From Candidatus Aenigmatarchaeota archaeon (GTDB taxonomy: Archaea; Aenigmatarchaeota; Aenigmatarchaeia; GW2011-AR5), in NCBI GenBank assembly GCA_018304565.1, contig JAGVVX010000007.1:1-39015 (forward strand): DNA of 39,015 nucleotides. The letters are read 5' to 3'. The translations under genes and the position numbers were made by a program. Within the stretch, counting starts at the first letter, position 1. The number at the start of each line of letters is the position of its first letter. Below the pieces are notes generated by a model. That model had not been told where the DNA came from, made no database searches, and was given only the letters and a program-made list of their open reading frames with translations. This document shows, one piece after another, positions 1 to 39,015 of this stretch.

Positions 1-1
1 T

Positions 2-202
2 AAATATCGCGGGTCTTACAAGAATTCTGATGAAGTCAAGATAGCCCAGCTTTGGTCTGCAATACTGGAACTATACAAGCAGAATCTGATCTTGCAGAAA
101 AGACTCGATGAGGTAACGGGAATCTTCGATTCCATGACGGAAAGACTAAAGAAGAAATGCGAAGACAAGAAAGAGCTCATCGAAAGCCTTGAGAGATTCT
201 AA
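2..202 (+). CDS. 3' end of an unidentified CDS (about 66 C-terminal codons, K/E/L-rich, coiled-coil-like); start lies upstream of the window
   Basis: Frame 2 is open from the window edge to TAA at 200-202. It is absent from the ORF track because there is no start in the window. No recognisable motif. Confidence 0.3.
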   Translation, partial: KYRGSYKNSDEVKIAQLWSAILELYKQNLILQKRLDEVTGIFDSMTERLKKKCEDKKELIESLERF

Positions 203-238
203 CACTTCTAAAATTGAACTAGAAGAAACCTTCAAATC

Positions 239-3067
239 TTATTCGAGCAATATCCCTAGCTTCTGCGGGGCAGCCTGTTTGGCTTTTTTGTTTTCTGTCT
301 TGTTGGAATCAACTATTTCCACATGACAGTTGAATTCCGCTTCAAGAAATTTCTTGGCTTCTTTCAGTATCTGCATCTGCCAGTTTCTGGGAAGTATTGG
401 CTTTAGTTCGTTTAGCCTTTGATAAAGATTCTGGATAAAATTCACTGTTGCTTGCCCGTAGGCTTCACCTTGCATTATCTCTTTTGTTATTTCATTCATT
501 CCTTTGTCCTTGTTCCGCAGGACTTTGTTGTACACGCGGAATTTCCAGCCTTCGGCAACAAAAAGAGTTATCTTGTTTATCCTTTCCATCTTTGCTATTT
601 TTTTGATATCTTCGACACCTTTCATTGTATTCTCCAGGAGCGTTTCAGCTATTTCCGATTCTATATTTACAAGGTTCTGGTTATATCGCGGCCACTCCGC
701 GACCGATATGAAGCCTTTTCCGCCGGACATTTGCCAGAACTCCTCACACATGTGCGGTGTCAGAGGTGTCAGCATCTTTACAATGGCATTCAGTGTGGTT
801 TGCAACGCACGCCTGTTAGAATCTCTAACATTGCCCGTACGCTTCAGGTACCATTTAAGCAAGTTTGTGGAGTCAAAAAGTGCAAAGCTCACAGCCGTTC
901 TGAATTTCATCATTTCATAGTTCTTTGTAGATTCCTGTATAATCTTCTGCAGCTTGCTAAGAAGCCAAACATCAATGTTTCGCATCTCTTTTACACGGGC
1001 CTTTTTTGTATTCTTTATCAGGTCTTCAAGGAATTCGTACCTGCTTCGAAAACTCTTTATACCCTCAACGCGCCAGTCGGCGTCATCCATATTTTCATTA
1101 GATGCCGCAATGTTTATTCTCACCAAGTCGGCACCAAATTGCTTTATTATATCTCTGAGAGGCTGTATGTTGCCTTTTGACTTGCTCATTTTTTCGCCTT
1201 CGACATTCACATAACCGTTCGCACCAATTGCTTTTGGCCACATGTTTTCAGGCCATACAGCGACGTGATGGAAAAGGTAGAATGTAAGATGATTTTGTAT
1301 AAGGTCTTTCCCGCTGTTTCTCATGTCCATCGGGTAGAAGTAAACAAACTCGTCTCTCATTTGTTGAAGCAGTTTTAGATTCAGTTTTACAGACTTGGAG
1401 ACTTTTTTCACATCATCTTTGCCGAAGAAGATATAGTCAAAGACGCCGTCGGTTAGTTTTTTGGCCGGTATCTTTTTTTCATTAATTAGCCTTGCTATGG
1501 TGTAGTAGGCCATGTAAATTGTCGAGTCACTCAAAGTCTCAACAATCCACTCTTTATCCCACGGCAACGGTGTACCGAGTCCTGTCTTTCGCGCGCAAGC
1601 CTTGTCTTTCAACCAGTCAATTGTGTTAAGGAAGTTAGTTCTTGCTTCTTCGGGACAGAGTCTCATTCTCTCCAGGCATTTCCTCACAAGTTTCTTCCAG
1701 TTCTCGTCAGAAAATTTCAGGAACCACTGGTTTTCCAGTATTTTCACATAGTTCTTTGTTGTGCACCTGCAAACAACCTTGCCGGTTGTCTCCCACATTA
1801 TATCTGCTGCTCCCGCTTCTATAAAATCAAGAAATAGTTTTTCCTTTACTTCGCTTACTTTTGACCCTGCATATTCGCCGCAGTTTTCCCTTAGAACACC
1901 AAAGTGAAATTCCTTTTTGTAAACTATGCTCGTTGCTTCATCGAGTTTATCAATTTCTTTCGACGACATTATCCCTAGACGCTTCACAACTTCCATTGCC
2001 GGATGTTCACCAAACCCTTCGACTTTGACAACAGAAACAGGCTCTACGTCGTTTTTTGTCAGTCCGTAGAATTCCAGTTCGCCGCTTTCTATGAGCTCCT
2101 TAAGTGCCACCCAGTCGTATGGTGCGTGGCTTGGCACAGACATTACTATTCCTGTCGTATTTCCTGTATCAACAAAACTAGCAGGCAGTATAGAAATATC
2201 TTTATTGCCACAGGGGTCCTTTGCTTTTTTGCCTAGCAGCTCGTCACCTTTTATTCTTTCTATTATTTCGACTTTCTTCAACTGGTCTCCTAGTTTTTGT
2301 GCTGCAGATTCACTTATGACCCATTTCTCACCATCAACCTTGGCAACAACATATTCTGATTCCGGGTTTACCCAGATATTTGTCACCCCGTAAATAGTTT
2401 CAGGTCTCAAAGTAGCCGCGGGCAATATTTTATCACCCATCGAGAACTTTAGCAACGTATAGCCTACGGGCGATTCGCCTTCACCTTCGAGCCTGTCATG
2501 GTCGCCTGTAGGGGATTTGCAATGCGGACACCAAATGACAGGATGCGTGCCTTGGGTGACAAACCCCCTTTTCCTGAGGGTGTTATATTGCCATTCTATG
2601 AATCTGCTGAAAGTCGGATAAATTGCTGTGATGAAAACCCTGCGCCAGTCGATTGAGAAACCGACGCTTTTCATGTCTTCTATTATCTTTTTTGTCCAGA
2701 ACCGTGCAACATATTCAACGCCTTTGCCCTTGAAGTTCTTTATGTCCGTTTTCGTAGCACCATAGATACGAAAAGTCTCGAGCTGGCTTTTGTCGTTATT
2801 TCTTATGCGTTCTACAGTTCCAAGTATCGGCTCGCCTGTTGCGTGGAAGCCCTGAGCCAAAAGAACATTAAAGCCGCACATACGCTTGTACCGCGCGTAC
2901 GCATCAGTTCTGGTAAACGTGAATGTATGCCCAATATGCAGCCCGCCGTTGACGTAGGGTATTATAAGCGATGTAAAGAATTTCTTCCTCTTTTCTACAT
3001 CGGCTTCGAATATTTTCGATCGTTCCCATCTTTTTTGCCACTTCTTCTCTACCTTCTTGAAGTCCAT
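239..3067 (-). CDS. leuS: Leucyl-tRNA synthetase (archaeal type)
   Basis: 942 aa. Class I HIGH motif (GGLHIGHTF) and KMSKS motif (EKMSKSKGN). CP1 editing-domain-length insertion. Overall archaeal LeuRS pattern. Confidence 0.95.
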   Translation of the reverse strand: MDFKKVEKKWQKRWERSKIFEADVEKRKKFFTSLIIPYVNGGLHIGHTFTFTRTDAYARYKRMCGFNVLLAQGFHATGEPILGTVERIRNNDKSQLETFRIYGATKTDIKNFKGKGVEYVARFWTKKIIEDMKSVGFSIDWRRVFITAIYPTFSRFIEWQYNTLRKRGFVTQGTHPVIWCPHCKSPTGDHDRLEGEGESPVGYTLLKFSMGDKILPAATLRPETIYGVTNIWVNPESEYVVAKVDGEKWVISESAAQKLGDQLKKVEIIERIKGDELLGKKAKDPCGNKDISILPASFVDTGNTTGIVMSVPSHAPYDWVALKELIESGELEFYGLTKNDVEPVSVVKVEGFGEHPAMEVVKRLGIMSSKEIDKLDEATSIVYKKEFHFGVLRENCGEYAGSKVSEVKEKLFLDFIEAGAADIMWETTGKVVCRCTTKNYVKILENQWFLKFSDENWKKLVRKCLERMRLCPEEARTNFLNTIDWLKDKACARKTGLGTPLPWDKEWIVETLSDSTIYMAYYTIARLINEKKIPAKKLTDGVFDYIFFGKDDVKKVSKSVKLNLKLLQQMRDEFVYFYPMDMRNSGKDLIQNHLTFYLFHHVAVWPENMWPKAIGANGYVNVEGEKMSKSKGNIQPLRDIIKQFGADLVRINIAASNENMDDADWRVEGIKSFRSRYEFLEDLIKNTKKARVKEMRNIDVWLLSKLQKIIQESTKNYEMMKFRTAVSFALFDSTNLLKWYLKRTGNVRDSNRRALQTTLNAIVKMLTPLTPHMCEEFWQMSGGKGFISVAEWPRYNQNLVNIESEIAETLLENTMKGVEDIKKIAKMERINKITLFVAEGWKFRVYNKVLRNKDKGMNEITKEIMQGEAYGQATVNFIQNLYQRLNELKPILPRNWQMQILKEAKKFLEAEFNCHVEIVDSNKTENKKAKQAAPQKLGILLE

Positions 3068-3121
3068 ACCAATACCTAGATATACAATAATAAAAGGAAA
3101 TTAAAATAAAAAAGAACAAGA

Positions 3122-3343
3122 TTAATCCTGATTATAAGGCAAAGCTGGCGGATCTTTTGTACCTCGCATGCGGGCTCTTAGACCAGGCGTACGAGCCCAG
3201 ATAAAAGATGGCTTTTTGCTATCACCGTCTTGTGGAGCCATTCTATACGCTCTACCGCCTTCAGGTAACGTAAGTCTTCCTGGTTCTCTTGGAGCAAACC
3301 CCTCATTCAGGTACCCCATGTCTGCATCTACCATTTTCTTCAT
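3122..3343 (-). CDS. Small hypothetical protein (73 aa, G/P/R-rich)
   Basis: GGGAGG Shine-Dalgarno-like sequence abuts the first ATG and sits 9 nt before the second in-frame ATG. Locally GC-rich. No family recognised. A competing + strand ORF (3168..3383) looks less protein-like. Confidence 0.35.
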   Translation of the reverse strand: MKKMVDADMGYLNEGFAPREPGRLTLPEGGRAYRMAPQDGDSKKPSFIWARTPGLRARMRGTKDPPALPYNQD

Positions 3344-3576
3344 CCTCCCGTTTTTTCTACAGTCCCCTGTGACGACATCATAAGAAATGAAAAGAAGTCG
3401 TCATTTATCAAGCAGCTTACCGCTTGATAGTGACAGAAGCAGGGCTAAGCAAACATATGAGCGGATTTTGCTTTGCCTGCATATTTTTCAATAAATATTC
3501 GGGAAGAAGAATTTAAATACCTTATTGGAAGCCGCACTGCAATATTAATCACTTTCCACCGAATGAATAATAAAAC

Positions 3577-3728
3577 GGGCGCGTAGCTCAGTTTGGATAG
3601 AGCATCAAGCTTTGGCGTGTAAGCCTTCTAAGCTGAGGGCCGCGGGTTCGAAAAGCCCTTTTCTTCCAGAGAAAAACGCTTGCGGAAAAGAAACCGGGAG
3701 AAGGGGTACGAAATTCCCGTCGCGCCCA
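3577..3728 (+). tRNA. tRNA-Arg(TCT) with two introns: ~15 nt inside the anticodon stem (about 3607-3621, position 28/29-29/30) and ~62 nt in the T-loop (about 3653-3714, position 59/60)
   Basis: Acceptor GGGCGCG/CGCGCCC+A. D arm GCTC-AGTTTGGATA-GAGC. After removing 15 nt the anticodon arm is TCAGC-CTTCTAA-GCTGA. Variable region GGGCC. T stem GCGGG...CCCGT with T-loop TTCGAA|T restored only after removing ~62 nt. The spliced length is 75 nt. Confidence 0.7.
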
Positions 3729-3760
3729 TTAATTATTGCAAAGGAACTTGCTTCTTTGAG

Positions 3761-3810
3761 ACCCCGGAGAGCAAAGCTCTCCGGGGTAATACTTCGGGCT
3801 TTAGCCCGAA
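3761..3810 (+). repeat. Two tandem perfect hairpins in the tRNA-Arg trailer
   Basis: ACCCCGGAGAGC-AAA-GCTCTCCGGGGT (12 bp, 3761-3787) and TTCGGGC-TTTA-GCCCGAA (3793-3810). Same CGGAGAxC...GxTCTCCG style as the hairpins in tRNA introns elsewhere in the window. Confidence 0.7.
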
Positions 3811-3878
3811 TATATTATTGATTATTAAAAAAACAGCCAATAGCAGCTTAAAAATCTTCCCAAATGTAATTATACAGT

Positions 3879-4640
3879 ATGACAAGAATCATAGCCTGCG
3901 TTTCTGGTAAAGGTGGAGCAGGAAAAACGACGCTTGTCGCCAATATCGGAACAGCAATCGCAGAAATCGGCAAAGACATAATAGTTGTTGATACAAACCT
4001 CACAACACCAAATCTTGGCATTCATCTTGGGGTGCCATTGTACCCAACAACCCTTCATGATGTTCTCAAAGGGCATGCGTCCATCAAAGATGCAATCTAT
4101 GAGCATGATTCTGGCCTCAAAGTAATTCCCGCGGGCCTTTCTATGCGTGACCTGCGCGGCGCAGACATACGTGACCTATCAAATACGCTCCTAGATCTTC
4201 TTGGCAACGCAGAAATAATAATGCTTGACTCGGCTGCCGGCTTAGGCAGGGAAGCACTCACGGCCATGGAAACAGCCGACGAAATTCTTATTGTAACAAA
4301 CCCTGATCTTCCATCGGTTACTGACGCGTTAAAAGCAGCAAGGCTTGCAGAACAAACAGGCACAAAAATCATCGGCGCTGTTATAAACCGCGCAACAGGC
4401 AAGCCGCACGAATTGACAAAATTTGAAATACAAAGCATGCTTGAAAACATAGACATACTGGCAACTATTCCTGAAGATATCAGTGTTCAAAGGGCATTAT
4501 CAAGACGCACGCCTGTAATAAATCACTCTCCAAAATCACCAGCCGCACACAAAATGCGAAGCATTGCAGCACAACTAGTCGGCTATGAGTACAAAATACC
4601 CATACCTTGGTACAGAAGGATTTTACTTCTCAGGCGATAA
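3879..4640 (+). CDS. MinD/ParA-family P-loop ATPase (archaeal MinD-like)
   Basis: Deviant Walker A SGKGGAGKTT at the N-terminus. MinD-like switch regions (DTNL, LDSAAG). 253 aa. Confidence 0.85.
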   Translation: MTRIIACVSGKGGAGKTTLVANIGTAIAEIGKDIIVVDTNLTTPNLGIHLGVPLYPTTLHDVLKGHASIKDAIYEHDSGLKVIPAGLSMRDLRGADIRDLSNTLLDLLGNAEIIMLDSAAGLGREALTAMETADEILIVTNPDLPSVTDALKAARLAEQTGTKIIGAVINRATGKPHELTKFEIQSMLENIDILATIPEDISVQRALSRRTPVINHSPKSPAAHKMRSIAAQLVGYEYKIPIPWYRRILLLRR

Positions 4641-4835
4641 ATATCGAAAGATTTCCAAAGAAAAAAAAGAAGCGGCCGCTTGAAGACAATCCAATGCGCG
4701 ATATACGACCCAGAAAGTGGAAGCCACAAAAAAGGGACGCTTGATGGGAAAAATATTTTATCTTCATGAACCTTTCAGAAAAAGTGACAAATGACCTGCG
4801 ATCGATGCTATTGGTGTCTTATAGTCAACAATAAA

Positions 4836-6476
4836 TCACTTTTTCAAATAGAATACTTTTTGCAAATCCAACTCAAATGCAACTACAGGCTTCTCAAGTT
4901 TCCAGTTGTTGAGTACCTGTGGGTGTATTTCGCCTATAGTGCCAAACTGTTCATTCCCTATTTTAATTCCCGCCGCCCGGCCTTCTATAAAGCTTGGATG
5001 CTTTAATGGATTAAATTTATAGGACAGGCCGAGTTGATTAAGCAAAGCGTCAAGGACTGAAGAGATATCCTCATAACTTACCTTGGAATTCGATATTACT
5101 GCGGCCAGCTTCAGCATGTCCATGGAGCCCGTTTCTGATTCTTTATCAGGCACGACAGTATAGCCTATTTCAAATATTTTCTGCGGATATTCCCTGTGAA
5201 GATTCTGTGCCAGTACATCCATTAATGATGGCAACAGGTTTTTCCTGCATATCGTGCATTCCACGGAAACAGGATTTAGCGTCTCGCAGGCGTCCTCTTT
5301 CTTTATCAGCATCTTTTCGAATTCATCAATTTCGTTTGTAAGAATCATAGAAACAGCTTCTTGGAATCCCATGCCTTTCATCAAATTGCTGGCGAATTCA
5401 GAGAATTCTTCCATGTCGTAGCGTTGTGCTATAGTAGGGACTTTTGGCACACGTGGTTCAAATTTCTCATAACCATGAGCTATAGCCACATCTTCGACAA
5501 CATCAATTTCATGCATTATGTCAGCCCTGTAGCATGGGACTAGTACATATTTTCCGTCGAATCCAAAACCCATTCTTGCTATTGTTTCAATAAACTCAGC
5601 CTTTGAAAGATCTAAATCAAGCAACTTGTTAACGTAATCCAAATTTACTAGTATTCTCCTTGGATTCAAATTAGGCGTTTTTTTCTTGTTAATACTGACA
5701 GTCTCTATCTTGAAACCTCTTTCTGCAAGCGAAGTGACTATAATGTTCAGTGCATGATTGACTGCACCTTCATGCAACCCCGTAATATCTATGAACAGGT
5801 TTTTCGTCTTTTCAGTAACGCGCGTTAGTTCGCCGTTTATCACAGGAGGGAAACTTAAGACATCGTTGTTTTTGTCTACTATAACAGGCCATCTCTTTGC
5901 GCGTTTCAATATGCTAACGTATCCGCCCTTCTCATGTTTTTTCTCTATCTCCCCAAGCGTCATCTTTTCTTTCTTGCCCAACGGAATGAATTTTATTTCG
6001 TCAGGCATTACAGCCTTGTATCTGAAAGGCTGTTTTACCTTGTCTAAGTCATGAAGTCCGATGGCTACTTTCTTCCTTTTCCTGCCCATCGTGTCATGGA
6101 TCTTTTCCTGGACTTGTACTAGAGAAGCAATAACATCGTGAGTCAGCCTTACATTCCTGACAACAGCAGCCGCTATATGCGGTCTCACGTTAGAAACTGA
6201 CTTCTCTACGTGAAGCCTGATGCCGCTAGGTAATGCCTTGTAAGATACCAAGCCTTTTGAAAATCCTAAGAAAGTTCTTGCGGCTCTTGTAAATCCTTCA
6301 GTGCTAAGCATATCGGGCCTGTTAGGAAATACTTCATAGAGTACTTTATCCTTTTCCAACTTCTCAAGCGGACAGCCCATCATTGGTATCTTTTCAAGAT
6401 GTTCCTTTGTGAGCTTCTTTCCTGCAAGCTTATCCAAGTCCTTTAGCGAAAATTCGACTACAGCCATAATTACCAC
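4836..6476 (-). CDS. pheT: Phenylalanyl-tRNA synthetase beta subunit (archaeal type)
   Basis: 546 aa, archaeal/eukaryal-type B3/4-B5-catalytic-like layout. Overlaps the end of pheS by 7 nt (operon). Confidence 0.9.
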   Translation of the reverse strand: MVIMAVVEFSLKDLDKLAGKKLTKEHLEKIPMMGCPLEKLEKDKVLYEVFPNRPDMLSTEGFTRAARTFLGFSKGLVSYKALPSGIRLHVEKSVSNVRPHIAAAVVRNVRLTHDVIASLVQVQEKIHDTMGRKRKKVAIGLHDLDKVKQPFRYKAVMPDEIKFIPLGKKEKMTLGEIEKKHEKGGYVSILKRAKRWPVIVDKNNDVLSFPPVINGELTRVTEKTKNLFIDITGLHEGAVNHALNIIVTSLAERGFKIETVSINKKKTPNLNPRRILVNLDYVNKLLDLDLSKAEFIETIARMGFGFDGKYVLVPCYRADIMHEIDVVEDVAIAHGYEKFEPRVPKVPTIAQRYDMEEFSEFASNLMKGMGFQEAVSMILTNEIDEFEKMLIKKEDACETLNPVSVECTICRKNLLPSLMDVLAQNLHREYPQKIFEIGYTVVPDKESETGSMDMLKLAAVISNSKVSYEDISSVLDALLNQLGLSYKFNPLKHPSFIEGRAAGIKIGNEQFGTIGEIHPQVLNNWKLEKPVVAFELDLQKVFYLKK

Positions 6477-7723
6477 ATGTTTATTTCCCTTAGCAGTTTC
6501 AGGTCATTTTTACAGTAGAAATTTCTGACGTCATTTATGCCATGCTTCAGCGCGATTGTTCTTTCAAGACCTAATCCCCACGCCAAGACTGGAACATCTA
6601 TCCCCAGAGGTTGTGTAACTTCAGGCCTGAATATACCTGATCCGCCCAGTTCTATCCACTCTTTTTTCTCTTCAAAGTACACTTCCGGTTCTGCGGACAT
6701 TTCAGTGTAAGGGAAGTATGCCGGTCTGAATCTTATTTTTTTGAACCCCATGCGTGTATAGAACTCCTTTAGATACCCAAGCAAATCACGAAAAGTAACA
6801 TTCTCATCGACAACAATACCTTCTACTTGTGTGAATTCAGGCAGATGCTTGTAATCCAGTGTCTCATTCCTGAAAACTCTGCCTATGCAGAAAACTTTTG
6901 CAGGTGGTTTTAACTTACTTAGTTCTCTAACAGAAACTGCTGTCGCATGGGTACGCATTACCGCTTTCTTCGCTACTTCCCTGTTCCATTTATACCCCCA
7001 GCCAGACGAGCCTGTATTACCGCCCTTTTCATGCGCTTCTCTGACCTCATTCACAACGTTTTCTGCCGGTAATTTGCAGGATTCCGGGGTTTTCATATAA
7101 AATGTATCTGCCATTTCGCGTGCAGGATGATCTTGCGGCTGATAAAGCGCGTCGAAATTCCAGAAGCTTGATTCCAGCAAAGGTCCCCTGGCTTCCTTGA
7201 AACCAAGATCAAAGAATATGTTCCTTATCTTCTGTATATAGAAAGAAAGCAAGTGTGTTTTACCCGGATAGATTTTAGTGCCCGCGAGTTCGACATTATA
7301 AGGCTTCAGTTTTACTTGTTTCCAATATTTAGTTTTTATTAAATCTTCAGTGAGGTTTGCAACTTCTTGGCCTGCGAGTTTCTCAGCTTTCTTTACAGCC
7401 GTTTCTCTCTGTTTTTCTATGAGTTTTCTTTGTACTAGTACATCAAGCAAACGGTTTTCTACATGATCCCCGCCTGCAAGTTTCTTTAACGCTTCGTACT
7501 CCGGTATATTTTTCGGATTTCTGACAAGCGCAAGCTTGTTGTTTTCTATTTTAATCCAGCCATGTTTTTTCGCCCATTGCAAAGCTATGGAGAAGTTTTC
7601 TACCTTTTCCTTTGCTTCAGTGAAATCTACAGGCCCGGACATAAGCAATTCAATTAAACGCATTTCAGGCAGTCCATACTTGAGATAATTCCTTCCTTCA
7701 TCAGTCAGTGTATATTCTTGCAT
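6470..7723 (-). CDS. pheS: Phenylalanyl-tRNA synthetase alpha subunit
   Basis: 417 aa. Class II core with motif 2/3-like segments (FRNETLDYKHLPEFTQVEG; GLGLERT). Directly upstream of pheT. Confidence 0.9.
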   Translation of the reverse strand: MQEYTLTDEGRNYLKYGLPEMRLIELLMSGPVDFTEAKEKVENFSIALQWAKKHGWIKIENNKLALVRNPKNIPEYEALKKLAGGDHVENRLLDVLVQRKLIEKQRETAVKKAEKLAGQEVANLTEDLIKTKYWKQVKLKPYNVELAGTKIYPGKTHLLSFYIQKIRNIFFDLGFKEARGPLLESSFWNFDALYQPQDHPAREMADTFYMKTPESCKLPAENVVNEVREAHEKGGNTGSSGWGYKWNREVAKKAVMRTHATAVSVRELSKLKPPAKVFCIGRVFRNETLDYKHLPEFTQVEGIVVDENVTFRDLLGYLKEFYTRMGFKKIRFRPAYFPYTEMSAEPEVYFEEKKEWIELGGSGIFRPEVTQPLGIDVPVLAWGLGLERTIALKHGINDVRNFYCKNDLKLLREINMW

Positions 7724-7780
7724 GATATCAATCTTGTTTATTCATATTTTAAAAGTAAAGAAAAAAGCATATTTATACGA

Positions 7781-7903
7781 GGAATACCACCTGTCTTTAG
7801 GCGGCGGTATTATTATTCGTGGTATTCCGGTATAAAAGAATCCACATGTGTTATTAGTGGTATTTCACAGAAATACCACCATCTTCAGGCCGTGGATTCT
7901 TTT
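7781..7903. promoter_or_regulatory. Palindromic module pair in the pheS/glyS divergent intergenic region (R1 copy 7781-7833, R2 copy 7834-7903)
   Basis: R1: GGAATACCAC-N28-GTGGTATTCC followed by GGTAT. R2: nested AAAAGAATCCAC...GTGGTATTTC-ACA-GAAATACCAC...GTGGATTCTTTT. Read on the minus strand, R1 is followed by TCGTATAAATAT (TATA-like) about 45 nt before the pheS ATG. Confidence 0.6.
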
Positions 7904-7930
7904 TATAAAACTTCTTGGGAAAGTTAGTTC

Positions 7931-9430
7931 ATGTCTAGCGCAGAGAAAATAGAAGACATAGCAAAACGCAAAGGTTTCTTCTGGCTTTCTTCGGAAATAT
8001 ACGGCGGCATGTCGGGTTTCTACGACTATGGCCATCTGGGCGCCTTAATGAAAAGGAAATGGGAAAACCTTTGGCGCAGTTATTTCCTCTCACTTGACGA
8101 TAATTTCTATGAAATATCGCCTGCAACAATAATGCCGGAAGGCGTCTTTGTCGCGTCTGGGCATTTGGAAAGTTTTGTAGACCCCGTTGTAAAATGCAAG
8201 AAATGCGGCCACATGGAACGGGCTGACCATATACTTGAAGAGGAGCTCAAGGAAAACTTTGAGGGCGTATCAAGTGAAGAACTTGAAAAGCTCATAAAGC
8301 AGCACGGGATAAAATGCAGCAAATGTCGGGGCCCTTTGGAAGAAGTAGGCACTCTAAATATGATGTTTCCTCTGAATGTAGGCACAACAAAAGTAACCAA
8401 GGCGTATCTTGTTCCTGAGACAGCCCAGGAAGCTTTTGTGAATTTCAAAAGGCAGTTCGAAGTCTTGAGAAAGCAGCTGCCTTTGGGCCTTGCTGTAGTA
8501 GGAAAAGCCTACAGGAATGAGATATCACCTAGAAACCTTTTGCTGCGCATGCGGGAGTTTACTCAGGCAGAACTTCAGATTTTTTTCGATCATGATAACG
8601 TTGGCGAACATGAAGAATTTGATGAAATAAAAGACTACAAATTGTGTTTATTCCCTACCGCCAACAAACAAACAGGCAAAGTTGAAGAGGTATCTTGTTG
8701 GGCTATTATTGAAAAGATGGACCTGCCAAAATTCTATGTCTATCATCTAGCTAAGATACAGCAGTTCTACTTGGATATACTGAAAATACCAAAAGAAAAA
8801 TTCAGGCTTCGAGAACTGTCTGAAGAAGAACGGGCTTTTTACAATAAAATCCATTGGGATATAGAGGTCGAACTAAATGATCTGGGTTTTAAGGAGTTAG
8901 GCGGTTGCCACTACAGGACCGATCATGATCTAAGCGGCCATCAAAAAATATCAAAACAAGACATGACAGTGAACATAGAAGGAAAAGAAATCCTTGCACA
9001 CGTCCTGGAACTTTCCTTTGGTGTAGACAGGAACATTTACGCCCTGCTTGACATAGCTTATGCCGAGGAAAAAGATCGCACTGTATTAAGGCTTCCTTTT
9101 GGTGCCGCACCTTATGATGCAGCCATACTTCCACTTGTAAATAAAGAAGGCATGCCGGGCCTTGCTGAAAAAATAAAAGATGTCCTGAAAGCGAAAGGCT
9201 TCACCGTATTTTATGACTATTCCGGCTCGATAGGCCGCCGTTATCGCCGTATGGATGAAATAGGCACGCCTTTCTGCATTACAGTAGACACAGGCTCTCT
9301 CAGCAGCAAGGACGTAACTATTCGCGACAGAGATTCAATGAAGCAGATACGGGTAGGAATAGAACACCTTCCAATGGTTTTGGAACAACTGATAAATTAC
9401 AGGATAGAATTCACAGAAGCTGAGAAATGA
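7931..9430 (+). CDS. glyS: Glycyl-tRNA synthetase (archaeal/eukaryal alpha2 type)
   Basis: 499 aa. N-terminal KRKGFFWLSSEIYGGMSGFYDYGHLG signature. Class II motifs. C-terminal anticodon-binding domain pattern. Confidence 0.9.
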   Translation: MSSAEKIEDIAKRKGFFWLSSEIYGGMSGFYDYGHLGALMKRKWENLWRSYFLSLDDNFYEISPATIMPEGVFVASGHLESFVDPVVKCKKCGHMERADHILEEELKENFEGVSSEELEKLIKQHGIKCSKCRGPLEEVGTLNMMFPLNVGTTKVTKAYLVPETAQEAFVNFKRQFEVLRKQLPLGLAVVGKAYRNEISPRNLLLRMREFTQAELQIFFDHDNVGEHEEFDEIKDYKLCLFPTANKQTGKVEEVSCWAIIEKMDLPKFYVYHLAKIQQFYLDILKIPKEKFRLRELSEEERAFYNKIHWDIEVELNDLGFKELGGCHYRTDHDLSGHQKISKQDMTVNIEGKEILAHVLELSFGVDRNIYALLDIAYAEEKDRTVLRLPFGAAPYDAAILPLVNKEGMPGLAEKIKDVLKAKGFTVFYDYSGSIGRRYRRMDEIGTPFCITVDTGSLSSKDVTIRDRDSMKQIRVGIEHLPMVLEQLINYRIEFTEAEK

Positions 9431-9437
9431 GCCTTAA

Positions 9438-10535
9438 CTAACCTTTCATTCTTCCTCTTTTCTTTTGTGTTCTCTGCTTTTCAAACTTCTTGAAGAATTC
9501 CCTTTCCAGATTTTTAAGAGATTGCTGCATGACAGTAACATAATTCCATCCATAAGCCTTTGTCGAGATGAAGGTGCCTAGCTGCGTAGGCAGTTGGGCA
9601 CTCACTGAATATTTTGTTTTGCCGCCCTCTTTCTTATGTCTCTCAACCATAATTTTTAGCGGTTGTATTTCAGTCGCTCTTGATATTTTTTTCAACATGA
9701 TTTCCGCTTCTTTCTGGGTCTTTTCAGCGTGTTCTGCGTCGTTTTTATCTAAACCTGTTATTTGCACATATGCAAATTTCCTTGGCTTGACAAGCATCCG
9801 CAGCACATCCTTGGGAGTTATTATTTTTAACGAGCCGTTTTCGATCAGCACCTCTTCATGCTGCCTTAATTTTTCCAGTATTTGCTCGTTCTTCGCGTTG
9901 GCTTTGAGAACCACCGGTTCCCTCATGATAGCTGTTACAAGTGTTTCATCTATGTTCAGAGATTCTTTGTAACCCCTGTCTTTCATTCTGCCTTCACGCC
10001 CTGCAAATTTCTGTTTGCCTTCGACTATCTTTATGAGTTCTATTGTACCCACCACGCCTACGCATTTTCCGTTGTTTACTACAGGCACCCTTGAAAGATT
10101 TTCGTAAGACATGATATGCTTTACTTTTCCTACGTTATCTTTTTCCTCAACAACAACAGCCTCTTTTCCTTCTAAGCCTGAGTTTATCTTCACGTGCTTG
10201 ATGACATCGTTCTCTGACAAAATTCCGCGCAATTCTGTATCAAAAACCGGCAACGCACGCATATTTGAACCGAGTATAAGCTCTATTGCATCTTCTGTAC
10301 TCGCTTCCGGGGAAATTACAGGACAATAGTTCATGAGGGTAGAAACCTTTGTTGAGGCAGGATCGACCTCTTTTTTCACAATACTTTCGAGTGTTATCAT
10401 TCCAGCCACCTGACTCTTGTTTAGCACAGGCAGCTGGTGAATCTTGTAGTTTTTCATCTTGGCAAGCGCAGATGATACGGGATCATCGACTGAACAAACA
10501 ACAACATTCTTCGCCATTATTTCTTTGACTTTCAT
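9438..10535 (-). CDS. Four-CBS (two Bateman modules) protein with C-terminal RaiA/HPF-like domain
   Basis: Residues 1-250 show four CBS-like repeats (hydrophobic-xx-P-V-hydrophobic cores). Residues ~255-350 follow the beta-alpha-beta-beta-beta-alpha pattern of ribosome hibernation factors (VQITG..., LKIMVERHKK, KYSVSAQL, GTFISTKAYG, SLKNLEREFFKKFEK). Confidence 0.6.
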   Translation of the reverse strand: MKVKEIMAKNVVVCSVDDPVSSALAKMKNYKIHQLPVLNKSQVAGMITLESIVKKEVDPASTKVSTLMNYCPVISPEASTEDAIELILGSNMRALPVFDTELRGILSENDVIKHVKINSGLEGKEAVVVEEKDNVGKVKHIMSYENLSRVPVVNNGKCVGVVGTIELIKIVEGKQKFAGREGRMKDRGYKESLNIDETLVTAIMREPVVLKANAKNEQILEKLRQHEEVLIENGSLKIITPKDVLRMLVKPRKFAYVQITGLDKNDAEHAEKTQKEAEIMLKKISRATEIQPLKIMVERHKKEGGKTKYSVSAQLPTQLGTFISTKAYGWNYVTVMQQSLKNLEREFFKKFEKQRTQKKRGRMKG

Positions 10536-10643
10536 ACTCAGGATACCACCTATCTTTAGATGCTGGAGGAAACCATTAAACCATCAGTAATTACAAGTGG
10601 TTTCCTGGTATCACAACCATCGTTTGAAAACGATGGTTGTGAT
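10536..10643 (-). promoter_or_regulatory. Upstream cassette A (inverted copy of cassette B at 35305-35406), directly abutting the CBS/HPF-like gene start
   Basis: Read toward the gene it has three parts. First, the 16-bp palindrome ATCACAACCATCGTTT/AAACGATGGTTGTGAT plus ACCAGGAAACCAC. Then a ~35-nt variable AT-rich (TATA-like) spacer. Then ATCTAAAGATAGGTGGTATCCTGAGT-ATG. The proximal 26 nt is identical to cassette B, and the distal ~47 nt is near-identical. Confidence 0.7.
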
Positions 10644-10709
10644 GTCAATCATCGTAGCAGATGTATTTCCTCTCTCAGATATAAATAAATTAGTTAGATA
10701 TGAGCTAAA

Positions 10710-10958
10710 ATGACAGTTATTGACGTCAGGCAGACTATTTGCAGGGCAGAAATAGTAGATATCGCAAGAAGGCGCGGTTATTCATACAGGCTATTGGAGC
10801 CCGGAACGGGTGTGCTGATGAAAGGGGAAGACGTTTTGTATCAGGCTTTTACAGGAAGCGACAGCAACGGCTACAGTGTCGTGAGATTGAGATTTTTTGG
10901 CGGAAAAGGAGAAGAAGACAAAGAACTGGAAGGCGAACTATTTTCAATAAACATTTAA
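10710..10958 (+). CDS. Hypothetical protein (82 aa)
   Basis: Balanced composition. ATATAAATAAAT TATA-like box about 25 nt upstream of the ATG. The overlapping frame 10739..10990 is R-rich and looks like an off-frame artefact. No family recognised. Confidence 0.4.
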   Translation: MTVIDVRQTICRAEIVDIARRRGYSYRLLEPGTGVLMKGEDVLYQAFTGSDSNGYSVVRLRFFGGKGEEDKELEGELFSINI

Positions 10959-11000
10959 GATGCCACTTGCCTTCAGGCCGTGGTCATTGAAAAACACCCT

Positions 11001-11609
11001 CTAAGGCTTCATTCTCTGGATGATGTAGTAAGTTGCATCGCCTTCGTTGTCAACAACGGCCCAGAGCATACGTGCGCGGATGTTATGAGCCAGCCTTACG
11101 GAACGCGAAAGTTCCTGGAAAGACAGTGTGTAGTCCTCAGGCACGCAAAACACTATCCATTTTGTGTGCTCTTTTGCACTCTTTGGGCCTTTCTTAAGCT
11201 GTACACCACGTTCATAGACACGGAAATCGCAGCCAAACTTGAAGCCAGTCCGTACTAGAAGCCCGCGCTCTCTTAGGTCTTCGTAAACACGATAGCGCTC
11301 GGGAAACCTCCTATCCAGGTTCCGCGCATGGTCATATAGTTCCTGGAAATTTATCTGTTTCCCGCTTGAAAACACTCTTATTCTTCCTCGCTTAAGAAGC
11401 AGGCAGGCTTCGACCATAGCGAGTTCAAGCCTGTCGCCTATCTGCTTGCCATAGTAACCAGGCTCATAAATCTTTTCAGACCCTTTCCATGCAACAACCT
11501 TGCTTTCTTCCAGCTGCGTGTCTATAATTTCCTTTATTTGTTCAGGTTCTACATAGTCCGGTTTATCTTCCCATTCTTCTAATTCCTTATTCTTTTTACT
11601 CATAATCAT
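11001..11609 (-). CDS. endA: tRNA-splicing endonuclease (EndA), short single-unit form
   Basis: 202 aa. C-terminal catalytic-domain signature RTGFKFGCDFRVYE, then EHTKWIVFCV and RSVRLAHNIR segments typical of archaeal EndA. Confidence 0.85.
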   Translation of the reverse strand: MIMSKKNKELEEWEDKPDYVEPEQIKEIIDTQLEESKVVAWKGSEKIYEPGYYGKQIGDRLELAMVEACLLLKRGRIRVFSSGKQINFQELYDHARNLDRRFPERYRVYEDLRERGLLVRTGFKFGCDFRVYERGVQLKKGPKSAKEHTKWIVFCVPEDYTLSFQELSRSVRLAHNIRARMLWAVVDNEGDATYYIIQRMKP

Positions 11610-11713
11610 CTCTTCAGGATACTCGCAAAGAATTAGGCTCTTGGATTCTACCAGCCCAACTCCTCAGTAATTTAATCAACAGAAAAGCTTAAAATATAAG
11701 CTAAAATGGTCAC

Positions 11714-12487
11714 TTATTCCTTGAGATATTTGCTAAACCACACGTTCATTTCCTTCAAAATCATATTGAGATCCTGTATTTTGTCGCCTATAGAGTGGTC
11801 TGCCCCCTTGATTACAATTAACTTTTTTTGTGATTTGATATTTCTGTAGTACAGTTGTGAATGAGTAACTGGCACAACATCATCTTTATCGCCATGTATG
11901 ACAAGAACAGGACATTTTATTTTCTTTGATAGTCTGCCCATATCATATTTCTGCCTGTCAGTAATGAAATTGTAATTAAGCGGCTTCTTTTTCCTTTTCC
12001 AGCCTTCAGCCCTTACAGCATAATATCTAAAACCAGTTTCTTTCCAACTTTTCATTGCTTCTTTATCACGCATTATTTCCGTGTCGTCTAATCTGAAAGG
12101 TGCTGCAATTGGAACAGCAGCATCTATCTTGTTCAGTGCCGCATATATCATTAGTACATTTCCACCAAGGCTGGTGCCTGCCATACCTATACCCATGGAC
12201 AGCTTCTTCTTTTTCAGAAATTCAACTGCTGCTCTGGTGTCGTCTAGACATTTCGTGACAGTGAAATCTTTGAAATCGCCTTGGCTTTCTCCACAACCAG
12301 AAAAATCAAATCGCAAGGCGACAAAGCCTTTTTTGCTCAAGAACTCGCACCATTCTTCCTTTTTCACTTTACTGCTTGTAAATCCATGACATACGATTAC
12401 AGCCGGCGCCGGCACCTTCTGAGGCAGGTGCAAAATGCCGCAAAGCCTTTCTTTGTGCTTATTCTTGAAGAAAACTTTTTTCTGCAT
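11714..12487 (-). CDS. Alpha/beta hydrolase (dienelactone hydrolase/S9-like), paralog of 37418..38188
   Basis: Nucleophile elbow GTSLGG, HGDKDDVVP acid region, GADH histidine. Start moved to the internal ATG (MQKKVFF), because a TATA-like GTATAAGCAT lies right at the track start and the paralog starts MQKVQF. Confidence 0.8.
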   Translation of the reverse strand: MQKKVFFKNKHKERLCGILHLPQKVPAPAVIVCHGFTSSKVKKEEWCEFLSKKGFVALRFDFSGCGESQGDFKDFTVTKCLDDTRAAVEFLKKKKLSMGIGMAGTSLGGNVLMIYAALNKIDAAVPIAAPFRLDDTEIMRDKEAMKSWKETGFRYYAVRAEGWKRKKKPLNYNFITDRQKYDMGRLSKKIKCPVLVIHGDKDDVVPVTHSQLYYRNIKSQKKLIVIKGADHSIGDKIQDLNMILKEMNVWFSKYLKE

Positions 12488-12566
12488 AAAATCGCCCGGT
12501 TGCCTGTGATTTGTAACTTTGTACTGCAGCTGGGTAGTTCTTGTATCCATAATTATGCTTATACAA

Positions 12567-12704
12567 GGAATACCACCAGCCTTTAGACGGTGATATTATT
12601 AGTGGTATTCCGGTATGCTCAGAAAGCAAAGCTTTCTGGCATGCCAAAATTGCTCTGCAATTTTGAGCATAAGAGGATCCACAAATAAGATTTGTGGATC
12701 CTCT
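12567..12704. promoter_or_regulatory. Palindromic module array in the hydrolase/trmY divergent intergenic region
   Basis: R1 copy at 12567-12616 (GGAATACCAC-N25-GTGGTATTCC-GGTAT, ~85% identical to 7781-7833). Hairpin ATGCTCAGAAAGC-AAA-GCTTTCTGGCAT at 12615-12642. Hairpin CAAAATTGC-TCT-GCAATTTTG at 12645-12665. 16-bp perfect palindrome AAGAGGATCCACAAAT-AAG-ATTTGTGGATCCTCTT at 12670-12704. Confidence 0.65.
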
Positions 12705-12732
12705 TTATAAGCATCTGCGTTATTTTTTAATT

Positions 12733-13332
12733 ATGAGAGAGTTCGTCATGCGTGCGAGGAAGGCAAAGACAAGCCCCGACATAAACCTGGATGAACTGCC
12801 AAAACAAGGAAAGCTTGATTCTGTTTGTGCAACTATAGCAAACGCGCTGTGGATATCTGGCGACGTGCGCAAGGATACAATAATTCATGTTGTTTTGGAA
12901 GGGCCAGCCAATGGACCGAAGGTAGTGAGTTTTTTCGGTAATGAAATAAAGGGCCTGCGCCACGACGAGAGATCGATAGCGTCATATATATCAGAAGCCC
13001 TGAAGAAAGGCGCTTGGCTGAAATTAAACGAAGAGGCAAATGTAAGGTCAGGAATAACTGTGGCAAAGAAAAGTTTTGAAAAGCTCATCTGGGAAAAGAA
13101 AAGCAAAAAGATTTTTGTCTTGGATAAAGATGGAAAGGATATAAGAAAGATGGATTTTCCAGAAGACTTTGTGATCATCTTCGGCTCGGCAGAAGGGCTG
13201 CCGCCGAAGGCAGGGAATTTTTTGAAGGAATTAAAGGCAGAAAAGACAAGCCTTGGGCCGCAAATGCTGTTTGCTGCACACTGCCCCGTAATAGTTCACA
13301 ACGACCTTGACAGAAGGAACCCATCCGTATGA
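12733..13332 (+). CDS. trmY: tRNA (pseudouridine54-N1)-methyltransferase TrmY-like (SPOUT, DUF358 family)
   Basis: N-terminal MREFVMRARKAKTSPDINLDELP..GKLDSVC pattern, LGP....AAHC....H..LD C-terminus, ~200 aa. Start moved to the internal ATG downstream of the palindrome. Confidence 0.75.
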   Translation: MREFVMRARKAKTSPDINLDELPKQGKLDSVCATIANALWISGDVRKDTIIHVVLEGPANGPKVVSFFGNEIKGLRHDERSIASYISEALKKGAWLKLNEEANVRSGITVAKKSFEKLIWEKKSKKIFVLDKDGKDIRKMDFPEDFVIIFGSAEGLPPKAGNFLKELKAEKTSLGPQMLFAAHCPVIVHNDLDRRNPSV

Positions 13333-13361
13333 CCTTTTCTGCATTAAGATTTCATCCAACG

Positions 13362-13610
13362 TTATTTGGATTCTGAGCATCCGTTATTTCGGCACACACA
13401 TGTTAACACAATATCTGGATTATCCGGGCCACATTTAGCTATAGAAGCATATGCAACAGTCGTACATCTATCACAAAACTCTACGCAGTCCGCATCTCTG
13501 TTGCAAGAAAGTGTATTTGTTAAATTCTTTTGCGATCCAGTAGAAAGCGCATAAATTAAAACAACAACTAAGATAGTTATTGCAACAATCACTCCAGTTT
13601 GTTTCTTCAT
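13362..13610 (-). CDS. Small membrane-anchored or secreted cysteine-rich protein (82 aa, 8 Cys)
   Basis: N-terminal hydrophobic helix (GVIVAITILVVVLIYAL) followed by a Cys-rich ~55-aa domain. No family recognised. Confidence 0.5.
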   Translation of the reverse strand: MKKQTGVIVAITILVVVLIYALSTGSQKNLTNTLSCNRDADCVEFCDRCTTVAYASIAKCGPDNPDIVLTCVCRNNGCSESK

Positions 13611-13669
13611 TGTTACTATCTTACAAAACAGAAATATATATATATGTATACAAGATCGAAGTATTGTTT

Positions 13670-14392
13670 ATGATTACTCAAAATACACCTCTTCTTAAAA
13701 TAAATGAAGATATTGCAGAGTTCGTTGGCGCTTTAATTGGAGACGGATATATTTACACTAACAAAAACAAATATATCATAGGATTTACTGGAAATCCTAT
13801 CACAGATAAAGAATATTATGAATATCTAAGAAGATTGATAAATATAGCTTGGAAAAAAGAAGTCAAAATAAAATTAAGAGGGAGAGGCATTAGAATTGTT
13901 ATTAATTCTAAGAATATAGTTAATTTTTTGATAAATGAAATACAAATTAAACACGGAATCAATAAAAGCGAATCTGTAGTAATACCAGAAGTCATGACCA
14001 AAGACTGGAGTTTGACTAAATTAGTAATAAGAGGTATTGTTGATACAGATGGCTCTGTTTTTGTTTCTAAAAAGCCCGGCATAGATATGTACCCTTCTAT
14101 AGAAATTACAACATCGAGCCCTGAATTAGCTTTTCAACTAAGGAATATCCTATTAAGCCGTGGTTTTAGAGTTGCGAAAATATGGAGTTATAAATCTAAA
14201 TTAAGTAAAAGAATTTCTTATAAAGTTCCTCTAAACGGACTTGAAAATGTTGGTAAATGGTTAAAAGAAATAGGCTTTTCCAATCCTTACAAACTGAAAA
14301 GAGCAAAAGAAATATGGGATGGGAGGGATTTGAACCCTCGACATTCCCGACGTAACACAAAAGTGTTATGCTCCACGGTTCCTGCTCAGTAG
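13670..14392 (+). CDS. Free-standing double-motif LAGLIDADG homing endonuclease-like protein
   Basis: Two LAGLIDADG motifs (FVGALIGDGYI and VIRGIVDTDGSV). Start taken at the internal ATG (MITQNTPLL). The last ~25 codons read antisense through the 3' part of the convergent tRNA gene. Confidence 0.85.
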   Translation: MITQNTPLLKINEDIAEFVGALIGDGYIYTNKNKYIIGFTGNPITDKEYYEYLRRLINIAWKKEVKIKLRGRGIRIVINSKNIVNFLINEIQIKHGINKSESVVIPEVMTKDWSLTKLVIRGIVDTDGSVFVSKKPGIDMYPSIEITTSSPELAFQLRNILLSRGFRVAKIWSYKSKLSKRISYKVPLNGLENVGKWLKEIGFSNPYKLKRAKEIWDGRDLNPRHSRRNTKVLCSTVPAQ

Positions 14393-14447
14393 GACTTCAG
14401 CTTCACATCTTTCGATCGTGTGCTCTCCCATGCTGAGCTACCATCCC
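14315..14447 (-). tRNA. Intron-containing tRNA, class II-like (long variable arm); tentative Ser(CGA) with ~50-nt intron at 37/38
   Basis: Minus strand: acceptor GGGATGG/CCATCCC+A. D arm GCTC-AGCATGGGA-GAGC. T arm GAGGG-TTCAAAT-CCCTC. The best anticodon arm is ACACG-AT-CGA-A|intron|T-TGTGT followed by a 15-nt variable arm. The isotype is uncertain: the position-26 spacing is awkward, and discriminator A is unusual for Ser. Confidence 0.65.
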
Positions 14448-14869
14448 TAATTAACTTCAAACGCCTTTTCAATACTCTTTCTCATATCAGGGGATATTTC
14501 AAGGCTCCTAAGCTCGTCTTTCGTTATCCACCTGTATTCTGTATGCTCGTTCGGATCTATCTTTACAGCAAAGCTGTCAGCTTGTATTATAAAATCGCTT
14601 TCAACAGAATCCTTTCCGGCATACTTGTAGTAAAACTCGTTGTATTTCTTGATTATTCTGATTTGTAGTTCCGTTTCCTCTAAAAACTCCCTTACAAGTG
14701 CTTCTTCGTCACTCTCGTTTCCTTCAACCCTTCCGCCAGGTATTTCCCAGAGATTAGGCCAAAGTACCCTTTCTTTTGTCCTTTTGACTACTAGCAATTT
14801 CCCTTTTTGGAACAAGGCACCACCTACTATTCTTGTTGCGGAAGCTTCCTTTCCGCAAGCGCTTTGCAC
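14447..14869 (-). CDS. Nudix hydrolase
   Basis: Nudix box GGRVEGNESDEEALVREFLEETEL. The track ORF (to 15016) has an N-terminal extension that is simply a read-through of a tRNA-like gene. The likely start is GTG at ~14869, or a nearby TTG. Confidence 0.75.
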   Translation of the reverse strand: MQSACGKEASATRIVGGALFQKGKLLVVKRTKERVLWPNLWEIPGGRVEGNESDEEALVREFLEETELQIRIIKKYNEFYYKYAGKDSVESDFIIQADSFAVKIDPNEHTEYRWITKDELRSLEISPDMRKSIEKAFEVN

Positions 14870-14890
14870 GTTTATCCTGTGCAAAGGGCT

Positions 14891-14998
14891 TCTCGAACCG
14901 CCGACCCTCACGTCTCTGTCCTGAGATTTATCTGTGTCCCGAAGAACTCCGTTCTTCAAGATAACAGCGTGATGCTCTACCTGCTGAGCTATCGAGGC
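14891..14998 (-). tRNA. tRNA-Asn(GTT)-like 5' portion (acceptor 5' strand through T-loop, with ~48-nt intron at 37/38) lacking any 3' T-stem/acceptor strand; split-tRNA half or relic
   Basis: Minus strand: GCCTCGA-TA-GCTC-AGCAGGTA-GAGC-A-TCACG-CTGTTA|intron|A-CGTGA-GGGTC-GGCGG-TTCGAG, then AAGCCCTTT... The expected CCGCC-TCGAGGC is not found in the following ~450 nt or elsewhere in the window by eye. Confidence 0.55.
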
Positions 14999-15020
14999 AT
15001 GACTATTAGTTTTCATAAGG

Positions 15021-15032
15021 AATATTTAAAAA
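15021..15032 (-). promoter_or_regulatory. TATA-like box upstream of the tRNA-Asn-like element
   Basis: Minus strand TTTTTAAATATT centred about 27-30 nt upstream of the tRNA-like 5' end. This implies the element is transcribed, probably together with the Nudix gene and the next tRNA. Confidence 0.4.
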
Positions 15033-15072
15033 GTGCTAAAGAAGTATGGCATCTGCCGGAGTTCTACTTTTT

Positions 15073-16164
15073 CTAGTCCAGGAAATCCTTTTTCTTGAGC
15101 TTGTCAGGCAGGTACTCTTCTGACATGAACTTGAGGCCTCTGTGTGATAACGCCTCTATTTCGGCTTTTATTCCTTTTTCAACCATCAGATTGAGTTCTT
15201 TCTGCCACCTTGGATTTCTTTTGAACCATTCATATTCAAGCATTTCTTTTGCGCGCTTTATGTCAACATCTTTCGCTTTTATGGTAGCTTTCTTCAGATC
15301 ATACTCGAACACGTCACTTATTGTCAGGCCTATGAATTTAGCGCTTGGCGTGGATATCCTGTCAGAGACGTGAGCCAGAGAAATAGATCCGGATTTGATT
15401 ACGGAATAAATATAGACGCCGTACGCATCAGCGTCGCAAAACACGTAAACGGGCAGCTTGAATTCATCGTGCAATCTCTGTATCAGCAAACGTGTTCCGC
15501 GCGATGGCTGGCCTCCCGTTCCGATAAGTATACTTTTGTGCTTCTGCCAGAACTTGTCCTCGTGCAATCTCTCGAATCCGGCGTTCTTTTCTACTACAAG
15601 AACGAAATCAGCGTCCACTTTCTTTATGTCTATTTCCTCAACAGTGCTTGGTATTGACCATCCGCCGCTGCCCAGCTTTGACCAGTCTATGCTATCCCCG
15701 CGGTCTTGTATAACCACGTTTCCCGCAACAATTCCCTTCCTGTCAGTTGTGAGGTGCAGCTGTTCACGCAGAATATCCAGAGATACCTCGATATCGACTA
15801 TCAGCGGGTCGCTTTCGCTTTGCTCGTCAATAGTATTTTCATCGCTGTCGGGAAGCGTGCGCTTCAAATTGTAATACATGTCTCTTATGCTTGCGTGTAT
15901 GCTGTTGTCTAAAAGCGACTTGCAGAAGGAAGCTACCATCATAGTTTGCATGAATTTCTTCGCATGGGCCACATTAAAATAGTATCTTTTTGATGTCTTG
16001 TTGCCAAGTGTAAGCTGGTTGGCCTTCTTGTCGAATACAACATTCGATAAAGCTCTTATTGGAATTTCTATATTTGGATTCTCGCTTCTTTCTATGTCAT
16101 TGACTATTTTGTCACCTAATGCAATAAGTTTTTTCCTTGTCTCTTTTGAAGTTTGATCAGCCAT
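15073..16164 (-). CDS. top6A: DNA topoisomerase VI subunit A (Spo11-like)
   Basis: Catalytic Tyr region IRDMYY. Toprim glutamate (VVEKNAGF) and DxD (FCDADAYG). 363 aa. Confidence 0.9.
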   Translation of the reverse strand: MADQTSKETRKKLIALGDKIVNDIERSENPNIEIPIRALSNVVFDKKANQLTLGNKTSKRYYFNVAHAKKFMQTMMVASFCKSLLDNSIHASIRDMYYNLKRTLPDSDENTIDEQSESDPLIVDIEVSLDILREQLHLTTDRKGIVAGNVVIQDRGDSIDWSKLGSGGWSIPSTVEEIDIKKVDADFVLVVEKNAGFERLHEDKFWQKHKSILIGTGGQPSRGTRLLIQRLHDEFKLPVYVFCDADAYGVYIYSVIKSGSISLAHVSDRISTPSAKFIGLTISDVFEYDLKKATIKAKDVDIKRAKEMLEYEWFKRNPRWQKELNLMVEKGIKAEIEALSHRGLKFMSEEYLPDKLKKKDFLD

Positions 16165-16230
16165 TTCTAACGCCTTTGTTAATTGTTAAGTATGAAAGTC
16201 TTTTCTGCGTTTCCTATTATCTAAAGTCTG

Positions 16231-17898
16231 TTACTCTTCTTCTATCTCTTTCTTTCCTGCCTTTCCTGTGGCTTTTGACTTAACCTCTTCTGTCTCGGGT
16301 TCTTTTTCAGATGTTTTCTGTTCCTGGATTTCCAGTTCCTTCATCTTATCCCTGTTCTTTACCATTCCAACTATTTTCTTTTCTATTCCACTCGGTTCCT
16401 TTCCCGTTAGTATATGCAGGGCATTTGCAACCTCCCCGGCATAACGCTCAAAGATTTGTATCCTTCGCTGCGCCTCGCCTGCGCGCCTTTTTCCGGACAA
16501 AAACGAGGAGAGTTTTCTTCCAGCTTCCTGCAAGGTTAATTGTATTTCCTTTACTATTTCAATGTAGGGTGCTATAGCTTCCTTACTCTCCGACACAAAT
16601 GGTACCCAAACAGAAGACATGTGAATTACCAGTATCATAGGCCCTGTAGGCAGTGAGTTCTTCGGTTGTTGCAAGTTGTATCTTTTCCAGTCAGTTTCCT
16701 TGACTGCTTCTATCGTTGCACAGGCCCCGGCTTGGTAAAGAAGAGGCACCCTGTTTGCGATCCTTATAATTTCTATTTGGTCATCAGTGTTGCCCAGATT
16801 GCCGTAAAGTATGCCGACTTCTATCTGGAAGGGCATTCCTCTGTATACCTCTGGTTCTCTGCTGACAATGGCTACAAACTCCGCCTGAGGATATTCTTTC
16901 TTCAGGCTTTTCTCAAGTTCGCCGTTGCCTATTGGAGACAGGCAGTCAAGCGGTGGTCTTTGTATCTTAACCTTCTGCATTGCTCCAAGCAGTTTCTCTA
17001 TGGAAGCCCTGTCCAGTGAAGGCGGTTTTGCATCAGCATCGAGCTTTGCTGTTTTGCATATTTCCTTTGATGTCTGCGCGCCTACAGACGAGAATTCATT
17101 TACAAGGAAAGACTGGAGTGTCTTTGAATTTGTTTTTGACAAGAATCTTTGCAAAACACCGAATTCCATACCGTAAGGATGCATCTTCATCTCTCTTGGC
17201 GGCTTAGGCAGGTGGTCGAAGCTTCTTGGAAAGGTTGTCTTGTTCCCTTCCGGCGACTGGTAAACAATCTTTGCAAAAGGATTCGCGATGCTTGTTTGTT
17301 TTAGATAATCATCAACGCTCTGGGTTTTCCTGTAACGACCGACAACATCTATCTCTATCTTCACGCCTCTTTCCAAGCCATCTTCCAGCGTCTGTTCTTT
17401 TACAATTTCCGGTTCATTCTTTTCGGTGTTTATAAACAGTTCGTAGTATTGTACCTTTTTCTTTTCATCCGTCCTGGACCAGACTTTTGTCGGAGAGCCT
17501 GTAGTCAACTGTGAATACAAGACCACTGCGGAAATGCCAATGCCTTGCTGACCACGACTCTGACGAAGTCGGTGGAATTTGCTGCCGTACAAAAGCTTCC
17601 CAAAAATTTTTGGGATCTGCTCTTTTACTATGCCTGGTCCGTTATCCTGCACTGTAACTCGGAACTTGTCTTCTCCTGTTTGCTTCAATTTTACAGTTAT
17701 ATCAGGAAGTATTCCTGCCTCCTCACATGCGTCCAGGCTGTTATCGCACGCTTCTTTGACCGTCATAAGCAGAGCCTTTGTTGGATTATCAAAACCAAGC
17801 AAATGCTTGTTCTTTTCAAAGAATTCGCTTATGGAGATTTCTTTCTGCTCCTTTGCGAAATCCTCCGCGGTTTTTTTAATCGATTTTATCTCTGGCAT
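16231..17898 (-). CDS. top6B: DNA topoisomerase VI subunit B (GHKL ATPase)
   Basis: Bergerat fold N-box EACDNSLDA, G1 box DNGPGI, G2-like GQQGIG, transducer domain. Directly upstream of top6A. Confidence 0.9.
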   Translation of the reverse strand: MPEIKSIKKTAEDFAKEQKEISISEFFEKNKHLLGFDNPTKALLMTVKEACDNSLDACEEAGILPDITVKLKQTGEDKFRVTVQDNGPGIVKEQIPKIFGKLLYGSKFHRLRQSRGQQGIGISAVVLYSQLTTGSPTKVWSRTDEKKKVQYYELFINTEKNEPEIVKEQTLEDGLERGVKIEIDVVGRYRKTQSVDDYLKQTSIANPFAKIVYQSPEGNKTTFPRSFDHLPKPPREMKMHPYGMEFGVLQRFLSKTNSKTLQSFLVNEFSSVGAQTSKEICKTAKLDADAKPPSLDRASIEKLLGAMQKVKIQRPPLDCLSPIGNGELEKSLKKEYPQAEFVAIVSREPEVYRGMPFQIEVGILYGNLGNTDDQIEIIRIANRVPLLYQAGACATIEAVKETDWKRYNLQQPKNSLPTGPMILVIHMSSVWVPFVSESKEAIAPYIEIVKEIQLTLQEAGRKLSSFLSGKRRAGEAQRRIQIFERYAGEVANALHILTGKEPSGIEKKIVGMVKNRDKMKELEIQEQKTSEKEPETEEVKSKATGKAGKKEIEEE

Positions 17899-18382
17899 TC
17901 AAGTCCTCCAGATATTTGTAGACAGTAGCATGCCTGTCGCCTCTCATAAGCCTTTCTATTGCTCCCATTGCGTATCCTGCATTCTCATAAGTTCCTATTA
18001 TTGATACTGTTTTTCCCTGTACAGCTATTCCACTTCTTGTTAGCCTTTCTATATTCTTCTTCGCTTGGCCGTTCTTTCCAATTAATCTTGCTCTTATCCT
18101 GATTAAAGATTTTCTTTCTTTTGGCAGCTGGATTATGTATAATGTCCTGTCTTCTTCTAGAAGTTGCATTGCTTGCTTTGGCGTGAAGCCCCTTGAAATG
18201 GCTTTTACTATGTTTTCAGCTTCAAGTATTCCGACACCCTCGCCTTTTATCGTTATATCTTCGTCGACTTCTATTTGAGTTTGTGTCTTTGTTTCAATTT
18301 CTTTTTTTACCAGGCCTGATTTTCCTATGATTATTGGTAATCTGTCTTTTGGTACAGCAACTCTCTTTATCATAGCCAACAC
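17876..18382 (-). CDS. KH-domain RNA-binding protein (archaeal Dim2/Pno1-like)
   Basis: Two KH GXXG loops (IIGKSG, LIGKNG). 168 aa. Conserved neighbourhood with aIF-1A. Confidence 0.75.
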   Translation of the reverse strand: MLAMIKRVAVPKDRLPIIIGKSGLVKKEIETKTQTQIEVDEDITIKGEGVGILEAENIVKAISRGFTPKQAMQLLEEDRTLYIIQLPKERKSLIRIRARLIGKNGQAKKNIERLTRSGIAVQGKTVSIIGTYENAGYAMGAIERLMRGDRHATVYKYLEDLNARDKID

Positions 18383-18392
18383 CGGAACAGGA

Positions 18393-18689
18393 TTAGTCTA
18401 TGCTAAGTATTCTCTTCCTCCTGAGCCAGGAAGCTTCTGTTGGGTTGTATTTCCACACAACGTCGCCTTTAATATCGCCTTGAATACTCCAGGGTTTGAC
18501 AATCACTATGTCACCTTCTCGCATCCATATCCTTTTTCTCAGTTTTCCGGGAATCCTGCATGTTCTGATCTTGTCGTCTTGGCAGCGTACACGCAACTTA
18601 TTCGACCCAAGCATAGAGTCGATTACCCCCAGCATCTCGCCGCCGCGCGGCATCCTTACCCGAATCTCTTCGCCTTCCATGTCTCTCAC
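18393..18689 (-). CDS. eif1a: Translation initiation factor aIF-1A
   Basis: 98 aa S1-like OB fold pattern (GEMLGVIDSMLGSNKLRVRCQDDKIRTCRIPGKLRKRIWMREGDIVIV). Confidence 0.85.
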   Translation of the reverse strand: MRDMEGEEIRVRMPRGGEMLGVIDSMLGSNKLRVRCQDDKIRTCRIPGKLRKRIWMREGDIVIVKPWSIQGDIKGDVVWKYNPTEASWLRRKRILSID

Positions 18690-19354
18690 CTTATTGCATA
18701 GAAATCCCTGAAAATCATTCTGCCTTTCTTTGTTGTCACATGCTTATAAGACTTCTTTATTGTGCAGCCTTCCAGCACCCTTACGGTTTTCCTTGCAACG
18801 CCTTTTGTCAGTATTTTTATATCATAGCCGTTCTTAATCTTCTGTGCGCTTACAACATCTTTACTTTCGATGTTGTCTTGTATTTCATCGAGTATTCTAT
18901 CCGCATTATCGCCTCTTATCTGAAGAAGCGCTTCGTGATAGCCGCCTGAAATCTTTATGCAGTCTTCACAAAGTTTCCTCTTAATCAAGACAGCGAATAT
19001 CTTCTCCTCTTTTTTTAGCAATCCAGTTATTTTACCTGTAGCCGTTACCTTAACTATCGCAGCGTTTCCTTTTAATTTAACTGACGTATATGTCTTTATT
19101 TTCTCGCCGGTTATGTTTTTGACAACCGTTTCTATTACGTCTTCCAAATTCTTTGCCCATTTTCCGTAATAAGCAGAACCGCAGTTCCTGCAAACAACAA
19201 CGGAAAAGTTCTTCACATCAAAAAGATTCTGTGATTCAATGAAATGATTTTTGCAGAGGTTTTGTTTCCAAGCAGCTTCTCCGCATTTCATGCATATCTG
19301 GTTTTTCATTTTACCCACGTTAGCTTCAGAACTGTTATGTTTATTTAAAATCAT
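18686..19354 (-). CDS. NMD3-family protein (archaeal 60S-export-factor homolog)
   Basis: N-terminal Cys clusters (CMKCG..C, CRNCG), CEDC, and SGGYHEALLQIRG signature. 222 aa. Confidence 0.7.
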   Translation of the reverse strand: MILNKHNSSEANVGKMKNQICMKCGEAAWKQNLCKNHFIESQNLFDVKNFSVVVCRNCGSAYYGKWAKNLEDVIETVVKNITGEKIKTYTSVKLKGNAAIVKVTATGKITGLLKKEEKIFAVLIKRKLCEDCIKISGGYHEALLQIRGDNADRILDEIQDNIESKDVVSAQKIKNGYDIKILTKGVARKTVRVLEGCTIKKSYKHVTTKKGRMIFRDFYAIR

Positions 19355-19369
19355 CCTGAAACAAAGAAG

Positions 19370-20410
19370 CTAGGAGAAAGGCCTCCATACAACCAGCTTG
19401 ATTTCGAAAGGTTCCACGCCGTCAATCTGGCCTATATGTGTCGCTTCGAGAAATCTTTGTGCTGGCCTTTTTGTGAAAGGATCCATCTTGTAATTTTCTC
19501 CGGAAGCCCACATGATAGTCGCTTTTGTCAAGTTTTTCAGCTGTTGCGCTGCATCATTGTTAAGCGTGTAGCCATAGTTAGCGAACCAAATGGTCCTCCC
19601 TTTTCCGTTTTTTGATACATAATCGTTCGCCTTGACAAGGGAGACCTGGCTAGAGAATATGACAGTCTTGTTGTCAATCTCTATCCTGTTGATGCTGCTG
19701 TCGCCAAGGCCGCTGAATGTGCCTGTATCTGCCCGCCCCGATATGTTTTCATAGTATCTGGAAACCTTGTGTGATATTTTTGTTGTGCCGCCGGGCACAA
19801 AGAAGCTGGCGGAACCTCCTGAACTAATAACAGCATTCCATTTCAATCCGAACGTTGTATTCAGTATCCCATCTTGTGTCTGAGAACTTGTAAGATCTGT
19901 GAACATGAAAATCGTGCCTCCGCTTTCAAGGAACTGCGTCAAAATACTTTTATAAGGAGTCAGGTTCAAGTAGCCGAAAATAAAAAGCACGCGCGTCCTT
20001 GGATCTACTGTGTTCATCGTCATGTTAGATACCCTAATGCTGATTTGTCTCTCCTTGTACTGAAAATTCAGCGGCCATAACAGGTTTTCCAGGTCATCTA
20101 TCTCCGTGCTTGTGCAAACGCACCCAACAAGTATTACAGGGTTTGGTATTCCGCTTACCTCTACTGAGAAATCGGCCGCCTTTGGAAGAAGCCTAATGAG
20201 TTCGGAGTTTAATGCAGCAACATCGTTATTTTTCACGTACGTTTCAAGTCTTGTGGTCTTCTGCAGCACAGCCAGAGTATCAAGTGCGTTTGTTTGCAAA
20301 GCGATGTTCCCCCACTCGGATTCAGAAGGCTGTACTAGGAAAAATGGCAGCACAGCTATGAGTATAAGTGATGATATTATTGCCTCAAGTATGCGTATGA
20401 AGCCCTTCAT
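19370..20410 (-). CDS. Large pilin-like/pilus-associated protein (346 aa) with class III signal-peptide-like N-terminus
   Basis: MKG|FIRILEAIISSLILIAVLPFF resembles a prepilin leader plus hydrophobic helix. Last gene of the pilus-like operon, with a 4-nt overlap onto the preceding gene. Confidence 0.6.
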   Translation of the reverse strand: MKGFIRILEAIISSLILIAVLPFFLVQPSESEWGNIALQTNALDTLAVLQKTTRLETYVKNNDVAALNSELIRLLPKAADFSVEVSGIPNPVILVGCVCTSTEIDDLENLLWPLNFQYKERQISIRVSNMTMNTVDPRTRVLFIFGYLNLTPYKSILTQFLESGGTIFMFTDLTSSQTQDGILNTTFGLKWNAVISSGGSASFFVPGGTTKISHKVSRYYENISGRADTGTFSGLGDSSINRIEIDNKTVIFSSQVSLVKANDYVSKNGKGRTIWFANYGYTLNNDAAQQLKNLTKATIMWASGENYKMDPFTKRPAQRFLEATHIGQIDGVEPFEIKLVVWRPFS

Positions 20411-20889
20411 TCTCTCACCGAAACCTCTATCTCAATTATATCTCTAGTCGTGTCCAGCACAGCCAGTCTCCTTATTGAAAATTGCGGGTTGTTAACGTTT
20501 CCGCAGTTTAACATGTTTCTTCCTGATGAGTCAGTGATGTTAACCTTGAATAGGAGCCTTTTGTTGCCAAAATACATATCAAGAAGCTTGCTGTAATTCG
20601 CGGCACACGTGGCATTGAAGTTGGCTATTTTTGCAGAGCTTGCTAGATATTTTTCGCCGCTTGAAACGCCTGCGCGGTTAACACTGATCGTATCCCAATT
20701 TTTAGGATCACCTTCATCAAAAAGAATTACTTGTGAAAGCTGATAGCCAACAGAACGCAAGCTGTTTAGCGACGCGTCTCTGTGAAGAGGTGCAAGGCTT
20801 CCTGCCAACGTTAAAAGAATAAAACTGATAGTAACCAAAAAAACAAAGACAGATATCATGAATTCTATGTTTACAATTCCCTTCTTCAT
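20407..20889 (-). CDS. Pilin-like protein (~160 aa)
   Basis: Start moved to MKKG|IVNIEFMISVFVFLV (Glu at +5 after Gly, GGTG SD-like sequence upstream). Single N-terminal helix. Confidence 0.55.
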   Translation of the reverse strand: MKKGIVNIEFMISVFVFLVTISFILLTLAGSLAPLHRDASLNSLRSVGYQLSQVILFDEGDPKNWDTISVNRAGVSSGEKYLASSAKIANFNATCAANYSKLLDMYFGNKRLLFKVNITDSSGRNMLNCGNVNNPQFSIRRLAVLDTTRDIIEIEVSVRE

Positions 20890-20914
20890 TATTAGCACCA
20901 TCCAAAGAAAACAT

Positions 20915-21859
20915 TCACGCAAGTCCTGTTTTAACAACCAGGATGTAAACAAAGAACCCGGTCAATGTCATTATCAAGCTATGTTTTACTCCTGCAGTCA
21001 CAGAATCCGAGCTTATCTGGCCTGCAATGAGCCCTGAAAAGAACCCCTGTACAAGTATCATTATGAAAAACAGTGAGCGATAGTATGATTCTGGCTTCCC
21101 CGCTTCTCCAAAATCAAAAGCAACGGCTGTTCCTTGAAAAATAGTGCATCCTATGCAACCAGGTTCTGGATTGCCCTTGCACAAATCACATGGGTTTGGA
21201 TTGAATTCTTGGATTGCTGATAAAGAATCTCCGCCACCGCCTATGTTCGTCTGCAGTATTGGTATTAGAAACTTGAGCAATGCTATGCTTATCCCAAGAA
21301 AGATGAAGAATATTGCATACATCATTATAACTTGCTGATTAAGCAGCACAGCCTTTTCTTCCTGGACGTCCTTTATGGTTTCGATGTTTGTTGCAAGTGA
21401 ATCCATGGTGTCGTCAATGTCGCCACCGGACTTGTTGGACTGTTCTATTATCATCAATGCCCTGACTATAATCCTGCTTTTTTCCATTCTCTTCGAGAAG
21501 TCTCTGAGAACAATTTCAAGCGGCACGTTCCAGCTTAACTGGTTCATCATTTTCTTTATCTCGCCGGTTAATGGGCCATAATCGTTCTTTGAAACAGCCT
21601 GAAGAGCCTGGAGAATTGTCAGTCCTGCCCTCTGCGATTCCGCAAGATCTCTCAGGAAGTTGGGCAGCTGGTCCTCATACTGCTTGATTTTCTTGAATTC
21701 AAAGAACTTGTAAAGACTGTAGGGCAAAATAAGCGCAAGCACCCCTATGAAGACGAGGTTTGTAGTCAGGAAGACTTCTTTTGAGAAAAGCAAGGCAAAA
21801 ATAACGATAGCTACGAATAAGATGGCGGAGACCAACAGTATGAATTTTTCTTTTTTCAT
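20915..21859 (-). CDS. Type II/IV secretion system F-domain membrane protein (TadB/TadC/FlaJ-like), copy 2
   Basis: 314 aa, polytopic with a cytoplasmic helical T2SSF-like domain. Contains a Cys-rich loop (PCDLCKGNPEPGCIGC). Confidence 0.7.
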   Translation of the reverse strand: MKKEKFILLVSAILFVAIVIFALLFSKEVFLTTNLVFIGVLALILPYSLYKFFEFKKIKQYEDQLPNFLRDLAESQRAGLTILQALQAVSKNDYGPLTGEIKKMMNQLSWNVPLEIVLRDFSKRMEKSRIIVRALMIIEQSNKSGGDIDDTMDSLATNIETIKDVQEEKAVLLNQQVIMMYAIFFIFLGISIALLKFLIPILQTNIGGGGDSLSAIQEFNPNPCDLCKGNPEPGCIGCTIFQGTAVAFDFGEAGKPESYYRSLFFIMILVQGFFSGLIAGQISSDSVTAGVKHSLIMTLTGFFVYILVVKTGLA

Positions 21860-21910
21860 CCGAGCACTCTATAAATTATTTATTTTCTGGCTAAAAAGCC
21901 AGCAAATCCA

Positions 21911-22774
21911 TTATTCCAGCGGCGAGATAGATTTAACAAGAACTATGAATCCCAAAGAAATAAGGGGCAGCAAAATGAAAACTACAAACGTCTGAATTAT
22001 TATTGTAGTTATGTCCCCTGAAATAGATGATACTACTGATGACAAGACGATGAAGAATATTGCACCGCTTATGACCAGAGTAAGATACATTTCAACAAAC
22101 AACGATAGATCCTGGCTGTATTTTCTTATCTTTCTTTTGTAGTCATTCATGTATTCGTTGCTTTTTTGGCTGAGATAGCTTGTTAAGTCGCCCCCTGAAC
22201 TCGAGACGGTGTTTATCCCCCATATGAGTTCTCTCAGCTCGGCGGAAGGCGTCCGTTTGGCCTGCCTTTTAAGTGCGGTAGAGAAATTCATCCCAAAAGC
22301 CTCGACGTCCTGCACTACGTTATTGGCTTCTTCTGAAACAGTTCCGTATTCCTTGAACTGCGAAAGCGTCTTGAACATAGTTATTGGCGGCAGTTTGGAG
22401 CTTGACATGGCAGCCAGATAGGCAACTGCAAATGGAAGCAGTTTTTTAATTTTGTTCCCCCTTGTTTTTGCTTTAGTTATGGGATATGAATAAAACAGGA
22501 AAAACAGCAGCCCGGAAACTGTGGCTGCTAAGGTGAAAGAAAGCAGCATGTTTACTATGATGGAAAAATTCAGGAGACCGAATATGAAACCGAAAAGCGC
22601 GGCTTCTATGAGCAGTGTGGCGGCGGTTGTAAAAACAGCAACAGAAAGGTACTCTTCAAGCGTATATGGTATGTTTGCCATTTGCAAGTCGTCTTGTATG
22701 TCAAGAAAATAGCCTTTCAAGTATCTGCTCAGCCCGCCAAAAAATTTGTGCGAAACAGATACATAACTCACCAT
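21911..22774 (-). CDS. Type II/IV secretion system F-domain membrane protein (TadB/TadC/FlaJ-like), copy 1
   Basis: Start moved to MVSYVS..., which overlaps the ATPase stop by 7 nt. The track start would overlap the ATPase by 109 nt. Polytopic T2SSF-like architecture. Confidence 0.7.
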   Translation of the reverse strand: MVSYVSVSHKFFGGLSRYLKGYFLDIQDDLQMANIPYTLEEYLSVAVFTTAATLLIEAALFGFIFGLLNFSIIVNMLLSFTLAATVSGLLFFLFYSYPITKAKTRGNKIKKLLPFAVAYLAAMSSSKLPPITMFKTLSQFKEYGTVSEEANNVVQDVEAFGMNFSTALKRQAKRTPSAELRELIWGINTVSSSGGDLTSYLSQKSNEYMNDYKRKIRKYSQDLSLFVEMYLTLVISGAIFFIVLSSVVSSISGDITTIIIQTFVVFILLPLISLGFIVLVKSISPLE

Positions 22775-24666
22775 AAATTTCCAATCCTCTGTAAAAGAAA
22801 CTCTGGGGCTGTGTAAAAAATATTGAATATATAGCCTGTTTTCTTGTAGTCGGTTATATCTTTGTCTACCATCCACTTAAGAATTTTCACCCTTTTCCTG
22901 ATTTCCTCTTGTATATAATCTTCTGACATGTTAGTGCTATCAGACAGCTTTTTCAGGATTACGCTGTTTTCCTTTACAACATAAACATCTGCCTTGGGAT
23001 CCCACACAAAAACTTCGTTTGTTATGGGTAGTTTTGTATTACTGTCGTAACCTATAACTTCTGTTACACTTGCTATCCTTCTTTTGTAGCGCCTTTCCTG
23101 GCGTATTCGCTTGATAAATATGACGACGTCCAGATTCTGCATAAGGTTTGCGGGCAGGCTTATTGGAGGATTGGTGAGCCTGTCAACAAGCTTTTGGAAA
23201 TTCTCTGCGTGTAGCGTAGACATGCCAGGATGCCCTACGGCCATTTGTTGAAATAGCACATAGGCTTCTTTGCCTCGCACCTCGCCGACTATTATGTAAT
23301 CAGGCCTTTGCCTGAGTGATTCTCTCAAAAGTTCAAACATATCCACTTTCCCTGTTTCTGATATCACGGCGCGGGCAACCTCAGGTATCCAGTGCGAGTG
23401 TGGTAAGCGCAGTTCTGGCGTATCTTCGATGCTCACGATCTTCATTTGTGGTTTTATGAACATCGACAAGACGTTGAGCAAGGATGTTTTTCCGCTTGCG
23501 GTTCCGCCGCAAATCAGCACGCTAGCTGCATGTTCAATAAGGAACCAGAGAAAAGCAGTTATGCGCAGGTCAGCTGTCCCGAACTTTATAATGTCTACAG
23601 GTGTTAGCGGTTTTTCAGTAAACATTCTTATGGTGAAATTACTTCCACGCCTTGCTATGTCGCTTCCAAGTGTTGCTTGCACCCTGGAACCGTCGAGAAG
23701 AGATGCGTCAAGCAGCGGATGCGAAACCGATATGACTTTGTCGCATCTTTCTGCAAGCTTGTTCACGAACAAGTCAAGTTCATCCTTGTTGTCGAAAGTT
23801 ACGTTGGTTCTTAAGGACCCCAATCGTGGATCGCGGTGATATACATACAGAGGTATGTTTGCACCGTCGCATGATATGTCTTCAAGGCTCCTGTCGTTGA
23901 GTATGGGCTCTATCATCTCGAGCCCGATAAAATCCCTCAGAACGTAGTACTTTACCACCTCTCTATTTTCCCTGTTTAATACCTTGAAGAAGTTCATGCC
24001 CTTCTCGACTATTTCATCCAGACGCACGATAGCTTCTCTTTTCCTGACCTGAGCAAAATTCACGTCTATTTTTTGCTGGGCGTATTCCTTTACTTCAGCA
24101 ACAAGTTTCTTCAGATTAGCATCCAGGGGCGGTTCGATGACATTGTAAATAATTTCGTTGGTTGCACGGTCAAAAAAAATATGCGCATATGCAAAGACCC
24201 TTTCGCCTTCTTTGGGTTGTTTTGGTATAAGGGGATATTTTATGTTCAGAGCCCTTAGCTCTTCGAGCGTTGTTTCACCGCCACCTATGATATCCACGTG
24301 CTCAGAAATTTCCGGTACTTTTATGCCAACAGGTTTTTCTTCAGGTTCCGGGTTTTCAGTTCTCACAGTCATTGTGGCAGCAGTCGCCGCCGTTGCGAGT
24401 CCCTGATTTGCCGGCTGCATGCCGTAAACAGGCGTTAGGATGCCTGTTCTTATCCCTTCGCCTTGGACGGCAGCTCCTCCCTGAAAAATATTGGCGAATA
24501 TGTCTTGAGATTGAGGACTTGAGCCATAGGCTCTAAGTGTCTGGTAGTCCCTTTGAGCCGGTTTTATTTTTAATGTAAGGGTTCTCGTTCCGGTCCCCGT
24601 TTTTATTCTAAGCATTACCTTCTTAGTTTTCCCCGTATCCGTACTTTCTTTCTGTTTCAGCATCAT
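22768..24666 (-). CDS. Type IV pilus/archaellum-type assembly ATPase (FlaI/PilB/VirB11 family) with low-complexity N-terminal extension
   Basis: Walker A GGTASGKTS, Walker B-like IIVGEVRGKEA, His box region, YPL...Y.V.EP N-domain signature. The first ~110 aa are T/G/A/Q-rich. Confidence 0.9.
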   Translation of the reverse strand: MMLKQKESTDTGKTKKVMLRIKTGTGTRTLTLKIKPAQRDYQTLRAYGSSPQSQDIFANIFQGGAAVQGEGIRTGILTPVYGMQPANQGLATAATAATMTVRTENPEPEEKPVGIKVPEISEHVDIIGGGETTLEELRALNIKYPLIPKQPKEGERVFAYAHIFFDRATNEIIYNVIEPPLDANLKKLVAEVKEYAQQKIDVNFAQVRKREAIVRLDEIVEKGMNFFKVLNRENREVVKYYVLRDFIGLEMIEPILNDRSLEDISCDGANIPLYVYHRDPRLGSLRTNVTFDNKDELDLFVNKLAERCDKVISVSHPLLDASLLDGSRVQATLGSDIARRGSNFTIRMFTEKPLTPVDIIKFGTADLRITAFLWFLIEHAASVLICGGTASGKTSLLNVLSMFIKPQMKIVSIEDTPELRLPHSHWIPEVARAVISETGKVDMFELLRESLRQRPDYIIVGEVRGKEAYVLFQQMAVGHPGMSTLHAENFQKLVDRLTNPPISLPANLMQNLDVVIFIKRIRQERRYKRRIASVTEVIGYDSNTKLPITNEVFVWDPKADVYVVKENSVILKKLSDSTNMSEDYIQEEIRKRVKILKWMVDKDITDYKKTGYIFNIFYTAPEFLLQRIGNLW

Positions 24667-25109
24667 GATATTCTCAGCCTTCTAAGAACTATGTTTTTTC
24701 CGTTGGCTCTTATTTCAGCTATCCTGGCCGTGCTAACAACGTCCCCTTTGGCGCAAAATGCATTGTCGCTAATACAATTTTCTTGGGTTATATTAAAAAG
24801 TTTCTGGGTCACGTTTATTTCGCTGTTCAGCAGGTCAGAGACTACAATATAGTCGTTTTTCAGGGAAATTGAATACTGCCTCCCAGACATTTTCTCCGGC
24901 AACGGTATCCTGACAGATATGTTACCGCTTTCTACCGCTTTCGCCGCCGCGGCAGATACGGTATTCGCGATTGCCCTGAAATTGTCTTTAATGGCTATTT
25001 CAGTTGTTTTGTCCTGGGCTTTCTGAAAGCTAAATATCACGTAATTTGCAATAGCTATTCCAATAGCAAAAAGAAGAATCTCGCCTATGATTATGTTCTG
25101 GCCTTTCAT
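24663..25109 (-). CDS. Pilin-like protein (148 aa)
   Basis: MKG|QNIIIGEILLFAIGIAIANYVIF class III signal-peptide-like N-terminus. 4-nt overlaps with both neighbours. Confidence 0.6.
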   Translation of the reverse strand: MKGQNIIIGEILLFAIGIAIANYVIFSFQKAQDKTTEIAIKDNFRAIANTVSAAAAKAVESGNISVRIPLPEKMSGRQYSISLKNDYIVVSDLLNSEINVTQKLFNITQENCISDNAFCAKGDVVSTARIAEIRANGKNIVLRRLRIS

Positions 25110-25717
25110 ACTATATCTATTGAGACGACCGTGTTTATTAAATTTTCAGTCTGCTGCGTCCCAGTGTTTTCAAGATACAATGTGTGCCCTTGGCCGGAGG
25201 TCGCGTCGCTACCCGTCAAGACAATCTGGTAAGACACAACACCTTCTGTTCTGAGCAAGATGTAATTGAGCCTGTATGTAGTCACATAGCTGTTTGTACC
25301 TAGTTCCCTGCTTGTTAAGCAAAGAACTTCTGGTTCATTGACAGCCCAGGTGCCTTCTATCCTGCTGCATTCGTTCCTGCCAAGCGGTATTTCAGCTTCA
25401 GTTGCGTATATTGTTCCCTGGGTATCGACTATTAGTTGAACCCTTGGACCAGCAGGGTCGTTTGGCAAGAATTTTATTGTTCCGGGGATTGTGATAACCA
25501 GCTGGTCTCTGCCGCCGTTGTTGGCAATAAATTTGATTTTGCTGCTGAGCGTTTTCATGAATTCTTCCGAGCTTTCAAGGACAGACGCATCCTTGCTTTT
25601 TTGTATAAGCGGCATGCCCCAAAAGAGAATAGAACCCACAACGCCTATCAGAACGCCTGTTATGAGCAATGTGGTAATAACTTCATGCTGGCCTTTGAGT
25701 TTACTCATATATTTCAT
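25106..25717 (-). CDS. Pilin-like protein (203 aa)
   Basis: KLKG|QHEVITTLLITGVLIGVVGSILF N-terminus typical of archaeal type IV prepilins. Confidence 0.6.
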   Translation of the reverse strand: MKYMSKLKGQHEVITTLLITGVLIGVVGSILFWGMPLIQKSKDASVLESSEEFMKTLSSKIKFIANNGGRDQLVITIPGTIKFLPNDPAGPRVQLIVDTQGTIYATEAEIPLGRNECSRIEGTWAVNEPEVLCLTSRELGTNSYVTTYRLNYILLRTEGVVSYQIVLTGSDATSGQGHTLYLENTGTQQTENLINTVVSIDIV

Positions 25718-25796
25718 TTGGCAAGAGCCATCTAAATAGGTTTCTCTGCCCGTGATTCGGAGATGCAGCTTCTCCCGAGATCAAGAACGATATGAT

Positions 25797-26207
25797 TTAG
25801 GCGTGCCTTGCTATTTTTTGTTTCGCCAGGCTCGAAAGTATCACGGCATTGACGCGTTTTTCGAGCTTCATTAGCCTTTCGTCCATCTTTTTATCTGCGT
25901 CAGAAGTGTTTTCCGGAATTTCTGTTTGTTTGCCGCTTTCCTCTGATGCCGCGATTTCAATCCTGCTTACGAAGTCATTGACCTTCACAATAAGCATGTT
26001 GACGTTCTCTGCAAGGTCTGAAACCCTGCTTATCATCTCGGAATTGACCTTTACGATGTCCTCAACCAGCTCCTGGTTGGACTTTATTATCTCAAGAACT
26101 TCCCTTATAGTTTCATGAGAAATAGTCCTTTTTTCAACTACTTCCATCTTCCTTTCCAGGCGCCTTATTGGGCTCAAGGGAACAAGTTCGTACTCTTCTT
26201 CGTCCAT
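25797..26207 (-). CDS. Coiled-coil protein of unknown function, first gene of the pilus-like operon
   Basis: 136 aa, E/K/V-rich heptad-like sequence. No family recognised. Confidence 0.5.
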   Translation of the reverse strand: MDEEEYELVPLSPIRRLERKMEVVEKRTISHETIREVLEIIKSNQELVEDIVKVNSEMISRVSDLAENVNMLIVKVNDFVSRIEIAASEESGKQTEIPENTSDADKKMDERLMKLEKRVNAVILSSLAKQKIARHA

Positions 26208-26215
26208 GACAAATC

Positions 26216-26296
26216 CCTTTCTTTTCTAAAAGAAAGGCCTTTGTATGCTCAAAGAACCAAAGGTTCTTTGGCATCTCAGAAACCTTTGGTTTCTGA
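26216..26296. repeat. Three tandem perfect hairpins immediately upstream of the pilus-operon start codon
   Basis: CCTTTCTTTT-CT-AAAAGAAAGG (26216-26237). ATGC(T)CAAAGAACC-AAA-GGTTCTTTGGCAT (26245-26274). TCAGAAACC-TTT-GGTTTCTGA (26276-26296). Confidence 0.7.
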
Positions 26297-26445
26297 AGAT
26301 TTCCCAAAGAAAATTCAAAGACCTTCCATTTTTTCTTGATATCTTAACTTAATTATTATAATCTCAGACGGTATATAAAGATTGTCAAAATTGTATAAAA
26401 TCAAAGAAATTGACTTTTTATTTTCTTTTGCTTTTAGTAAAAGAC

Positions 26446-26976
26446 ATGACTAAGCGGTATTCTGAACGCGATGTACACAGAGCATTGGCTGGATACCGTG
26501 CTCACCACGATTCTATAGTACACAGGTTAATTCCATTGATTCCGCGCATCATGGATACGGTTGCAACCTTCAATCAGGATTATATGATTGCTACACAAAT
26601 TGACAGGGTCACGCAAGGAGATGTAGAAGCAGGAACTCTTACTGAAAAAGGCTTTATGTGCACAGAATTTTTCGCATATGCGGGCGGTAAAAAACCTAAA
26701 GATAAACCTATGCATGAGGTTTCCCTTGGCATTTTGTTAGATGTAGAGAGGAGGCCATTTGTTGCTGTTTCATCCGCAAAAGAGGCGGCAGAATATCTTA
26801 TGTCCGAGTGCCAGTTAGAGAGGAATTTAGAAGCAGGAAAAATGTTAAAATCTCCGCATACATGGTTTTTATTGTACGAAGAAGCTGAAGTTTTGGAAGG
26901 TGTAGATTTATCTGCTTTTGGTGTTTCAGAAACAGGCACGACAACTTCAATAATCAAACAAAGGAAAAAGCTGTAA
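26446..26976 (+). CDS. Hypothetical protein (~176 aa)
   Basis: Long ORF, start moved to MTKRYSE. GGTATATAAAG TATA-like box ~70 nt upstream. No family recognised. Less K-rich than its neighbours. Confidence 0.5.
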   Translation: MTKRYSERDVHRALAGYRAHHDSIVHRLIPLIPRIMDTVATFNQDYMIATQIDRVTQGDVEAGTLTEKGFMCTEFFAYAGGKKPKDKPMHEVSLGILLDVERRPFVAVSSAKEAAEYLMSECQLERNLEAGKMLKSPHTWFLLYEEAEVLEGVDLSAFGVSETGTTTSIIKQRKKL

Positions 26977-26981
26977 AAGAA

Positions 26982-27380
26982 TTAGCGTTCAATCCTTCCA
27001 AATCTAGAAAACCTTATCCCTAATTTCCCTGCTGGTTCGATGACGGTAGTGCCTTCATGTTCGTAGGTTTGAAGCCAACCCTCTCTTTTTGCTTCACCGA
27101 CATACCGTTTTTGTCTTTCAGGCAATTCATTTAGCGGCACGCCAGCAAACCACCCTATTTTCCCGGCGATAAGGGTGAAATATGGCATCAGCGCCTCTGA
27201 TCCTGCAGAAGGCAAACCAAGGCCAAAGCAACTCAACCTAGCTATTTGACCGTCTGCCAAAGGCGTGCCATCCAAGTTATACATCCTGTCAAGTTCTCTC
27301 GTAGCATCGCTTCTGTAAACTGCACTAAAACCGTTTTTCGCTTTATCCAATGGAATACAGTCTACTGGCATTTGTCTCAC
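26982..27380 (-). CDS. Hypothetical protein (132 aa)
   Basis: ORF only. G/R/L-rich, locally higher GC. No family recognised. Confidence 0.45.
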   Translation of the reverse strand: MRQMPVDCIPLDKAKNGFSAVYRSDATRELDRMYNLDGTPLADGQIARLSCFGLGLPSAGSEALMPYFTLIAGKIGWFAGVPLNELPERQKRYVGEAKREGWLQTYEHEGTTVIEPAGKLGIRFSRFGRIER

Positions 27381-27395
27381 TTGGTAAGAAAGAAC

Positions 27396-29033
27396 CTACT
27401 CCATGTCTTCCATGCCTTCGCCGCCCGGCATGCCCGGACCGCCCCTGCCCATGCCGCCGCCTGACTTTGAAGTTATGACGTCATCTATTCTTAGTATCAT
27501 CTCTGCGGCTTCTGTGGCAGACTTTATTGCCTGCGTTTTTATCTTCAGCGGCTCGACAACACCAAACTTTTTCATGTCAGCTATCTCGCCGTTAATGACA
27601 TCGATACCATAGGATTGCTTCCCTTTGTCGTGCTGTGACCTAAGGTTTACAAGTATGTCTATAGGATCCTTGCCTGTGGATTCAGCTAATGTCCTGGGCA
27701 GTATTTCCAGGGCTTCTGCATAGGCGTTTATGGCCAGCTGTTCGCGGCCGCCAACCGTCTCTGCATACTCCTTCATCCTTCGTGCAAGTTCTATCTCAAC
27801 AGCACCGCCGCCATAGACGACCTTGCCAACTTCAACTGCCGCTATGATACCCAGCACAGCGTCATCCATTGCGCGCTTTGCCTCGTCCACAACATGCTCT
27901 GTCCCGCCGCGCACCAGAATGGTTACTGCCTTCGGATCCTTGCATTCCCTTATGAAAATCATTTCTTCTCCTGCTATCTTCTGTTCCTCGACAAGCCCGG
28001 CGAAGCCCAGGTCGTCTTCCGAAAGCTCATCAATATTGCTGACAATATTCGCACCCGTGGCTTTTGCAAGCTTTTCAATGTCGCTTTTCTTTACACGTCT
28101 TGCGGCAACAATGCCGTCCTTCGCCAGATAATGCTGTGCCAAGTCATCAATACCTTTCTGGCAGAAAACAACATTGCATTTCGCCCCTGCGATTTTCTTG
28201 ACCATATCCTTCAGCATCTTTGACTCCTGTTCCAGGAATGCCTGAAGCTGGTCTGGTGATGTTATTCTTATTTCCGCATTAGTTTCAGTTTCCTTTACTT
28301 CCAGTGCACAATCGATCAGTGCAATTTTTGCATTCTTAATCTTCTTGGGCATGTTAGAATGGACAACTTCTTTGTCAATTACAAGGCCTTTTATCAGCTC
28401 CGTGTCGTCTATGCTTCCGCCCTGTTTTTTCTCTATCTTTATGTTGTCCTTGTCTATCGTCCCTTCATTGTCAGAAACAATCTTTACCGCTTCAAAAGCA
28501 AGTTTTGCCAGGCCCTCTTTTGCAGTTTCGCTTCCTTTGCCCGTCATCGCCGTCATTGCTATCTTTTCAAGCGTGTCCCTGTCATTGATGTCTACAGTCT
28601 CGCTGATATCGTTGAGCAGTTCCAGCGCCTTCAGTTTCGCCAGCCTGTAGCCGCGTACAATCATTGTCGGGTGAATTTCCTGCTCCAGCAAGCCTTCTGC
28701 CTTCTTGAGAAGCTCGCCAGCAATTATAACCGCAGTCGTTGTACCGTCCCCTACCTCGTCTTCCTGGGTCTTTGCAACCTCAACAATCATCTTTGCTGCC
28801 GGGTGCTCTATCTCCATTTCTTTAAGAATCGTGGCGCCGTCGTTTGTTATCGTCACGTCGCCTATAGAATCAACAAGCATCTTGTCCATGCCCTTAGGGC
28901 CTAATGTAGTCCGTATGCTTTCAGCTACTGCTTTAGCTGCCATTATGTTCCTTGACTGTGCATCCTTGCCTGTACTGCGCAGGGTGCCCTCCGGCAAAAT
29001 GAATATCGGCTGCCCGCCAAATTGTCCTACCAT
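27396..29033 (-). CDS. ths: Thermosome subunit (group II chaperonin)
   Basis: 545 aa. GDGTTT ATP-binding motif, [16 protein letters not shown]-like segment, G/M-rich C-terminal tail. GGAGGA SD-like sequence upstream. Confidence 0.95.
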
Positions 29034-29201
29034 CTCAAATTCCTCCTCTACAAGTCATTTTCTACATCTTGCACAAACTGTGCATGGAAGTATACGACCT
29101 AAAAGCTTAAAAATGTTACTTTTCCGCAAGTTTTAAGAGTGTAGGAACCATTCTACAAGCATGGCAAGCCACATGGAGACGGGACGAAATATACAGCCGC
29201 C

Positions 29202-29438
29202 TTGAATGCAGTCAGAGGTCAGTCCATGCTTGGATTGGTAACAGGCATCATTTCTCTAGAAGAGTATCAGGCGTTCGTTAGGCTGAGAGGCGATGCGAGA
29301 ACCGTGTCAAACGGCAGAGAGGTTCCTGTCTTGCCGTCAGAATGCGATGTTGCAACTACACGCAGAGTTGTCGGGAGGCTCATAGATACTTATGGATTAC
29401 AGGTTCCGGAAGGCGAGCTGGTTCTGAAACAGCTATAA
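29202..29438 (+). CDS. Hypothetical small protein (78 aa)
   Basis: ORF only, GC-richer than its surroundings. No motif recognised. Confidence 0.3.
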   Translation: MNAVRGQSMLGLVTGIISLEEYQAFVRLRGDARTVSNGREVPVLPSECDVATTRRVVGRLIDTYGLQVPEGELVLKQL

Positions 29439-29439
29439 T

Positions 29440-30330
29440 TTACCAGCCTTTGACGGCCCTGATTATGTCTCTTTTTGTCATGCTCTTTATTTCCCTTTCA
29501 TCGACCACCGGCAGCTCTATGTCGACTTTTTTCTTTGTTATCACCAGCACCGGCTTCTCGACGATCTCTGAAAACTTTATCAAGTAGTCTTCATTCTTCT
29601 CTATCTGTCTTGGGTTCTCCTCTGCGTCAGAGAAAACAAGGAATTTTTGCGTCTTTGCTATTATGTTAAATGGCGCTTGATGGACTAAGTCCGTGTCAAA
29701 ACCCATTCTTTGCAGGTCTTGTGAAATATCCCGTTCAAATCTTGTCAAAGGGCTGTTTTTTTCTTCTGGAAACTCAGTTTTCCAGAAGCTCATTGGGCTT
29801 GTTATCTTTCCTATCAGCCTCTCCAGCCTCTTGGCTGTATCCAAGTGCAGCAGCATCTTCTTCTTTTCATGTTCGTAAACGCTCTTTTTGGTGATCTTGA
29901 CCTTCTTGGCAAGCTGCGACTGGCTAAGACCTAGTTGCTTCCTACCTTCTCTTAGTTTTTCTGAGTCCACTTCCGCAAATAATCCGCCCTTAAACCTGTA
30001 TATTAGCGGCCAGTTGTCACGCACAAGTATGTTCTCAAGGGTCTTTGGCGTGAACGTTGGTATGTCAAATCTGTCGTAGACTATATCGTCGTAAAGGTTC
30101 TCCTTCCTTGTGTGCAGCCCTACAACGGCGGGAGACGCAAACAAGCTGCAGGCAAGTGTCTTCATGTTTGCAGCCTGCTCTTTCTGGAGCGAGTCAACGT
30201 TCTCAAGGACCTTAAGCAGCAGTATTTCAGACCTCTTGGCTATTATGTCAAAGCAGCCCCTGTACTCCGAGTAATTGTAGTCCGCTTTCTCAAGTATGCC
30301 TTCAACATCGTGCTTGAGCATAGTAATCAT
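29440..30330 (-). CDS. Archaeal putative transcriptional regulator with central XRE-type HTH (COG1395-like)
   Basis: 296 aa. HTH segment LGLSQSQLAKKVKITKKSVYEHE flanked by conserved N- and C-terminal domains typical of this archaeal family. Confidence 0.65.
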   Translation of the reverse strand: MITMLKHDVEGILEKADYNYSEYRGCFDIIAKRSEILLLKVLENVDSLQKEQAANMKTLACSLFASPAVVGLHTRKENLYDDIVYDRFDIPTFTPKTLENILVRDNWPLIYRFKGGLFAEVDSEKLREGRKQLGLSQSQLAKKVKITKKSVYEHEKKKMLLHLDTAKRLERLIGKITSPMSFWKTEFPEEKNSPLTRFERDISQDLQRMGFDTDLVHQAPFNIIAKTQKFLVFSDAEENPRQIEKNEDYLIKFSEIVEKPVLVITKKKVDIELPVVDEREIKSMTKRDIIRAVKGW

Positions 30331-30393
30331 AGTTACTTGTATACAGCATCTTTCTTAAAAACTTAAGGATCCTAAGAAGAAGCTACAGTAATC

Positions 30394-30649
30394 GGGCCGG
30401 TAGCTTAGCCTGGTAAGAGGAGAAACTACATTCCTGCGGAGAACGAAGTTCTCCGAGGTCTCAGAGAAGCTCCGCTTCTCTGCAGATCTCCCTCTACCCT
30501 CTTCCTAGAAAGAAGTAAGGTTGGAAGGAGAATAAGATATCTCTTCTGAGGAAAGAGCACCTGTCTTATACGACCTGTTCGGATAATAAACTGAATCCAA
30601 ACAGAACTAGGCTAGCAGGGGGTCGTGAGTTCAAATCTCATCCGGCCCA
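30394..30649 (+). tRNA. tRNA-Ile(TAT) with two introns: ~140 nt in the D arm (about 30418-30557, position 22/23-24/25) and ~43 nt at 37/38 (about 30571-30613)
   Basis: Acceptor GGGCCGG/CCGGCCC+A. D arm GCTT-AGCCTGGT-AAG|...|C. Position 26 is A. Anticodon arm CCTGT-CTTATA|...|A-GCAGG. Variable region GGGTC. T arm GTGAG-TTCAAAT-CTCAT. Spliced length is 73 nt. The canonical intron folds into a 10-bp hairpin. Confidence 0.65.
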
Positions 30650-30655
30650 TCCTTC

Positions 30656-30781
30656 CCTTTCTTTCAGAAAGAAAGGTCTGGATCAACCCCAAAGAAACCA
30701 TGTAATATCTTGGGAGAAGCTGCTTCTCCGAGATCCCGGAATCCAAAGGATTTCGGGAATTCCAAAAAGCCGCGCTTTTTG
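30656..30781. repeat. Four tandem short perfect hairpins in the tRNA-Ile trailer
   Basis: CCTTTCTTT-CAG-AAAGAAAGG (30656-30676). GGAGAAG-CTG-CTTCTCC (30713-30729). CCCGGAATCC-AAA-GGATTTCGGG (30735-30757). CAAAAAGC-CGC-GCTTTTTG (30763-30781). Confidence 0.7.
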
Positions 30782-30984
30782 AGAAATTTCATCCAAACTT
30801 GGGAAAAATTGAAAATTCCATTGCAGAACAACGAAAATTATTTATATGGCACCCAGTGATTAGTCACTTATTAAAAATAAAGTGGTGTCAAAAATGGCAA
30901 AGAGAAGAAAGAAATAATCCGATAAAGTCAAGATGAAGTCTAGAAACTGTTTAGAATATTGATATTTTTTCTTCAATCCCTGAC

Positions 30985-31485
30985 TTATCCAAGATAAGTC
31001 GTTTTCTCATCCTTGAATCTGAGCGTCTGCCAGCTCGTTGAAAGCTTTTTGCATACAGTCCGCAGTTCATCTTCCAGTTCATTATTCCAGAAGTCCCAAG
31101 TCTTCTTTATCCACTTTGCCGTCTCCCTTTCGTCAGGTTTCATGATGAGAAGGTTGTTTTCCCATTTGAGGACTTGTATCTTCTTGTAAAGCCTGAATAA
31201 CTTCTCCCTTTCAGCTTCAGTAAGCATGCTCTGCTCAAAAATGCCGGAAAAGGTTTCAGCCCCGCCTATGATAGGTTCAATTATTTTTTCGGTGAATGCG
31301 AAAAGTTTGTCAGATATCTCAAGTCTTATCTGCTCGAAAAGCTTTTCGTCTTTTTCGTCTTCTTGGAATTCTATTTTGAATGTGTTTTTCAATTCGTTCA
31401 AGTGCGGCAAATCAAATTTATCTTGCATTTTTTTGTATTTTTCGAGAATTTGTGGATTCATGTGATCAACCAGCGCTGAATTCAT
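30985..31485 (-). CDS. Hypothetical conserved-looking protein (166 aa, acidic, helical)
   Basis: ORF with normal composition for this genome. No family recognised. Confidence 0.55.
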   Translation of the reverse strand: MNSALVDHMNPQILEKYKKMQDKFDLPHLNELKNTFKIEFQEDEKDEKLFEQIRLEISDKLFAFTEKIIEPIIGGAETFSGIFEQSMLTEAEREKLFRLYKKIQVLKWENNLLIMKPDERETAKWIKKTWDFWNNELEDELRTVCKKLSTSWQTLRFKDEKTTYLG

Positions 31486-31565
31486 CGCTCCTTGCAGTTC
31501 TAAGTAACCAATAAACTATTAAAAAGCATTTTCCATAAAAAACCAATACAAACGGTGAATTTTCC

Positions 31566-32153
31566 ATGAAAATAGTGCTGAAAATAGGCGGATCGATTTC
31601 AATAAATGAAAACGGACCAGTTGAAGCTTACTTCAGAAAGCTTTTGCCAGTGATAAGACAAATAAAAACAAGGCACCGGCTGATTTTATGGAAAGAAGAA
31701 ATGGAATGGATAGCCATTGAGCTGCTGAGAGTGAATGTAAGGTTTCTTTCCTCGCTGCTCAATATGAAACCCCTGTACAGGTTGGAAGAAATAAGCACAA
31801 AAACAACCGGCGTTATAGGCGGCATAAAGCCCGGCAGGAGCACTGATGCAAATGCAGCTTACTGCGCGGCGAAGATAAAGGCTGATTTGTTCGTAAAACT
31901 TACAAACGTTGACGGAATTTACGATAAAGATCCGCGTAAACACAAGGACGCCAGGAAACTAGAAACGCTAAGCTTTGCTGACCTGAAGAAATTTTCACAA
32001 TCCGGGAAGCCCGGAAGTTACGGCATACTTGACAGGCTTGCAATAGAAACAATAACCAAGCACAAGATAAAGACAGTTATTATGAACGGAAAGGACCCGA
32101 AAAACATACTCAAACTAATCAACGGAGAAAAGATAGGAACTCTGATACATTAA
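31566..32153 (+). CDS. Amino-acid-kinase family protein, UMP kinase (PyrH)-like but lacking the Gly-rich loop segment
   Basis: KIGGS N-terminal motif, GGIKPGRSTDANAAYCAAKIKADLFVKLTNVDGIYDKDP core typical of archaeal PyrH. About 28 aa shorter than typical, and no VVGGG motif after residue 45. Confidence 0.6.
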   Translation: MKIVLKIGGSISINENGPVEAYFRKLLPVIRQIKTRHRLILWKEEMEWIAIELLRVNVRFLSSLLNMKPLYRLEEISTKTTGVIGGIKPGRSTDANAAYCAAKIKADLFVKLTNVDGIYDKDPRKHKDARKLETLSFADLKKFSQSGKPGSYGILDRLAIETITKHKIKTVIMNGKDPKNILKLINGEKIGTLIH

Positions 32154-32194
32154 CTGTTTCTTAAAAAGATTGTCACAATAAGTGTCTTATTTCA

Positions 32195-32285
32195 GGGCTT
32201 GTAGTCTAGCGGCTATGACTTTTTATTAGTAGAATACGCTACCCTCACATGGTAGAGATCCCCAGTTCGAATCTGGGCAAGCCCA
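32195..32285 (+). tRNA. tRNA-Val(CAC) with ~18-nt non-canonical intron between D stem and anticodon stem (about 32220-32237, position 25/26)
   Basis: Acceptor GGGCTTG/CAAGCCC+A. D arm GTCT-AGCGGCTA-TGAC. Then TTTTTATTAGTAGAATAC. Then G-CTACC-CTCACAT-GGTAG-AGATC-CCCAG-TTCGAAT-CTGGG. Confidence 0.75.
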
Positions 32286-32944
32286 TACATTTTCAAATAC
32301 TTTCTTTTTGAAAGAGCTTGTTTTATCCGTTTTTTATTTTTGAATCCTATATTTACAATATAATTGTGAATATCTTGTTTTCTTTGCAAGGATATGCGCC
32401 ATATAACCCTTCTTTTATAATCACGTTTTTTATTGGTAAAAGAATATATTGTAGGAGAAAATCCTAACATTTTTAATAGAGACTTTATTTCGTAAGCAAA
32501 AATTTTGTTTGTGCAGTTCCACGATAAAATCAGATAATAACTATTACCACTTTCACGCCAATATACAGTCCCATCTGTATCAATTAAACCACGTAAAAAG
32601 TTTTTACCACATATTTTACTTGAAAATACAAATTTAGGTACTCTAAGTTTATCTAACTTTGGGCCTTTTGGAAAGCCAGTCTTTAATAAAAGATTGTAAG
32701 TATTTTTACAAGCTATTCTTAATTCAATGACATTATAAGGATCGCCTCTTTTTACAATACGAAAAATATGGAAATCAAAAACTTTCGCATATAACTTCTT
32801 GACGTAATTGAAATATTGTTTCTCGGTGCTCGATGTTCCGTATCCGACTTCATTTGGTTTAGATGCAAGCCAACCATCACCTGCATGAATACCACATAAT
32901 TCAGCATAGTTTCCTATTAAGCTTCTATCGACTAATCTAACCAT
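32213..32944 (-). CDS. Free-standing double-motif LAGLIDADG homing endonuclease-like protein (paralog of 13670..14392)
   Basis: Motifs ELCGIHAGDGWL and FLRGLIDTDGTV. The last ~24 codons read antisense through the tRNA-Val body (stop in the D-loop). Confidence 0.85.
   Translation of the reverse strand: MVRLVDRSLIGNYAELCGIHAGDGWLASKPNEVGYGTSSTEKQYFNYVKKLYAKVFDFHIFRIVKRGDPYNVIELRIACKNTYNLLLKTGFPKGPKLDKLRVPKFVFSSKICGKNFLRGLIDTDGTVYWRESGNSYYLILSWNCTNKIFAYEIKSLLKMLGFSPTIYSFTNKKRDYKRRVIWRISLQRKQDIHNYIVNIGFKNKKRIKQALSKRKYLKMYGLAQIRTGDLYHVRVAYSTNKKS
32263..32287 (+). repeat. Direct repeat copy 1 (inside tRNA-Val: T-stem to 2 nt past the discriminator)
   Basis: CAGTTCGAATCTGGGCAAGCCCATA, identical to 33018-33042. 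Confidence 0.85.
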
Positions 32945-33017
32945 TTTATTAAGATTGATAAAATTTGATATAAACTTATAGCCTTTTTATTGTACAGATT
33001 TCAAGATATAAGCTAAA

Positions 33018-33042
33018 CAGTTCGAATCTGGGCAAGCCCATA
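33018..33042 (+). repeat. Direct repeat copy 2: orphan tRNA-Val 3' end fragment
   Basis: CAGTTCGAATCTGGGCAAGCCCATA, 755 bp downstream of copy 1. The two copies bracket the LAGLIDADG gene and its upstream region. Confidence 0.85.
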
Positions 33043-33076
33043 AAACCCTTAAAAACTCTGGGTTTATCTTGATACA

Positions 33077-34114
33077 ATGGCTGTTGCTTCTGCGCCCGGG
33101 AAAGTTCATTTGATAGGTGAGCATGCGGTTGTCTACGGAGAACCGGCTATATTTGCAGCTGTTGGAATGCGAACATTCGTTACAGCAGAAAAGTCGGATA
33201 GAGTCGGATACAAAGATAAACGATGGGGCCACAACGATTCCTGGTCTCTTGAAGACGTCGTGGCTGCAACAGATGAAGTTGTTGGGTTGTGGAACGCGTG
33301 CGCGCAAAAGCAAGAGTTTTCTGAGCTTTTTTCTAATATAAAGGCAAACAGCTATGAGAACTACAAAAAGGCCGCTATCGGGGCAGCTATGAAAAATCTA
33401 GGAATTAACGGCGGAATTTCCATCAGTATAGAGTCCCAGTTGCCAGCAGGCGCCGGCCTAGGCTCTTCAGCCTCTCTTTCGGTAGCCGCCGTAAATGCAA
33501 TAGCCGCCGAATACGGAAAAAGCGTTTCGAAAGAAGAGACAAACCGAATCGCCTACGAGCTTGAAAAGATTATTCACGGCACGCCCTCTGGAGGCGACAA
33601 TTCGGCCTGCTGCTATGGTGGCCTTATATGGTTTCAAAAGCCGAATACAATTCTGTCGCTTAAAGAAGAAATACCTTACAAACTTGAAAACTTCATCCTG
33701 GTTTATACAAACCAGCCGGAAAAAACAACCGGTGAATTAGTACAAAGTGTAAGAAATCTGGAAGAAAACCTCAGAAATCACTGCGTTCATGAAATAGGCA
33801 GATTGGCAAAAGATATGCGCGAAGCACTGAAAATCAGGGACCTTGAAACAATGAAAAGAACAATAAACAGGAATCAACAGATACTTGCAAAGCTCGGCGT
33901 GTCAACACCCGAGATTGATGAGATGGTTTCAGCGATTAAAGAAAAGGGCGGGGCTGCCAAGCTTTGCGGTGCGGGCGGCGGCGGCATGGTTCTTTGTTAT
34001 CACGAAAAGAAGAATATATTGCTAGAAACAATCCGCGACTTAGGTTATGAACCTTTGGAGACAGATTTAGCTGTAGAAGGCGTGAAAATTGAAAATGAGA
34101 ACAGCAATACCTAA
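33077..34114 (+). CDS. mvk: Mevalonate kinase
   Basis: APGKVHLIGEHAVVYG N-terminal motif. GHMP motif PAGAGLGSSASL. C-terminal KLCGAGGGG. Confidence 0.85.
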   Translation: MAVASAPGKVHLIGEHAVVYGEPAIFAAVGMRTFVTAEKSDRVGYKDKRWGHNDSWSLEDVVAATDEVVGLWNACAQKQEFSELFSNIKANSYENYKKAAIGAAMKNLGINGGISISIESQLPAGAGLGSSASLSVAAVNAIAAEYGKSVSKEETNRIAYELEKIIHGTPSGGDNSACCYGGLIWFQKPNTILSLKEEIPYKLENFILVYTNQPEKTTGELVQSVRNLEENLRNHCVHEIGRLAKDMREALKIRDLETMKRTINRNQQILAKLGVSTPEIDEMVSAIKEKGGAAKLCGAGGGGMVLCYHEKKNILLETIRDLGYEPLETDLAVEGVKIENENSNT

Positions 34115-35285
34115 AGGCTTTGAAAAAGAATCCAGAGAGATGAAAAGCCTTAACAATAAAATTCTTGCCTTTCTCAGGAAAAGATATAATGTAGAAAAAT
34201 ACCCAAATGTGCCAAAGAAGAAATCCCTTGAAGGTGAAGCATGCGTAGAAGCTTTTCCGATGCAGGGGATTCTAAAGTATCATGGCATGGCTGACTGGCA
34301 CTACCGCACGGCCTTTTTCCCTTCAGTTTCAATGTGTAACGATGCAGCAAAAACCGTTACTTATGTCAGGTTTGATCAGAAACTTGACAAAGACCATGCA
34401 ATAGTAAACGGCAAAAAAATGGAAGGTCGTGAACTCGACAGGATAAAACAAACACTTGACTTCATTCGTAAAATCACCGGCGCAAAAACAAAAGCCTTTG
34501 TCTATTCAAAAAATATCCTGAAAGCCCAGAAAACAGGAAAAGGACTAGGCACAAGCGCATCCGCTTCTGCCGCACTTGCCCTTGCTACGATAGAAGCCGC
34601 TCTTGGGGACGATTACTCTTCAAACAGCAGATTTGTTACAACATGCGCCAGATTTCTTTCGGGCTCTGGATGCCGCTCAGCAGCCGGCGGCGTAGCGCTG
34701 TGGCTTTCCTACCCGGGCATCGACCACGAGGATTCTTTTGCTATAAGGCTTGATAGCAAGCAGCAGTTCAAGGATGTAGATCTAATAACAGTCCCTGTAG
34801 ACTCAAGAATAGGCCTGAAAACAGAAATGGCACATAAAGACGCACCGAAATCGCCTTTTTTCAAGACGTGGATGAGCCTGAGAGAAAAACACATCTGGAA
34901 GATTTTTGATGCTGTAAGCAAGAAAAATTGGAAAAAGTTGGGTGAGCTTGCTGAGCTGGATACAATACTTCTCCATGGAACGACAATGAGCGGCGGCGAC
35001 AGGAAACTGATTGGATGGGAACCCGAGACTATAAAATTAATGCGCGCTGCAAATGATTTGCGTGAAAGCAGTGTGCCTGTCTATTATTCTATTGATACAG
35101 GGCCTACAACCGTGCTTATTACGCAGGAAAAATACTCAAGAGAAGTTGTTAGTCATATAGAATCTCTGGGTTTCACCGACATCGTAACGGGAAAAATAGC
35201 CGGGCCTGCAGGAACTATAAGTAAATTACAAGGAGAAAAAGAATTTGTTATTTCATTAGATGATGTTTCCGGTCAGCTTAAATAA
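34089..35285 (+). CDS. Diphosphomevalonate decarboxylase-family protein (likely phosphomevalonate decarboxylase, given IPK and no PMK nearby)
   Basis: GHMP-superfamily motif GKGLGTSASASAALALA. MDD-like N-terminus (EAFPMQGILKYHG). Start uncertain (34089, 34095 or 34140). Confidence 0.7.
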   Translation: MKMRTAIPKGFEKESREMKSLNNKILAFLRKRYNVEKYPNVPKKKSLEGEACVEAFPMQGILKYHGMADWHYRTAFFPSVSMCNDAAKTVTYVRFDQKLDKDHAIVNGKKMEGRELDRIKQTLDFIRKITGAKTKAFVYSKNILKAQKTGKGLGTSASASAALALATIEAALGDDYSSNSRFVTTCARFLSGSGCRSAAGGVALWLSYPGIDHEDSFAIRLDSKQQFKDVDLITVPVDSRIGLKTEMAHKDAPKSPFFKTWMSLREKHIWKIFDAVSKKNWKKLGELAELDTILLHGTTMSGGDRKLIGWEPETIKLMRAANDLRESSVPVYYSIDTGPTTVLITQEKYSREVVSHIESLGFTDIVTGKIAGPAGTISKLQGEKEFVISLDDVSGQLK

Positions 35286-35304
35286 GCTTTGAAAAATTAT
35301 CATT

Positions 35305-35406
35305 ATCAACAACCATCGTCTGAAAACGATGGTTGTGATACCAGGAAACCACAGTTATATTTGTGACTTACTGGTTCCATATCTAAAGATAGGTGGTATC
35401 CTGAGT
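35305..35406 (+). promoter_or_regulatory. Upstream cassette B (inverted copy of cassette A at 10536-10643), abutting the IPK start codon
   Basis: ATCA(A)CAACCATCG...CGATGGTTGTGAT palindrome plus ACCAGGAAACCAC. Then a TATA-like GTTATATTTG. Then ATCTAAAGATAGGTGGTATCCTGAGT-ATG. Confidence 0.7.
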
Positions 35407-36207
35407 ATGACAAAGCCAATAATAATTTTGAAGATTGGCGGCTCGCTTATAGCGCCGAAAACGGCAAAAAAACCCACGGTTGATTTTAAGACACTGAAAA
35501 GAATATGCATGGAAATAGGCTCAGCGTACAAAAAAATAAAAAATAAGAAAAATCTTGTCATAATCCATGGTGCCGGCAACTTTGGCCACCTTATTGCTGC
35601 ACGCACTGGAATTCATAGGGGCATCAAAAGCGAAAAAAATCTTATTGATTTTGCAGAAACGCAGCGATTACAGAACCAATTGAATGTGATAGTTACAAAA
35701 GAGCTTATCAAAAATGATGTACCCGCTTTTCCTTTTCAGTCTTCAGGACACGCAGTTATGGAAAAAGGCAGGCTGAAAAAATTCTCCTTGGCAGCAATAA
35801 ATCAGCTTCTCAAGACAGGCGTTGTTCCTGTTGCTTATGGCGTGCCAGCCTGTGATATACACCAGGGATGTTCAATACTTTCTGGCGATGAGATTGTGCC
35901 ATATCTTGCAAAAAGACTGAAAGCAAAGGAAATAATCCACGCAACAGACGTAGATGGTGTTTTCACGATTGATCCGAAAAAAAGCAGGAAAGCAAGGCTC
36001 ATAAGAATGATAACAAGAAAGAATTTCTACAGCGTCAAGAAAGCACTTTCAGGTTCATTGGGTGTTGATGTTACCGGTGGCATGAAAGAAAAGGTAAGCC
36101 TTTTAAGCCTTAGGGTAAGGGCGCAAATTATAAACGGGAAGAAGAATAACCTTATAAAGAACGCCATACTCGGTAAAAGTAAGCAAGGTACAGTGATAGA
36201 ACTGTGA
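35407..36207 (+). CDS. ipk: Isopentenyl phosphate kinase
   Basis: KIGGSLI N-terminal motif and HGAGNFGH (the IPK-type His-containing Gly loop). Amino-acid-kinase fold length. Start moved to MTKPIII. Confidence 0.8.
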   Translation: MTKPIIILKIGGSLIAPKTAKKPTVDFKTLKRICMEIGSAYKKIKNKKNLVIIHGAGNFGHLIAARTGIHRGIKSEKNLIDFAETQRLQNQLNVIVTKELIKNDVPAFPFQSSGHAVMEKGRLKKFSLAAINQLLKTGVVPVAYGVPACDIHQGCSILSGDEIVPYLAKRLKAKEIIHATDVDGVFTIDPKKSRKARLIRMITRKNFYSVKKALSGSLGVDVTGGMKEKVSLLSLRVRAQIINGKKNNLIKNAILGKSKQGTVIEL

Positions 36208-36821
36208 TGCAAACAGAGCATATAGAAGTTGAACGGAGAGCCAGAGGAACATTCCTTCCTCCCGGAGCAGAGCCGCTTTATACTGCACATATATTTGACG
36301 TTTACACTGTTGCTCAGCCTTCTTTAATGGAAAGAATCCGCTGGGCAAGAGTTTCGTATTTCCAACTAGTGAAAAGCCGAAGAGAAGTTACAAGAAAAAC
36401 ATTCACTCATGGAGAATACGTAGAGTCAGAATTGGATGAAAAGCCCACGGCGTATATTGCCCGTCTTCTTAAGAAAGGAGGCTGTCCGCGCGTTATTGTT
36501 GCAGGCAGAAGGCACGCGTATAATGTGCATGGTCTCACCGTGTGCAACGATAGAATTATCAGAGCTACCATGAAAGGAATTGAAGATTTAGGCGCCTGGA
36601 CAGAGATGGAAAGGCTCGTGCATTCAGCAGATGAAATACCCGATGCAAGACAAGAAGTTTATGACGGGTTTTTGAGGGTTGGCGTGGCAAGGGACAGGCT
36701 AGTCATAGAACCTTATCCTGTCTTGAACCTTAAAGCCAACGGCCGTGTTGCTGGCAGATTAGTTTCTACTTCAACTTCTTCCCAAGAGGATGCTTTAGCA
36801 GCTCCTCGACTGAAACAATAA
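36207..36821 (+). CDS. Hypothetical protein (~204 aa) translationally coupled to IPK
   Basis: Its ATG overlaps the IPK TGA (TGATG). It is the only long ORF in this interval. R-rich and GC-richer than its neighbours. The last ~18 codons overlap the convergent IDI gene. Confidence 0.5.
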   Translation: MQTEHIEVERRARGTFLPPGAEPLYTAHIFDVYTVAQPSLMERIRWARVSYFQLVKSRREVTRKTFTHGEYVESELDEKPTAYIARLLKKGGCPRVIVAGRRHAYNVHGLTVCNDRIIRATMKGIEDLGAWTEMERLVHSADEIPDARQEVYDGFLRVGVARDRLVIEPYPVLNLKANGRVAGRLVSTSTSSQEDALAAPRLKQ

Positions 36822-37218
36822 GCCATGGCGTGTAGATTTTCTGGTTTCTTATTATATCTTTCAGCAATTCGCCAAGAGAAACCCATTTGTAGCCATAAGC
36901 GTGCTGTTCACTGGGTTTCAGTTCGCCATTAAACTCTGCTATCAGCAACCGGCAGTGCTCGTTTTCGCATTTCTCGCCGTATTCAGCAAAATAATTGAAA
37001 CCGCCTATATCTTCAACTTTCAGGCTTTCAATTCCCCATTCGCCTAGAAGGAACCGGCTGGCCGCTTCCTGCATCGTCTCGTCCCTGTTGCCAAGGTGTA
37101 ATGGATGGCTTGCGCCTGCCAGGTCCCACAGCCTGTCAAAAAGCCTGTGCTTCCTGTGCTGGAGAAGTATTTTCCTGTCGCTGTTGTAAATCAACATTGT
37201 GAAGGTCCCCTTTTTCAT
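36766..37218 (-). CDS. idi: Nudix-fold protein, likely short type-1 isopentenyl-diphosphate isomerase
   Basis: WDLAGASHPLHLGNRDETMQEAASRFLLGEWGI, ENEHC and TPW segments parallel the type-1 IDI segments (W.N..C.HP, ENEVC, SPW). Adjacent to the mevalonate genes. Confidence 0.6.
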   Translation of the reverse strand: MKKGTFTMLIYNSDRKILLQHRKHRLFDRLWDLAGASHPLHLGNRDETMQEAASRFLLGEWGIESLKVEDIGGFNYFAEYGEKCENEHCRLLIAEFNGELKPSEQHAYGYKWVSLGELLKDIIRNQKIYTPWLIVSVEELLKHPLGKKLK

Positions 37219-37273
37219 CTACAAGCAGAAGCATTTGTTCTTCCATATAAGCACCAGTAACGATTATAAACAC

Positions 37274-37369
37274 AATCCACCACAAAAATGTGGTGGTATT
37301 TCTTTGAAATACCACAGATCATATATGTGGATTTGTTTATACAGGCAACCATTGTTTAAAAACAACGGT
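37274..37369. promoter_or_regulatory. R2-type nested palindrome plus degenerate ACCATTGTT/AACAACGGT hairpin in the IDI/hydrolase divergent region
   Basis: AATCCAC-N12-GTGGTATTTC-TTT-GAAATACCAC-N11-GTGGATT (37274-37333), the same architecture as 7834-7903. Overlapping CCACCACA-AAAA-TGTGGTGG. ACCATTGTT-TAAA-AACAACGGT at 37348-37369. Confidence 0.65.
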
Positions 37370-37417
37370 ATGCCATGTATCAATAAGGTTTTTATCTTTA
37401 AAGGCCTTCCTTTTAGG

Positions 37418-38188
37418 ATGCAGAAAGTTCAGTTTGTAAATAACAGGGGGGAAAAACTCGCCGGCATATTTTGCAGGACAGAAAAAGAAAAAGCGCCGTG
37501 TGTAATTATATGCCACGGCCTGGGCAGCAGCAAGGACAACAAAGAGCCTCTGATGAAGGCCTTTTCAGAAAACGGTCTTGCTTCCATGGCCTTTGATTTC
37601 TCTGGCCATGGTGAAAGTCAGGGCAGCTTTGAAAAACTGACAGTTACAAATGCAGTTGCCGATTCAAAGGCAGCAATAGATTACGCCTCCTCTCTGGCTT
37701 CTGTTGATGCAAGCAGAATAGGCATTATGGGCCACAGTTTCGGCGGTTCTGTATCATTAATCGGAGCAGCCGGCGACAAACGGATAAAATCCATCGTTGT
37801 TTCCGCACCGGTGACAGATTTCTTGGAAACGCTCAAAATGCTTTCAGACTTTGACACAAAGATTGGCAACCTGGCAGTCTGGAAAGATAAGGGCTATACA
37901 CATTATCTCAATGCTGGCCAGAAATACATGAAACTCGAATATCCATTCTTTGAGGACGCAATGAAATTCGATATGAAGAAGATAGCAACAAAGATAAAGT
38001 CTCCGGTGCTCTTCATTCAAGGGAATAAAGACAGGGTATCGCCGATAAGCCAGTCCAAGAAAATGTTTGATATTCTTTCATGCGAGAAGGATATGAAGAT
38101 CCTGGAATGCGGCCATTATTTCGAAGAGCAGGACCTGGAAAACCTTATAGAACTTTCACAAAACTGGTTCATCAAGTGGCTTGGCTAG
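37418..38188 (+). CDS. Alpha/beta hydrolase, paralog of 11714..12487
   Basis: MQKVQFVNNRGEKLAGIF...VIICHGLGSSK parallels the MQKKVFFKNKHKERLCGIL...VIVCHGFTSSK N-terminus of the paralog. GHSFGG nucleophile elbow. QGNKDRVSP. CGH. Confidence 0.8.
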   Translation: MQKVQFVNNRGEKLAGIFCRTEKEKAPCVIICHGLGSSKDNKEPLMKAFSENGLASMAFDFSGHGESQGSFEKLTVTNAVADSKAAIDYASSLASVDASRIGIMGHSFGGSVSLIGAAGDKRIKSIVVSAPVTDFLETLKMLSDFDTKIGNLAVWKDKGYTHYLNAGQKYMKLEYPFFEDAMKFDMKKIATKIKSPVLFIQGNKDRVSPISQSKKMFDILSCEKDMKILECGHYFEEQDLENLIELSQNWFIKWLG

Positions 38189-38374
38189 CTTTTTCCTCTT
38201 TGCAACCTTTGTCAGGTATCCGGCAACCCTGTTTCTGACCCTTTTGTGGGGTATTATAGTCAGTTCGCCAAGAACTTCCTTGTTTTTCCCGAAGTCAGCA
38301 CTGAATTTCCCAGGATAAGATTCAATGAGGCCAAAAGTCAGGCGCTTTATGCCCTTTGTTTTTATTCTTCCCAT
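38156..38374 (-). CDS. rps17e: Ribosomal protein eS17
   Basis: MGRIKTKGIKR...IIPHKRVRNRVAGYLT pattern typical of S17e. 72 aa. Confidence 0.85.
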   Translation of the reverse strand: MGRIKTKGIKRLTFGLIESYPGKFSADFGKNKEVLGELTIIPHKRVRNRVAGYLTKVAKRKKLAKPLDEPVL

Positions 38375-38432
38375 ACAACCAACAAATAATTGCAGCTCAT
38401 ACTTTTAAACCTTCCGTGTTTAGATTACCCCT

Positions 38433-39015
38433 ATGAAACCAAAGGCGTTTTTATGCAGATCGCCCATAGGCTTATTTGCGTTCTCCGGGACCGGCGAGCT
38501 GCTCCATTACAGTCTTTTTAGCAGAAAGCCACAAACAGCGGTCGCTGAGTTTGAAACAGCGTCCTTGGAATTGCAGGATTTTGATGTTTCAGAAAGCCCG
38601 AACAACTTCAGGTTCTTGAGGAAAAACTTCCGGGAGTATGCTGAAAACCTGGGGTTTGCTAAGAGCCAAGAGCTGACGGAATTCCTCTCTAATTTTACAG
38701 AAATAATCTCCAAGAAAAGGATGAAATCGCTCATAAATCGCGACAGGCTAATCATTCAGGCCAGCAATTCCCTTGAAGACATCGTAAAGATACAAAACCT
38801 TGTCAATGAGAGGCTTCGCGAGTGGTATTTGCTGCATTATCCTGAACTCAAGCAGAAAGAAATGCCCGAGTGGATAATGAAATACGGCAACAGGGCAAAT
38901 TCTCCTAACTTCAAAGAAAGTGTAGGCATTGACCTTACGGAAAGCGACGAGAAGATACTCTTAGATTCAGCTCGTTTGGTACTGTCAATAACAGAACAAA
39001 GGAAAAAACTGGAAA
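38433..39015 (+). CDS. nop5: Nop5 (Nop56/58-family C/D box sRNP protein), 5' partial; continues past the window end
   Basis: Open frame from ATG ~38433 to the window edge, so it is not in the ORF track. Contains the LREWYLLHYPEL signature of the Nop domain region. The track ORF 38507..38755(-) is antisense to it. Confidence 0.8.
   Translation, partial: MKPKAFLCRSPIGLFAFSGTGELLHYSLFSRKPQTAVAEFETASLELQDFDVSESPNNFRFLRKNFREYAENLGFAKSQELTEFLSNFTEIISKKRMKSLINRDRLIIQASNSLEDIVKIQNLVNERLREWYLLHYPELKQKEMPEWIMKYGNRANSPNFKESVGIDLTESDEKILLDSARLVLSITEQRKKLE

Follow-up and report, generated by a model that had tools for sequence, protein, structure and literature searches.

[quoted passage not shown]

Background

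Archaeal tRNA genes that carry several introns at non-canonical positions are already known from the Thermoproteales, where the introns are bounded by bulge-helix-bulge (BHB) motifs, and T-loop introns are likewise known from ARMAN-2. Pyrobaculum islandicum has introns at three sites of its tRNA-Pro(UGG) gene, 25/26, 37/38 and 56/57 (Sugahara et al. 2007/2008, reviewed in PMC4090602 and PMC4033280). In ARMAN-2 (Candidatus Micrarchaeum), pre-tRNA-Cys(GCA) has an intron at 59/60, and pre-tRNA-Pro(GGG) has introns at both 53/54 and 59/60 (Fujishima et al. 2011, PMC3239211). In the canonical motif, the first two anticodon bases belong to the central helix, H (PMC4090602), and the catalytic Tyr of the splicing endonuclease, EndA, is positioned at the 2'-OH of bulge base B2 (PMC5829648).

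The endonucleases of such organisms have also been described. Hirata et al. 2012 defined a basic loop, residues 90-98, in the enzyme of Nanoarchaeum equitans (NEQ; PMC3488258). Kaneta et al. 2018 named the loop L3 and reported L3-bearing alpha4-type EndAs in DPANN archaea with many disrupted tRNA genes (PMC5829648). Loops of the NEQ type have been tied to broad specificity and to heavily disrupted DPANN tRNA sets (PMC3488258, PMC5829648); the broad specificity of the single-subunit L3-loop enzymes was left open by Kaneta et al. 2018 (PMC5829648). The Tyr-His-Lys triad of EndA is described in the literature as well conserved, and the ARMAN-2 enzyme is inactivated by the mutation K282A.

A dedicated description of tRNA introns in Aenigmatarchaeota was not found in the literature. 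The current work concerns one gene of this lineage, located at 3577-3728 in the window, that is, in the whole 39,015-nt stretch of DNA that was analysed (Candidatus Aenigmatarchaeota archaeon, GCA_018304565.1 JAGVVX010000007.1:1-39015). An earlier note, made from the sequence alone, had read the gene as a tRNA-Arg(TCT) that forms a cloverleaf only after two introns are removed.

Identity and anatomy of the gene

The stretch 3577-3728 is confirmed as a real arginine tRNA gene, missed by standard gene finders owing to two small protein-spliced introns. Its parts are as follows.

3577-3728, plus strand: the 152-nt tRNA-Arg(UCU) gene, with three exons split by two introns
3577-3607, plus strand: exon 1, with the acceptor 5' strand, the D arm, nt 26 and anticodon-stem nt 27-29
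3608-3622, plus strand: intron 1, 15 nt, AGCTTTGGCGTGTAA, at position 29/30
3623-3652, plus strand: exon 2, from nt 30-31 through T-loop nt 54-59 (TTCGAA)
3653-3714, plus strand: intron 2, 62 nt, at position 59/60 in the T loop
3715-3728, plus strand: exon 3, with T-loop nt 60, the 3' strands of the T stem and the acceptor stem, and the discriminator A
3541-3549, plus strand: AATATTAAT, which lies about 32 nt before the start of the mature tRNA and may be an archaeal TATA box

A perfect acceptor pair, GGGCGCG/CGCGCCC, had been described across 152 nt, and the sequence is exactly so: GGGCGCG (3577-3583) faces CGCGCCC (3721-3727), followed by the discriminator, A3728. The D arm reads GCTC / AGTTTGGATA / GAGC, and its loop, AGTTTGGATA, contains A20, an Arg identity element. 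In exon 2, the anticodon loop CTTCTAA (anticodon TCT) is followed by GCTGA, the variable loop GGGCC and the T stem GCGGG. The gene does not contain CCA; TTAATT comes directly after A73. Upstream, the AATATTAAT block is identical in the congeneric genome G001.

The two deletions proposed by the earlier note, of about 15 and about 62 nt, both have the effect that was claimed for them. The first restores the anticodon stem TCAGC/GCTGA and gives the arm TCAGC-CTTCTAA-GCTGA; the second, of 3653-3714, completes the T loop and gives GCGGG-TTCGAAT-CCCGT. Both introns lie at non-canonical positions, as the note had said: one at 29/30, inside the range 28/29-29/30 that it allowed, and the other at 59/60. 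The 75-nt product, spliced in silico, is a canonical cloverleaf in which 21 of the 21 stem pairs form, and ARAGORN calls it tRNA-Arg(tct). Its Arg(UCU) identity is seen in a 7-nt loop where UCU is accompanied by U33 and A37, in a class I body, in A20 and in orthology. ARAGORN, run without its intron option, does not call the unspliced 3577-3728. The Rfam tRNA model gives no match to the unspliced locus either.

The intron option of ARAGORN, a check that the earlier note had recommended, returned tRNA-Leu(taa) i(38,60) for the unspliced DNA, which would make the locus a class II tRNA-Leu(UAA) with one 60-nt canonical intron. That output is a forced fit: it treats as 'intron' both the GGGTTCGAA T arm and the true anticodon arm, uses a T loop, TACGAAATT, that lacks TTC, and leaves the variable arm unpaired. 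Orthologues of the gene, interrupted or not, are all tRNA-Arg(UCU), and there is next to no chance that the leucine assignment is right.

Splice motifs at the two junctions

Splice sites were placed by a rule in which a 4-bp helix H lies between two 3-nt bulges on opposite strands and cleavage follows the second bulge base. Under this rule, H must join intron bases n-5 to n-2 to the exon bases that stand at -6 to -3 ahead of the 5' cut. Both introns of 3577-3728 have a 4-bp H and two 3-nt bulges; a BHB-type motif, which the earlier note had named as the feature to look for, is therefore present at each junction.

In intron 2, H has 4/4 pairs, between TTCG (3647-3650, nt 54-57) and CGAA (3709-3712), and is flanked by the bulges AA|A (3651-3653) and AT|T (3713-3715). 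The motif has the following extent.

3642-3720, plus strand: BHB motif of intron 2, with the T stem, GCGGG (3642-3646)/CCCGT (3716-3720), as outer helix

The inner helix is long and begins past one irregular A, unpaired or mismatched, beside the 5' bulge. Inside the intron lie the sequence GCTTGCGGAAA and a hairpin rich in CT/GA. The BHB is just what minimum-free-energy folding predicts, and it is nearly a strict hBHBh'.

The motif of intron 1 is much smaller. Its H pairs GCAT (3602-3605, tRNA nt 24-27) with GTGT (3617-3620), again with 4/4 pairs, two of them G-U, and lies between bulges of CA|A (3606-3608) and AA|G (3621-3623). The inner helix h' is a mini-hairpin of 2 bp, GC-TTTG-GC. The intron is thus made up of the third nucleotide of the 5' bulge, the h' hairpin, GTGT and the AA that opens the 3' bulge, a layout of 1+8+4+2 nt that is the minimal possible. 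Deletion of 3607-3621 would give the same spliced product as deletion of 3608-3622; the former, with its cut at 28/29, was rejected, as its H has only 2/4 pairs against 4/4 for the latter.

Because H of intron 1 uses nt 24-27, half of the D stem is opened in the precursor and there is no outer helix, which places the motif in the relaxed HBh' type. A contiguous outer helix for this intron was found in none of the 15 genomes that carry the 29/30 intron. An enzyme that accepts relaxed motifs is consequently needed, a requirement on which the earlier note had been correct. Taken as a whole, the gene departs from strict hBHBh' in two ways: the irregular A in intron 2 and the missing outer helix in intron 1. 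When the whole precursor is folded to minimum free energy, intron 1 does not show its BHB, and enforcing the motif costs 3.8 kcal/mol; since the same folding program gives no cloverleaf for the mature sequence, this fold was not used against the motif.

Orthologues and covariation

The spliced 75-mer was searched against about 60 related genomes. In eight relatives, ARAGORN finds uninterrupted tRNA-Arg(tct) genes that are identical to the spliced product at 62-66 of 75 positions. The interrupted orthologues, once spliced, are identical at 70-74 of 75, with 74/75 in G001.

The 29/30 intron is present in the orthologous gene of 15 genomes from nine genera of one family, and it measures 13-32 nt. 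H has 4/4 pairs in every one of the 15. The partners change in a manner that keeps the pairing: C27 faces G only, U27 faces A or G, and G24 faces C or U. The first pair of h' occurs in four forms (GC, UA, AU, CG). The inner hairpins are unrelated in sequence, with the four H bases kept. In an alignment of 12 distinct sequences, registered on splice junctions that were fixed by exon homology, 97.2% of the cells are paired, against 6-63% in slid-partner controls. The observed pairing and covariation were reached by 0 of 500 shuffles, an outcome that is not a probability because the aligned sequences are related. The 59/60 intron behaves in a similar way; its H has 4/4 or 3/4 pairs in seven of eight orthologues and in ten tRNA genes of the present genome (G000).

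Introns at several other positions were found in the tRNA-Arg(UCU) genes of the relatives, up to three per gene. These include the canonical 37/38 intron, a 40/41 intron (H = CUAA/UUAG) in G002, G014 and G022, a 53/54 intron (H = CGCG/CGCG) in G001, G005 and G022, and a D-loop intron in G024; the 59/60 intron itself occurs in eight genomes. G002 has no T-arm intron in this gene.

The closest comparison is with G001, which belongs to the same genus as G000, encodes an identical EndA protein and has flanks that are 95.5-97.4% identical. Homology between the two genomes around the tRNA gene ends exactly at the T stem, and G001 has a 32-nt intron at 53/54 in place of the 59/60 intron.

A gene for a 251-aa LAGLIDADG endonuclease converges on tRNA-Arg(UCU) in G001 (locus L022, G001:C1:3331-6400; ORF 764-1519, plus strand). 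Its last 71 nt are antisense to the 3' part of the tRNA and take in the 53/54 intron; the TAG stop faces the anticodon loop. No LAGLIDADG gene is present at the tRNA-Arg(UCU) locus of G000, and no LAGLIDADG ORF or remnant was found beside the 53/54-bearing gene in G005 or G022. A constant pairing of the 53/54 intron with a LAGLIDADG gene was considered and is unsupported: it holds in G001 and fails in G005 and G022. As these two genomes have the intron without the gene, the intron and the endonuclease gene are not obligatorily linked.

The host genome and its other tRNA genes

The genome, G000, is a Candidatus Aenigmatarchaeota (DPANN) groundwater MAG of 0.81 Mb in 64 contigs, 85% complete. 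The neighbouring PheRS alpha gene is a 100% match to a contig of Candidatus Aenigmatarchaeota archaeon isolate NC_groundwater_308_Ag_B-0.1um_45_55, and the nearest relatives are likewise Aenigmatarchaeota MAGs; the host is therefore a DPANN archaeon. The earlier note had compared the gene with those of Thermoproteales-type archaea. Two-intron layouts of this kind are indeed known in that group, but the host itself is not of Thermoproteales type.

The tRNA gene lies within a cluster of translation genes that spans 239-9430 of the window, with EndA 7 kb off. The synteny of this cluster is kept in relatives, such as G022 (contig C87). The neighbours are listed below.

239-3067, minus strand: LeuRS
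3879-4640: MinD/ParA-type ATPase
4836-7723, minus strand: PheRS beta and alpha
7931-9430: class II aaRS

Two perfect hairpins stand in the trailer of the tRNA, at 3761-3787 (CCCCGGAGAGC-AAA-GCTCTCCGGGG) and 3793-3810 (TTCGGGC-TTTA-GCCCGAA). Near-identical copies occur on contigs C36, C1 and C5, and the hairpins look like small mobile hairpin modules.

Interruption is the rule among the tRNA genes of G000. ARAGORN with the intron option reports 14 tRNA genes, 12 of them intron-bearing, and Rfam reports 11. A wide regular-expression search for T-loop introns was too noisy without acceptor-stem and D-arm signatures, and a partial census was made in which the acceptor stem, the D arm and the T arm were all required. 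This census gave about 23 candidate tRNA genes, only two of which are 91 nt or shorter; ten contain introns at 59/60. Nearly all tRNA genes of G000 are thus interrupted.

The same two-intron layout, 29/30 plus 59/60, was observed in tRNA-Gly(UCC) of G000 (C2:20694-20899, minus strand). At 29/30 it has a 14-nt intron (ACGTAAGGGGGTAT, H = ACCT/GGGT), which is similar to the 13-nt intron at that position in the G002 tRNA-Arg (ACGTAAGGTGCAA), and at 59/60 an intron of 121 nt.

An intron family could also be recognised in G000, whose members, intron 2 among them, begin with AAGCCCTTT, contain GCTTGCGGAAA and terminate in CGAAAT. Its sites include C1:10437-10694, C7:7483-7715, C24:7765-8020, C56:13736-13873 and about 14860 of the window (minus strand). 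Most members sit at 59/60 in the T loop, and one is at the canonical 37/38 position of tRNA-Asp. Copies of GCTTGCGGAAA number 13 in the genome and are mostly inside tRNA introns.

These data bear on where intron 2 came from. It is significantly similar to at least six other T-loop introns of G000 (z 5-7 against shuffles), with which it has AAGCCCTTT, GCTTGCGGAAA and CGAAAT in common, and its module is also found inside the canonical intron of tRNA-Asp. It is unlike the 59/60 introns of the G018, G020, G032 and G056 orthologues; the close congener has a 53/54 intron instead, and G002 is without a T-arm intron. A comparable spread of introns has been reported for the Thermoproteales (Fujishima 2010, as summarised in PMC4033280). 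By a slight balance, these observations favour intron 2 as a recent arrival, with a T-loop or canonical intron from a different tRNA gene of G000 as its template, and not as an inheritance from the ancestor of the family. The similarity scores may be inflated by low-complexity composition, however, and the G024 orthologue, from another genus, has a 59/60 intron significantly similar to intron 2, so that inheritance followed by losses could also account for it.

The resemblance of intron 2 to sequences at other loci of G000, and the mobility of small hairpin modules in the lineage, could also be taken to mean that the locus is a decaying pseudogene, in which a former tRNA-Arg, now unused, was broken by two small insertions of mobile DNA. 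The exons do not bear this out, as they are intact, form every stem pair after splicing and differ from G001 at 1 of 75 nt, while the flanks differ by 3-4.5%. Fifteen genomes retain the 29/30 insert, with changes that preserve pairing, and almost all tRNA genes of G000 are interrupted likewise. A second tRNA-Arg(UCU) was searched for in G000 and not found; at 85% completeness an intact copy might be missed there. The near-complete relatives G001 (93% complete, 5 contigs) and G005 (90%, 2 contigs) likewise gave no second gene, and in both the best match to the spliced 75-mer is the interrupted gene. Moreover, AGA makes up 31% of the Arg codons in the long ORFs of the genome. Decay of the gene is accordingly very improbable, and a functional tRNA gene remains the preferred interpretation.

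The splicing enzymes EndA and RtcB

The window encodes a tRNA-splicing endonuclease.

11004-11609, minus strand: EndA, tRNA-splicing endonuclease, 202 aa, with N and C domains

Both PF02778 and PF01974 are found in this 202-aa protein, the latter at C61:11028-11306 with 98.6 bits. Among solved structures, the M. jannaschii enzyme (1A79), a homotetramer, is the closest to it. No second EndA or beta subunit was detected in G000 by profile search and tBLASTN, or in five relatives at least 90% complete. One EndA gene that encodes both domains, with no gene for a beta subunit, is the pattern of the alpha4 type, to which this EndA may belong. Relative to 1A79, the protein has a 6-residue insert before the catalytic His. 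This C-domain loop is the only extra insert, and the N domain has none. The alignment with N. equitans EndA (3IEY_A) is gapless through the basic loop (LKKGPKSAKEH vs PKKGKRSEREH), and the Nanoarchaeum-type basic loop is L138-K146. The acidic loop, VDNEGD, is kept and is M. jannaschii-like; according to the 1998 EndA structure, this loop reportedly makes tetramer contacts. On these features of its sequence, EndA appears to be a single-copy alpha-type enzyme with a Nanoarchaeum-type loop, not a crenarchaeal (alpha-beta)2 enzyme, and it is likely the enzyme for these introns.

The active site departs from the usual pattern. Tyr132 and His148 are present, but Ala179 stands at the canonical position of the catalytic Lys, a residue kept in all characterised EndAs, and the Tyr-His-Lys triad is incomplete. 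Ala179 aligns with Lys156 of M. jannaschii (AHNIRARM vs AHSVRKKL) and with the lysines of NEQ (STRK), A. fulgidus (NVRK) and M. kandleri (SVRK); the M. jannaschii numbering offset was checked on His125 and Tyr115. An Ala is found at this position in 30/30 relatives and in 120/120 nearest cluster representatives, where the next residue is Arg (104) or Lys (16). As a rule, Arg-Lys is found in the 150 EndA representatives of a set clustered at 50% identity; Ala, Ser or Thr at the catalytic-Lys position is confined to the nearest clade of single-domain proteins, most of which have a long basic loop with an invariant Gly-Pro-Lys.

These residues and the introns may be considered together. Lys143 (in the GPK of the Nanoarchaeum-type loop; invariant) or Arg/Lys180 may replace the catalytic Lys. 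In that case, the loop to which relaxed substrate specificity is ascribed would also be bound up with catalysis. The introns, for their part, may be favoured for breaking the DNA sites of tRNA-docking LAGLIDADG homing endonucleases, which are common in these genomes. The combined proposal, an EndA with a rewired active site and introns of this gene that belong to mobile families tolerated by it, is speculative and rather unlikely.

In family f7, the relatives G042, G048, G052, G055, G057, G059 and G060 have a second EndA-like ORF of about 400-485 aa besides the ordinary EndA. The ORF (e.g. G055:C2:48043-49137) matches the EndA query in two or three consecutive units, and it may encode a multi-unit endonuclease, epsilon2- or alpha'2-like.

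An RtcB ligase is present on contig C38 (487 bits). The match, at G000 C38:9867-12665 on the minus strand, is in two pieces about 1.4 kb apart in one 990-aa open frame, which suggests an intein in the tRNA ligase gene.

Proposed processing and significance

With a probability of roughly 0.88, 3577-3728 is a functional tRNA-Arg(UCU) gene and, it appears, the sole one in this genome, with two protein-spliced BHB introns whose processing by EndA and RtcB we infer from the genes present. A precursor of about 152 nt would be transcribed from the locus. Each intron would pair with the exon directly upstream to form a BHB, and the two 3-nt bulges would be cut after the second base. The T-loop motif would copy the canonical 37/38 geometry, with the T stem as outer helix, and the 29/30 motif would be a relaxed HBh'-type substrate built on tRNA nt 24-27. 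All four cuts could be made by the single EndA (11004-11609), after which RtcB would join the three exons and CCA would be added. The expected product is a 75-nt tRNA that reads AGA.

Since the layout of the gene is already known in archaea, the result is chiefly an annotation fix; the Aenigmatarchaeota lineage and its 29/30 mini-intron series are new instances of a known gene type. The annotation gains an essential tRNA that was missing, for a codon that accounts for about a third of Arg codons. The figures of 14 tRNA genes from ARAGORN and 11 from Rfam show that standard tRNA finders badly under-call such genomes. One orthologous tRNA with introns at six positions, together with a near-identical genome pair that differs only in the T-arm intron, makes a compact natural series that could serve the study of gain, movement and loss of BHB introns. 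The 29/30 intron is a clean relaxed substrate, and it could be used to probe the broad specificity of a single-subunit EndA with a Nanoarchaeum-type loop.

Comparison with known systems

ARMAN-2 is similar in many respects. It too belongs to DPANN, has BHB introns at 59/60, several introns per gene and many disrupted tRNA genes, and its 53/54 intron has counterparts here in the relatives G001, G005 and G022. Unlike in ARMAN-2, the second intron of 3577-3728 is in the anticodon stem, at 29/30. The enzymes also differ: the ARMAN-2 EndA is a three-unit epsilon2 protein with an ASL loop, whose cleavage was shown in vitro, whereas the enzyme here is predicted to be a single 202-aa alpha-type protein with the Nanoarchaeum-type loop.

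[quoted passage not shown] The Thermoproteales (Thermoproteota) have an (alpha-beta)2 EndA with a Crenarchaea-specific loop; in these Aenigmatarchaeota, in contrast, no beta subunit was found. The present gene would work as theirs do, but it falls outside that set.

With N. equitans, the likeness is in the enzyme and in its setting. The basic loop of the NEQ EndA (PDB 3IEY chain A), K93 K94 G K96 R97, corresponds to K139 K140 G P K143, and in both organisms a basic-loop EndA stands alongside heavily disrupted tRNA genes. The NEQ enzyme has retained the catalytic Lys (STRKK) and depends on a second, structural subunit, whereas the EndA of G000 has its own N domain, the VDNEGD loop, Ala179 and no partner gene that could be found.

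Finally, intron 2 follows the pattern of the canonical 37/38 intron with its strict hBHBh' motif. As in that intron, the outer helix h is a stem of 5 bp, loop nt 1-4 pair with the 3' end of the intron as H, and the cut falls between nt 6 and 7 of a 7-nt loop. It differs in being located in the T loop and in the one irregular A beside the 5' bulge.

Follow-up and report, generated by a model that had tools for sequence, protein, structure and literature searches.

Results

Introns of the tRNA-Arg(TCT) and tRNA-Asn(GTT) genes

The window, by which we mean the whole stretch of 39,015 nucleotides analysed here, belongs to the 811 kb assembly (44% G+C) of a DPANN archaeon. It carries a tRNA-Arg(TCT) gene with two introns, a tRNA-Asn(GTT) gene that is cut short at its 3' end, and the gene of a tRNA splicing endonuclease, EndA (Table 1). 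The short intron of the Arg gene is unrelated to the sequence module described below, and it is identical in the congener G001, a Candidatus Aenigmatarchaeota groundwater MAG. Unspliced, the Arg gene is missed by ARAGORN and by Rfam. When both introns are removed in silico, ARAGORN recovers a 75-nt tRNA-Arg(tct) cloverleaf. Clean tRNAs also appear after predicted splicing, and none before it, for tRNA-Asn(gtt) (73 nt, from the metagenome contig L159) and tRNA-Arg(gcg) (74 nt). For the window as it stands, ARAGORN reports one tRNA; Rfam reports a single genuine tRNA and a spurious short version of the Asn gene.

Table 1. Coordinates of the tRNA genes, their introns and modules, and the endonuclease gene in the window.
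Feature	Position	Strand	Details
tRNA-Arg(TCT) gene	3577..3728	+	exons 3577-3607, 3623-3652, 3715-3728
15-nt intron in the anticodon stem, 29/30	3608..3622	+	removal joins TCA and GC to TCAGC, which pairs with GCTGA
62-nt T-loop intron, 59/60	3653..3714	+	bulge-helix-bulge (BHB) frame
Arg module	3653..3688	+	covariance-model and pattern matches
Parts of the Arg module			P1 AAGC 3653-3656 / GCTT 3678-3681; C mismatch; CTTTTCTT/AGAGAAAA hairpin; tail GCGGAAA 3682-3688
tRNA splicing endonuclease EndA, 202 aa	11001..11609	-	Pfam PF01974 98 bits, PF02778 56 bits
GGAAGCTTCCGCAAC, final intron bases before the breakpoint	14835..14849	-	alignment of window, L159 and L022
Asn module	14850..14891	-	P1 AAGC/GCTT, hairpin tip GCACAGGATAAACGTGC, tail GCGGAAA
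tRNA-Asn T-loop intron remnant	14891-14835	-	
tRNA-Asn canonical 48-nt intron	14961-14914	-	
tRNA-Asn(GTT) gene, 3'-truncated in the contig	14835..14998	-	exon 1 14998-14962; exon 2 14913-14892

The T-loop intron of the Arg gene has a standard BHB frame, with the T stem GCGGG/CCCGT as the outer helix, TTCG/CGAA as the central helix, and the bulges AA^A and AT^T (the caret marks the splice site). The introns of both genes appear to fit the archaeal, protein-spliced BHB type, and their splicing is predicted from the letters. A tblastn search found no EndA paralogue in this genome (G000) or in G001, and the EndA proteins of the two are 99.5% identical. EndA would be the enzyme expected to cut the module introns.

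In the Asn gene, the first six T-loop bases (TTCGAG) lead into the module, and the gene ends abruptly at 14835. An exact search of metagenome contigs with 48 nt gave no match; a second pattern led to L159, a contig near-identical to the window that holds a complete Asn gene with the same module and the same hairpin tip. Past the module, L159 reads AAGCAAGCAAAGGCACGAAAT^TCCGCCTCGGGGCG and continues into a downstream ORF that it has in common with the window (Nudix-like by eye). From the G of GCGGAAAG on, 14 nt of the window take the place of 45 nt in L159, which contain the intron 3' end, the 3' strand of the T-stem and the 3' strand of the acceptor stem. The 14 nt of the window are GAAGCTTCCGCAAC, as in G002 and in the C1 intron; in G002 (L024), GAAGCTTCCGCAAC is followed by the missing 37 nt. 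The break takes out 36-45 nt amid an otherwise collinear region. The Asn gene of L159 splices in silico to the 73-nt tRNA-Asn(gtt), and the form in the window gives no tRNA (ARAGORN). In G001 and G002 the gene is also complete and is followed by the same ORF. The truncation seems to have arisen by the loss of ~37 nt from a G002-type allele, or else to be an assembly error in a mixed population. The original prediction, that the Asn-like gene once had a T-loop intron, thus holds, as the complete genes of L159, G001 and G002 all have an intron at 59/60. The gene is an ordinary two-intron gene and not a split tRNA.

The two T-loop introns share one module

Both copies start directly 3' of T-loop position 59 and have a common layout (3653-3688 on the plus strand, 14891-14850 on the minus strand), namely AAGCCCTTT, a hairpin, and AAA(A/G)CGCTTGCGGAAA. 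Together with the preceding loop bases, the Arg copy reads TTCGAA^AAGCCCTTT-TCTTCCAGAGA-AAAACGCTTGCGGAAA at 3647-3688 (+), TTCGAA itself being 3647-3652, and the Asn copy reads TTCGAG^AAGCCCTTT-GCACAGGATAAACGTGC-AAAGCGCTTGCGGAAA at 14897-14850 (-), with TTCGAG at 14897-14892. The Arg hairpin is TCTT CCAG AGA set within runs of T and A; the Asn hairpin is GCAC-AGGATAAAC-GTGC. Shared flanking blocks around a hairpin of differing sequence at an equal position had been noted, and the letters in the window are as described.

Several results show that this likeness is not accidental. The composite pattern AAGCCCTTTN{5,30}CGCTTGCGGAAA matches the window twice, at the Arg and Asn copies only, and has no match in 100 dinucleotide-preserving shuffles of the window. 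A local alignment of the second block gives 18/20 identities between the two copies (z = 7.7 against shuffles). A covariance model was built from 56 copies of other genomes and both window copies. It scores the Arg copy at 55.4 bits (match 3649-3692) and the Asn copy at 51.3 bits (match 14846-14895); these two scores are partly circular because both copies were in the training set, but the gap to the rest of the window is not, where the next-best match reaches 14.7 bits and is a tail-only fragment at 29117-29137. Chance similarity is ruled out by the shuffles, the alignment and this gap. The Arg and Asn sequences are homologous, as originally claimed. They are copies of one multi-copy family with a conserved, covarying core, of which this genome has 12 strong copies, all in tRNA genes.

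The likeness is limited to the module of ~36-42 nt and does not extend to the 3' parts of the introns, which are unrelated. The Asn copy is closest to two introns of tRNA-Arg(GCG) on contig C1 (T-loop and 38/39), not to the tRNA-Arg(TCT) intron. Between the Asn and the C1 introns, the module is identical but for one base in the hairpin loop.

Structure of the module and the BHB frame

The core of the module is composed of a 4-bp helix P1 (N1N2GC/GCN2'N1'), a conserved C.C mismatch, the helix P2 (CTTT/AAAG) with a variable tip on the far side of the mismatch, and the tail GCGGAAA(R). The module starts at the 5' splice site or within a few bases of it. Six P1 combinations were found (AAGC/GCTT, TGGC/GCCA, AGGC/GCCT, TAGC/GCTA, CGGC/GCCG and CAGC/GCTG), and P1 covaries over 56 distinct copies. 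Pair 5-39 is AU in 35 of them, UA in 11, CG in nine and GU in one, and pair 6-38 is AU in 41, GC in 14 and GU in one, with none unpaired at either position; the copies share descent, and these counts stand for non-independent events. Overall, 97% of P1 cells pair; the figure is 82% for shuffles and 40-60% with the partner strand shifted. The search pattern had left the 5' strand free, so the P1 covariation is real.

The tail GCGGAAA is invariant, and the length of its A-run follows the T-run of P2. The mirror relation between the purine tail and P2 is significant (0.48 vs 0.33), but past the GA(n)G unit it weakens within 1-2 nt; descent of two subfamilies may be its source. Some copies have a downstream partner helix for the conserved GCTTGCGGAA (for example GCAAGC or TTCCGCAA), which is only weakly enriched overall. 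A purely structural requirement leaves the conservation of the core's primary sequence across phyla unexplained.

Applied to 20 T-loop introns, RNAalifold returned the T stem alone because the intron lengths vary, and pairs were instead counted on named structures. Pairing reaches 100% of cells in the outer helix, the T stem, which covaries, and 96% in the central helix, which tracks the loop, TTCG going with CGAA and TTCA with TGAA. This tracking favours a constraint at the RNA level and speaks against target duplication. P1 is present in all 20 introns, and its pairing covaries. A classical inner helix, formed by GCC of the module and GGC near the intron 3' end, is found in about three quarters of them and is missing from the shortest introns, which consist of the module and six to eight bases. 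P1 and the GCC/GGC helix are mutually exclusive. Therefore, the conformation that is cut is uncertain and the inner helix ambiguous; we infer that P1 can act as the inner helix of a relaxed BHB motif.

A further 42 copies follow a pyrimidine-U-NNN-purine context that resembles the anticodon loop at 37/38, and the closing stem of many of these is complemented downstream of the intron. Positions 37/38 and 59/60 are the equivalent place in a 7-nt loop.

Distribution of the module family

This genome has ~12 strict copies plus variants, all in tRNA genes. The hosts are tRNA-Arg(TCT), tRNA-Asn(GTT), tRNA-Arg(GCG), tRNA-Asp(GTC) and at least five other tRNA genes, and the positions are the D loop, 37/38, 38/39 and 59/60. 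The tRNA-Arg(GCG) gene on C1 has three copies (D loop, 38/39 and 59/60), and its splicing was checked in silico. The tRNA-Asp copy is at 37/38, and further copies occupy D loops and T loops. In looser variants, the architecture is retained with P1 as TAAC/GTTA (contigs C63 and C28) or AAGG/CCTT (C2). G001 has 15 strong copies, again all in tRNA genes, which makes 27 of 27 in sense orientation for the two genomes together.

Within the order, the strict pattern is found in 10 of 41 genomes, against 0 matches of a reversed control. In a scan of 185,579 species genomes, the matches listed are mostly from Aenigmatarchaeota, Micrarchaeota and other DPANN; a minority of those listed are chance matches in bacteria, such as a recurring Rhizobium site. 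The family is not bound to the T-loop, as it also occupies D loops, 37/38, 38/39 and rRNA. Related genomes (L026 and L017) have the module in several 16S and 23S rRNA inserts, and at one 16S site the BHB frame is perfect (TTAG/CTAA with AGGCC/GGCCT). No rRNA copy is present in this assembly.

Copies outside introns also occur in other genomes. Of 116 copies, 14 start within the stop codon of a long ORF (TAA from T^AAGCC in 10 cases, TAGCC in three), and four begin 0-2 nt past a tRNA discriminator base. The module is therefore not solely a part of introns, and the moving unit may be the hairpin module rather than a T-loop intron as such.

Turnover of module introns between close relatives

This genome and G001 are ~94% identical over 569 kb. 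Their module introns nevertheless differ at several orthologous sites. At 59/60 of tRNA-Arg(TCT), this genome has the module intron; G001 has none there and carries an unrelated intron at 53/54, and G002 is without a T-arm intron. Both orthologues are syntenic. The 59/60 intron is missing in six of the seven other orthologues in the family; in the remaining one (G020), an unrelated insert sits at roughly that position. A search for a donor of the Arg intron gave no near-identical copy, the best full-length relatives being 77-88% identical and located in other genomes. The situation is the reverse for tRNA-Trp(CCA) and tRNA-Gly(GCC), where G001 has a module intron at 59/60 and this genome has an intact TTCGAA^TCC site. 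At 37/38 of tRNA-Asp, the module intron of this genome stands against an unrelated 117-nt intron in G001.

The hairpin tips are exchanged as well. At 59/60 of tRNA-Asn, this genome and L159 have the GCAC...GTGC tip, and G001 and G002 have the CTTAAAAG tip in an otherwise identical intron. The T-loop intron of the tRNA gene on contig C7 shows the reverse, with a CTTCTTT-type tip in this genome and a GCAC-type tip in G001. The GCAC-type tip is multi-copy in both genomes. The simplest account is an exchange of tips through the conserved core, by gene conversion or re-invasion.

Module introns are rapidly gained, lost and replaced between these sister species. The introns had been proposed to fit the transposition model for archaeal tRNA introns, and presence and absence at the orthologous Arg, Trp and Gly sites of close relatives support this.

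Discussion

Our data suggest that the Arg and Asn sequences probably belong to one family of small archaeal BHB introns with a conserved 5' module, in which the Arg copy is a recent gain and the Asn copy is older. In the T-loop copies, the T stem serves as the outer helix, and T-loop positions 54-57 (TTCG or TTCA) pair with CGAA or TGAA near the intron 3' end as the 4-bp central helix. The first 3-nt bulge consists of positions 58-59 and the first intron base, and the second of the last two intron bases and T60. Next to the 5' splice site, P1 would provide the inner helix or, in longer introns, GCC would pair with GGC at the intron 3' end. The single EndA would cleave each of the two bulges, after which a ligase would join the exons. 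The tRNA-Arg(TCT) copy would have been gained in the host lineage after its split from the congeners. The tRNA-Asn copy would be older and common to the genus, and its hairpin tip would have been replaced by the tip of a different family member of this genome. The Asn gene of the window lacks the intron 3' end and the last exon owing to a deletion or an assembly error. The simplest reading of the spread is copying between structurally equivalent 7-nt loops, and a move from one T-loop to another could keep the 3' end as it is. Gene conversion among scattered copies, with the conserved core as the region of homology, would add to the spread.

The module could instead be a repeat at the DNA level, a small palindromic mobile element like the bacterial REP elements or MITEs that lands anywhere in the chromosome. 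Its copies would persist in tRNA and rRNA genes only where EndA can clean the transcript, and intron transposition would be a by-product. We consider this account possible, though rather unlikely. It draws on the hairpins, which have 96 different tips in 122 copies and are nearly always perfectly paired: 835 of 883 hairpin pairs are Watson-Crick, 16 are G.U, 13 A.C and 19 other. Near-perfect hairpins in which G.U is no commoner than A.C fit templated palindromes better than RNA helices that have evolved for long. The wobble asymmetry by itself, however, does not distinguish an RNA hairpin from a DNA hairpin. The clean tip swaps between orthologues and the copies at ORF stop codons and in tRNA trailers of other genomes agree with a DNA repeat as well. 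The host genome also has three Y1 (IS200/IS605-type) transposase genes, but these are flanked by a different hairpin, CCACCGC...GCGGTGG, and a link of the module to them was rejected on this ground. An element that lands anywhere is also difficult to reconcile with the 27 strong copies of this genome and G001, all of them inside tRNA genes in the sense orientation. Comparison of the filled and empty Trp and Arg sites shows no target-site duplication, and the intron 3' end is complementary to the host loop (TTCA with TGAA) rather than a repeat of it. In addition, the IMG/VR viral contigs hold no copies, their four matches being due to chance.

Alternatively, the module may be a functional RNA signal. 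A sequence-specific factor would recognize it and mark its 5' edge for cleavage or processing, or the module would act as a folding clamp that presents the splice site. The marked edge would be the 5' splice site in tRNA and rRNA and the 3' end of a tRNA or mRNA elsewhere, and conservation would reflect function and not recent copying. The sequence of the core, which is kept across DPANN phyla with the tip free to vary, is consistent with this, as is the coincidence of the 5' edge with 5' splice sites, ORF stop codons (T^AAGCC 10, TAGCC three) and tRNA discriminator bases. P1 is the only helix that adjoins the 5' splice site in minimal introns, and the A-run of the tail follows that of P2. The latter correlation could, however, stem from the descent of two subfamilies, and the downstream partner for the conserved GCTTGCGG is weakly enriched, with stems of at least 7 bp in 35 copies against ~22 expected. 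No protein partner was found, and since orthologous tRNAs work both with the module and without it, the host RNA can dispense with it. We regard a functional signal as unlikely.

A more far-reaching idea is that the module is a portable, self-folding splice-site cassette of ~45 nt and a true mobile element of DPANN archaea, in which P1 is the inner helix and the purine tail contributes part of the strand that pairs with the Y-U start of a 7-nt tRNA loop. We hold this to be doubtful. If it were true, almost any 7-nt tRNA loop could be made cleavable by EndA, and where the cassette lies at stop codons or in tRNA trailers, away from structural RNA genes, it would mark the 3' end of the RNA.

The suggestion that the Asn gene still has its T-loop intron in trans, being the 5' part of a split tRNA whose 3' piece is transcribed elsewhere and joined through the intron-like sequence, is extremely improbable and was rejected: the gene does end inside the T-loop intron here and the assembly is without any other tRNA-Asn 5' part, but the 811-kb assembly has no CCGCCTCGAGGC-like 3' piece at any place, L159, G001 and G002 each carry the gene in one piece with the Nudix-like ORF after it, and the break lies midway in a collinear region.

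A BHB intron family with a conserved 5' module, which we prefer, can be compared with several known systems. Bacterial REP/REPIN sequences, which RAYT (Y1) transposases mobilise, resemble the module in being short imperfect palindromes that are dispersed in many copies per genome and have conserved flanks, with some of the copies just past genes. Here, by contrast, the module does not flank the Y1 genes, the insertions show no target duplication, and the copies of this genome lie only inside tRNA genes, with a 3' end that complements the target. Archaeal rRNA genes (16S and 23S) also have small hairpin BHB introns, and the module itself is found in rRNA inserts of related genomes, though not in this assembly.

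ARMAN-2 and other DPANN archaea are described as having non-canonical and multiple tRNA introns that are cut by an EndA of broad specificity (PMC3239211, PMC5829648, PMC12397907). An alpha4-type, single-subunit EndA with an extra loop is reported to go with more disrupted tRNA genes in DPANN (PMC5829648). The likeness consists of small genomes, many D-loop and T-loop introns and relaxed BHB motifs; these papers treat the enzyme and the intron positions, and the passages searched do not mention a conserved sequence module within the introns. The host here has a single EndA gene of 202 aa.

The nearest parallel is the large-scale transposition of tRNA introns in Thermoproteales (Fujishima et al. 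2010, Mol Biol Evol 27:2233; Sugahara et al. 2008), where introns vary between closely related species (as described in PMC4090602 and bioRxiv 10.64898/2026.10.13.758758). In both cases, BHB introns are copied between tRNA genes and differ between close relatives. The present family differs in its lineage, DPANN (Aenigmatarchaeota), and in that the shared part is a defined, covarying hairpin module kept across phyla, which is also present in rRNA introns and, in other genomes, outside introns. A literature search for the letters of the motif found no paper containing it among the open-access literature covered. Since the Thermoproteales reports, the way in which archaea gain protein-spliced introns has been an open question, with no known mechanism or sequence signature. 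The module family provides testable material for this question, with a conserved covarying core, pairs of filled and empty sites at ~94% identity and a single candidate EndA. It also has a practical side, as standard tRNA finders miss most tRNA genes of such genomes. Beyond these known systems, what is new here is the covariation of P1 and the turnover of module introns within one genus, in the tRNA genes of DPANN archaea.

Module copies outside introns

The module, a conserved hairpin that opens a family of BHB introns, is also found outside introns in other DPANN genomes. There, 14 of the 116 copies start within an ORF's stop codon, where T|AAGCC is read as TAA, or the sequence is TAGCC; these ORFs are 70 to 1064 codons long. 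In 4 further copies, the module starts 0-2 nt past a tRNA discriminator base. The loci with non-intron copies include L041, L044, L062, L066, L070, L075, L097, L111, L122 and L139, among others. Neither arrangement was found in the window's own genome (G000) or its sister species (G001).

Within the window, a tail-only fragment of the module, CTTAAAACTTGCGGAAAAGTA, lies ~85 nt upstream of an ORF (27396-29033, minus strand) and lacks the hairpin; it is probably a chance match or a remnant. The second tRNA gene, ~390 nt downstream of the truncated tRNA-Asn gene, contains no module.

Features of the window, G000 and G001
Feature	Location	Strand	Remarks
EndA	window 11001-11609	-	202 aa, single gene; PF02778 + PF01974
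Second tRNA gene	window 14315-14447	-	~58-nt insert; Rfam 43 bits
Tail-only module fragment	window 29117-29137	-	14.7 bits (module covariance model)
tRNA-Arg(GCG)	G000 C1 ~10437-10694	+	locus L005; three module copies
D-loop intron	G000 C38 ~4300-4453	-	TGGC module variant
D-loop intron	G001 C4 ~251000-251129	-	TGGC module variant
Y1 (IS200/IS605-type) transposase	G000 C26:20716-21054	+	
Y1 (IS200/IS605-type) transposase	G000 C60:18063-18407	-	
Y1 (IS200/IS605-type) transposase	G000 C16:17786-18148	+	
tRNA-Gly(GCC)	G000 C63:10340-10530	-	
tRNA-Gly(GCC) orthologue	G001 C3 ~57280-57530	-	

Module copies and other inserts in tRNA genes

The tRNA-Arg(GCG) of G000 carries the module in the D loop, at 38/39 and at 59/60, and the latter two copies are identical to each other. 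Its anticodon-loop exon reads GCTTGCGGA, a string that also occurs within the module, so that the 38/39 copy is associated with a direct repeat of 9 nt made up by exon and intron. The D-loop intron shared by G000 and G001 opens with the TGGC variant, followed by tandem GAACTGGT-like repeats whose count and order vary between the two genomes.

The predicted cleavage needs of G000 include D-loop, anticodon-stem and T-loop positions, in contrast with its single EndA; tblastn found no second EndA subunit in G000 or G001. The 811-kb G000 assembly holds three Y1 transposase genes, every one bordered by CCACCGC...GCGGTGG hairpins unrelated to the intron module. The Y1 gene on C60 is ~300 bp from a module-bearing tRNA, with an 11-N gap in between.

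Inserts unrelated to the module also occur. The tRNA-Arg(TCT) orthologues L148 (G001), L150 (G022) and L154 (G005) have in common a ~30-nt intron at 53/54, between T stem and T loop (AAAT(T/C)AT(T/G)GAG...CCATAAT/GATTCGCGAA), which is absent in the window. In tRNA-Gly(GCC), G000 has a 19-nt insert ahead of the T stem that is absent from the G001 orthologue, and G001 has a T-loop module intron that is absent from G000; this pair of orthologues carries two different inserts.

Follow-up and report, generated by a model that had tools for sequence, protein, structure and literature searches.

Palindromic half-sites between genes of an Aenigmatarchaeota genome as probable stems of a small, non-autonomous transposable-element family

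What are the ATACCAC/GTGGTAT half-sites that recur in five intergenic regions of a compact Candidatus Aenigmatarchaeota (DPANN) MAG? In the 39,015-nt stretch of DNA analysed here (the window), which is ~88% coding according to our gene list, the initial annotation described them as related half-sites, with two recurring architectures, R1 and R2, and offered two readings, namely an operator system for a dimeric DNA-binding protein or a MITE-like family that donates promoters. We conclude, with a probability of about 0.88, that the half-sites are the stems of a small, non-coding and non-autonomous transposable-element family in this genome. The window pheS is 100% identical to the pheS of JACPDL010000005.1 (GCA_016184005.1), and the same PheS is found on the ENA scaffold ANAN16-1...scaffold_2635. 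The genes beside the five regions are mutually unrelated housekeeping genes (Table 1).

A sequence check located all of the half-site sequences quoted in the initial annotation at the coordinates given there. ATACCAC has 12 matches on both strands of the window against 2.18 +/- 1.31 expected, a number reached by 0 of 100 shuffles. The statement that the half-sites occur only between genes holds for 10 of these 12, which lie in the five named intergenic regions, and fails for the matches at 32889 and 38822, which are in coding sequence (the latter in an ORF running off the end of the window). CCAC-N8-16-GTGG was found 9 times against 1.6 expected, with 7 of the 9 matches intergenic, and the long pattern ATACCACC-N3-CTTTAG-N18-46-TTCC-N0-1-GGTAT 4 times against 0 expected, corresponding to the four copies described as carrying CTAAAG. 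The R1 copies, reported as ~85% identical, show 83% identity over 48 nt; for the R2 pair, complementarity amounts to 78% over 82 nt.

The repeat finder and the nhmmer profile revealed that the half-sites are not independent, but form the stems of five copies of one repeat family (W-A to W-E, Table 1), and that R1 and R2 are the left and the right half of a single composite. The R2 described at 37274 is indeed present, but it belongs to the complete, diverged and inverted copy W-C, and the regions at 10536 and 35335 turned out to be reverse-complement copies of one ~105-bp element. The right-end hairpin of W-D is an additional hairpin of the family, beyond those first described. The copies are 92-146 bp long and have no coding capacity for a transposase; the exception in length is W-D, with 452 bp and an ORF of 82 aa that matches no family. 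We detected no homologs of this ORF outside its own species, and it therefore offers no handle on a larger element. Three 82-aa ORFs were considered as a common cargo gene and rejected, as they are unrelated to one another.

Table 1. Copies of the repeat family in the window, their parts, neighbours and junctions.
Feature	Coordinates	Strand	Neighbouring genes	Structure	Junctions and position	E-value
W-A	7777..7906	+	pheS and glyS, divergent	complete composite (R1 hairpin and R2 double hairpin)	left flank TTTAT; right end ...CTTTTTAT followed by AAAAC, giving the glyS TATA box, 24 nt before ATG 7931	2.6e-40
W-B	12563..12708	+	alpha/beta hydrolase gene and trmY	composite variant: R1 half, two unrelated small hairpins (12619-12671), short GGATCCAC hairpin	inside the trmY TATA box; right end 24 nt before ATG 12734	
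W-C	37266..37378	-	Nudix/IDI-like gene and second hydrolase gene	diverged complete composite, inverted	left flank TTGAT; right end TTTAT followed by AATCG, 19 nt before ATG 37246	4.5e-13
W-D	10536..10987	+	CBS-domain protein gene and tRNA-splicing endonuclease gene (endA)	452-bp insertion	between the CBS-protein start codon and the end of endA; TCAT on both sides	
W-D, E3 left module	10536-10643					
W-D, orphan ORF	10710-10958			82 aa, with its own TATA		
W-D, right-end hairpin	10960-10983			GCCAC-N13-GTGG		
W-E	35305..35406	-	mevalonate-pathway genes and isopentenyl-phosphate kinase (IPK) gene	102 bp, same subfamily as the E3 module	in the mevalonate operon, directly upstream of the IPK ATG (35407); ends with the hairpin ACAACCATCG...CGATGGTTGT, then TGAT	

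The canonical unit (~130 bp) consists of the left hairpin module R1, GGAATACCAC...GTGGTATTCC, which encloses the short hairpin ATACCACC-TGTCT-TT-AGAC-GGTGGTAT, and the right double-hairpin module R2, AAAGAATCCAC...GTGGATTCTTT, which encloses GTGGTATTKC-N3-GMAATACCAC and the short hairpin CCACCATCT-TT-AGATGGTGG. These two short hairpins, one close to either end, match in type and orientation, with the general form ATACCACC-(T)NTCT-TT-AGAN-GGTGG(T)AT (the right one is ATACCACC-ATCT-TT-AGAT-GGTGGAT), and both are enclosed by the larger R1 and R2 stems. Like subterminal palindromes in the same orientation at both ends are the hallmark of PATE-type elements, and W-D exhibits them too, as ATACCACCTATCTTTAGAT... 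and ATGCCACTTGCCTTCAGGCCGTGG. CTTTAG/CTAAAG, which had been taken for a separate box, is the loop and centre of the short hairpin CCACC-N-TCT-TT-AGA-N-GGTGG, while the supposedly TATA-like GTATAA after R1 is merely the left junction of the element (...CCTTGT^ATAA; here and below, a caret marks the border between element and flank). W-A, treated as single-stranded DNA, folds with -24.5 kcal/mol, compared to -9.8 +/- 2.6 for shuffled sequences (z = -5.6). Among six aligned copies, 93-95% of the cells are paired, and with either of two pairing schemes, four pairs have changed on both strands of the stem (TTTC/GAAA versus TTGC/GCAA, for instance); palindromy is retained across diverged copies.

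The window contains other small intergenic hairpin families, at 12619-12671, 26244-26296, 3766-3793, 30438-30465, 30713-30740 and 25757-25781 (examples are CAGAAAGC..GCTTTCTG plus ATGCCAAAATTGC..GCAATTTTGAGCAT, and GGAGAAC..GTTCTCC). The pair located inside W-B (12619-12671) recurs inverted at 26244-26296. These families may be further mobile or terminator-like modules.

Seamless empty sites were identified in sister strains or relatives for four of the five copies (W-B, W-C, W-D and W-E). W-B is absent from locus L096 (gcTTAT^AAGCATC), which matches the window at 99.64% identity along 11,854 bases with no other gap and continues at 100% identity beyond the insertion; L096 reads ...ccataattatgcTTAT^AAGCATCTGCG..., where the window has ...gcTTAT^ACAAGG...CCTCTTTAT^AAGCATCTGCG.... 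The remaining assemblies of the same locus (L090-L099) represent mostly the same strain with the same insertions, and only L096 is informative. The W-C site is empty (acgATTAT^CAATAAGG) in the sister MAG L100 and in L101, which comes from another sample. The W-E site is empty in L104 (IPK 87% identical; GATGATTAT^GAGAAAGCC), with a distance of 6 nt between the mevalonate decarboxylase-like gene and IPK, while W-E is present at the sister MAG locus L100 with its hairpin region expanded. The W-D site is empty in L020 (pheS 85% identical; gactTTCAT^TGAAACAcc), with 11 nt separating endA from the CBS gene. W-A is also absent from L020: the spacer between pheS and glyS is ~90 nt long there and has the same two TATA boxes, each as far from its start codon as in the window, and the joined flanks read gcataTTTAT^AAAACTTCT in the window and gtatgcTTAT^AAAACTTCT in L020. 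The contig L002 of the same species (~95-96% identical) aligns to the window exactly up to W-A, where it carries a differently sequenced unit in the opposite orientation with the same junction features (TTCAT^AC... and ...GGTGGAATTCGTTTTTA). The copies of the family are thus mobile or polymorphic insertions.

The unit in L002 occupies positions 15-140, upstream of pheS, and is ~125 bp long (TTCAT^ACGGATTCG... ...CCACCGTCTGAAGACAGGTGGAATTCGTTTTTA), with different internal hairpins (GCAGGATGC-N27-GCATCCTGC); its right end points toward pheS, and the contig begins 14 nt before it. This suggests that there are several subfamilies and that the same spacer was hit repeatedly.

The same comparisons revealed further differences between the window and its sister strains. 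The region 26411-27392, with two hypothetical ORFs, has no counterpart in L100, which has 228 nt instead. The same holds for 29121-29440 (19 nt instead), a segment of ~320 nt in the 406-nt spacer that separates the thermosome gene from the HTH_3 gene. Two LAGLIDADG_3 homing-endonuclease-like ORFs, 13580-14392 (+) and 32213-32944 (-), lie in patches of low G+C (0.32-0.35). L100 lacks the second ORF together with ~740 nt around it, and there the adjacent amino-acid-kinase gene encodes 215 aa versus 195 aa in the window. The sole 'tRNA-Leu' reported by ARAGORN (32195-32285) overlaps this second insertion. Additionally, tRNA-like genes with long or multiple intervening sequences are located at 3577-3728 (+), 30394-30649 (+), 14315-14447 (-) and 14935-14998 (-), with clear 5' ends (GGGCGCGTAGCTCAG..., GGGCCGGTAGCTTAG...) and 3' acceptor/T-arm ends separated by 150-250 nt; ARAGORN detects none of the four, and Rfam recognizes just the pair at 14.3-15.0 kb, of which one is 133 nt long. 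Immediately 3' of the first gene, L002 has 813 nt versus 195 nt in the window (3647-3841). The Nudix/IDI-like gene at 36766-37246 (-) appears frameshifted near 37215, with the N-terminal MEEQMLLLVDEKGD... in another frame; it is intact (176-180 aa) in the sister MAG.

A metagenome scan with the shared pattern returned 8 loci. R1 and R2 are invariably joined in them, forming a unit of 126-130 bp with the layout ...T-N-A-T^ACAAGGAATACCACCTGTCTTTAGACGGTGGTATTATTAGTGGTATTCCGGTAT-CAAAGAATCCAC...GCAATACCACCATCTTTAGATGGTGGATTCTTTTTAT^A.... Five of the 8 loci come from the metagenome Ga0187892 and contain near-identical composites of 126-130 bp in differing flanks of higher G+C (48-50%), next to archaeal genes unrelated to those of the window (M48 peptidase, Mrp/ParA, aquaporin, Nre, PolX); further copies were found in L082 and L086. 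For this species, the analysis covered ~60 kb. Many of the copies found in the scan lie at contig ends, and in one scaffold that represents the window's own locus, W-A is spanned by a stretch of N. Contig breaks and N gaps are a typical effect of multi-copy repeats on assemblies. Pairs of ATACCAC and GTGGTAT within 80 nt are missing from 79 pheS loci of other Aenigmatarchaeota and DPANN archaea, and scans of viral contigs with two element patterns returned nothing. The family appears to be restricted in lineage, which we count as support for a mobile element.

At L082 (~1850-1930, minus strand) and L086 (~219-300, plus strand), the right end of a composite is followed by TTTAT^AGTTCTACAAGGAAA..., which resembles the left end of a related element. 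Elements may be arranged there in tandem or nested.

Altogether, short sequences with no transposase, found at multiple loci of more than one genome and present or absent with intact empty sites, exhibit the general characteristics of non-autonomous elements; the four empty sites and the occurrence in multiple copies and genomes bear out the 'MITE-like family' of the initial annotation in this general sense. Which type of transposase moves them is suggested by the junctions. The left flank is T-N-A-T in all 12 copies of the junction table (TTAT 6, TCAT 4, TGAT 2), and all 12 start with AC. Composites end with TTTAT in 7 of 7 cases with a known right end, including W-C and L082, the left flank of which is TTGAT; outside the composites, the right ends are TCAT (W-D) and TGAT (W-E). 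Of 9 complete insertions (W-D counted once), 8 are directly followed by A. All four empty sites fit an insertion 3' of T-N-A-T, and a 2-bp duplication of AT is also compatible with them. Like subterminal hairpins, a 5' target, a constant right terminus and seamless empty sites favour a Y1 (HUH) TnpA; all four agree with what has been published on archaeal IS200/IS605 elements and on the non-autonomous PATEs derived from them (PMC3119063). Left-end targets TTTAA and TTTAT have been reported for IS200/IS605 elements of Sulfolobus islandicus (PMC10640517). We propose that the elements are probably PATE-like and moved in trans by a single-strand transposase of the IS200/IS605 type (Y1/HUH TnpA) via single-stranded intermediates, where TnpA would recognize the subterminal hairpins and insert the element 3' of a short target without duplicating it. 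Neither the window nor the neighbouring loci that we examined contained a transposase (TnpA, TnpB or other) with matching ends.

While we favour mobilization by a Y1 TnpA on these grounds, a serious rival is a classical MITE, i.e. a deletion derivative of an insertion sequence with a DDE transposase, bounded by terminal inverted repeats and by a 2-5 bp duplication at T-N-A-T(A). Of 9 complete copies, 6 have one and the same tetranucleotide to their left and right (in W-D it is the non-consensus TCAT), the duplication at W-B could be as long as TTATA, and the ends align, though just imperfectly, as inverted repeats (ACAAGGAATACCACC / ATAAAAAGAATCCACC). However, the W-C site is TTGAT^AATCG when empty, yet its filled right end is TTTAT; W-E has TCAT versus TGAT, and in L082 a left flank of TTGAT contrasts with a right end of TTTAT. 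AT(A) alone is common to the two sides at W-C, W-E and L082, and AT is the sole duplication common to all copies, which gives no clear support to a target duplication of fixed length. Moreover, the end hairpins are direct rather than mirrored in orientation, and no related insertion sequence is known. We regard a DDE-type origin as possible, but on balance unlikely.

The composites occupy a peculiar position relative to promoters. TATA boxes with a gap of 21-22 nt before the ATG are found upstream of pheS, glyS and trmY, and the same arrangement in L020 and in the empty site of L096 indicates leaderless transcripts. The right end of the composite, together with its flank, re-creates TTTATAA(A/G) at the distances from the glyS, trmY and IDI/Nudix start codons listed in Table 1, and 23 nt before the ATG of the M48 peptidase gene in L083. 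With the elements removed, the window has 169 intergenic T-N-A-T sites, of which only 9 (5%) are correctly oriented and precede a start codon by 19-25 nt, compared to 3 of 3 window composites (p ~1.5e-4), which means that the element lands in TATA boxes or survives only there; the enrichment could in part reflect survival of insertions rather than choice of the site. The preferred target TT(T)AT^A corresponds to the core of the archaeal TATA box, and since the element itself ends with ...TTTAT, composites would land in TATA boxes and rebuild them at the gap of 21-22 nt. With the box rebuilt at the correct distance from a leaderless start codon, the host gene would stay expressible. This position in TATA boxes with regeneration, seen in four cases, could be the one feature of possible wider interest.

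As to the suggestion that the family donates promoters, it does not apply to glyS and trmY, where the TATA box is already there at the unoccupied site and is split and then rebuilt, so that the element donates none. It may apply to the W-D/W-E type, which abuts the start codon and would have to supply the upstream signals. This subfamily sits on TCAT, which reads ATGA on the opposite strand, and adjoins the start codon on its 5' side; it displaces the earlier upstream signals, which in L020 comprise a GAGGTG Shine-Dalgarno sequence 5 nt before the ATG. Both copies have AGGTGGTATCC 11 nt upstream of the start codon; they also share AGGTGGTATCCTGAGT ahead of the ATG and an inner loop that is AT-rich in part. 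The SD-like AGGTGG could serve as a ribosome-binding site and the AT-rich loop as a TATA box; these putative promoter and ribosome-binding roles are deduced from position.

We also speculate, as a tentative and rather doubtful extension, that the composite is a promoter-homing transposon, in which target preference and not survival directs insertion into TTTAT^A, perhaps because promoter DNA that is melted or bent by TBP exposes its single strand. If so, the box would be rebuilt on one side and a second TATA-like sequence provided on the other, the element could spread through a compact DPANN genome free of cost, and new or bidirectional promoters and new 5' leaders could be seeded.

Could the palindromes act at the RNA level? 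The hairpins could be kept as a 5'-UTR switch that hides GGTGGT, as a stabilizer or terminator, or as small or omega-RNA-like genes, with the family maintained for that purpose. The strong fold and the compensatory changes are consistent with such a role, as is the ability of one R1 ATACCAC to pair with either of two GTGGTAT copies, and W-E must be transcribed, since it lies inside an operon. Nonetheless, transposition of single-stranded DNA predicts hairpins equally well, the copies occur in both orientations relative to the neighbouring genes, and most composites are upstream of the TATA box and thus outside the mRNA. Presence or absence between near-identical strains also argues against an essential role, and no Rfam family matches: a search of Rfam 15 reported only two tRNA matches in the window and nothing better than E = 0.3 across 7700-7960. 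We consider an RNA function as the reason for the family improbable, while a secondary RNA effect of the operon-internal W-E is possible.

The operator reading proposes that the palindromes bind a dimeric transcription factor, for instance the HTH_3/COG1395-like protein encoded in the window (29440-30330), which would co-regulate the adjacent genes. The palindromes do overlap or abut the BRE/TATA regions of several genes. However, the sites are missing at the same promoters of relatives with intact genes (strains 99.6%, ~90-96% and ~77% identical; L020, L096, L100 and L104), and the 79 related pheS loci mentioned above contain no such pairs. What is conserved are whole units of ~130 bp with their loops and spacers rather than half-sites alone, the neighbouring genes are functionally unrelated both here and in another genome, and the same unit adjoins unrelated genes in another archaeal population. 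We reject the operator reading as the origin of the sites. Two further candidates were dismissed, namely replication-origin (ORB) boxes (GGAAACCAC-like words), as the sites spread over 30 kb in five spacers, are polymorphic and have no orc1/cdc6 in the scanned ORFs, and an H/ACA or C/D guide RNA for R2 (lower stem, internal loops of 11-12 nt, upper stem), which has no K-turn, ACA, C/D boxes or Rfam match.

These results remove a false lead, in that there is no regulon or operator code at these half-sites, and document an active family of small mobile elements in an Aenigmatarchaeota population despite the highly reduced genomes, with one insertion (W-B) polymorphic between strains that are 99.6% identical. 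The family also accounts for the breaks at promoters in assemblies of these genomes. Should TATA targeting with regeneration prove true, it would represent a transposon adapted to archaeal promoter architecture and would contribute to the turnover of promoters and leaders. From the conserved T-N-A-T target, the TAM of any partner TnpB nuclease could additionally be predicted.

Several known systems resemble the family described here. PATEs have been described in Haloquadratum walsbyi as non-autonomous derivatives of IS200/IS605 (IS1341-type) elements, with similar palindromes near the termini, no inverted terminal repeats and no target duplication (PMC3119063). Like PATEs, the window family is archaeal, short and non-coding, has palindromes alike at both ends and strain-specific insertions, probably lacks an obligatory target duplication and adjoins a conserved short terminal or target oligonucleotide. 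Unlike them, it resides in a DPANN host, shows no sequence similarity to the described PATEs and has no cognate tnpA/tnpB element among the sequences we examined, and its composites lie in TATA boxes and rebuild them. Among bacterial counterparts, REPs are extragenic palindromes in clusters of alternating orientation, derived from IS200/IS605-like ends, and REP/BIME units are mobilized by RAYT transposases; the Correia elements of Neisseria insert at TA, and promoter elements at their ends affect neighbouring genes. Both differ from the window family in their bacterial hosts, sigma-70 promoter logic, sequences and enzymes, and we saw no RAYT-like gene here. Our literature search found no description of MITEs in Aenigmatarchaeota or of archaeal MITEs targeted to TATA boxes. 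Judged against Rfam and the literature, we treat the family as new and its kind as known, MITEs and PATEs being well known in archaea. The fixed-length duplication and the clean terminal inverted repeats that define MITEs are not clearly evident in it, but it shares with prokaryotic and DPANN MITEs the small size, the intergenic location, the multiple copies and, as we propose, a transposase supplied in trans. A census of MITEs reported high densities in some DPANN genomes, such as 146/Mb in Altiarchaeum and 105/Mb in a Woesearchaeal genome, and the 5 copies in the 39 kb of the window (~128/Mb) are within this range (PMC11602168).

Follow-up and report, generated by a model that had tools for sequence, protein, structure and literature searches.

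The REP, REPIN and BIME elements of bacteria are imperfect palindromes of 20–40 nt that occur in high copy number, and the replicative unit of REPINs is an inverted doublet, which is found along with singlets, clusters and some copies within genes (PMC3116915, PMC3733652). In IS200/IS605 elements and PATEs, mobility proceeds via hairpins of ~20–25 nt at the ends of the element, which are recognised as structures and bound by enzymes of the IS200/Y1 type (PMC6006769), and excision is precise; a survey of complete genomes detected only the IS200 subclass of these enzymes in Archaea (PMC6006769). Prokaryotic MITEs, such as Correia and the Stowaway-like elements with a TA duplication, are non-coding, carry inverted repeats at their termini and duplicate 2 bp of the target, are moved by functions supplied in trans and insert close to promoters, and the Rickettsia palindromic elements (RPEs) enter genes in frame at high frequency (PMC10969869). 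Likenesses to each of these systems are found in the archaeal hairpin modules described here, and no description of this module family was found in the literature on hairpin repeats of DPANN or of archaea in general.

The stretch of DNA analysed, hereafter the window, comprises 39,015 nt and corresponds to contig C61 of an assembly (G000; 811 kb, 64 contigs, 44% GC) that carries archaeal marks, namely an intron-bearing tRNA and a thermosome gene, and whose nearest relatives are groundwater MAGs of Candidatus Aenigmatarchaeota. The DPANN archaea, to which this lineage belongs, have some of the smallest cellular genomes. A sister genome of the same genus (G001), which is collinear with the window at 88–97% identity, was taken whole and aligned to G000 for the comparison of insertions and deletions, and a third species of the genus (G002) was used as an outgroup at the second of the two sites considered below. 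The hairpins of the window very probably represent a REPIN- or MITE-like family of very short palindromic mobile modules belonging to one order of Aenigmatarchaeota.

A preliminary description of the window had reported two hairpins at unrelated loci that share their flanks and differ in their stems, and a re-reading of the letters of the window reproduced both strings exactly, ATGCTCA-GAAAGC-AAA-GCTTTC-TGGCAT at 12615–12642 (site 1) and ATGCTCA-AAGAACC-AAA-GGTTCTT-TGGCAT at 26245–26274 (site 2). The pattern ATGCTCA-N10–30-TGGCAT has three matches in the window against 0.01 expected, a number that was reached in none of 100 shuffled sequences, and the sharing of flanks is far beyond chance; the third match, which had been missed, is module B (Table 1). 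The helix is longer than first described, since a 4-bp outer helix (ATGC/GCAT) is followed by one bulged T and then by a stem of 8–9 bp, which starts with CA, ends with TG and encloses a loop of 3 nt. Compared with shuffled sequences, the site-1 and site-2 regions fold with z-scores of −10.7 and −7.7, respectively. Each copy is indeed followed by a perfect hairpin, as had been noticed, but this follower is not unrelated to it: it is the second member of an inverted pair of modules, and the two hairpins, far from marking unrelated loci, are the outer halves of 54-nt doublets bounded by a duplicated AT.

Table 1. Positions of the modules, doublets, host repeats and duplicated sequences in the window.
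Feature	Position	Strand	Sequence and context
Module A (first hairpin), outer left half of the site-1 doublet	12615–12642	+	AT-GC, bulged T, CAGAAAGC-AAA-GCTTTCTG, GC-AT; model R1, 33.1 bits
Module B, right half of the site-1 doublet	12641–12670	-	Same flanks on the minus strand, ATGCTCAAAATTGC-AGA-GCAATTTTGGCAT; overlaps module A by the terminal AT common to both; 47.2 bits
Site-1 inverted doublet, 54 nt (26 + 28)	12617–12670	.	Nested after GGT-AT in the host element; ends AT
Site-1 host element, hairpin-rich, 141 nt	12564–12704	.	Three copies in the genome; missing from the orthologous spacer of G001
Duplicated TTATA, left copy	12559–12563	.	Single copy in G001: GTGC-TTATA-AGCATC
Duplicated TTATA, right copy	12705–12709	.	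Belongs to TTATAA
Host element, left hairpin	12567–12611	.	GGAATACCAC...GTGGTATTCC, core CCACCAGCCTTTAGACGGTG
Host element, right hairpin	12671–12705	.	Perfect 16-bp stem
Module C (second hairpin)	26245–26274	+	AT-GC, bulged T, CAAAGAACC-AAA-GGTTCTTTG, GC-AT; 50.1 bits
Module D, partner of C	26273–26300	-	AT-CT-CAGAAACC-TTT-GGTTTCTG, bulged A, AG-AT; on the minus strand ATCT, bulged T, then CAGAAACC
Site-2 doublet insertion, 54 nt (28 + 26)	26247–26300	.	G001 and G002 read CTTTGT-AT-TTCCC there
Older ~95-nt repeat cassette, proximal part	26208–26244	-	Separates the promoter of gene 25797–26207 from its ATG (26207)
~95-nt repeat cassette, distal part	26301–26330	-	TTCCCAAAGAAAATTCAAAGACCTTCC
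Sibling of the site-1 host element without doublet	7778–7902	.	Bracketed by TTATA at 7773–7777 and 7903–7907

Perfect hairpins with a stem of at least 8 bp and a loop of 3–7 nt number 453 in the genome against 39–64 in shuffled sequences, and many of them stand in tandem arrays. A search with a strict grammar (AT-NN, an optional 1-nt bulge, a perfect stem of at least 7 bp, a loop of 3–7 nt and NN-AT) retrieved 89 modules from the genome and 0–2 from shuffled sequences, and a relaxed grammar retrieved ~170 copies in each of G000 and G001 against 40. A module measures ~27 nt (26–30) and consists of AT, a 2-bp outer helix, the bulged T, the stem, a 3-nt loop, the mirror half and a second AT, the terminal AT being common to neighbouring modules; the ends (AT-GC, AT-CT, AT-TC and AT-CC) are all paired, leaving the bulged T as the single base without a partner. 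The four main outer-helix classes obtained with the strict grammar are ATTC (36), ATCT (30), ATCC (11) and ATGC (7), and the flanks that had been described as identical therefore represent a minority class. Modules were found in spacers, in coding genes and within other repeats. The loops of otherwise identical modules also occur as reverse-complement pairs (AAA/TTT, AAG/CTT and GAA/TTC) with the bulge in the same orientation, for example at 12645–12665 of the window and at 7251–7271 of contig C51 of G000, along with copies in other genomes, and it looks as if the loop alone is able to flip.

Within the 371 genomes of the class, the pattern ATGCTCARA-N10–18-TYTGGCAT identified 89 copies in 29 genomes, namely the window's genome, its sister and 27 others, nearly all of them in the window's order, and the reversed control pattern gave one match in the same 371 genomes; for almost all copies, the module family is thus restricted to one order of Aenigmatarchaeota. 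The covariation claimed from the two initial hairpins extends to this larger set, which comprises ~30 stem types: 78 of the 89 copies pair perfectly and 8 more have one mispair, and when the variable part was shuffled, 3.4% paired perfectly. Among 23 distinct 30-mers, 98% of the cells pair against 83% in shuffled alignments, and double-sided changes number 43 against 11.7 expected (0/500 shuffles for both measures); controls slid along the sequence pair at 30–46%, and each of the five apical pairs is represented by 3–4 pair types. The outer helix covaries as well, as seen in the ATGT/ACAT of the C51 copy. The preliminary description had named a lack of further copies and of covariation in a larger alignment as grounds for its refutation, and the opposite was thus observed. 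A covariance model built from these copies recovered the three copies of the window and ~60 more in G001, and the covariance-model search returned 67 matches at E ≤ 1 in 958 kb.

At site 2, the window holds 54 bases that are missing from G001 and correspond to two modules, each ending in AT, and the surrounding ~230 bases contain only three differences between the two genomes. The site is also empty in G002, and in both relatives the flanks are nearly the same as in the window and AT occurs once. Because both G001 and the third species are empty, the site-2 doublet was gained on the lineage leading to the window, and site 2 is the only one at which an outgroup fixes the direction of gain or loss. 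Each of the three species of the genus carries the ~95-nt cassette that hosts this doublet. At site 1, the window has 146 extra bases relative to G001, which comprise the 141-nt host element and a second TTATA. In G002, G005 and G014, synteny is no longer conserved upstream of the adjacent methyltransferase gene, so that the direction of change at this site rests on the TTATA duplication. The doublet-free sibling of the host element in the window reads GGTAT followed directly by AAAAGAATCCAC, a second doublet-free sibling, on contig C29 of G000, reads CCTGTAT followed by AAACAAATCCAC, and a filled copy on C51 reads CCTGTAT, doublet and AAACAAATCCAC. Since siblings without the doublet share the same flanks, the site-1 doublet was inserted into the host element, in which it is nested and with which it is now carried along, and composite copies of host element and doublet are present on C1 and C51 and on contig C3 of G001. 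These comparisons establish recent insertion at both loci.

Both copies sit between divergently transcribed genes. When the site-1 element is removed, the divergent start codons are only 37 nt apart, and its arrival would have split this 37-nt divergent promoter region and cut off the hydrolase gene (11714–12550) from its former upstream sequence. The right-hand TTATAA is located 23–28 nt upstream of the ATG (12733) of an RNA methyltransferase gene, whose Pfam match begins at residue 1, and is likely to be the TATA box of this gene; as TTATAA is kept at the spacing of the methyltransferase gene, that promoter was probably preserved. The site-2 doublet probably lies in the 5′ leader of the gene at 25797–26207, because its cassette is positioned between the likely TATA box and the ATG, and in more distant orthologues of this gene the TATA box is found ~25 nt from the ATG and the cassette is missing. 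The copies at both loci are most likely passengers.

The preliminary description had taken the covariation as a sign of selection on structure, in the form of an RNA element or of a site for a cruciform or a protein. Host cis-acting RNA structures whose fold is under selection at these loci, such as leader hairpins or signals for stability or processing, would account for pairing that covaries and would suit the site-2 copy, which probably is transcribed, given its position between a likely TATA box and a start codon; moreover, bacterial REPs often work as RNA elements (PMC3733652). This reading is nevertheless improbable, since both copies lie in 54-nt insertions that are missing at the same positions from the closest relatives, in which the genes are otherwise 89–97% identical. 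A location between divergent genes is also unexpected for host RNA structures, the two-fold symmetry of the doublet causes both strands to fold alike, and the same modules occur in frame inside coding genes. A search of the whole window against Rfam 15 at the gathering threshold returned only two tRNAs, and over 12400–12800 at E ≤ 10 nothing relevant was obtained, the best sub-threshold match having E = 0.14. Finally, orthologous hairpins lack clear maintenance in place: in 90 orthologous hairpins of G000 and G001, substitution amounts to 3.7% in stems, compared with 5.5% in the 15-nt flanks and 6.8% in loops, with 49 one-sided changes and 2 compensated ones, in a comparison that is biased because the hairpins were picked as perfect in G000, which masks changes on the G000 lineage. 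Allowing for this bias, the stem rate would be about that of neutral decay, and the stems are not clearly better kept than the flanks. Selection in place by compensatory change between orthologues, with 2 compensated against 49 single changes, was therefore rejected, and the near-neutral decay of stems suggests that pairing matters for the making of new copies and not for the keeping of old ones.

The spread of a mobile family, in contrast to local maintenance, is reflected in the insertions and deletions that distinguish G000 from G001. Among those involving hairpins, ten have a length of 54 nt and five a length of 108 nt, and a further four are single-module changes of 27/28 nt, all of them located inside arrays; a 108-nt array is a 54-nt doublet within the central AT of another doublet. 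In these alignments, the doublet emerges as the unit of gain and loss. When 39 distinct ATGC-class copies from many genomes were oriented by their bulged T, a perfect partner hairpin was found directly on the 3′ side in 29 and on the 5′ side in only 2; with the partner on the 3′ side, the bulged-T ends lie on the outside of the doublet and serve as imperfect terminal inverted repeats, which at site 2 are 13 nt each and read ATGCTCAAAGAACC and ATCTTCAGAAACC inwards. Of the 39 copies, 33 have a pyrimidine immediately before the AT of the junction. Among 37 polymorphic hairpin inserts, no more than 10 have an exact AT...AT boundary and the rest show 0–3 nt of other overlap, and AT...AT was accordingly rejected as a universal rule and is regarded as a tendency. 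A fixed GTAT target was likewise set aside: it holds for the three ATGC-class doublets in G000, and across genomes the sequence is a pyrimidine followed by AT. A 2-bp duplication giving AT...AT and an insertion 3′ of a fixed tetra- or pentanucleotide would have the same appearance in sequence and cannot be told apart.

Local replication errors, that is, template switching, slippage between units or gene conversion between arms, could in principle produce such changes without transposition. Slippage is plausible for the 27/28-nt indels inside arrays, and the existence of reverse-complementary loops, AAA and TTT, in modules of one orientation would fit such events. However, identical 54-nt doublets recur with clean junctions at many unlinked and unrelated sites, and the same doublet types are shared across different genera and families, so that this explanation is very unlikely. 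Least probable of all is that the hairpins are operators or cruciforms through which a dimeric host DNA-binding protein controls the divergent genes on either side: the palindromes do have a conserved outer half-site (ATGCTCA/TGAGCAT) and do lie in divergent promoter regions, but a sequence-specific operator would keep the bases of the inner stem and not their pairing alone, ~170 modules per genome are scattered across spacers, coding genes and other repeats, and presence or absence differs between sister genomes.

For the preferred reading, that of a mobile module family, candidates for the moving enzyme were sought in G000. Three genes for Y1 (HUH) transposases were identified, at C26 20719–21078, C60 18033–18455 and C16 17753–18214, all of which pass the IS200 model NF033573 with 80–99 bits; against the RAYT model NF047646 (cut-off 80), two of them scored 20 and 53 bits and the third gave no match. 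The Y1 genes of G001 are fragments at contig ends, and no Y1 match was obtained in G014 (97% complete), G005 or G006, all of which are incomplete genomes that carry modules. Only hairpins of the CCACCG type, and not CARA-type modules, flank the Y1 genes here and in relatives, and the Y1 genes were rejected as centres of module clusters. A screen for multi-copy open reading frames recovered nucleotidyltransferases, sugar-nucleotide transferases and a LAGLIDADG protein, with no evident transposase among them. An intact IS200-like element of ~595 nt is located at C26:20602–21196 and is missing from G001; a deletion derivative of 153 nt, whose ends are those of the intact element, is polymorphic in G001. 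The C26 copy, the only full copy of this IS, is inserted after TTGAAA and ends in TTGACA, and is not positioned after AT. The core of the left hairpin of the site-1 host element, CCACCAGCCTTTAGACGGTG, closely matches the left-end hairpin of the C26 IS, and the 141-nt host element is plausibly a non-autonomous derivative of it. The ends of the 54-nt doublets share no sequence with those of the resident IS, and any link between Y1 enzymes and the doublets is circumstantial, by analogy with the IS200/IS605 systems.

The moving unit would be an inverted pair of modules, 54 nt in length, with the bulged-T ends facing outward, which would insert beside an AT, usually preceded by a pyrimidine or by GT, and leave AT on both sides. 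Its targets would include the central AT of other doublets, giving rise to 108-nt arrays, as well as other repeat elements, spacers and, in frame, genes. The ATGCTCA...TGGCAT signature would then correspond to the AT junction and the conserved 'foot' (AT-GC, bulged T, CARA) of one subfamily, the foot being the recognised end, and covariation would arise because the upper stem is free in sequence as long as pairing holds. Recognition of the hairpin with its foot and bulge may be performed by a structure-specific enzyme, probably on single-stranded DNA, as in the IS200/IS605 and REP/RAYT systems. The constraint on flanks and stem is most likely better explained by the ability of the element to spread than by a role in the host. 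A more specific proposal, which is put forward only tentatively, is that the modules constitute an archaeal hairpin-transposition system without RAYT, in which the two-fold-symmetric 54-nt hairpin pair is the complete substrate, the mover is perhaps not one of the resident IS200 transposases and the targets are short AT sites including the centre of the element itself. If this were true, the 54-nt doublet would be among the smallest mobile DNA units known, and AT targeting would build arrays, gene leaders and peptides of 18 or 36 residues in housekeeping proteins of genome-reduced DPANN archaea.

Despite these likenesses, the modules differ from each of the described systems. The unpaired GTAG or CGTC tag of REPs (PMC3733652) is absent from them, their ends being a paired AT-NN, and the halves of the doublet have unlike stems, so that no long hairpin of the REPIN kind is formed; furthermore, the host is an archaeon whose genome lacks RAYT and whose Y1 proteins score as IS200, and the two copies lie between divergent genes. 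The resemblance to IS200/IS605 elements includes the Y1 genes in the genome and the host-element left hairpin described above, but with only 3 nt between the foot of the module and the junction, guide sequences could not adopt their usual geometry, the two end hairpins of the doublet face opposite ways, and the doublet junction is AT...AT as opposed to the TTGAAA/TTGACA of the resident IS. In comparison with MITEs, with which it has inverted repeats and a 2-bp duplication in common, the doublet is much smaller, each of its terminal repeats is half a hairpin, and AT rather than TA is duplicated. RPEs, which the family resembles through sibling copies inserted in frame in housekeeping genes, are bacterial elements of ~150 bp with no sequence kinship to the modules, and the two copies with which this analysis began are both intergenic. 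REP and REPIN elements with RAYT have been described for bacteria, and an archaeal counterpart without RAYT would widen the class and raise the question of the enzyme. Small as DPANN genomes are, this one appears to carry selfish hairpin modules in the hundreds; their movement continues between sister species, where they split promoters, provide genes with leaders and invade coding sequences. The modules mimic structured RNAs and operator palindromes and break assemblies, and their recognition avoids false calls of non-coding RNAs and regulators in such genomes.

Several further observations were made on hairpins and insertions elsewhere in these genomes. Sibling doublets of 54 or 108 nt are located in frame in real genes and lengthen the encoded proteins by 18 or 36 residues of the type LGRSEASPRSQKAALFE; because the unit lengths are multiples of 27, the reading frame is kept. 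Such sites are G000:C6:8565–8618, C34 2595–4877, C45 5448–6869 and C15 4420–5250, and genes with in-frame doublets encode an MFS-like transporter, a methionyl-tRNA synthetase, the linker of an E2 acyltransferase and a DNA-alkylation-repair-like protein; the C6 insertion is missing from G001. Just downstream of the thermosome gene, the window holds ~320 nt (29121–29440) where G001 has only 19 nt; this insert does not resemble the hairpin modules and has no Rfam match at the gathering threshold. Conversely, a 37-nt segment of the window (15036–15072) corresponds to ~600 nt in G001, a block of the size of an open reading frame. The hairpin at 35305–35335 (CAACAACCATC...GATGGTTGT) has a loop of 10 nt that holds 42 extra bases in G001, and one pair of its stem differs between the two genomes with compensation, from G-C to T-A. 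At 10561–10656, a hairpin element (ACTCAGGATACCACC...) is located beside a start codon, and its inner part is wholly different in G001, with both ends common to the two genomes.

What the first reader, a model, noticed from the sequence alone, without database searches (positions are those of the whole stretch)
13670..14447. Recurring architecture: a free-standing LAGLIDADG gene convergent with a tRNA gene and overlapping its 3' part antisense (two independent loci)
At both 13670-14447 and 32195-32944, a ~240-aa double-motif LAGLIDADG ORF runs toward a tRNA gene. Each terminates 72-77 nt inside the tRNA on the opposite strand: one stop codon is in the tRNA intron, the other in the D-loop. Archaeal LAGLIDADG genes are normally found inside rRNA introns or inteins. 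Here they are neither in-frame inteins nor sense-strand intron ORFs. The repeated geometry suggests the tRNA 3' region is the target or landing site, or that antisense overlap couples endonuclease expression and tRNA expression.
Basis: partly seen in the sequence, partly recalled or inferred. Interest (0 to 1): 0.7.

Follow-up and report, generated by a model that had tools for sequence, protein, structure and literature searches.

The report
Homing endonuclease genes docked on tRNAs
Two endonuclease genes in this small archaeal genome sit flush against tRNA genes, and their relatives in many other DPANN archaea each sit against one particular tRNA, which looks like a selfish gene family using tRNA genes as its landing site.

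Summary
ORF A (13670-14392, +) and ORF B (32944-32213, -) are intact double-motif LAGLIDADG genes. Each runs 78 or 73 nt into a convergent tRNA gene.

Comparison with more than 100 related loci changes the picture. A, B and a third clade are each tied to one tRNA species: Phe(GAA), Val(CAC) and Arg(UCG). The invariant is that the gene's 3' end abuts a tRNA terminus. That terminus can be the tRNA 3' end (convergent) or the 5' end (co-directional). A tRNA lies within 60 nt of the stop in 56 of 66 homologous ORFs, against 18 of 351 other ORFs.

The overlapping tail is unconserved and predicted disordered, so it is incidental read-through.

Three independent insertions are bracketed by direct repeats of the tRNA 3' end: 25 nt at locus B, 26 nt in L003, and 12 nt in L094. 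Related genomes hold HEG-less alleles: L107 for A and L088 for B. L107 also lacks a variable-loop intron present in all four HEG-bearing alleles of that lineage.

Best reading: free-standing homing endonuclease genes that target individual tRNA genes. I found no description of this. Cleavage activity is untested, and a domesticated role is not excluded.

The parts
13670..14392 (+). LAGLIDADG gene A (240 aa). Residues from about 216 to 240 are an antisense read-through of the tRNA-Phe 3' part.
   Evidence: The A family shares 55-68% identity across DPANN, and D25/D127 are invariant.
13611..13669 (+). Upstream region of gene A, with an A/T-rich TATA-like run (ATATATATATAT) about 25-35 nt before the ATG.
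   Evidence: Read directly from the sequence. The promoter role is an inference.
14315..14447 (-). tRNA-Phe(GAA) gene with about three introns. Gene A ends inside it.
   Evidence: Rfam 43.4 bits. Alignment with 7 relatives shows the conserved anticodon loop CUGAAG.
14344..14372 (-). An insert of about 29 nt (intron) in the variable loop of tRNA-Phe. Boundaries are good to about 2 nt. It is present in all four HEG-bearing alleles of this lineage and absent from the HEG-less allele L107.
   Evidence: Alignment A4.
14380..14394 (-). Intron at the canonical 37/38 position of tRNA-Phe. It contains the stop codon of gene A (14390-14392).
   Evidence: Positions were counted on the sequence.
14402..14416 (-). 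First intron of tRNA-Phe, in the 5' strand of the anticodon stem. Boundaries are approximate. The HEG-less allele also has an intron at this site.
32195..32285 (+). tRNA-Val(CAC) gene with an 18-nt non-canonical intron (about 32219-32236) after the D-arm. Gene B ends inside it.
   Evidence: ARAGORN. The Rfam local hit aligns the loop CUCACAU as the anticodon loop. Relatives are called Val(CAC).
32213..32944 (-). LAGLIDADG gene B (243 aa). Residues 221-243 are an antisense read-through of tRNA-Val.
   Evidence: AlphaFold2 model with pLDDT 86.5 and tail 222-243 below 50. Best fold match is I-Tsp061I.
32263..32287 (+). Direct repeat, copy 1. It covers tRNA-Val positions 51-73 plus 2 nt.
32945..33017 (-). 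Upstream region of gene B, lying between its start codon and the tRNA remnant.
   Evidence: The promoter role is an inference.
33018..33042 (+). Direct repeat, copy 2. This is an orphan 25-nt remnant of the tRNA-Val 3' end on the far side of gene B. It marks a 755-bp insertion.
   Evidence: It is a 100% match, and it and one 31-nt hairpin pair (97%) are the only (near-)exact repeats of 25 nt or more in the window.

Best explanation
Genes A and B belong to a large family of free-standing LAGLIDADG homing endonuclease genes in DPANN archaea. Each clade is specific for one tRNA gene: A for tRNA-Phe(GAA), B for tRNA-Val(CAC), and a third clade for tRNA-Arg(UCG).

Shown here:
- The proteins have the fold and the catalytic residues of the family.
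- The linkage between clade and tRNA holds across loci.
- The gene packs with zero spacer against either tRNA terminus.
- Insertion scars made of duplicated tRNA 3' ends flank three insertions.
- HEG-less alleles exist in related genomes.

Inferred:
- The enzyme recognises DNA inside its cognate tRNA gene. That gene is the only sequence shared by all loci of a clade.
- It cuts alleles that lack the endonuclease gene.
- The break is repaired from an allele that carries the gene, with the tRNA serving as the homology arm.
- When the far flank is not homologous, the repair ends by end-joining. This leaves the recipient's own tRNA 3' fragment beyond the insert. The result is a full tRNA, then the endonuclease gene, then an orphan tRNA 3' end.
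- Tight linkage to the target is what a selfish endonuclease gene needs in order to be co-converted.

The reading of the ORF into the tRNA is a by-product. There is no spacer, so translation runs on to the first chance stop codon in the antisense tRNA.
For: 1. Protein. Both match Pfam LAGLIDADG_3. Both aspartates are invariant or nearly so. The AlphaFold2 model shows two alpha-beta-beta-alpha-beta-beta-alpha domains, pLDDT 86.5. The best structural matches are the archaeal intron endonuclease I-Tsp061I (2dch, E 4e-11), intein endonuclease domains and I-DmoI.

2. Linkage. 56 of 66 homologous ORFs have a tRNA within 60 nt of the stop, against 18 of 351 controls, p 6e-43.
- All 9 distinct A-family contexts carry tRNA-Phe(GAA).
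- All B-clade loci carry tRNA-Val(CAC).
- About 50 loci of the third clade carry tRNA-Arg(UCG).
- The Rfam tRNA model confirms strand and position in 12 test loci.
- About 25 other tRNAs in the same loci (Pro, Gly, Ala, Glu, Lys and others) have no such neighbour.

3. Either tRNA end is used within one clade. In the convergent B loci the junction is fixed to within 3 nt. In co-directional loci the ORF ends on the tRNA's TATA box.

4. Scars. The direct repeats of the tRNA 3' end are 25 nt in the window, 26 nt in L003 and 12 nt in L094. Fragments of the tRNA 5' end lie upstream of the gene in L069, L001 and L020.

5. Empty sites. L107 has Top6A 90% identical to the window. It carries tRNA-Phe followed directly by the 186-aa gene. 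In L094 the same gene follows the endonuclease gene plus a 12-nt tRNA remnant. L088 has the syntenic tRNA-Val and no endonuclease gene.

6. Decay. 8 of 68 copies are truncated or frameshifted.

7. No integrase or transposase lies nearby.

8. Precedent. Phage T4 SegB is a free-standing endonuclease whose 27-bp site contains the tRNA T-arm motif (PMC2330249).
Against: - No cleavage activity or target site has been shown.
- The endonuclease-linked tRNA is intact, and at locus B the duplicated 25 nt are identical. Any site of about 22 bp lying wholly inside the tRNA, or across its old 3' flank, would therefore survive in the filled allele. Self-immunity is unexplained.
- Within Aenigmatarchaeota the genes stay at syntenic positions. 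Top6A is 80-83% identical while the endonuclease is 58-68% identical. In the Arg clade the tRNA promoter is embedded in the ORF. Both point to long, stable residence.
- About 88% of copies are intact, and A-family identity is 55-68% across phyla. That could reflect selection for a host function.
- No relatives were found on viral contigs.
- Only one empty site per clade was found. The loci were found by searching with the endonuclease itself, so prevalence is unknown.
Confidence: 0.6

Rival explanations
1. The gene encodes a domesticated LAGLIDADG protein. It would be a sequence-specific DNA (or RNA) binding factor that serves the neighbouring tRNA gene. Possible roles are transcription control, as WhiA does in bacteria, or help with maturation of multi-intron pre-tRNAs. 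It would be inherited vertically together with that tRNA.
For: - The A family shows 55-68% identity across DPANN phyla, and most copies are intact.
- The position is syntenic within Aenigmatarchaeota.
- The tRNA TATA box is embedded in the ORF end of co-directional loci.
- WhiA appears among the fold matches, at rank 18.
- The neighbouring tRNAs are unusually intron-rich.
Against: - Both catalytic aspartates are invariant, whereas known domesticated relatives lose them (my own knowledge).
- Close relatives lack the gene while keeping a functional-looking tRNA (L107, L088).
- There are truncated copies and insertion scars of duplicated tRNA ends.
- A trans-acting factor has no need to abut its target with zero spacer in two opposite geometries.
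Confidence: 0.2
2. The genes are cargo or leftovers of integrase-type integrative elements (viruses or plasmids). Such elements insert into tRNA 3' ends by site-specific recombination and leave att direct repeats.
For: Direct repeats of 25-26 nt run from the T-stem to just past the tRNA 3' end. They look like archaeal attL/attR sites as described for SSV1 and pNOB8 (PMC3293823).
Against: - The bracketed segment at locus B is 755 bp and contains only the LAGLIDADG gene.
- No integrase lies in any neighbourhood examined.
- The same gene clades also abut tRNA 5' ends co-directionally.
- One protein clade is tied to one tRNA species across more than 60 loci.
- No relatives were found in IMG/VR viral contigs.
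Confidence: 0.05
3. The antisense overlap is itself functional. Transcription or translation of the endonuclease gene across the tRNA would couple or repress the expression of one by the other.
For: Overlaps of 41-95 nt recur in convergent loci (window A and B, L001-L003, L076, L079, L094, L095).
Against: - The overlap is absent from most family members. L101 has a 0-nt gap, L097 has a gap, and all co-directional loci lack it.
- The tail sequence simply follows whichever tRNA lies there.
- The tail is predicted disordered.
Confidence: 0.05

Closest known systems
Archaeal rRNA-intron LAGLIDADG homing endonucleases (I-Tsp061I, I-DmoI) and intein endonuclease domains
   Same: They share the monomeric double-motif fold and the catalytic aspartates. 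These are the best sequence and structure matches (NCBIfam hits fall only on intein-containing proteins). They also target highly conserved stable-RNA or housekeeping genes.
   Different: Those genes lie inside a spliced intron or an intein, on the sense strand, and splicing makes the insertion harmless. Here the gene is free-standing and sits outside the mature tRNA, flush with a tRNA terminus and in either orientation.
Phage T4 SegB (a GIY-YIG free-standing homing endonuclease in the tRNA gene cluster; PMC2330249)
   Same: It is a free-standing endonuclease gene next to tRNA genes. Its recognition site contains the conserved tRNA T-arm motif. It drives inheritance of itself and of the flanking tRNA genes.
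   Different: The protein family is unrelated. The genome is a phage rather than a cell. SegB is not specific to one tRNA per clade, its ORF does not abut a tRNA terminus with zero spacer, and no tRNA-end duplications are described.
Collaborative (trans) homing: free-standing F-CphI next to an ORF-less intron in cyanophage psbA (reviewed in PMC3984707)
   Same: The endonuclease gene lies beside the target gene rather than in it, and an intron in the target interrupts the cleavage site. The HEG-bearing tRNA-Phe alleles carry a variable-loop intron that the HEG-less allele lacks.
   Different: That system involves a group I intron in a protein-coding gene of a phage. Here the introns would be protein-spliced archaeal tRNA introns. 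The link rests on 4 alleles against 1, and L004-L006 and L097 do not fit it.
Integrative elements that use tRNA genes as att sites (SSV1 and pNOB8 types; model of tRNA disruption in PMC3293823)
   Same: The tRNA gene is reconstituted and an orphan direct repeat of the tRNA 3' end lies at the other border.
   Different: There is no integrase, the insert is only 0.75-1 kb, and the only candidate mobility gene is an endonuclease.
Mitochondrial free-standing endonuclease ORFs inserted at gene 3' ends with a duplicated terminal segment (for example Allomyces atp6; recalled from my own knowledge, not checked here)
   Same: The insertion carries a replacement copy of the target's 3' end and leaves the original 3' end as a remnant downstream.
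   Different: The targets there are protein-coding genes in organelles. The endonuclease families differ or are only related.

Membership tests
LAGLIDADG homing endonuclease (monomeric, double-motif) | Two LAGLIDADG motifs, each ending in a conserved acidic residue | tested here: met
   A has GDG (D25) and DTDG (D127). B has GDG (D23) and DTDG (D124). These are invariant or nearly invariant in 26- and 30-sequence alignments.
LAGLIDADG homing endonuclease (monomeric, double-motif) | Tandem alpha-beta-beta-alpha-beta-beta-alpha fold that forms a DNA-binding saddle | tested here: met
   AlphaFold2 model with pLDDT 86.5 and pTM 0.84. Foldseek top hits are I-Tsp061I, intein endonuclease domains and I-DmoI, with probability 1.00.
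LAGLIDADG homing endonuclease (monomeric, double-motif) | Site-specific double-strand cleavage of a site of about 18-22 bp | not testable with these tools
   This needs purified protein and tRNA-gene substrates.
LAGLIDADG homing endonuclease (monomeric, double-motif) | Residence inside a self-splicing intron, an archaeal intron or an intein | tested here: not met
   The ORFs are free-standing. They lie antisense to the tRNA or upstream of it, and only their last 23-25 codons enter the tRNA.
Free-standing homing endonuclease gene (intronless homing) | The gene lies in an intergenic position tightly linked to a conserved target gene | tested here: met
   56 of 66 against 18 of 351, p 6e-43. Each clade is specific for one tRNA.
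Free-standing homing endonuclease gene (intronless homing) | Presence/absence polymorphism at the same locus among related genomes | tested here: met
   L107 (no A gene) compared with window, L094 and L101. L088 (no B gene) compared with window and L076. There is only one empty allele per clade.
Free-standing homing endonuclease gene (intronless homing) | The carrier allele is resistant to the enzyme | tested here: inconclusive
   The linked tRNA is intact and the 25-nt repeat is identical. The variable-loop intron in HEG-bearing tRNA-Phe alleles is a candidate site disruptor, but L097 and L004-L006 have no such intron.
Integrase-type integrative element at a tRNA att site | Direct repeats made of the tRNA 3' part at both borders | tested here: met
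   25 nt in the window, 26 nt in L003 and 12 nt in L094.
Integrase-type integrative element at a tRNA att site | A tyrosine or serine recombinase is encoded in the element or next to it | tested here: not met
   The 755-bp insert holds only gene B. Neighbouring ORFs are an amino-acid kinase family protein, mevalonate kinase, an HTH protein, and so on.
Collaborative homing (endonuclease plus separate intron) | The intron insertion site coincides with the endonuclease target, and intron and endonuclease gene are inherited together | tested here: inconclusive
   Co-occurrence is 4 of 4 HEG-bearing alleles against 0 of 1 HEG-less allele for the tRNA-Phe variable-loop intron. The target site is unknown.

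The most novel reading that the evidence does not exclude
These tRNA-specific endonucleases drive more than their own spread. They would also carry the short non-canonical tRNA introns, and replacement tRNA segments, that lie next to them. The intron would interrupt the enzyme's site in the tRNA gene, as in collaborative homing. Intron, distal tRNA exon and endonuclease gene would then move as one unit. That would give a concrete DNA-level mechanism for how archaeal tRNA genes acquire introns at odd positions, become fragmented, and leave orphan tRNA pieces.
Probability: 0.25. Interest if true: 0.85.

Novelty: new variant of a known kind. Interest (0 to 1): 0.7.

Why it matters
How archaeal tRNA genes gain introns at non-canonical positions, split, and leave fragments is an open question. 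Published models invoke integrase-bearing viruses and plasmids and note the lack of direct evidence (PMC3293823).

This work points to a widespread family of endonuclease genes, apparently not yet described, that is physically married to particular tRNA genes in DPANN archaea. The evidence includes insertion scars, empty sites, and one case where an adjacent intron comes and goes with the endonuclease gene. That makes the question testable with a few recombinant proteins and defined tRNA-gene substrates.

There are practical points too:
- These ORFs are easily lost in annotation because they overlap tRNAs. ORF A has no NCBI protein record.
- Their C-terminal tails are artefactual tRNA read-through.
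- If active, the enzymes would be compact meganucleases with natural specificity for tRNA genes.

Tried and rejected
1. ARAGORN isotype calls (Ser-CGA, Leu-TAG, SeC, His and others) were rejected. They are artefacts of non-canonical introns. Identities were reassigned from conserved anticodon loops and Rfam alignments.
2. I considered that the gene might lie in a giant tRNA intron or form part of a split or permuted tRNA. This was rejected because a complete tRNA lies beside the gene in nearly every locus.
3. I searched for a tRNA-end repeat at locus A. None was found within 2.5 kb.
4. I asked whether the intron always protects the linked tRNA. This was rejected as a general rule. L004-L006 (Val) and half of the Arg-clade tRNAs have no intron. 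L088 keeps the Val intron without the endonuclease gene.
5. The similarity between the tRNA-Val promoter region and the region upstream of gene B (D7) turned out to be a general promoter-like motif also present at 26374. It is not evidence for a second tRNA copy.
6. A viral-contig scan for a vector found no relatives.
7. Loci anchored on mevalonate kinase, L089-L093, lacked both the tRNA and the endonuclease gene, so they were uninformative as empty sites.
8. A test of horizontal against vertical inheritance using shared housekeeping genes was possible only within Aenigmatarchaeota. No shared markers existed for the cross-phylum loci.
9. Minimum-free-energy folds of the pre-tRNAs did not resolve bulge-helix-bulge splice motifs.

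Full report
**What is in the window**

ORF A (13670..14392, +, 240 aa) and ORF B (32213..32944, -, 243 aa) are the only LAGLIDADG genes in the window. Both match Pfam LAGLIDADG_3. They share 24% identity with each other. Both keep the GDG and DTDG motif aspartates.

An AlphaFold2 model of B is confident, with pLDDT 86.5, and shows two alpha-beta-beta-alpha-beta-beta-alpha halves. Residues 222-243 have pLDDT below 50. The nearest solved structures are the archaeal rRNA-intron enzyme I-Tsp061I, intein endonuclease domains and I-DmoI.

The window comes from a Candidatus Aenigmarchaeota MAG. Neighbours of A are EndA, TrmY, a Nudix gene and Top6A. Neighbours of B are mevalonate-pathway genes. No integrase or transposase is present.

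**The tRNAs**

A ends inside a tRNA at 14315..14447 (-), Rfam 43.4 bits. B ends inside a tRNA at 32195..32285 (+).

Alignment with relatives shows the first is tRNA-Phe(GAA), with anticodon loop CUGAAG. It has about three inserts: about 14402-14416, 14380-14394 (canonical 37/38 position, holding the A stop codon) and about 14344-14372 (variable loop).

The second is tRNA-Val(CAC), with loop CUCACAU and an 18-nt intron after the D-arm. The Rfam model aligns its anticodon and T arms at 28.4 bits. The B stop codon lies in the D-loop.

ARAGORN's isotype labels are not correct.

An exact 25-nt direct repeat, CAGTTCGAATCTGGGCAAGCCCATA, occurs at 32263-32287 and again at 33018-33042. The first copy covers tRNA-Val positions 51-73 plus 2 nt. 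The second lies 73 nt beyond the B start codon. It is one of only two exact or near-exact repeats of 25 nt or more in 39 kb. Gene B therefore sits in a 755-bp segment bracketed by the tRNA 3' end and an orphan copy of it.

**The association is family-wide and tRNA-specific**

Homologues of B (42-73% identity) almost all end in peptide tails that are antisense translations of tRNA acceptor and T arms, such as ..Y-GLAQIRTGD.., GIEP and RFEL.

A scan of one genome per GTDB species returned 75 DPANN loci. In 56 of 66 evaluable loci a tRNA lies within 60 nt of the ORF stop, against 18 of 351 other ORFs (p 6e-43). Most of the remainder are contig ends or truncated copies.

- **B-clade loci** always carry tRNA-Val(CAC).
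- **The A family** is large, with more than 359 word-indexed hits and 519 clusters at E<=1e-10. In all nine distinct contexts examined it carries tRNA-Phe(GAA).
- **A third clade**, 26-35% identical to A and B, sits immediately upstream of tRNA-Arg(UCG) in about 50 loci.

The Rfam tRNA model independently confirms position and strand in 12 loci. Other tRNAs in the same loci have no such neighbour. In L108 a further LAGLIDADG_3 gene lies beside tRNA-Asn.

**The invariant is "3' end of the gene against a tRNA terminus", not "antisense to the tRNA 3' part"**

Within the B clade, L004 and L006 have the gene co-directional and upstream of tRNA-Val. Within the A family, L099, L103 and L105 are co-directional, while the window, L094, L095, L097 and L101 are convergent.

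In convergent B loci the conserved ..(K/R)Y codon ends on the complement of the discriminator base, to within one codon. In co-directional loci the ORF ends on, or reads through, a TATA-like element 25-33 nt before the tRNA.

Most A-family proteins are 208-212 aa and stop before the tRNA. L101 has a 0-nt gap. The overlap in the window is thus read-through caused by the lack of any spacer. The tails are unconserved and predicted disordered.

**Evidence for insertion and loss**

Three independent insertions are bracketed by direct repeats of the tRNA 3' end:
- locus B in the window, 25 nt;
- L003, 26 nt, starting at tRNA position 49;
- L094, 12 nt.

Fragments of the tRNA 5' end lie upstream of the gene in L069 (13 nt, co-directional), L001 (14 nt) and possibly L020.

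L107 is the closest relative found, with Top6A 90% identical. Its order is Top6A, tRNA-Asn, Nudix, tRNA-Phe, followed after 46 nt by a 186-aa gene. It has no LAGLIDADG gene.

In L094 the homologous 186-aa gene is preceded by the 12-nt tRNA-Phe remnant. The endonuclease gene plus a 68-aa gene lie between that remnant and the full tRNA. This is a filled/empty pair.

L088 (mevalonate kinase 63% identical) has the syntenic tRNA-Val, with the same intron, and no endonuclease gene. Eight of 68 copies are truncated or frameshifted. Strain-level contigs of the source organism all carry B.

**Link to introns**

The HEG-less L107 tRNA-Phe has only the first intron. All four HEG-bearing alleles of the same lineage (window, L094, L095, L101) carry an extra insert of about 29 nt in the variable loop, a few nucleotides from the T-stem and about 33 nt from the endonuclease gene.

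The repeat breakpoints in the B clade fall at tRNA positions 49-51, the same region. This fits a site around the variable loop and T-stem that an intron could disrupt, as in collaborative homing (PMC3984707). Phage T4 SegB likewise recognises the T-arm motif (PMC2330249).

The link is not general. L097, L004-L006 and many Arg-clade tRNAs lack such introns, and L088 keeps the Val intron without the endonuclease gene.

**Mechanism proposed**

Within a clade, the only DNA common to all loci is the tRNA gene. It is therefore the most likely recognition target (inference). A break in a HEG-less tRNA gene would be repaired from a HEG-bearing allele, using the tRNA as the homology arm.

If the far flank is heterologous, the copied tract (distal tRNA part plus endonuclease gene) would be joined to the broken end. 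That end still carries the recipient's own tRNA terminus. The result is the observed order: full tRNA, endonuclease gene, orphan tRNA end. In co-directional loci the mirror image arises: 5' fragment, endonuclease gene, full tRNA.

The acceptor stem reads nearly the same when entered from either end of the gene. This may explain why both termini are used (inference).

How the carrier allele escapes cutting is not explained. Cleavage has not been demonstrated.

**Rivals**

- **A domesticated DNA-binding role.** This is supported by the high conservation, stable synteny and embedded promoter. It fits poorly with the invariant catalytic residues, the empty sites, the scars and the decayed copies.
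- **Remnants of integrase-type elements.** This explains the repeats but nothing else. No integrase is present, the inserts are 0.75-1 kb, the 5'-end geometry is unexplained, and there are no viral relatives.
- **Functional antisense coupling.** This is not supported.

**Novelty**

Full-text searches found no paper linking LAGLIDADG genes to tRNA genes in DPANN or other archaea. The published model for tRNA disruption invokes integrases (PMC3293823).

I class this as a new variant of a known kind, namely free-standing homing endonuclease genes. It has a specific and testable bearing on the evolution of archaeal tRNA genes.

Noticed in passing
window 14840-14998 (-): A tRNA-Asn(GUU)-like gene (Rfam 32.8 bits) has its 5' acceptor strand, D-arm, anticodon loop CUGUUAU, an intron and the 5' half of the T-arm. 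It has no 3' T-stem or acceptor strand anywhere in the window. In the close relative L107 the same gene is complete (..AATTCCGCCTCGAGGCG). The window copy is therefore either truncated by about 30 nt or a split tRNA half. It also overlaps the annotated N-terminus of the Nudix ORF 14447..15016.
   Followed up: partly
window 3577-3728 (+) and 14840-14900 (-): A tRNA-like gene at 3577-3728 was found only by ARAGORN with introns allowed and not by Rfam at the gathering score. It has an insert inside the T-loop. That insert shares motifs (TTCGArAAGCCCTTT and CGCTTGCGGAAArGAA) with the T-loop insert of the tRNA-Asn-like gene. So related introns sit at the same position in two different tRNAs.
   Followed up: partly
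L108 5795-6728: In another Aenigmatarchaeota genome (Top6A 77% identical) a different LAGLIDADG_3 gene, not similar to A or B by tblastn, lies 35-80 nt downstream of a multi-intron tRNA-Asn(GUU) on the same strand. Here the gene's 5' end faces the tRNA. This is a fourth pairing with a tRNA and a third geometry.
   Followed up: partly
L097 3131-3340: Downstream of the A-family gene, two consecutive sequences that look like acceptor 3' strands (TGGGGAGG and TGGGACAG on the + strand) precede the antisense tRNA-Phe T-arm. A matching 5' strand (GGGGAGG) lies about 60 nt upstream of the D-arm. This is either an intron near the acceptor stem or a duplicated tRNA 3' end.
   Followed up: no
window 10613-10643 and 35309-35339: A 31-nt palindromic element, ACAACCATCGTyTGAAAACGATGGTTGTGAT, occurs twice at 97% identity in intergenic positions. 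It may be a shared terminator hairpin or a small repeat element.
   Followed up: no
window 7773-7820 and 12559-12606: A 48-nt intergenic sequence is repeated at 83% identity (TTATACGAGGAATACCACC..TTTAGGCGG..). Its function is unknown.
   Followed up: no
L094 2218-2424, L101 2222-2428: A conserved 68-aa gene (MPKKKGFT..STSEICDKLNMGYETGLKYIE..; looks like a winged-helix protein by eye, not tested) lies next to the A-family gene in L094 and L101. Like the endonuclease gene, it is absent from the empty site in L107, so it may travel with the insert. The window has an unrelated 82-aa Cys-rich membrane protein gene there instead (13362..13610).
   Followed up: partly
L094 5122-5678, L108 140-3496: Top6B in these relatives carries an intein with a LAGLIDADG domain (1017-1118 aa products). 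The window's Top6B ORF (16231..17898, 555 aa) has none. This is a second presence/absence polymorphism of a homing element in the same neighbourhood.
   Followed up: no
L099 2110-2442, L103 about 2100-2450: In two co-directional A-family loci the gene is preceded by the RNase P RNA gene (Rfam 85.4 bits in L099) and followed by tRNA-Phe. The endonuclease gene therefore sits between two stable-RNA genes.
   Followed up: partly
window 13670-14392: The exact ORF A protein is recorded from ENA and Logan assemblies. Its 90% cluster contains only one partial 124-aa NCBI record from another assembly, although Top6A and mevalonate kinase of the window have NCBI records. ORFs that overlap tRNAs may be dropped by annotation pipelines (inference), which could hide this family.
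   Followed up: partly
window 31566-32153: The amino-acid kinase family ORF upstream of tRNA-Val matches the Pfam model only over its C-terminal half (profile 145-234). Gene calls for it differ between strain contigs (150, 173 and 218 aa). It may be a frameshift or a degraded N-terminus.
   Followed up: no

Follow-up and report, generated by a model that had tools for sequence, protein, structure and literature searches.

On the minus strand of the window (the whole stretch of 39,015 nucleotides that was analysed, a complete contig from a groundwater MAG of Candidatus Aenigmarchaeota, a DPANN lineage), a Nudix hydrolase gene is preceded by a tRNA-Asn(GUU)-like element that has a promoter-like box, an anticodon-loop intron and the beginning of a T-loop, and that then runs directly into the reading frame. 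This arrangement raises the question of whether the element is one half of a split tRNA, the relic of a lost gene, a leader of the Nudix mRNA or an ordinary tRNA gene that is incomplete in this record. To answer it, the locus was compared with nine sibling contigs covering the site (L001-L004 and L006-L010), which are independent assemblies or samples of the same population and are 99.5-99.98% identical to the window. The TopoVI-A protein of the window was found in identical form on 14 further metagenome contigs, obtained at Rifle and from other groundwater.

Structure of the tRNA-Asn(GUU) element and of its intact counterpart

The anatomy given in the original prediction, with the 5' parts of a tRNA-Asn, a 48-nt intron at 37/38 and an end at TTCGAG, was confirmed on the minus strand, where nucleotides 14998..14892 correspond to tRNA positions 1-59. 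Exon 1 (positions 1-37; 14998..14962), which was read directly and equals that of the intact sibling genes, has the layout GCCTCGA-TA-GCTC-AGCAGGTA-GAGC-A-TCACG-CTGTTA and supplies the acceptor 5' strand, the D arm, the anticodon stem 5' strand and CUGUUA. It is followed by intron 1 (48 nt; 14961..14914) at the canonical position 37/38, enclosed in a strict hBHBh' (bulge-helix-bulge, BHB) motif with the outer helix UCACG/CGUGA, the central helix CUGU/ACAG, the 3-nt bulges UAU and AGA and the inner helix CUUG/CAGG. According to the pairing table, all helices of this motif (UCACG-CUGU-UAU-CUUG ... CAGG-ACAG-AGA-CGUGA) are paired within the window itself, and removal of the intron from the sibling sequence led to a cloverleaf. 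Exon 2 (positions 38-59; 14913..14892), assigned by direct reading and from the spliced product, comprises A38, CGUGA, the variable loop GGGUC, the T-stem 5' strand GGCGG and UUCGAG.

The 3' strand of the T-stem and acceptor stem, which had been reported as missing, was indeed absent from the 39-kb window. The query CCGCCTCGAGGC gave only a chance-level match in it with up to 2 mismatches, and the G-U-tolerant pattern YYGYYTYGRGGY gave 0 matches; no separately encoded 3' half was found within these 39 kb, and exact, 2-mismatch and G-U-tolerant searches ruled out a cis or permuted 3' exon there. At standard stringency, ARAGORN did not find tRNA-Asn here with default or intron settings, and a relaxed run (-ps80) returned only low-scoring calls, none of which was the tRNA-Asn gene. 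Two other candidates were rejected. A "full-length" tRNA of 64 nt called with Rfam at 14935-14998 (32.8 bits) was an artefact in which intron sequence is borrowed as the T arm and acceptor 3' strand. A giant Nudix-containing intron with the 3' exon beyond it does not fit either, since the next tRNA is tRNA-Phe with its own matching acceptor stem.

The sequence that follows TTCGAG, from 14891 onward (AAGCCCTTTGCAC...), continues into the Nudix reading frame and had been described as intron-like. Comparison with the siblings identified 14998..14834 of the minus strand as the leading 165 nt of a tRNA-Asn(GUU) gene of 190 nt. Nucleotides 14891..14834 are the first 58 of the 69 nt of a T-loop intron (59/60) whose 3' end is absent, as determined by alignment to L001 and L010, with the boundaries set from the BHB and the spliced product; folds of this remnant contained two hairpins (14886..14862 and 14858..14836). 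In the intact allele, intron 2 occupies 69 nt (or 64 nt) between G59 and a 3' exon in cis and is bounded by a BHB motif. On the 5' side, the T-stem strand GGCGG is followed by UUCG of the central helix and by the bulge AGA, cut between AG and A; on the 3' side, GGCA-CGAA, in which CGAA forms the central helix, is followed by the bulge AUU, cut between AU and U, and then by CCGCC. The same arrangement, T-stem-UUCG-AGA ... CGAA-NNU-T-stem, was found in the siblings and in the relatives L011, L025 and L031, with the inner helix paired except for one A-A, whereas in the window copy the 3' arm is deleted. The 3' exon of the intact gene consists of 14 nt, T-CCGCC-TCGGGGC-G.

When both introns were removed in silico from the sibling sequence, a 73-nt product was obtained that ARAGORN called as tRNA-Asn(GUU), with a standard cloverleaf and a T-loop, UUCGAGU, equal to that of the intron-less tRNA-Asn genes of relatives. 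Because the intact version splices to a perfect 73-nt tRNA-Asn, it may be concluded from the sequence comparison that what follows TTCGAG is a real BHB intron at 59/60, so the "intron-like" description was correct. In the predicted fold of the intact 190-nt precursor, a cloverleaf, the anticodon and T arms are extended (-74.8 kcal/mol, z = -4.15), whereas the acceptor, D and T arms were not formed in the fold of the equivalent 190 nt of the window. Likewise, a cloverleaf could be assembled from the exons of the intact sibling allele but not from those of the window copy, in which the 3' exon is absent.

The TATA-like box that had been noted upstream was also recovered. It lies at 15032..15021 on the minus strand (TTTTTAAATATT, direct reading), ends 22 nt upstream of G1 and has its centre approximately 28 nt upstream; it is a putative promoter kept in many relatives, since L011, L013, L016, L021, L024, L025, L031 and L054 each have a TTTTAAATA-type box about as far upstream of tRNA-Asn. 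A gene for the tRNA-splicing endonuclease EndA is encoded in the window as well (202 aa; 11609..11001, minus strand), with Pfam matches to tRNA_int_endo_N (E-value 2.5e-15) and tRNA_int_endo (3.4e-28). For the intact gene, the sequence, the structure potential and the conservation were demonstrated. By analogy with the established archaeal tRNA splicing pathway, it would be transcribed from the TATA box, both BHB motifs would be cut by EndA, and the three exons would be joined by a ligase, which would yield the standard 73-nt tRNA obtained by in-silico splicing.

The locus belongs to the archaeal family of multi-intron tRNA genes with BHB motifs, and the window copy is a truncated member of it. 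In ARMAN-2, pre-tRNA-Cys(GCA) has a 59/60 intron and pre-tRNA-Pro(GGG) has introns at 53/54 and 59/60, and multi-intron tRNAs are found in Thermoproteales (PMC3239211; PMC4090602); the 59/60 introns were validated experimentally by in-vitro cleavage with ARMAN-2 EndA (PMC3239211). Like these systems, the intact allele has introns at 37/38 and at 59/60 in the T-loop, each with a 3-4-3 bulge-helix-bulge, its genome contains an EndA gene, and splicing would give a standard cloverleaf. Unlike them, it belongs to Aenigmarchaeota and to the isoacceptor Asn; its T-loop intron is 55-70 nt long, compared with 13 nt in ARMAN-2 tRNA-Cys; and in the window copy, which is non-functional, the 3' exon is lost together with the 3' arm of this BHB.

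Nature and origin of the 36-nt deletion

The junction at which the window departs from the intact gene lies at 14834/14833 on the minus strand, where 36 nt present in all sibling assemblies (9/9 contigs) are absent from the window contig. The missing nucleotides are CGGCACGAAAT (the last 11 nt of intron 2), TCCGCCTCGGGGCG (the 14-nt 3' exon), a CT spacer and ATGTTGAAA (Nudix codons 1-3, ATG TTG AAA). Around the site, the siblings read ...TTCCGCAACA-CGGCACGAAATTCCGCCTCGGGGCGCTATGTTGAAA-AGAATAGTAGG..., in which the middle block, CGGCACGAAATTCCGCCTCGGGGCGCTATGTTGAAA, comprises the 36 nt without a counterpart in the window. In comparison with L001, this deletion was the sole indel in 21 kb, with a junction ambiguity of 1 nt (a single A), and its flanks share no repeat or microhomology of more than 1 nt. 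In this contig, one deletion of 36 bp took away the 3' side of the T-loop BHB, all 14 nt of the 3' exon and the start codon of Nudix, and the remnant therefore cannot fold as a tRNA.

Considering that the 3' strand was found nearby in the sibling contigs, the element is what the original prediction had foreseen for such a case, namely, an ordinary intron-containing gene. We put the probability at approximately 90% that it is an ordinary two-intron tRNA-Asn gene truncated by a single 36-bp deletion, rather than one half of a split tRNA or a leader that has evolved as such. The option of a decayed tRNA was right in one respect, because the 3' exon is lost from this record, through one private 36-bp deletion. 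It did not hold as regards a relic: over the retained 165 nt, between G1 and the break, identity to the intact gene of the sibling assemblies is 100%, the deletion is the only difference, and the remainder of the gene is that of the functional copies, with no accumulated substitutions or indels.

The proposal of a tRNA-Asn that is split in the T-loop and joined by trans-splicing, with its 5' half here and its 3' half elsewhere in the genome, was refuted by the sibling assemblies, and such a split is extremely improbable. In favour of it are the promoter and the intact BHB intron of the 5' part, the lack of the 3' strand in the 39-kb window and the occurrence of split tRNAs in other DPANN and in Crenarchaeota. 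The intact gene does resemble the split tRNAs of Nanoarchaeum equitans, Caldivirga maquilingensis and Staphylothermus (PMC4090602) in that a promoter-bearing 5' part is followed by BHB-forming non-tRNA sequence. However, the sequence after G59 is the 5' part of a cis intron, and its 3' arm and the 3' exon follow in all siblings and in L011 and L012. The BHB partner, GGCA-CGAA-AUU, stands in cis directly downstream in 9/9 siblings and in these two relatives, so there is no trans pairing to invoke. Unlike the known split tRNAs, the element has its partner in cis in all other assemblies of this population, its split state is conserved in no relative, and its 3' half is not seen in the window. The break falls within the intron rather than at a BHB-forming trailer and also removes three Nudix codons, unlike a designed split. 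The T-loop is not among the known split positions, which are 37/38, 29/30, 25/26 and 30/31 (PMC4090602).

The deletion was found in no record other than that of the window. The 189-aa protein bearing the junction was a singleton, from the window contig only, in a collection of 5.8 billion protein clusters; MLKRIVGG is retained in the other members of the Nudix cluster (12/12, representing approximately 28 contigs, drawn from ENA, Logan, JGI and NCBI), and longer read-through forms of 201 aa contain the deleted HEIPPRGAMLKR. A homologue search returned no other junction-bearing protein, and a scan of JGI metagenomes with a pattern fitting both alleles found the intact copy only. The deletion allele is thus 1 among approximately 30 contigs from many samples and assemblers. 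In addition, it takes both the end of a tRNA and a conserved start codon, and the tRNA-Asn gene that it hits is presumably single-copy and essential. Many assemblies are also fragmented at this polymorphic locus. The deletion is private to the database record of the window and most likely arose as a local assembly or consensus error.

It is possible, with a smaller but appreciable probability, that the deletion is instead a rare, real but defective allele, carried by part of the aquifer population; the tRNA-Asn gene would then be dead and Nudix would lack its start codon, a state either tolerated through a second tRNA-Asn copy or transient. As to the identity of the element, this is a sub-case of the truncated ordinary gene and differs only in that the deletion would exist in cells; whichever origin is correct, the element is a truncated ordinary gene. 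The junction is clean: as no repeat longer than 1 nt is present there that could cause a graph mis-join, a simple de Bruijn-graph collapse is not the explanation, which leaves room for a real allele. The locus is also polymorphic, with two intron-2 haplotypes (L001-type and L002-type), many contigs break here, and there is precedent for population heterogeneity at archaeal tRNA loci (PMC3293823). On the other hand, a real allele would be a singleton among all these contigs, would cut off the end of a tRNA-Asn gene that is probably the sole one in a small DPANN genome (a single copy being the expectation) and would also lose the Nudix start, which is conserved as ATG in L001 and L012 and as GTG in L011.

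Fragments of tRNA genes arise via population heterogeneity or the activity of mobile elements, as exemplified by tRNA-Thr-F of Caldiarchaeum subterraneum (PMC3293823), and prokaryotic tRNA gene fragments have been mistaken for genes (PMC9897764). The window copy is similar to tRNA-Thr-F in being a metagenome-derived 5' tRNA fragment that differs from the rest of the population. Unlike fragments of this type, it is accompanied by no mobile element, recombinase or duplication, and its flanks are colinear with only 36 bp missing. The remnant of an att site of an integrated element was rejected for the same locus, since the window is colinear with the intact allele on either side of the junction and a duplicated tRNA segment is absent.

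Were the deletion a real segregating allele, the locus could be a snapshot of tRNA disruption, in which a transcribed 5' fragment and its intron are fused in frame to Nudix while tRNA-Asn comes from another source, providing raw material for a split tRNA or a leader; this is improbable.

The Nudix gene and its tRNA neighbours

In the window, the Nudix hydrolase gene extends from codon 4 to the stop (14833..14447, minus strand), its native start being deleted; the sibling form, MLKRIVGG..., has 131 aa. The start in the siblings lies 2 nt after the tRNA discriminator base (G73). The NCBI record MBS3053011.1, "NUDIX domain-containing protein", corresponds to a 189-aa ORF (15016..14447, minus strand) whose first 58 residues are the translated tRNA gene and introns. 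Judging by its sequence, this N-terminal extension is a gene-calling artefact, and both the 189-aa ORF of the window and the 201-aa ORF of the L001-type haplotype can be regarded as read-through artefacts.

That the truncated tRNA now serves as a functional 5' leader or N-terminal extension of Nudix, either as the 189-aa fusion or as a leader processed by EndA or RNase P, is very improbable. In its favour are the in-frame deletion, the ORF that runs from the ATG at 15016 into Nudix and the annotation of a single protein at NCBI. The deletion length is a multiple of 3, so the long ORF stays open, but the chance of this is 1/3, and the L002-type haplotype breaks the ORF anyway: it has a 5-nt indel in intron 2 that disrupts the read-through frame, which indicates that the frame is not under selection. 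The extension is a mere translation of tRNA and intron. All Nudix homologues found in the homologue search have 131-137 aa, and in the native 131-aa form the Pfam match to NUDIX covers the sequence from residue 3 onward. Furthermore, the fold of the remnant is without acceptor, D and T arms. RNase P and RNase Z need an acceptor stem, so a remnant without one is not their substrate.

The idea of a tRNA-like leader that releases the Nudix mRNA is partly relevant to the intact allele, with the reservation that the tRNA there is genuine and not a mere leader; the remnant, as noted, has no acceptor stem. Downstream of Nudix lies a tRNA-Phe(GAA) gene (14447..14315, minus strand; Rfam 43.4 bits) with three short introns (14416..14402, 14394..14380 and 14372..14344). 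With intron options, ARAGORN miscalled it as tRNA-Ser(CGA); in view of such miscalls, comparison with relatives and manual BHB analysis were used instead. The exons were set by comparison with intron-less relatives, and splicing gives a 74-nt product with a cloverleaf structure. Nudix stops at a TAG whose G is also G1 of tRNA-Phe (a 1-nt overlap), and in some haplotypes the Nudix ORF reaches three codons into tRNA-Phe. A T-rich tract after tRNA-Phe (14314..14296, minus strand, direct reading), a putative terminator, is the likely end of a tRNA-Asn/Nudix/tRNA-Phe transcription unit. The topoisomerase VI A and B genes neighbour the tRNA region.

The geometry of the intact allele, with Nudix between two tRNAs, a 2-nt spacer on one side and a 1-nt overlap on the other, one conserved TATA box and one T-tract, suggests how the gene could be expressed. 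The Nudix ORF is probably co-transcribed with the tRNAs from the tRNA promoter and freed by processing of the tRNA ends, and the intact unit would plausibly release the mRNA in this way. Punctuation of transcripts by tRNAs is known from mitochondria, and tRNA-like elements by mRNAs are processed by RNase P and RNase Z. The intact allele is similar in that Nudix is bracketed by two tRNAs behind one visible promoter, from which processing may be surmised. It differs in that an RNase P cut at G1 of tRNA-Phe would take the last base of the Nudix stop codon. In several relatives, the gap between tRNA-Asn and tRNA-Phe is only 2-10 nt; with the two genes nearly adjacent there, Nudix looks like an insertion into a tRNA pair.

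Introns of tRNA-Asn in relatives and interpretation of such records

The closest representative in the searched collection with one genome per species was L011 (JACPDL010000002.1), with approximately 96.5% identity over most of the locus; L012 is from a related species (90% TopoVI-A identity). Both, which are the two closest relatives found in other genomes, likewise have the 59/60 intron, then the 3' exon and, next to it, the start of Nudix, and L012 contains exactly the CCGCC-TCGAGGC that the original prediction had called for. The 59/60 intron was also present in L025 (70 nt) and L031 (32 nt). Across L001, L025 and L031, the inner helix of intron 2 differs in sequence but retains its pairing, and compensatory changes are seen in the T-stem (GGCGG/CCGCC, GACGG/CCGUC and GUCGG/CCGAC). 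Contiguous tRNA-Asn genes with 0-4 introns were found at more than 25 loci of Aenigmarchaeota, and a split state is conserved in none of them.

Disrupted tRNA genes are frequent and under-predicted in DPANN (PMC5829648), and neither 59/60 introns nor multi-intron tRNAs are new to DPANN and Thermoproteales. With the intact locus, Aenigmarchaeota join the lineages in which T-loop (59/60) and multiple BHB introns occur. The apparent novelty of the window copy disappears because the sibling assemblies carry the 3' exon in cis. The signal of a "split tRNA in the T-loop" consists of 36 bases missing from one MAG contig and calls for caution, as does MBS3053011.1, in which a tRNA gene is translated as the N-terminus of a Nudix protein. 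Such records could mislead tRNA censuses of DPANN MAGs, where tRNA-Asn would be counted as missing, or give rise to claims of split tRNAs. The remaining interest of the locus lies in this warning on MAG-level artefacts and annotation and in the intron-rich tRNA biology of the lineage.

As to the latter, the compared loci show an unusually fast turnover of introns in one tRNA gene among close relatives. A mobile intron family appears to occupy different tRNA positions in this lineage, and Aenigmarchaeota may have the most intron-rich tRNA genes known. A tRNA-Asn gene with four introns was observed in L030.

Introns of tRNA-Asn in relatives and within the population

A core of approximately 45 nt (ATCCCTTTCTTG.AAGAAAGGTCT...CCCAAAGAAC) was found to be common to tRNA-Asn introns of different species, being carried by D-loop introns in three loci of relatives (L012, L017 and L035) versus T-loop introns in two others (L025 and L011). 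Because this core recurs at different tRNA-Asn positions in different species, sequence comparison suggests a mobile family of bulge-helix-bulge (BHB) introns, and the putative mobility would be comparable to the intron transposition reported for Thermoproteales. The T-loop intron of the window is a diverged relative.

The number of introns in tRNA-Asn was also considered. A standard 73-nt tRNA-Asn was obtained from the relative L030 (CAYJRV010000008.1, about 7290-7484) only after four intervening segments of 21, 42, 29 and 30 nt were taken out of the D-loop, the anticodon stem, the T-stem/53-54 region and 59/60, respectively. Three segments had to be removed from the tRNA-Asn of L012 (about 7151-7396). 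According to a 2011 paper, the maximum per archaeal tRNA gene is three introns (PMC3239211), and no report of an archaeal tRNA gene with four introns was found in a limited literature check.

The population of the window is polymorphic in the T-loop intron, the second hairpin of which occurs in two coexisting haplotypes (14836-14858, minus strand, with equivalents in the contigs L002, L007, L008 and L009 from other assemblies). The haplotypes have TTGCGGAA/TTCCGCAA versus GCTTGC/GCAAGC, and hairpins are formed by both. Many assemblies have contig breaks at or near this locus (L005, L008, L009 and several contigs of 600-850 bp).

The Nudix ORF between two tRNA genes

The Nudix ORF (14447-14833, minus strand; 11356-11754 in L001, a contig of the same population) lies exactly between tRNA-Asn and tRNA-Phe. 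It is separated from tRNA-Asn by 2 nt, and its stop codon overlaps G1 of tRNA-Phe or, in some haplotypes, reaches 10 nt into that tRNA. RNase P cleavage at this G1 would deprive the stop codon of its last base. Among the loci compared (L025, L031, L037 and L069), several relatives have a tRNA-Asn/tRNA-Phe gap of only 2-10 nt with no intervening ORF.

The public annotation at this site is MBS3053011.1, a 189-aa "NUDIX domain-containing protein" (14447-15016, minus strand). Its N-terminal extension, like that of the 201-aa calls in other assemblies, is the translated tRNA-Asn gene with its introns and is thus a gene-calling artefact, which conceals the tRNA-Asn gene.

Introns of tRNA-Phe, EndA and LAGLIDADG ORFs

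The second tRNA of the locus, tRNA-Phe(GAA) (14315-14447, minus strand), contains three short introns: two of 15 nt, at 30/31 and at 37/38, and one of 29 nt near 44/45. When these were removed in silico, the product was a clean 74-nt cloverleaf, the core of which was identical to that of intron-less relatives; the tRNA-Ser(CGA) called here by ARAGORN was rejected as a mis-call. The outer helix is nearly absent from the BHB of the first intron, and this motif is therefore relaxed.

A sole gene for the splicing endonuclease EndA was visible (11001-11609, minus strand; 202 aa, N-terminal and catalytic domains), although the local tRNAs carry non-canonical, partly relaxed BHB introns. DPANN alpha4-type EndAs with an extra loop were reported to accompany heavy tRNA disruption (PMC5829648); the combination observed here would fit that report.

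Two LAGLIDADG_3 ORFs are convergent with tRNA genes, one of 240 aa (13670-14392, plus strand) with tRNA-Phe and one of 243 aa (32213-32944, minus strand) with tRNA-Leu (32195-32285). Each overlaps the 3' part of its tRNA gene by approximately 75 nt. LAGLIDADG ORFs likewise follow TopoVI-A or tRNA-Asn in the relatives L022 and L024, and these ORFs may represent a tRNA-associated mobile endonuclease.

Follow-up and report, generated by a model that had tools for sequence, protein, structure and literature searches.

Two predicted introns, one of them of variable occupancy, in a tRNA-Ile(UAU) gene of a Candidatus Aenigmatarchaeota archaeon

Gene structure and predicted spliced product

We report a gene that, with a probability of roughly 85%, is a functional tRNA-Ile(UAU) gene of Candidatus Aenigmatarchaeota (DPANN) with two protein-spliced introns. 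It is located at positions 30394-30649 on the plus strand of the analyzed stretch of DNA, which has a length of 39,015 nucleotides and is referred to as the window. One intron of 43 nt lies at the canonical position 37/38, and a second one of 139 nt lies in the D loop at 20/21; the boundaries are determined to within ±1 nt. Removal of both introns from the 256-nt primary transcript leaves a tRNA of 74 nt, which folds into a canonical cloverleaf and is called tRNA-Ile(tat) by ARAGORN. This agrees with a sequence-only reading of the locus, which had proposed a tRNA-Ile(TAT) gene with two introns, one of them long and in the D arm. The unspliced locus returned no tRNA in ARAGORN (default; introns up to 300 nt) or Rfam (gathering and E-value modes).

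Exon 1 (30394-30414, plus strand, tRNA positions 1-20) comprises the acceptor 5′ strand GGGCCGG, U8 and A9, the D-stem 5′ strand GCUU and the D loop AGCCUGGU, and it is the same or nearly the same in the orthologous loci L011, L012, L015 and L023. Exon 2 (30554-30570, plus strand, positions 21-37) contains A21, the D-stem 3′ strand GAGC, A26, the anticodon-stem 5′ strand CCUGU and the loop residues C, U, UAU and A. The remaining positions 38-73 are encoded by exon 3 (30614-30649, plus strand) with A38, the anticodon-stem 3′ strand GCAGG, the variable loop GGGUC, the T arm GUGAG-UUCAAAU-CUCAU, the acceptor 3′ strand CCGGCCC and the discriminator A; CCA is not encoded. The acceptor stem, the D-stem 5′ strand, the anticodon arm and the T arm are canonical, and for the acceptor, the T arm and the D-stem 5′ strand this had already been read correctly from the letters. 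In the spliced product a 4-bp D stem encloses a D loop of 9 nt (GCUU-AGCCUGGUA-GAGC). The anticodon after splicing is UAU in the loop C32 U33 U34 A35 U36 A37 A38, and U36 with A37 represents the context of a tRNA that reads ANN codons. The predicted isoleucine identity is taken only from the anticodon and the ARAGORN call.

The canonical intron (30571-30613, plus strand) was identified by a bulge-helix-bulge (BHB) scan, and by ARAGORN once the D-loop intron was removed. It forms a strict hBHBh′ motif with predicted cuts between 30570 and 30571 and between 30613 and 30614. The central helix has 4/4 bp (C32U33U34A35 with UAGG) and is flanked by two 3-nt bulges, UAC and CUA, each with the predicted cut between the second and the third nucleotide. 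The 5-bp anticodon stem serves as outer helix, and the inner helix consists of one G-C pair, a 2×2 mismatch and CUGUU/AACAG. An intron of about 43 nt with a 10-bp hairpin had been proposed at this position; the intron is borne out, while the interior hairpin has 5+4 bp broken by a 1×1 mismatch. Among the orthologues the introns at 37/38 measure 30 to about 150 nt. As the strict BHB sets the rule that cleavage falls between bulge nucleotides 2 and 3, this rule was applied to the D-loop site.

The D-loop intron and its junctions

The D-loop intron occupies positions 30415-30553 on the plus strand, or equivalently 30416-30554, since the same A recurs at either end. Its removal gives the D arm GCUUAGCCUGGUAGAGC, which is the same as in the intron-less locus L025. 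The sequence-only reading had placed an intron of about 140 nt within the D-stem 3′ strand, splitting AAG from C, and had arrived at a mature tRNA of exactly 73 nt. Both statements need revision, as the intron has 139 nt and lies in the D loop, the D-stem 3′ strand reads GAGC in all orthologues, and the 20/21 intron leads to 74 nt with a D arm matching that of L025. A 5-nt repeat, AAGAG, is found at both junctions (30415-30419 and 30553-30557) and makes the originally assigned junction ambiguous.

BHB prediction at the D-arm junctions, which had been suggested together with that reading, gave no strict motif and a relaxed HBh′-type motif at 20/21. In the strict scan over all junction pairs none was found at any junction with a sensible D arm, and only the canonical intron passed. 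In the relaxed structure the central helix H is formed by C16 C17 U17a G18 of the D loop (30409-30412) and the intron nucleotides GAGG (30548-30551). The 3′ splice site is contained in the next three nucleotides, the loop AAA (30552-30554). This loop immediately follows the central helix and precedes the D-stem strand GAGC, with A14 and G15 unpaired opposite. The inner helix h′ pairs AGAGGAGA (30416-30423) with UCUCUUCU (30540-30547) in the minimum free energy (MFE) fold, and the 3′ strand also emerges from the junction alignment; all four strands are on the plus strand. As the 3′ site is situated in a 2×3 internal loop instead of a clean bulge, a strictly BHB-dependent enzyme would not be expected to cut it.

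The junction pairing is conserved. In unconstrained folds of all six D-arm precursors CCU(G) pairs with (N)AGG in the same architecture. The central helix has 4 bp in L011 (CCUG/CAGG) and L015 (CCUG/CGGG). In the window, L012 and L023 it has three Watson-Crick pairs, and G18 faces a G; L021 fits it only in a register shifted by one. The 5′ bulge G19-N20-N between the CCUG/NRGG helix and the inner helix keeps one register in the window, L012, L011, L015 and L023, and AAA followed by GAGC is invariant in 6/6 intron-bearing genes. Across the five distinct sequences all 8 pairs of the inner helix are changed on both sides, and the observed covariation score was reached by none of 500 shuffles. In the junction alignment 80% of the cells are paired in register 0, compared to at most 56% if the partner strand is slid. 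The MFE fold of L011 pairs the inner-helix 3′ strand with a nearby intron AUAGG and not with the intron 5′ end, so that covariation at this locus is partly ambiguous.

Further explanations of the insert were considered and rejected. Nested or twin-intron solutions from the BHB scan (e.g. 30415/30511 with 30505/30554) rely on pairings that are not conserved in the relatives. A box C/D sRNA is not apparent, as 30415-30553 contains no RUGAUGA C box; one CUGA occurs near the 3′ end, and Rfam reported no snoRNA match in the intron. A group I, group II or homing-endonuclease intron is unlikely for an insert of 139 nt that has no ORF and an interior unalignable between relatives.

Orthologous loci and alternative readings

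A neighboring gene of 296 aa is 96% identical to one on a groundwater MAG contig of Ca. Aenigmatarchaeota, and the aligned blocks of this contig and the window, approximately 19 kb in total, have 86-98% nucleotide identity. The orthologue set was compiled from L011-L016 and eleven metagenome loci, four of which are duplicate copies, all with the tRNA at the same syntenic site. The tRNA was found at 14 further loci, 15 with the window. Five of the 14 carry an intron at 20/21, with lengths of 85 nt (L012), 169 nt (L011), 100 nt (L015), 49 nt (L023) and 117 nt (L021) next to the 139 nt of the window, and these introns (range 49-169 nt) are unalignable among each other. The other nine (L013, L014, L016, L017, L018, L019, L020, L022 and L025) are without it. 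The D arm of L025 (GCTTAGCCTGGTAGAGC) is exactly the predicted spliced arm, and that of L018 (GCTTAGGCTGGTAGAGC) differs from it by one D-loop substitution. With or without the insert, GAGC forms the D-stem 3′ strand directly before A26 and the anticodon stem. Depending on the lineage, the relatives have introns in the D loop or the anticodon loop, in the variable region, or in the T arm or T loop.

Exon 2 is identical at 15/15 loci because the search pattern required it; conservation extends to the flanking exon sequence. Between the window and L015 only 3 of the 74 exon positions differ, and the introns cannot be aligned. Such near-invariant exons next to unalignable introns point to purifying selection that acts on the exons alone. 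Ten contigs from different samples that encode an identical neighboring protein are 100% identical at the tRNA locus and are therefore uninformative on covariation; in L003 a 2-nt indel is present at 30701-30702, outside the gene. Taken together, the 15 orthologous loci amount to a small natural experiment in how one tRNA gains and loses introns.

The only serious alternative to the 74-nt product concerns the exact bonds that would be cleaved. It assumes the same gene with two introns, with the D-loop intron shortened to 138 nt (e.g. cuts between 30415 and 30416 and between 30553 and 30554), which leads to a tRNA of 75 nt with the D loop AGCCUGGUAA. D loops with 20a and 20b nucleotides are common in archaeal tRNAs, the product is accepted by ARAGORN with a 4-bp D stem, and the MFE fold of the window precursor has a G19-U30547 pair and a U20-A-A bulge, so that the 5′ bulge is shifted by one nucleotide. 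The central helix would however span 5 positions and break the 4-bp spacing between the cuts, the clean 4-bp helices of L011 and L015 are in the other register, and the intron-less loci L025 (GCUUAGCCUGGUAGAGC) and L018 (GCUUAGGCUGGUAGAGC) have a D loop of 9 nt and not 10 nt. We thus regard the 138-nt intron as rather unlikely. The two models differ in the junction sequence of exon 1 and exon 2, which is predicted as GGUAGAGC for the 74-nt product and GGUAAGAGC for the 75-nt product.

It is considerably less probable that the locus is a pseudogene, i.e. a tRNA-Ile gene inactivated by repetitive hairpin DNA in the D loop, with AUA decoded by a different tRNA that is encoded elsewhere. Positions 30433-30486 are demonstrably a recent insertion of a dispersed repeat, the AAGAG direct repeat at the junctions resembles a target-site duplication, standard tRNA finders reject the locus, and the tRNA and gene searches of this genome covered the 39-kb window only. 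This view is hard to reconcile with exons that stay near-invariant next to an unalignable intron, across lineages whose neighboring proteins share only 59% identity, or with an insert at the same site in six lineages that retains its junction pairing through compensatory changes. In addition, the AAGAG repeat is absent in L011, L015, L021 and L023, the identical locus recurs on the ten contigs from different samples, and AUA is the commonest Ile codon.

Least probable of all is a 140-nt intron at 30418-30557 that splits the D-stem 3′ strand at 24/25 and predicts the junction GGUAAGCACC: although the lengths sum to 73 nt, the product is still called tRNA-Ile(tat) by ARAGORN and U13-A22 would be a Watson-Crick pair, the ARAGORN fold has only a 3-bp D stem, the D loop would lose A21, GAGC precedes A26 in every orthologue with or without intron, the 5′ junction of L011 (GGCAAUGGGG, GGCAAUG) is incompatible with an exon end in AAG and leaves the D stem mismatched, and the BHB scan found no BHB-like pairing at 30417/30558.

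Splicing endonuclease and proposed mechanism

The window also encodes a catalytic-type subunit of the tRNA-splicing endonuclease EndA (11001-11609, minus strand, 202 aa; Pfam tRNA_int_endo_N and tRNA_int_endo). Its best solved relative is the EndA of M. jannaschii (1a79, E = 2.5e-34). In common with the N. equitans alpha subunit (3iey_A) it carries a lysine-rich insertion of six residues (LKKGPK) before the catalytic His. This type of insertion has been tied to broad specificity with cleavage of relaxed BHB motifs and to disrupted tRNA genes in DPANN archaea (PMC3239211, PMC5829648). Judged from its sequence, this EndA is the enzyme expected to remove both introns, and it may share the broad specificity. 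With the endonuclease encoded in the same window as its putative substrate, its handling of both introns is directly testable.

We propose that the 256-nt primary transcript with its two protein-spliced introns would be processed by this endonuclease in two ways. The 43-nt intron at 37/38 would be cut via the strict bulge-helix-bulge, and the 139-nt intron at 20/21 via the relaxed HBh′-type motif. In the D loop the 5′ cut would fall between U20 and A in the 3-nt bulge G19 U20 A, located between the central helix (D-loop CCUG with intron GAGG) and the inner helix (AGAGG... with ...UCUUCU). The 3′ cut would fall between the second and the third A of the AAA loop, which joins the central helix to the D stem, opposite to the unpaired A14 and G15. 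Ligation would then lead to the 74-nt tRNA, to which CCA would be added afterwards. The interior of the D-loop intron is unconstrained, and 54 nt of it are a recently inserted two-hairpin module of a dispersed family that is otherwise intergenic.

Hairpin modules in the intron

The 54-nt module with two hairpins (30433-30486, plus strand) is absent from the closest relatives L012 and L011. It interrupts an older hairpin, GGAGAAAC-UAC-GUUUCUCC, which is intact in L012. Both of its hairpins are perfect, with 8 bp at 30437-30455 and 9 bp at 30462-30482. The statement that the intron is built largely of perfect hairpins was therefore right about the two stems and overstated in extent, as they make up one 54-nt module out of 139 nt. 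The accompanying remark that hairpins of this type also occur in intergenic DNA was borne out by a copy with 89% identity in L013 (positions 9293-9339), which is intergenic, downstream of a thermosome gene, and in which compensatory changes keep both stems perfect.

A second 54-nt module is located at 26245-26298, and L011 is without it. Stems recur at 7857/37293, 10610/35309 and 26216/30656. Perfect hairpins with a stem of at least 8 bp occur 21 times in the window compared to approximately 3.6 times in Markov-shuffled sequence, and 15 of the 21 are found in the non-coding 17% of the window. Flanking repeats amount to at most the 2-nt AT at 26245, with none at 30433. Neither a clear target-site duplication nor a conserved end motif of the modules was found, and no transposase domain was detected in the window ORFs scanned.

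The dispersed modules are the least explained part of the locus. We tentatively suggest, at less than even odds, that the length of this intron is driven by a family of dispersed two-hairpin modules in Aenigmatarchaeota, each of about 54 nt and not described so far. These would insert into non-coding DNA including tRNA introns, would be acquired, lost or exchanged at one and the same site among strains of 90-96% identity, and would keep their stems perfect by compensatory changes even between genomes with proteins of about 60% identity. The modules, which inflate the intron, may represent a new archaeal repeat class; nothing relevant was found in the literature on hairpin repeats of DPANN archaea or MITEs in tRNA introns. 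If the modules are truly mobile, for example mobilized on single-stranded DNA like REP or IS200/IS605 elements, or if they are made and repaired by template switching, spliced tRNA introns could provide safe harbors for them. This would then explain DPANN tRNA introns beyond the length range reported for archaea.

AUA decoding and annotation

AUA accounts for 514 of the 875 Ile codons in the window ORFs (59%) and is thereby the commonest Ile codon, and the tRNA-Ile(UAU) gene is probably its decoder. The UAU anticodon had been described as uncommon in archaea, and it is less unusual than this suggests, as AUA decoding by a tRNA-Ile(UAU) has been published for ARMAN, Nanoarchaeum equitans and Korarchaeum cryptofilum (PMC3239211, PMC6000648). 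ARMAN was shown to be without TiaS and without tRNA-Ile(CAU) (PMC3239211, PMC6000648). A Pfam scan of 27 window ORFs, which covers 39 kb of the genome only, revealed no TiaS-like ORF; the UAU tRNA could be the sole AUA decoder here. As a separate observation, a tRNA-Asn-like fragment is present at 14998-14890, and its missing 3′ part was not found in searches of the window.

The layout of a D-loop intron plus a canonical intron and a UAU tRNA-Ile in DPANN archaea have both been published already, and the value of the present case lies in the correction of annotation. As ARAGORN and Rfam miss the gene, this tRNA would be listed erroneously as absent when MAGs of these DPANN archaea are annotated. 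Kaneta et al (PMC5829648) regarded incomplete DPANN tRNA sets as a sign of undetected disrupted genes.

Comparison with known systems

The hairpin modules resemble bacterial REP/BIME elements, palindromic MITEs derived from IS200/IS605 and the selfish palindromic repeats by which introns and spacers are enlarged in the organelle genomes of green algae (PMC3184786, PMC2670323). Common to all of them are short clustered palindromes which occur in intergenic DNA and introns, are present or absent between close strains and have stems that recur at several loci. Unlike in these families, the stems observed here are very diverse and perfectly paired, in a window where no transposase was found.

The D-arm intron had been regarded as unusual. 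This holds for its length and not for its position, since 20/21 is a listed non-canonical intron site (PMC4090602) and the same layout is known from M. kandleri. There, tRNA-Glu(UUC) carries an HBh′ intron at 20b/21 together with a canonical intron, mature reads were reported, and in vitro cleavage was obtained with a broad-specificity EndA of the loop-less (αβ)2 type (PMC5829648). Both genes have the D-loop intron just before A21, and they share a relaxed junction with one clean bulge, a central and an inner helix, and the other site in a disrupted bulge. They differ in the tRNA (Glu compared to Ile-UAU) and in the lineage (Euryarchaeota compared to DPANN). The D-loop intron of the window is much longer, with 139 nt and a range of 49-169 nt in the relatives; its presence is polymorphic, and it contains inserted hairpin modules. 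In addition, the endonuclease is a single α-type ORF with a lysine-rich loop of the Nanoarchaeum type, in contrast to the loop-less enzyme of M. kandleri.

With the pre-tRNA-Ile(UAU) of ARMAN-2 (Ca. Micrarchaeum), whose canonical BHB intron was cleaved in vitro (PMC3239211), the gene shares the anticodon, the DPANN affiliation and the strict hBHBh′ intron at 37/38, and the ARMAN-2 endonuclease has a lysine-rich insertion in the C-terminal domain as well. The ARMAN-2 gene has one intron of 25 nt, whereas the gene in the window has a second, long intron in the D loop.

In Thermoproteales and other Crenarchaeota, multi-intron tRNA genes have non-canonical intron sites that include 20/21, an occupancy that varies among orthologues and BHB-dependent splicing (PMC4090602), features that are seen or, for splicing, predicted at our locus as well. 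Their introns mostly measure 12-25 nt with a quoted range of 11-129 nt, and their gain was attributed to 'intron transposition' (PMC4090602). Three of the relatives analyzed here exceed or approach this range, and the growth appears to come from insertion of palindromic modules and not from transposition of whole introns.

The tRNA-Ile(UAU) gene

At positions 30394-30649 (+) exon 1 begins with GGGCCGG-UA-GCUU-AGCCUGGU, and after approximately 140 nt the gene continues with AGAGC-A-CCUGU-CUUAUA, a further 43 nt, and A-GCAGG-GGGUC-GUGAG-UUCAAAU-CUCAU-CCGGCCC-A. In the window ARAGORN returned one other tRNA only and Rfam two others; neither reported this locus, even under relaxed settings. The fold of these 256 nt is much more stable than that of shuffled sequence (z = −5.8). 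Among the isoleucine codons of the window's open reading frames AUA predominates (514 of 875, and 4.7% of all codons).

The locus is 100% identical on ten groundwater-metagenome contigs, on which the sequence of the neighbouring 296-residue protein (PDDEXK_19 and HTH domains) is identical as well. The closest relative of this protein in the genome collection, with 96% amino-acid identity, lies on L011, a groundwater MAG contig labelled 'Candidatus Aenigmatarchaeota archaeon' that aligns with the window at 86-98% nucleotide identity in blocks totalling about 19 kb; a second relative, L012, is 89% identical. These matches place the organism among the DPANN archaea. In the more distant contig L015 identity of the neighbouring protein falls to 59% and the introns are unalignable; the exons show 3 differences over 74 positions, of which one replaces a G-U pair by A-U. 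The locus is a real gene that deserves annotation and is almost certainly functional.

Position of the two introns

We assembled 14 further loci with the same tRNA (15 counting the window). Six were found by synteny, adjoining homologues of the 296-residue protein, and eleven by scanning metagenomes with the pattern AGAGCACCTGTCTTATAYGAC, four of the latter being duplicates of other loci. A twelfth match of this pattern was a chance match within coding DNA.

The canonical intron was recovered by a strict scan for bulge-helix-bulge (BHB) motifs, in which every possible junction pair was examined for a 4-bp helix and two 3-nt bulges cut between nucleotides 2 and 3. The cuts are 30570|30571 and 30613|30614, in agreement with the 43-nt intron of the sequence-only reading. 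The 4-bp helix is formed by C32U33U34A35 and UAGG, with U36 A37|C and C U|A38 as bulges and the 5-bp anticodon stem as outer helix; once the intron is removed the anticodon reads UAU.

The second insert is absent from 9 of the 14 further loci and present at the window's site in five (L012, L011, L015, L023 and L021). Two of the insert-free loci, L014 and L016, carry the canonical intron only and are both called tRNA-Ile(tat) by ARAGORN; the uninterrupted D arm reads GCTTAGCCTGGTAGAGC in L025 and GCTTAGGCTGGTAGAGC in L018. These loci and the BHB scan support the proposal of a long D-arm intron next to a canonical one. Its proposed position, splitting the 3' strand of the D stem as AAG|C, did not hold. 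In all sequences this strand reads GAGC and runs straight into A26 and CCUGU, and the 5' junction of L011 (GGCAAUGGGG) does not allow the exon to reach '...AAG'; the insert therefore lies within the D loop. The earlier placement arose from a 5-nt repeat, AAGAG, found at both junctions (30415-19 and 30553-57) in the window alone.

Applying the cut rule of the canonical intron from the same gene sets the D-loop cuts at 30414|30415 (after U20) and 30553|30554 (before A21), which gives an intron of 139 nt and a mature tRNA of 74 nt. The predicted spliced D arm, GCUU-AGCCUGGUA-GAGC, exactly matches that of L025, which lacks the D-loop intron, and matches that of L018 at all but one position, in the D loop. 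For this product ARAGORN reports tRNA-Ile(tat) with a 4-bp D stem, whereas the 73-nt product proposed previously retains a D stem of 3 bp only. A 75-nt product, with the 5' cut one nucleotide later, is possible.

In the six bearers the D-loop intron measures 49, 85, 100, 117, 139 and 169 nt. Some orthologues are interrupted elsewhere: L013 (5650-6010) has an extra ~50 nt in the T loop, L018 an extra ~31-nt intron in the variable region, and L020, of the L020/L028 orthologue, an extra ~22 nt at the border of T stem and loop. In L021 the gene reaches 397 nt, with three introns: 117 nt in the D loop, 30 nt at the canonical site and ~190 nt in the T loop. These four orthologues lie on the reverse strand as fetched. 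The ~150-nt canonical intron of L025 is full of perfect hairpins.

Junction structure and splicing endonuclease

Unconstrained folding of the D-arm precursors of all six intron-bearing genes gave the same architecture. The D stem is GCUU/GAGC with A14 and G15 unpaired, and a central helix joins D-loop C16 C17 U17a (G18) to intron (N)RGG. Three A's separate this helix from the D stem on the 3' side; on the 5' side a 3-nt bulge leads to an inner helix closing the intron. The central helix has 4 bp in L011 (3' strand CAGG) and L015 (CGGG), 3 bp and a G-G mismatch in the window, L012 and L023 (GAGG), and is slipped by one position in L021 (CAG).

In the junction alignment 80% of cells are paired in register, compared to 40-56% if the partner is slid by 1-3 columns, and none of 500 shuffles matched its covariation score, while one must keep in mind that it holds five distinct sequences only. 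Across these five the inner helix has changes on both sides in 8 of 8 pairs (e.g. A-U/G-C/A-U/G-U/G-C in the window and A-U/U-A/G-U/G-U/G-C in L011). In the minimum-energy fold of L011 its 3' strand takes a nearby alternative partner. The predicted junction is a relaxed motif of the HBh' type in published nomenclature (PMC5829648), in which only one of the two splice sites has an intact bulge, the bulge at the other being disrupted.

A splicing endonuclease with Pfam N-terminal and catalytic domains is encoded at 11001-11609 (−). Compared to its best solved relative, the alpha4 enzyme of M. jannaschii, it has a lysine-rich insertion of six residues (LKKGPK) immediately before the catalytic histidine; in the alignment with the alpha subunit of N. 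equitans it falls, gap-free, on IPKKGKRS. For the enzymes of N. equitans and ARMAN, Fujishima et al. described a lysine-rich insertion of just this kind, located in the C-terminal domain, and proposed that it aids recognition of relaxed motifs (PMC3239211); Kaneta et al. named it L3 and linked L3-bearing alpha4-type DPANN enzymes to heavily disrupted tRNA genes (PMC5829648). From sequence we infer that the LKKGPK loop would be L3.

We further report that 30403-30414 (5' strand of the D stem and D loop, GCUUAGCCUGGU) is complementary to 30602-30616 (3' end of the canonical intron and first 3 nt of exon 3, ACUAGGCU|AGC), with a duplex energy of −14.9 kcal/mol. When the precursor is folded whole, its minimum-energy structure forms this pairing at the expense of the D stem. 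The complementarity is strong in L015 and L023 too; in most of the relatives that lack the intron it is weak. It may simply follow from the occurrence of CUUA in both D stem and anticodon loop, or may influence the order in which the introns are spliced.

Hairpin modules

Compared to L012, the window's D-loop intron contains a 54-nt insertion (30433-30486) that comprises both perfect hairpins noticed in the sequence-only reading. It splits an older hairpin, GGAGAAAC-UAC-GUUUCUCC, within its 3' strand; L012 has this hairpin intact. The L011 intron is without this module, and other perfect hairpins occupy about 80 nt in a more 3' part of it. The suggested kinship with intergenic hairpins is borne out. 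A copy of the module, 89% identical, lies in L013 in the spacer after the thermosome gene, on a contig whose neighbouring protein is only 60% identical to the window's; the two copies differ by compensatory changes in stem 1 (CGGAGAAC/GTTCTCCG vs CGAAGAAC/GTTCTTCG) and stem 2 (CAGAGAAGC/GCTTCTCTG vs CAGAGAAAC/GTTTCTCTG). Likewise the L011 intron hairpin CAGAAAGC-AAA-GCTTTCTG with its flanks matches window spacers at 12619-12648 and 26265-26300. As the insertion is absent in relatives and its hairpins also occur between genes, the hairpins are later passengers and no part of what makes the insert an intron.

In the window, L011 and L013-L016, perfect hairpins with stems of at least 8 bp exceed their frequency in Markov-shuffled sequence 5- to 10-fold, and 15 of the window's 21 fall in its 17% non-coding part. 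Clusters of two or three occupy intergenic spacers (3761-3810, 12620-12705, 26216-26296, 30656-30781 and 37277-37315; also in L011 and L013-L016), and single stems recur at distant sites: GTGGTATTTC at 7857 and 37293, ACAACCATCGT at 10610 and 35309, CCTTTCTTT at 26216 and 30656. Over 20 kb of alignment with L011, indels of whole hairpins are a main class of spacer difference, another 54-nt two-hairpin module (26245-26298) among them; hairpins are gained, lost or swapped at shared sites, with different ones at the same site at 30671 and 30749. We found no clear target-site duplication at the insertions, no transposase in the window's scanned reading frames, and no description of such modules in the literature searched. 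These dispersed modules are the aspect likeliest to reward more work. T-rich palindromes directly 3' of tRNA genes were also seen and may be two-way terminators.

Other loci in the window

The locus 32195-32285 (+), called tRNA-Leu(tag) by ARAGORN, is more likely a tRNA-Val(CAC) with a non-canonical intron of ~19 nt between D arm and anticodon stem. Val(cac) is the most frequent call when 12-22 nt are deleted at this site, and the CUACC/GGUAG anticodon stem differs in L011 by compensatory changes. The 23 nt at the end of the gene (CAGTTCGAATCTGGGCAAGCCCA) recur at 33018-33041, and the two copies flank an insert of ~750 bp (32% GC) carrying a LAGLIDADG_3 reading frame (32213-32944, −). This frame is absent from the strain contigs L004 and L006 and from L011, which retains a short insert and the repeat. 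A second LAGLIDADG_3 frame of 270 residues (13580-14392, +), in a 35%-GC stretch, converges on an intron-bearing tRNA gene (14315-14447, −; 58 extra nt, probably Phe(GAA)) and overlaps its 3' end by ~78 nt. The shared arrangement hints at small homing-endonuclease elements directed at tRNA-gene 3' ends; at the second locus the search for a duplicated tRNA end was negative.

In a tRNA-Asn(GUU)-like gene (14998 to ~14890, −) the 5' strand of the acceptor, the D arm and the anticodon arm are normal, and a ~50-nt intron at the canonical site contains the perfect hairpin GAAGAAC-GGA-GTTCTTC. The gene ends in the T loop; the 3' strands of T stem and acceptor were found nowhere in the window. A split-tRNA half, a gene interrupted by a very long intron in the T loop, and a remnant are all conceivable.

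Adjoining a tRNA, an amino-acid-kinase-family gene (31566-32153, +), probably encoding isopentenyl phosphate kinase, lacks 60 nt present in L011 at window position 31691 and matches the Pfam profile in its C-terminal half only; it may be a damaged or variant copy. The ~1 kb at 26410-27380, with two reading frames without Pfam matches (26410-26976, +; 26982-27380, −), aligns with L011 only in fragments, the gaps summing to ~0.75 kb. Indels of 304 nt at 29121 and of 113 nt at 37265 are likewise confined to the window.

Comparison with known systems

Position 20/21 is among the listed non-canonical intron sites of archaea, although the window's intron of 139 nt compares with a quoted range of 11-129 nt (PMC4090602). 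The tRNA-Glu(UUC) gene of M. kandleri combines a D-loop HBh' intron at 20b/21 with a canonical one; its mature form was seen in RNA-seq, and it was cleaved in vitro by a broad-specificity enzyme (PMC5829648). In ARMAN, N. equitans and K. cryptofilum the agmatidine system is replaced by tRNA-Ile(UAU), and the ARMAN-2 gene, like the one reported here, has a canonical BHB intron (PMC3239211, PMC6000648). As site, layout and UAU-reading tRNA are all published, the architecture is already known; the gene's own features are the size of its intron, the series of presence and absence among orthologues, and the hairpin passengers.
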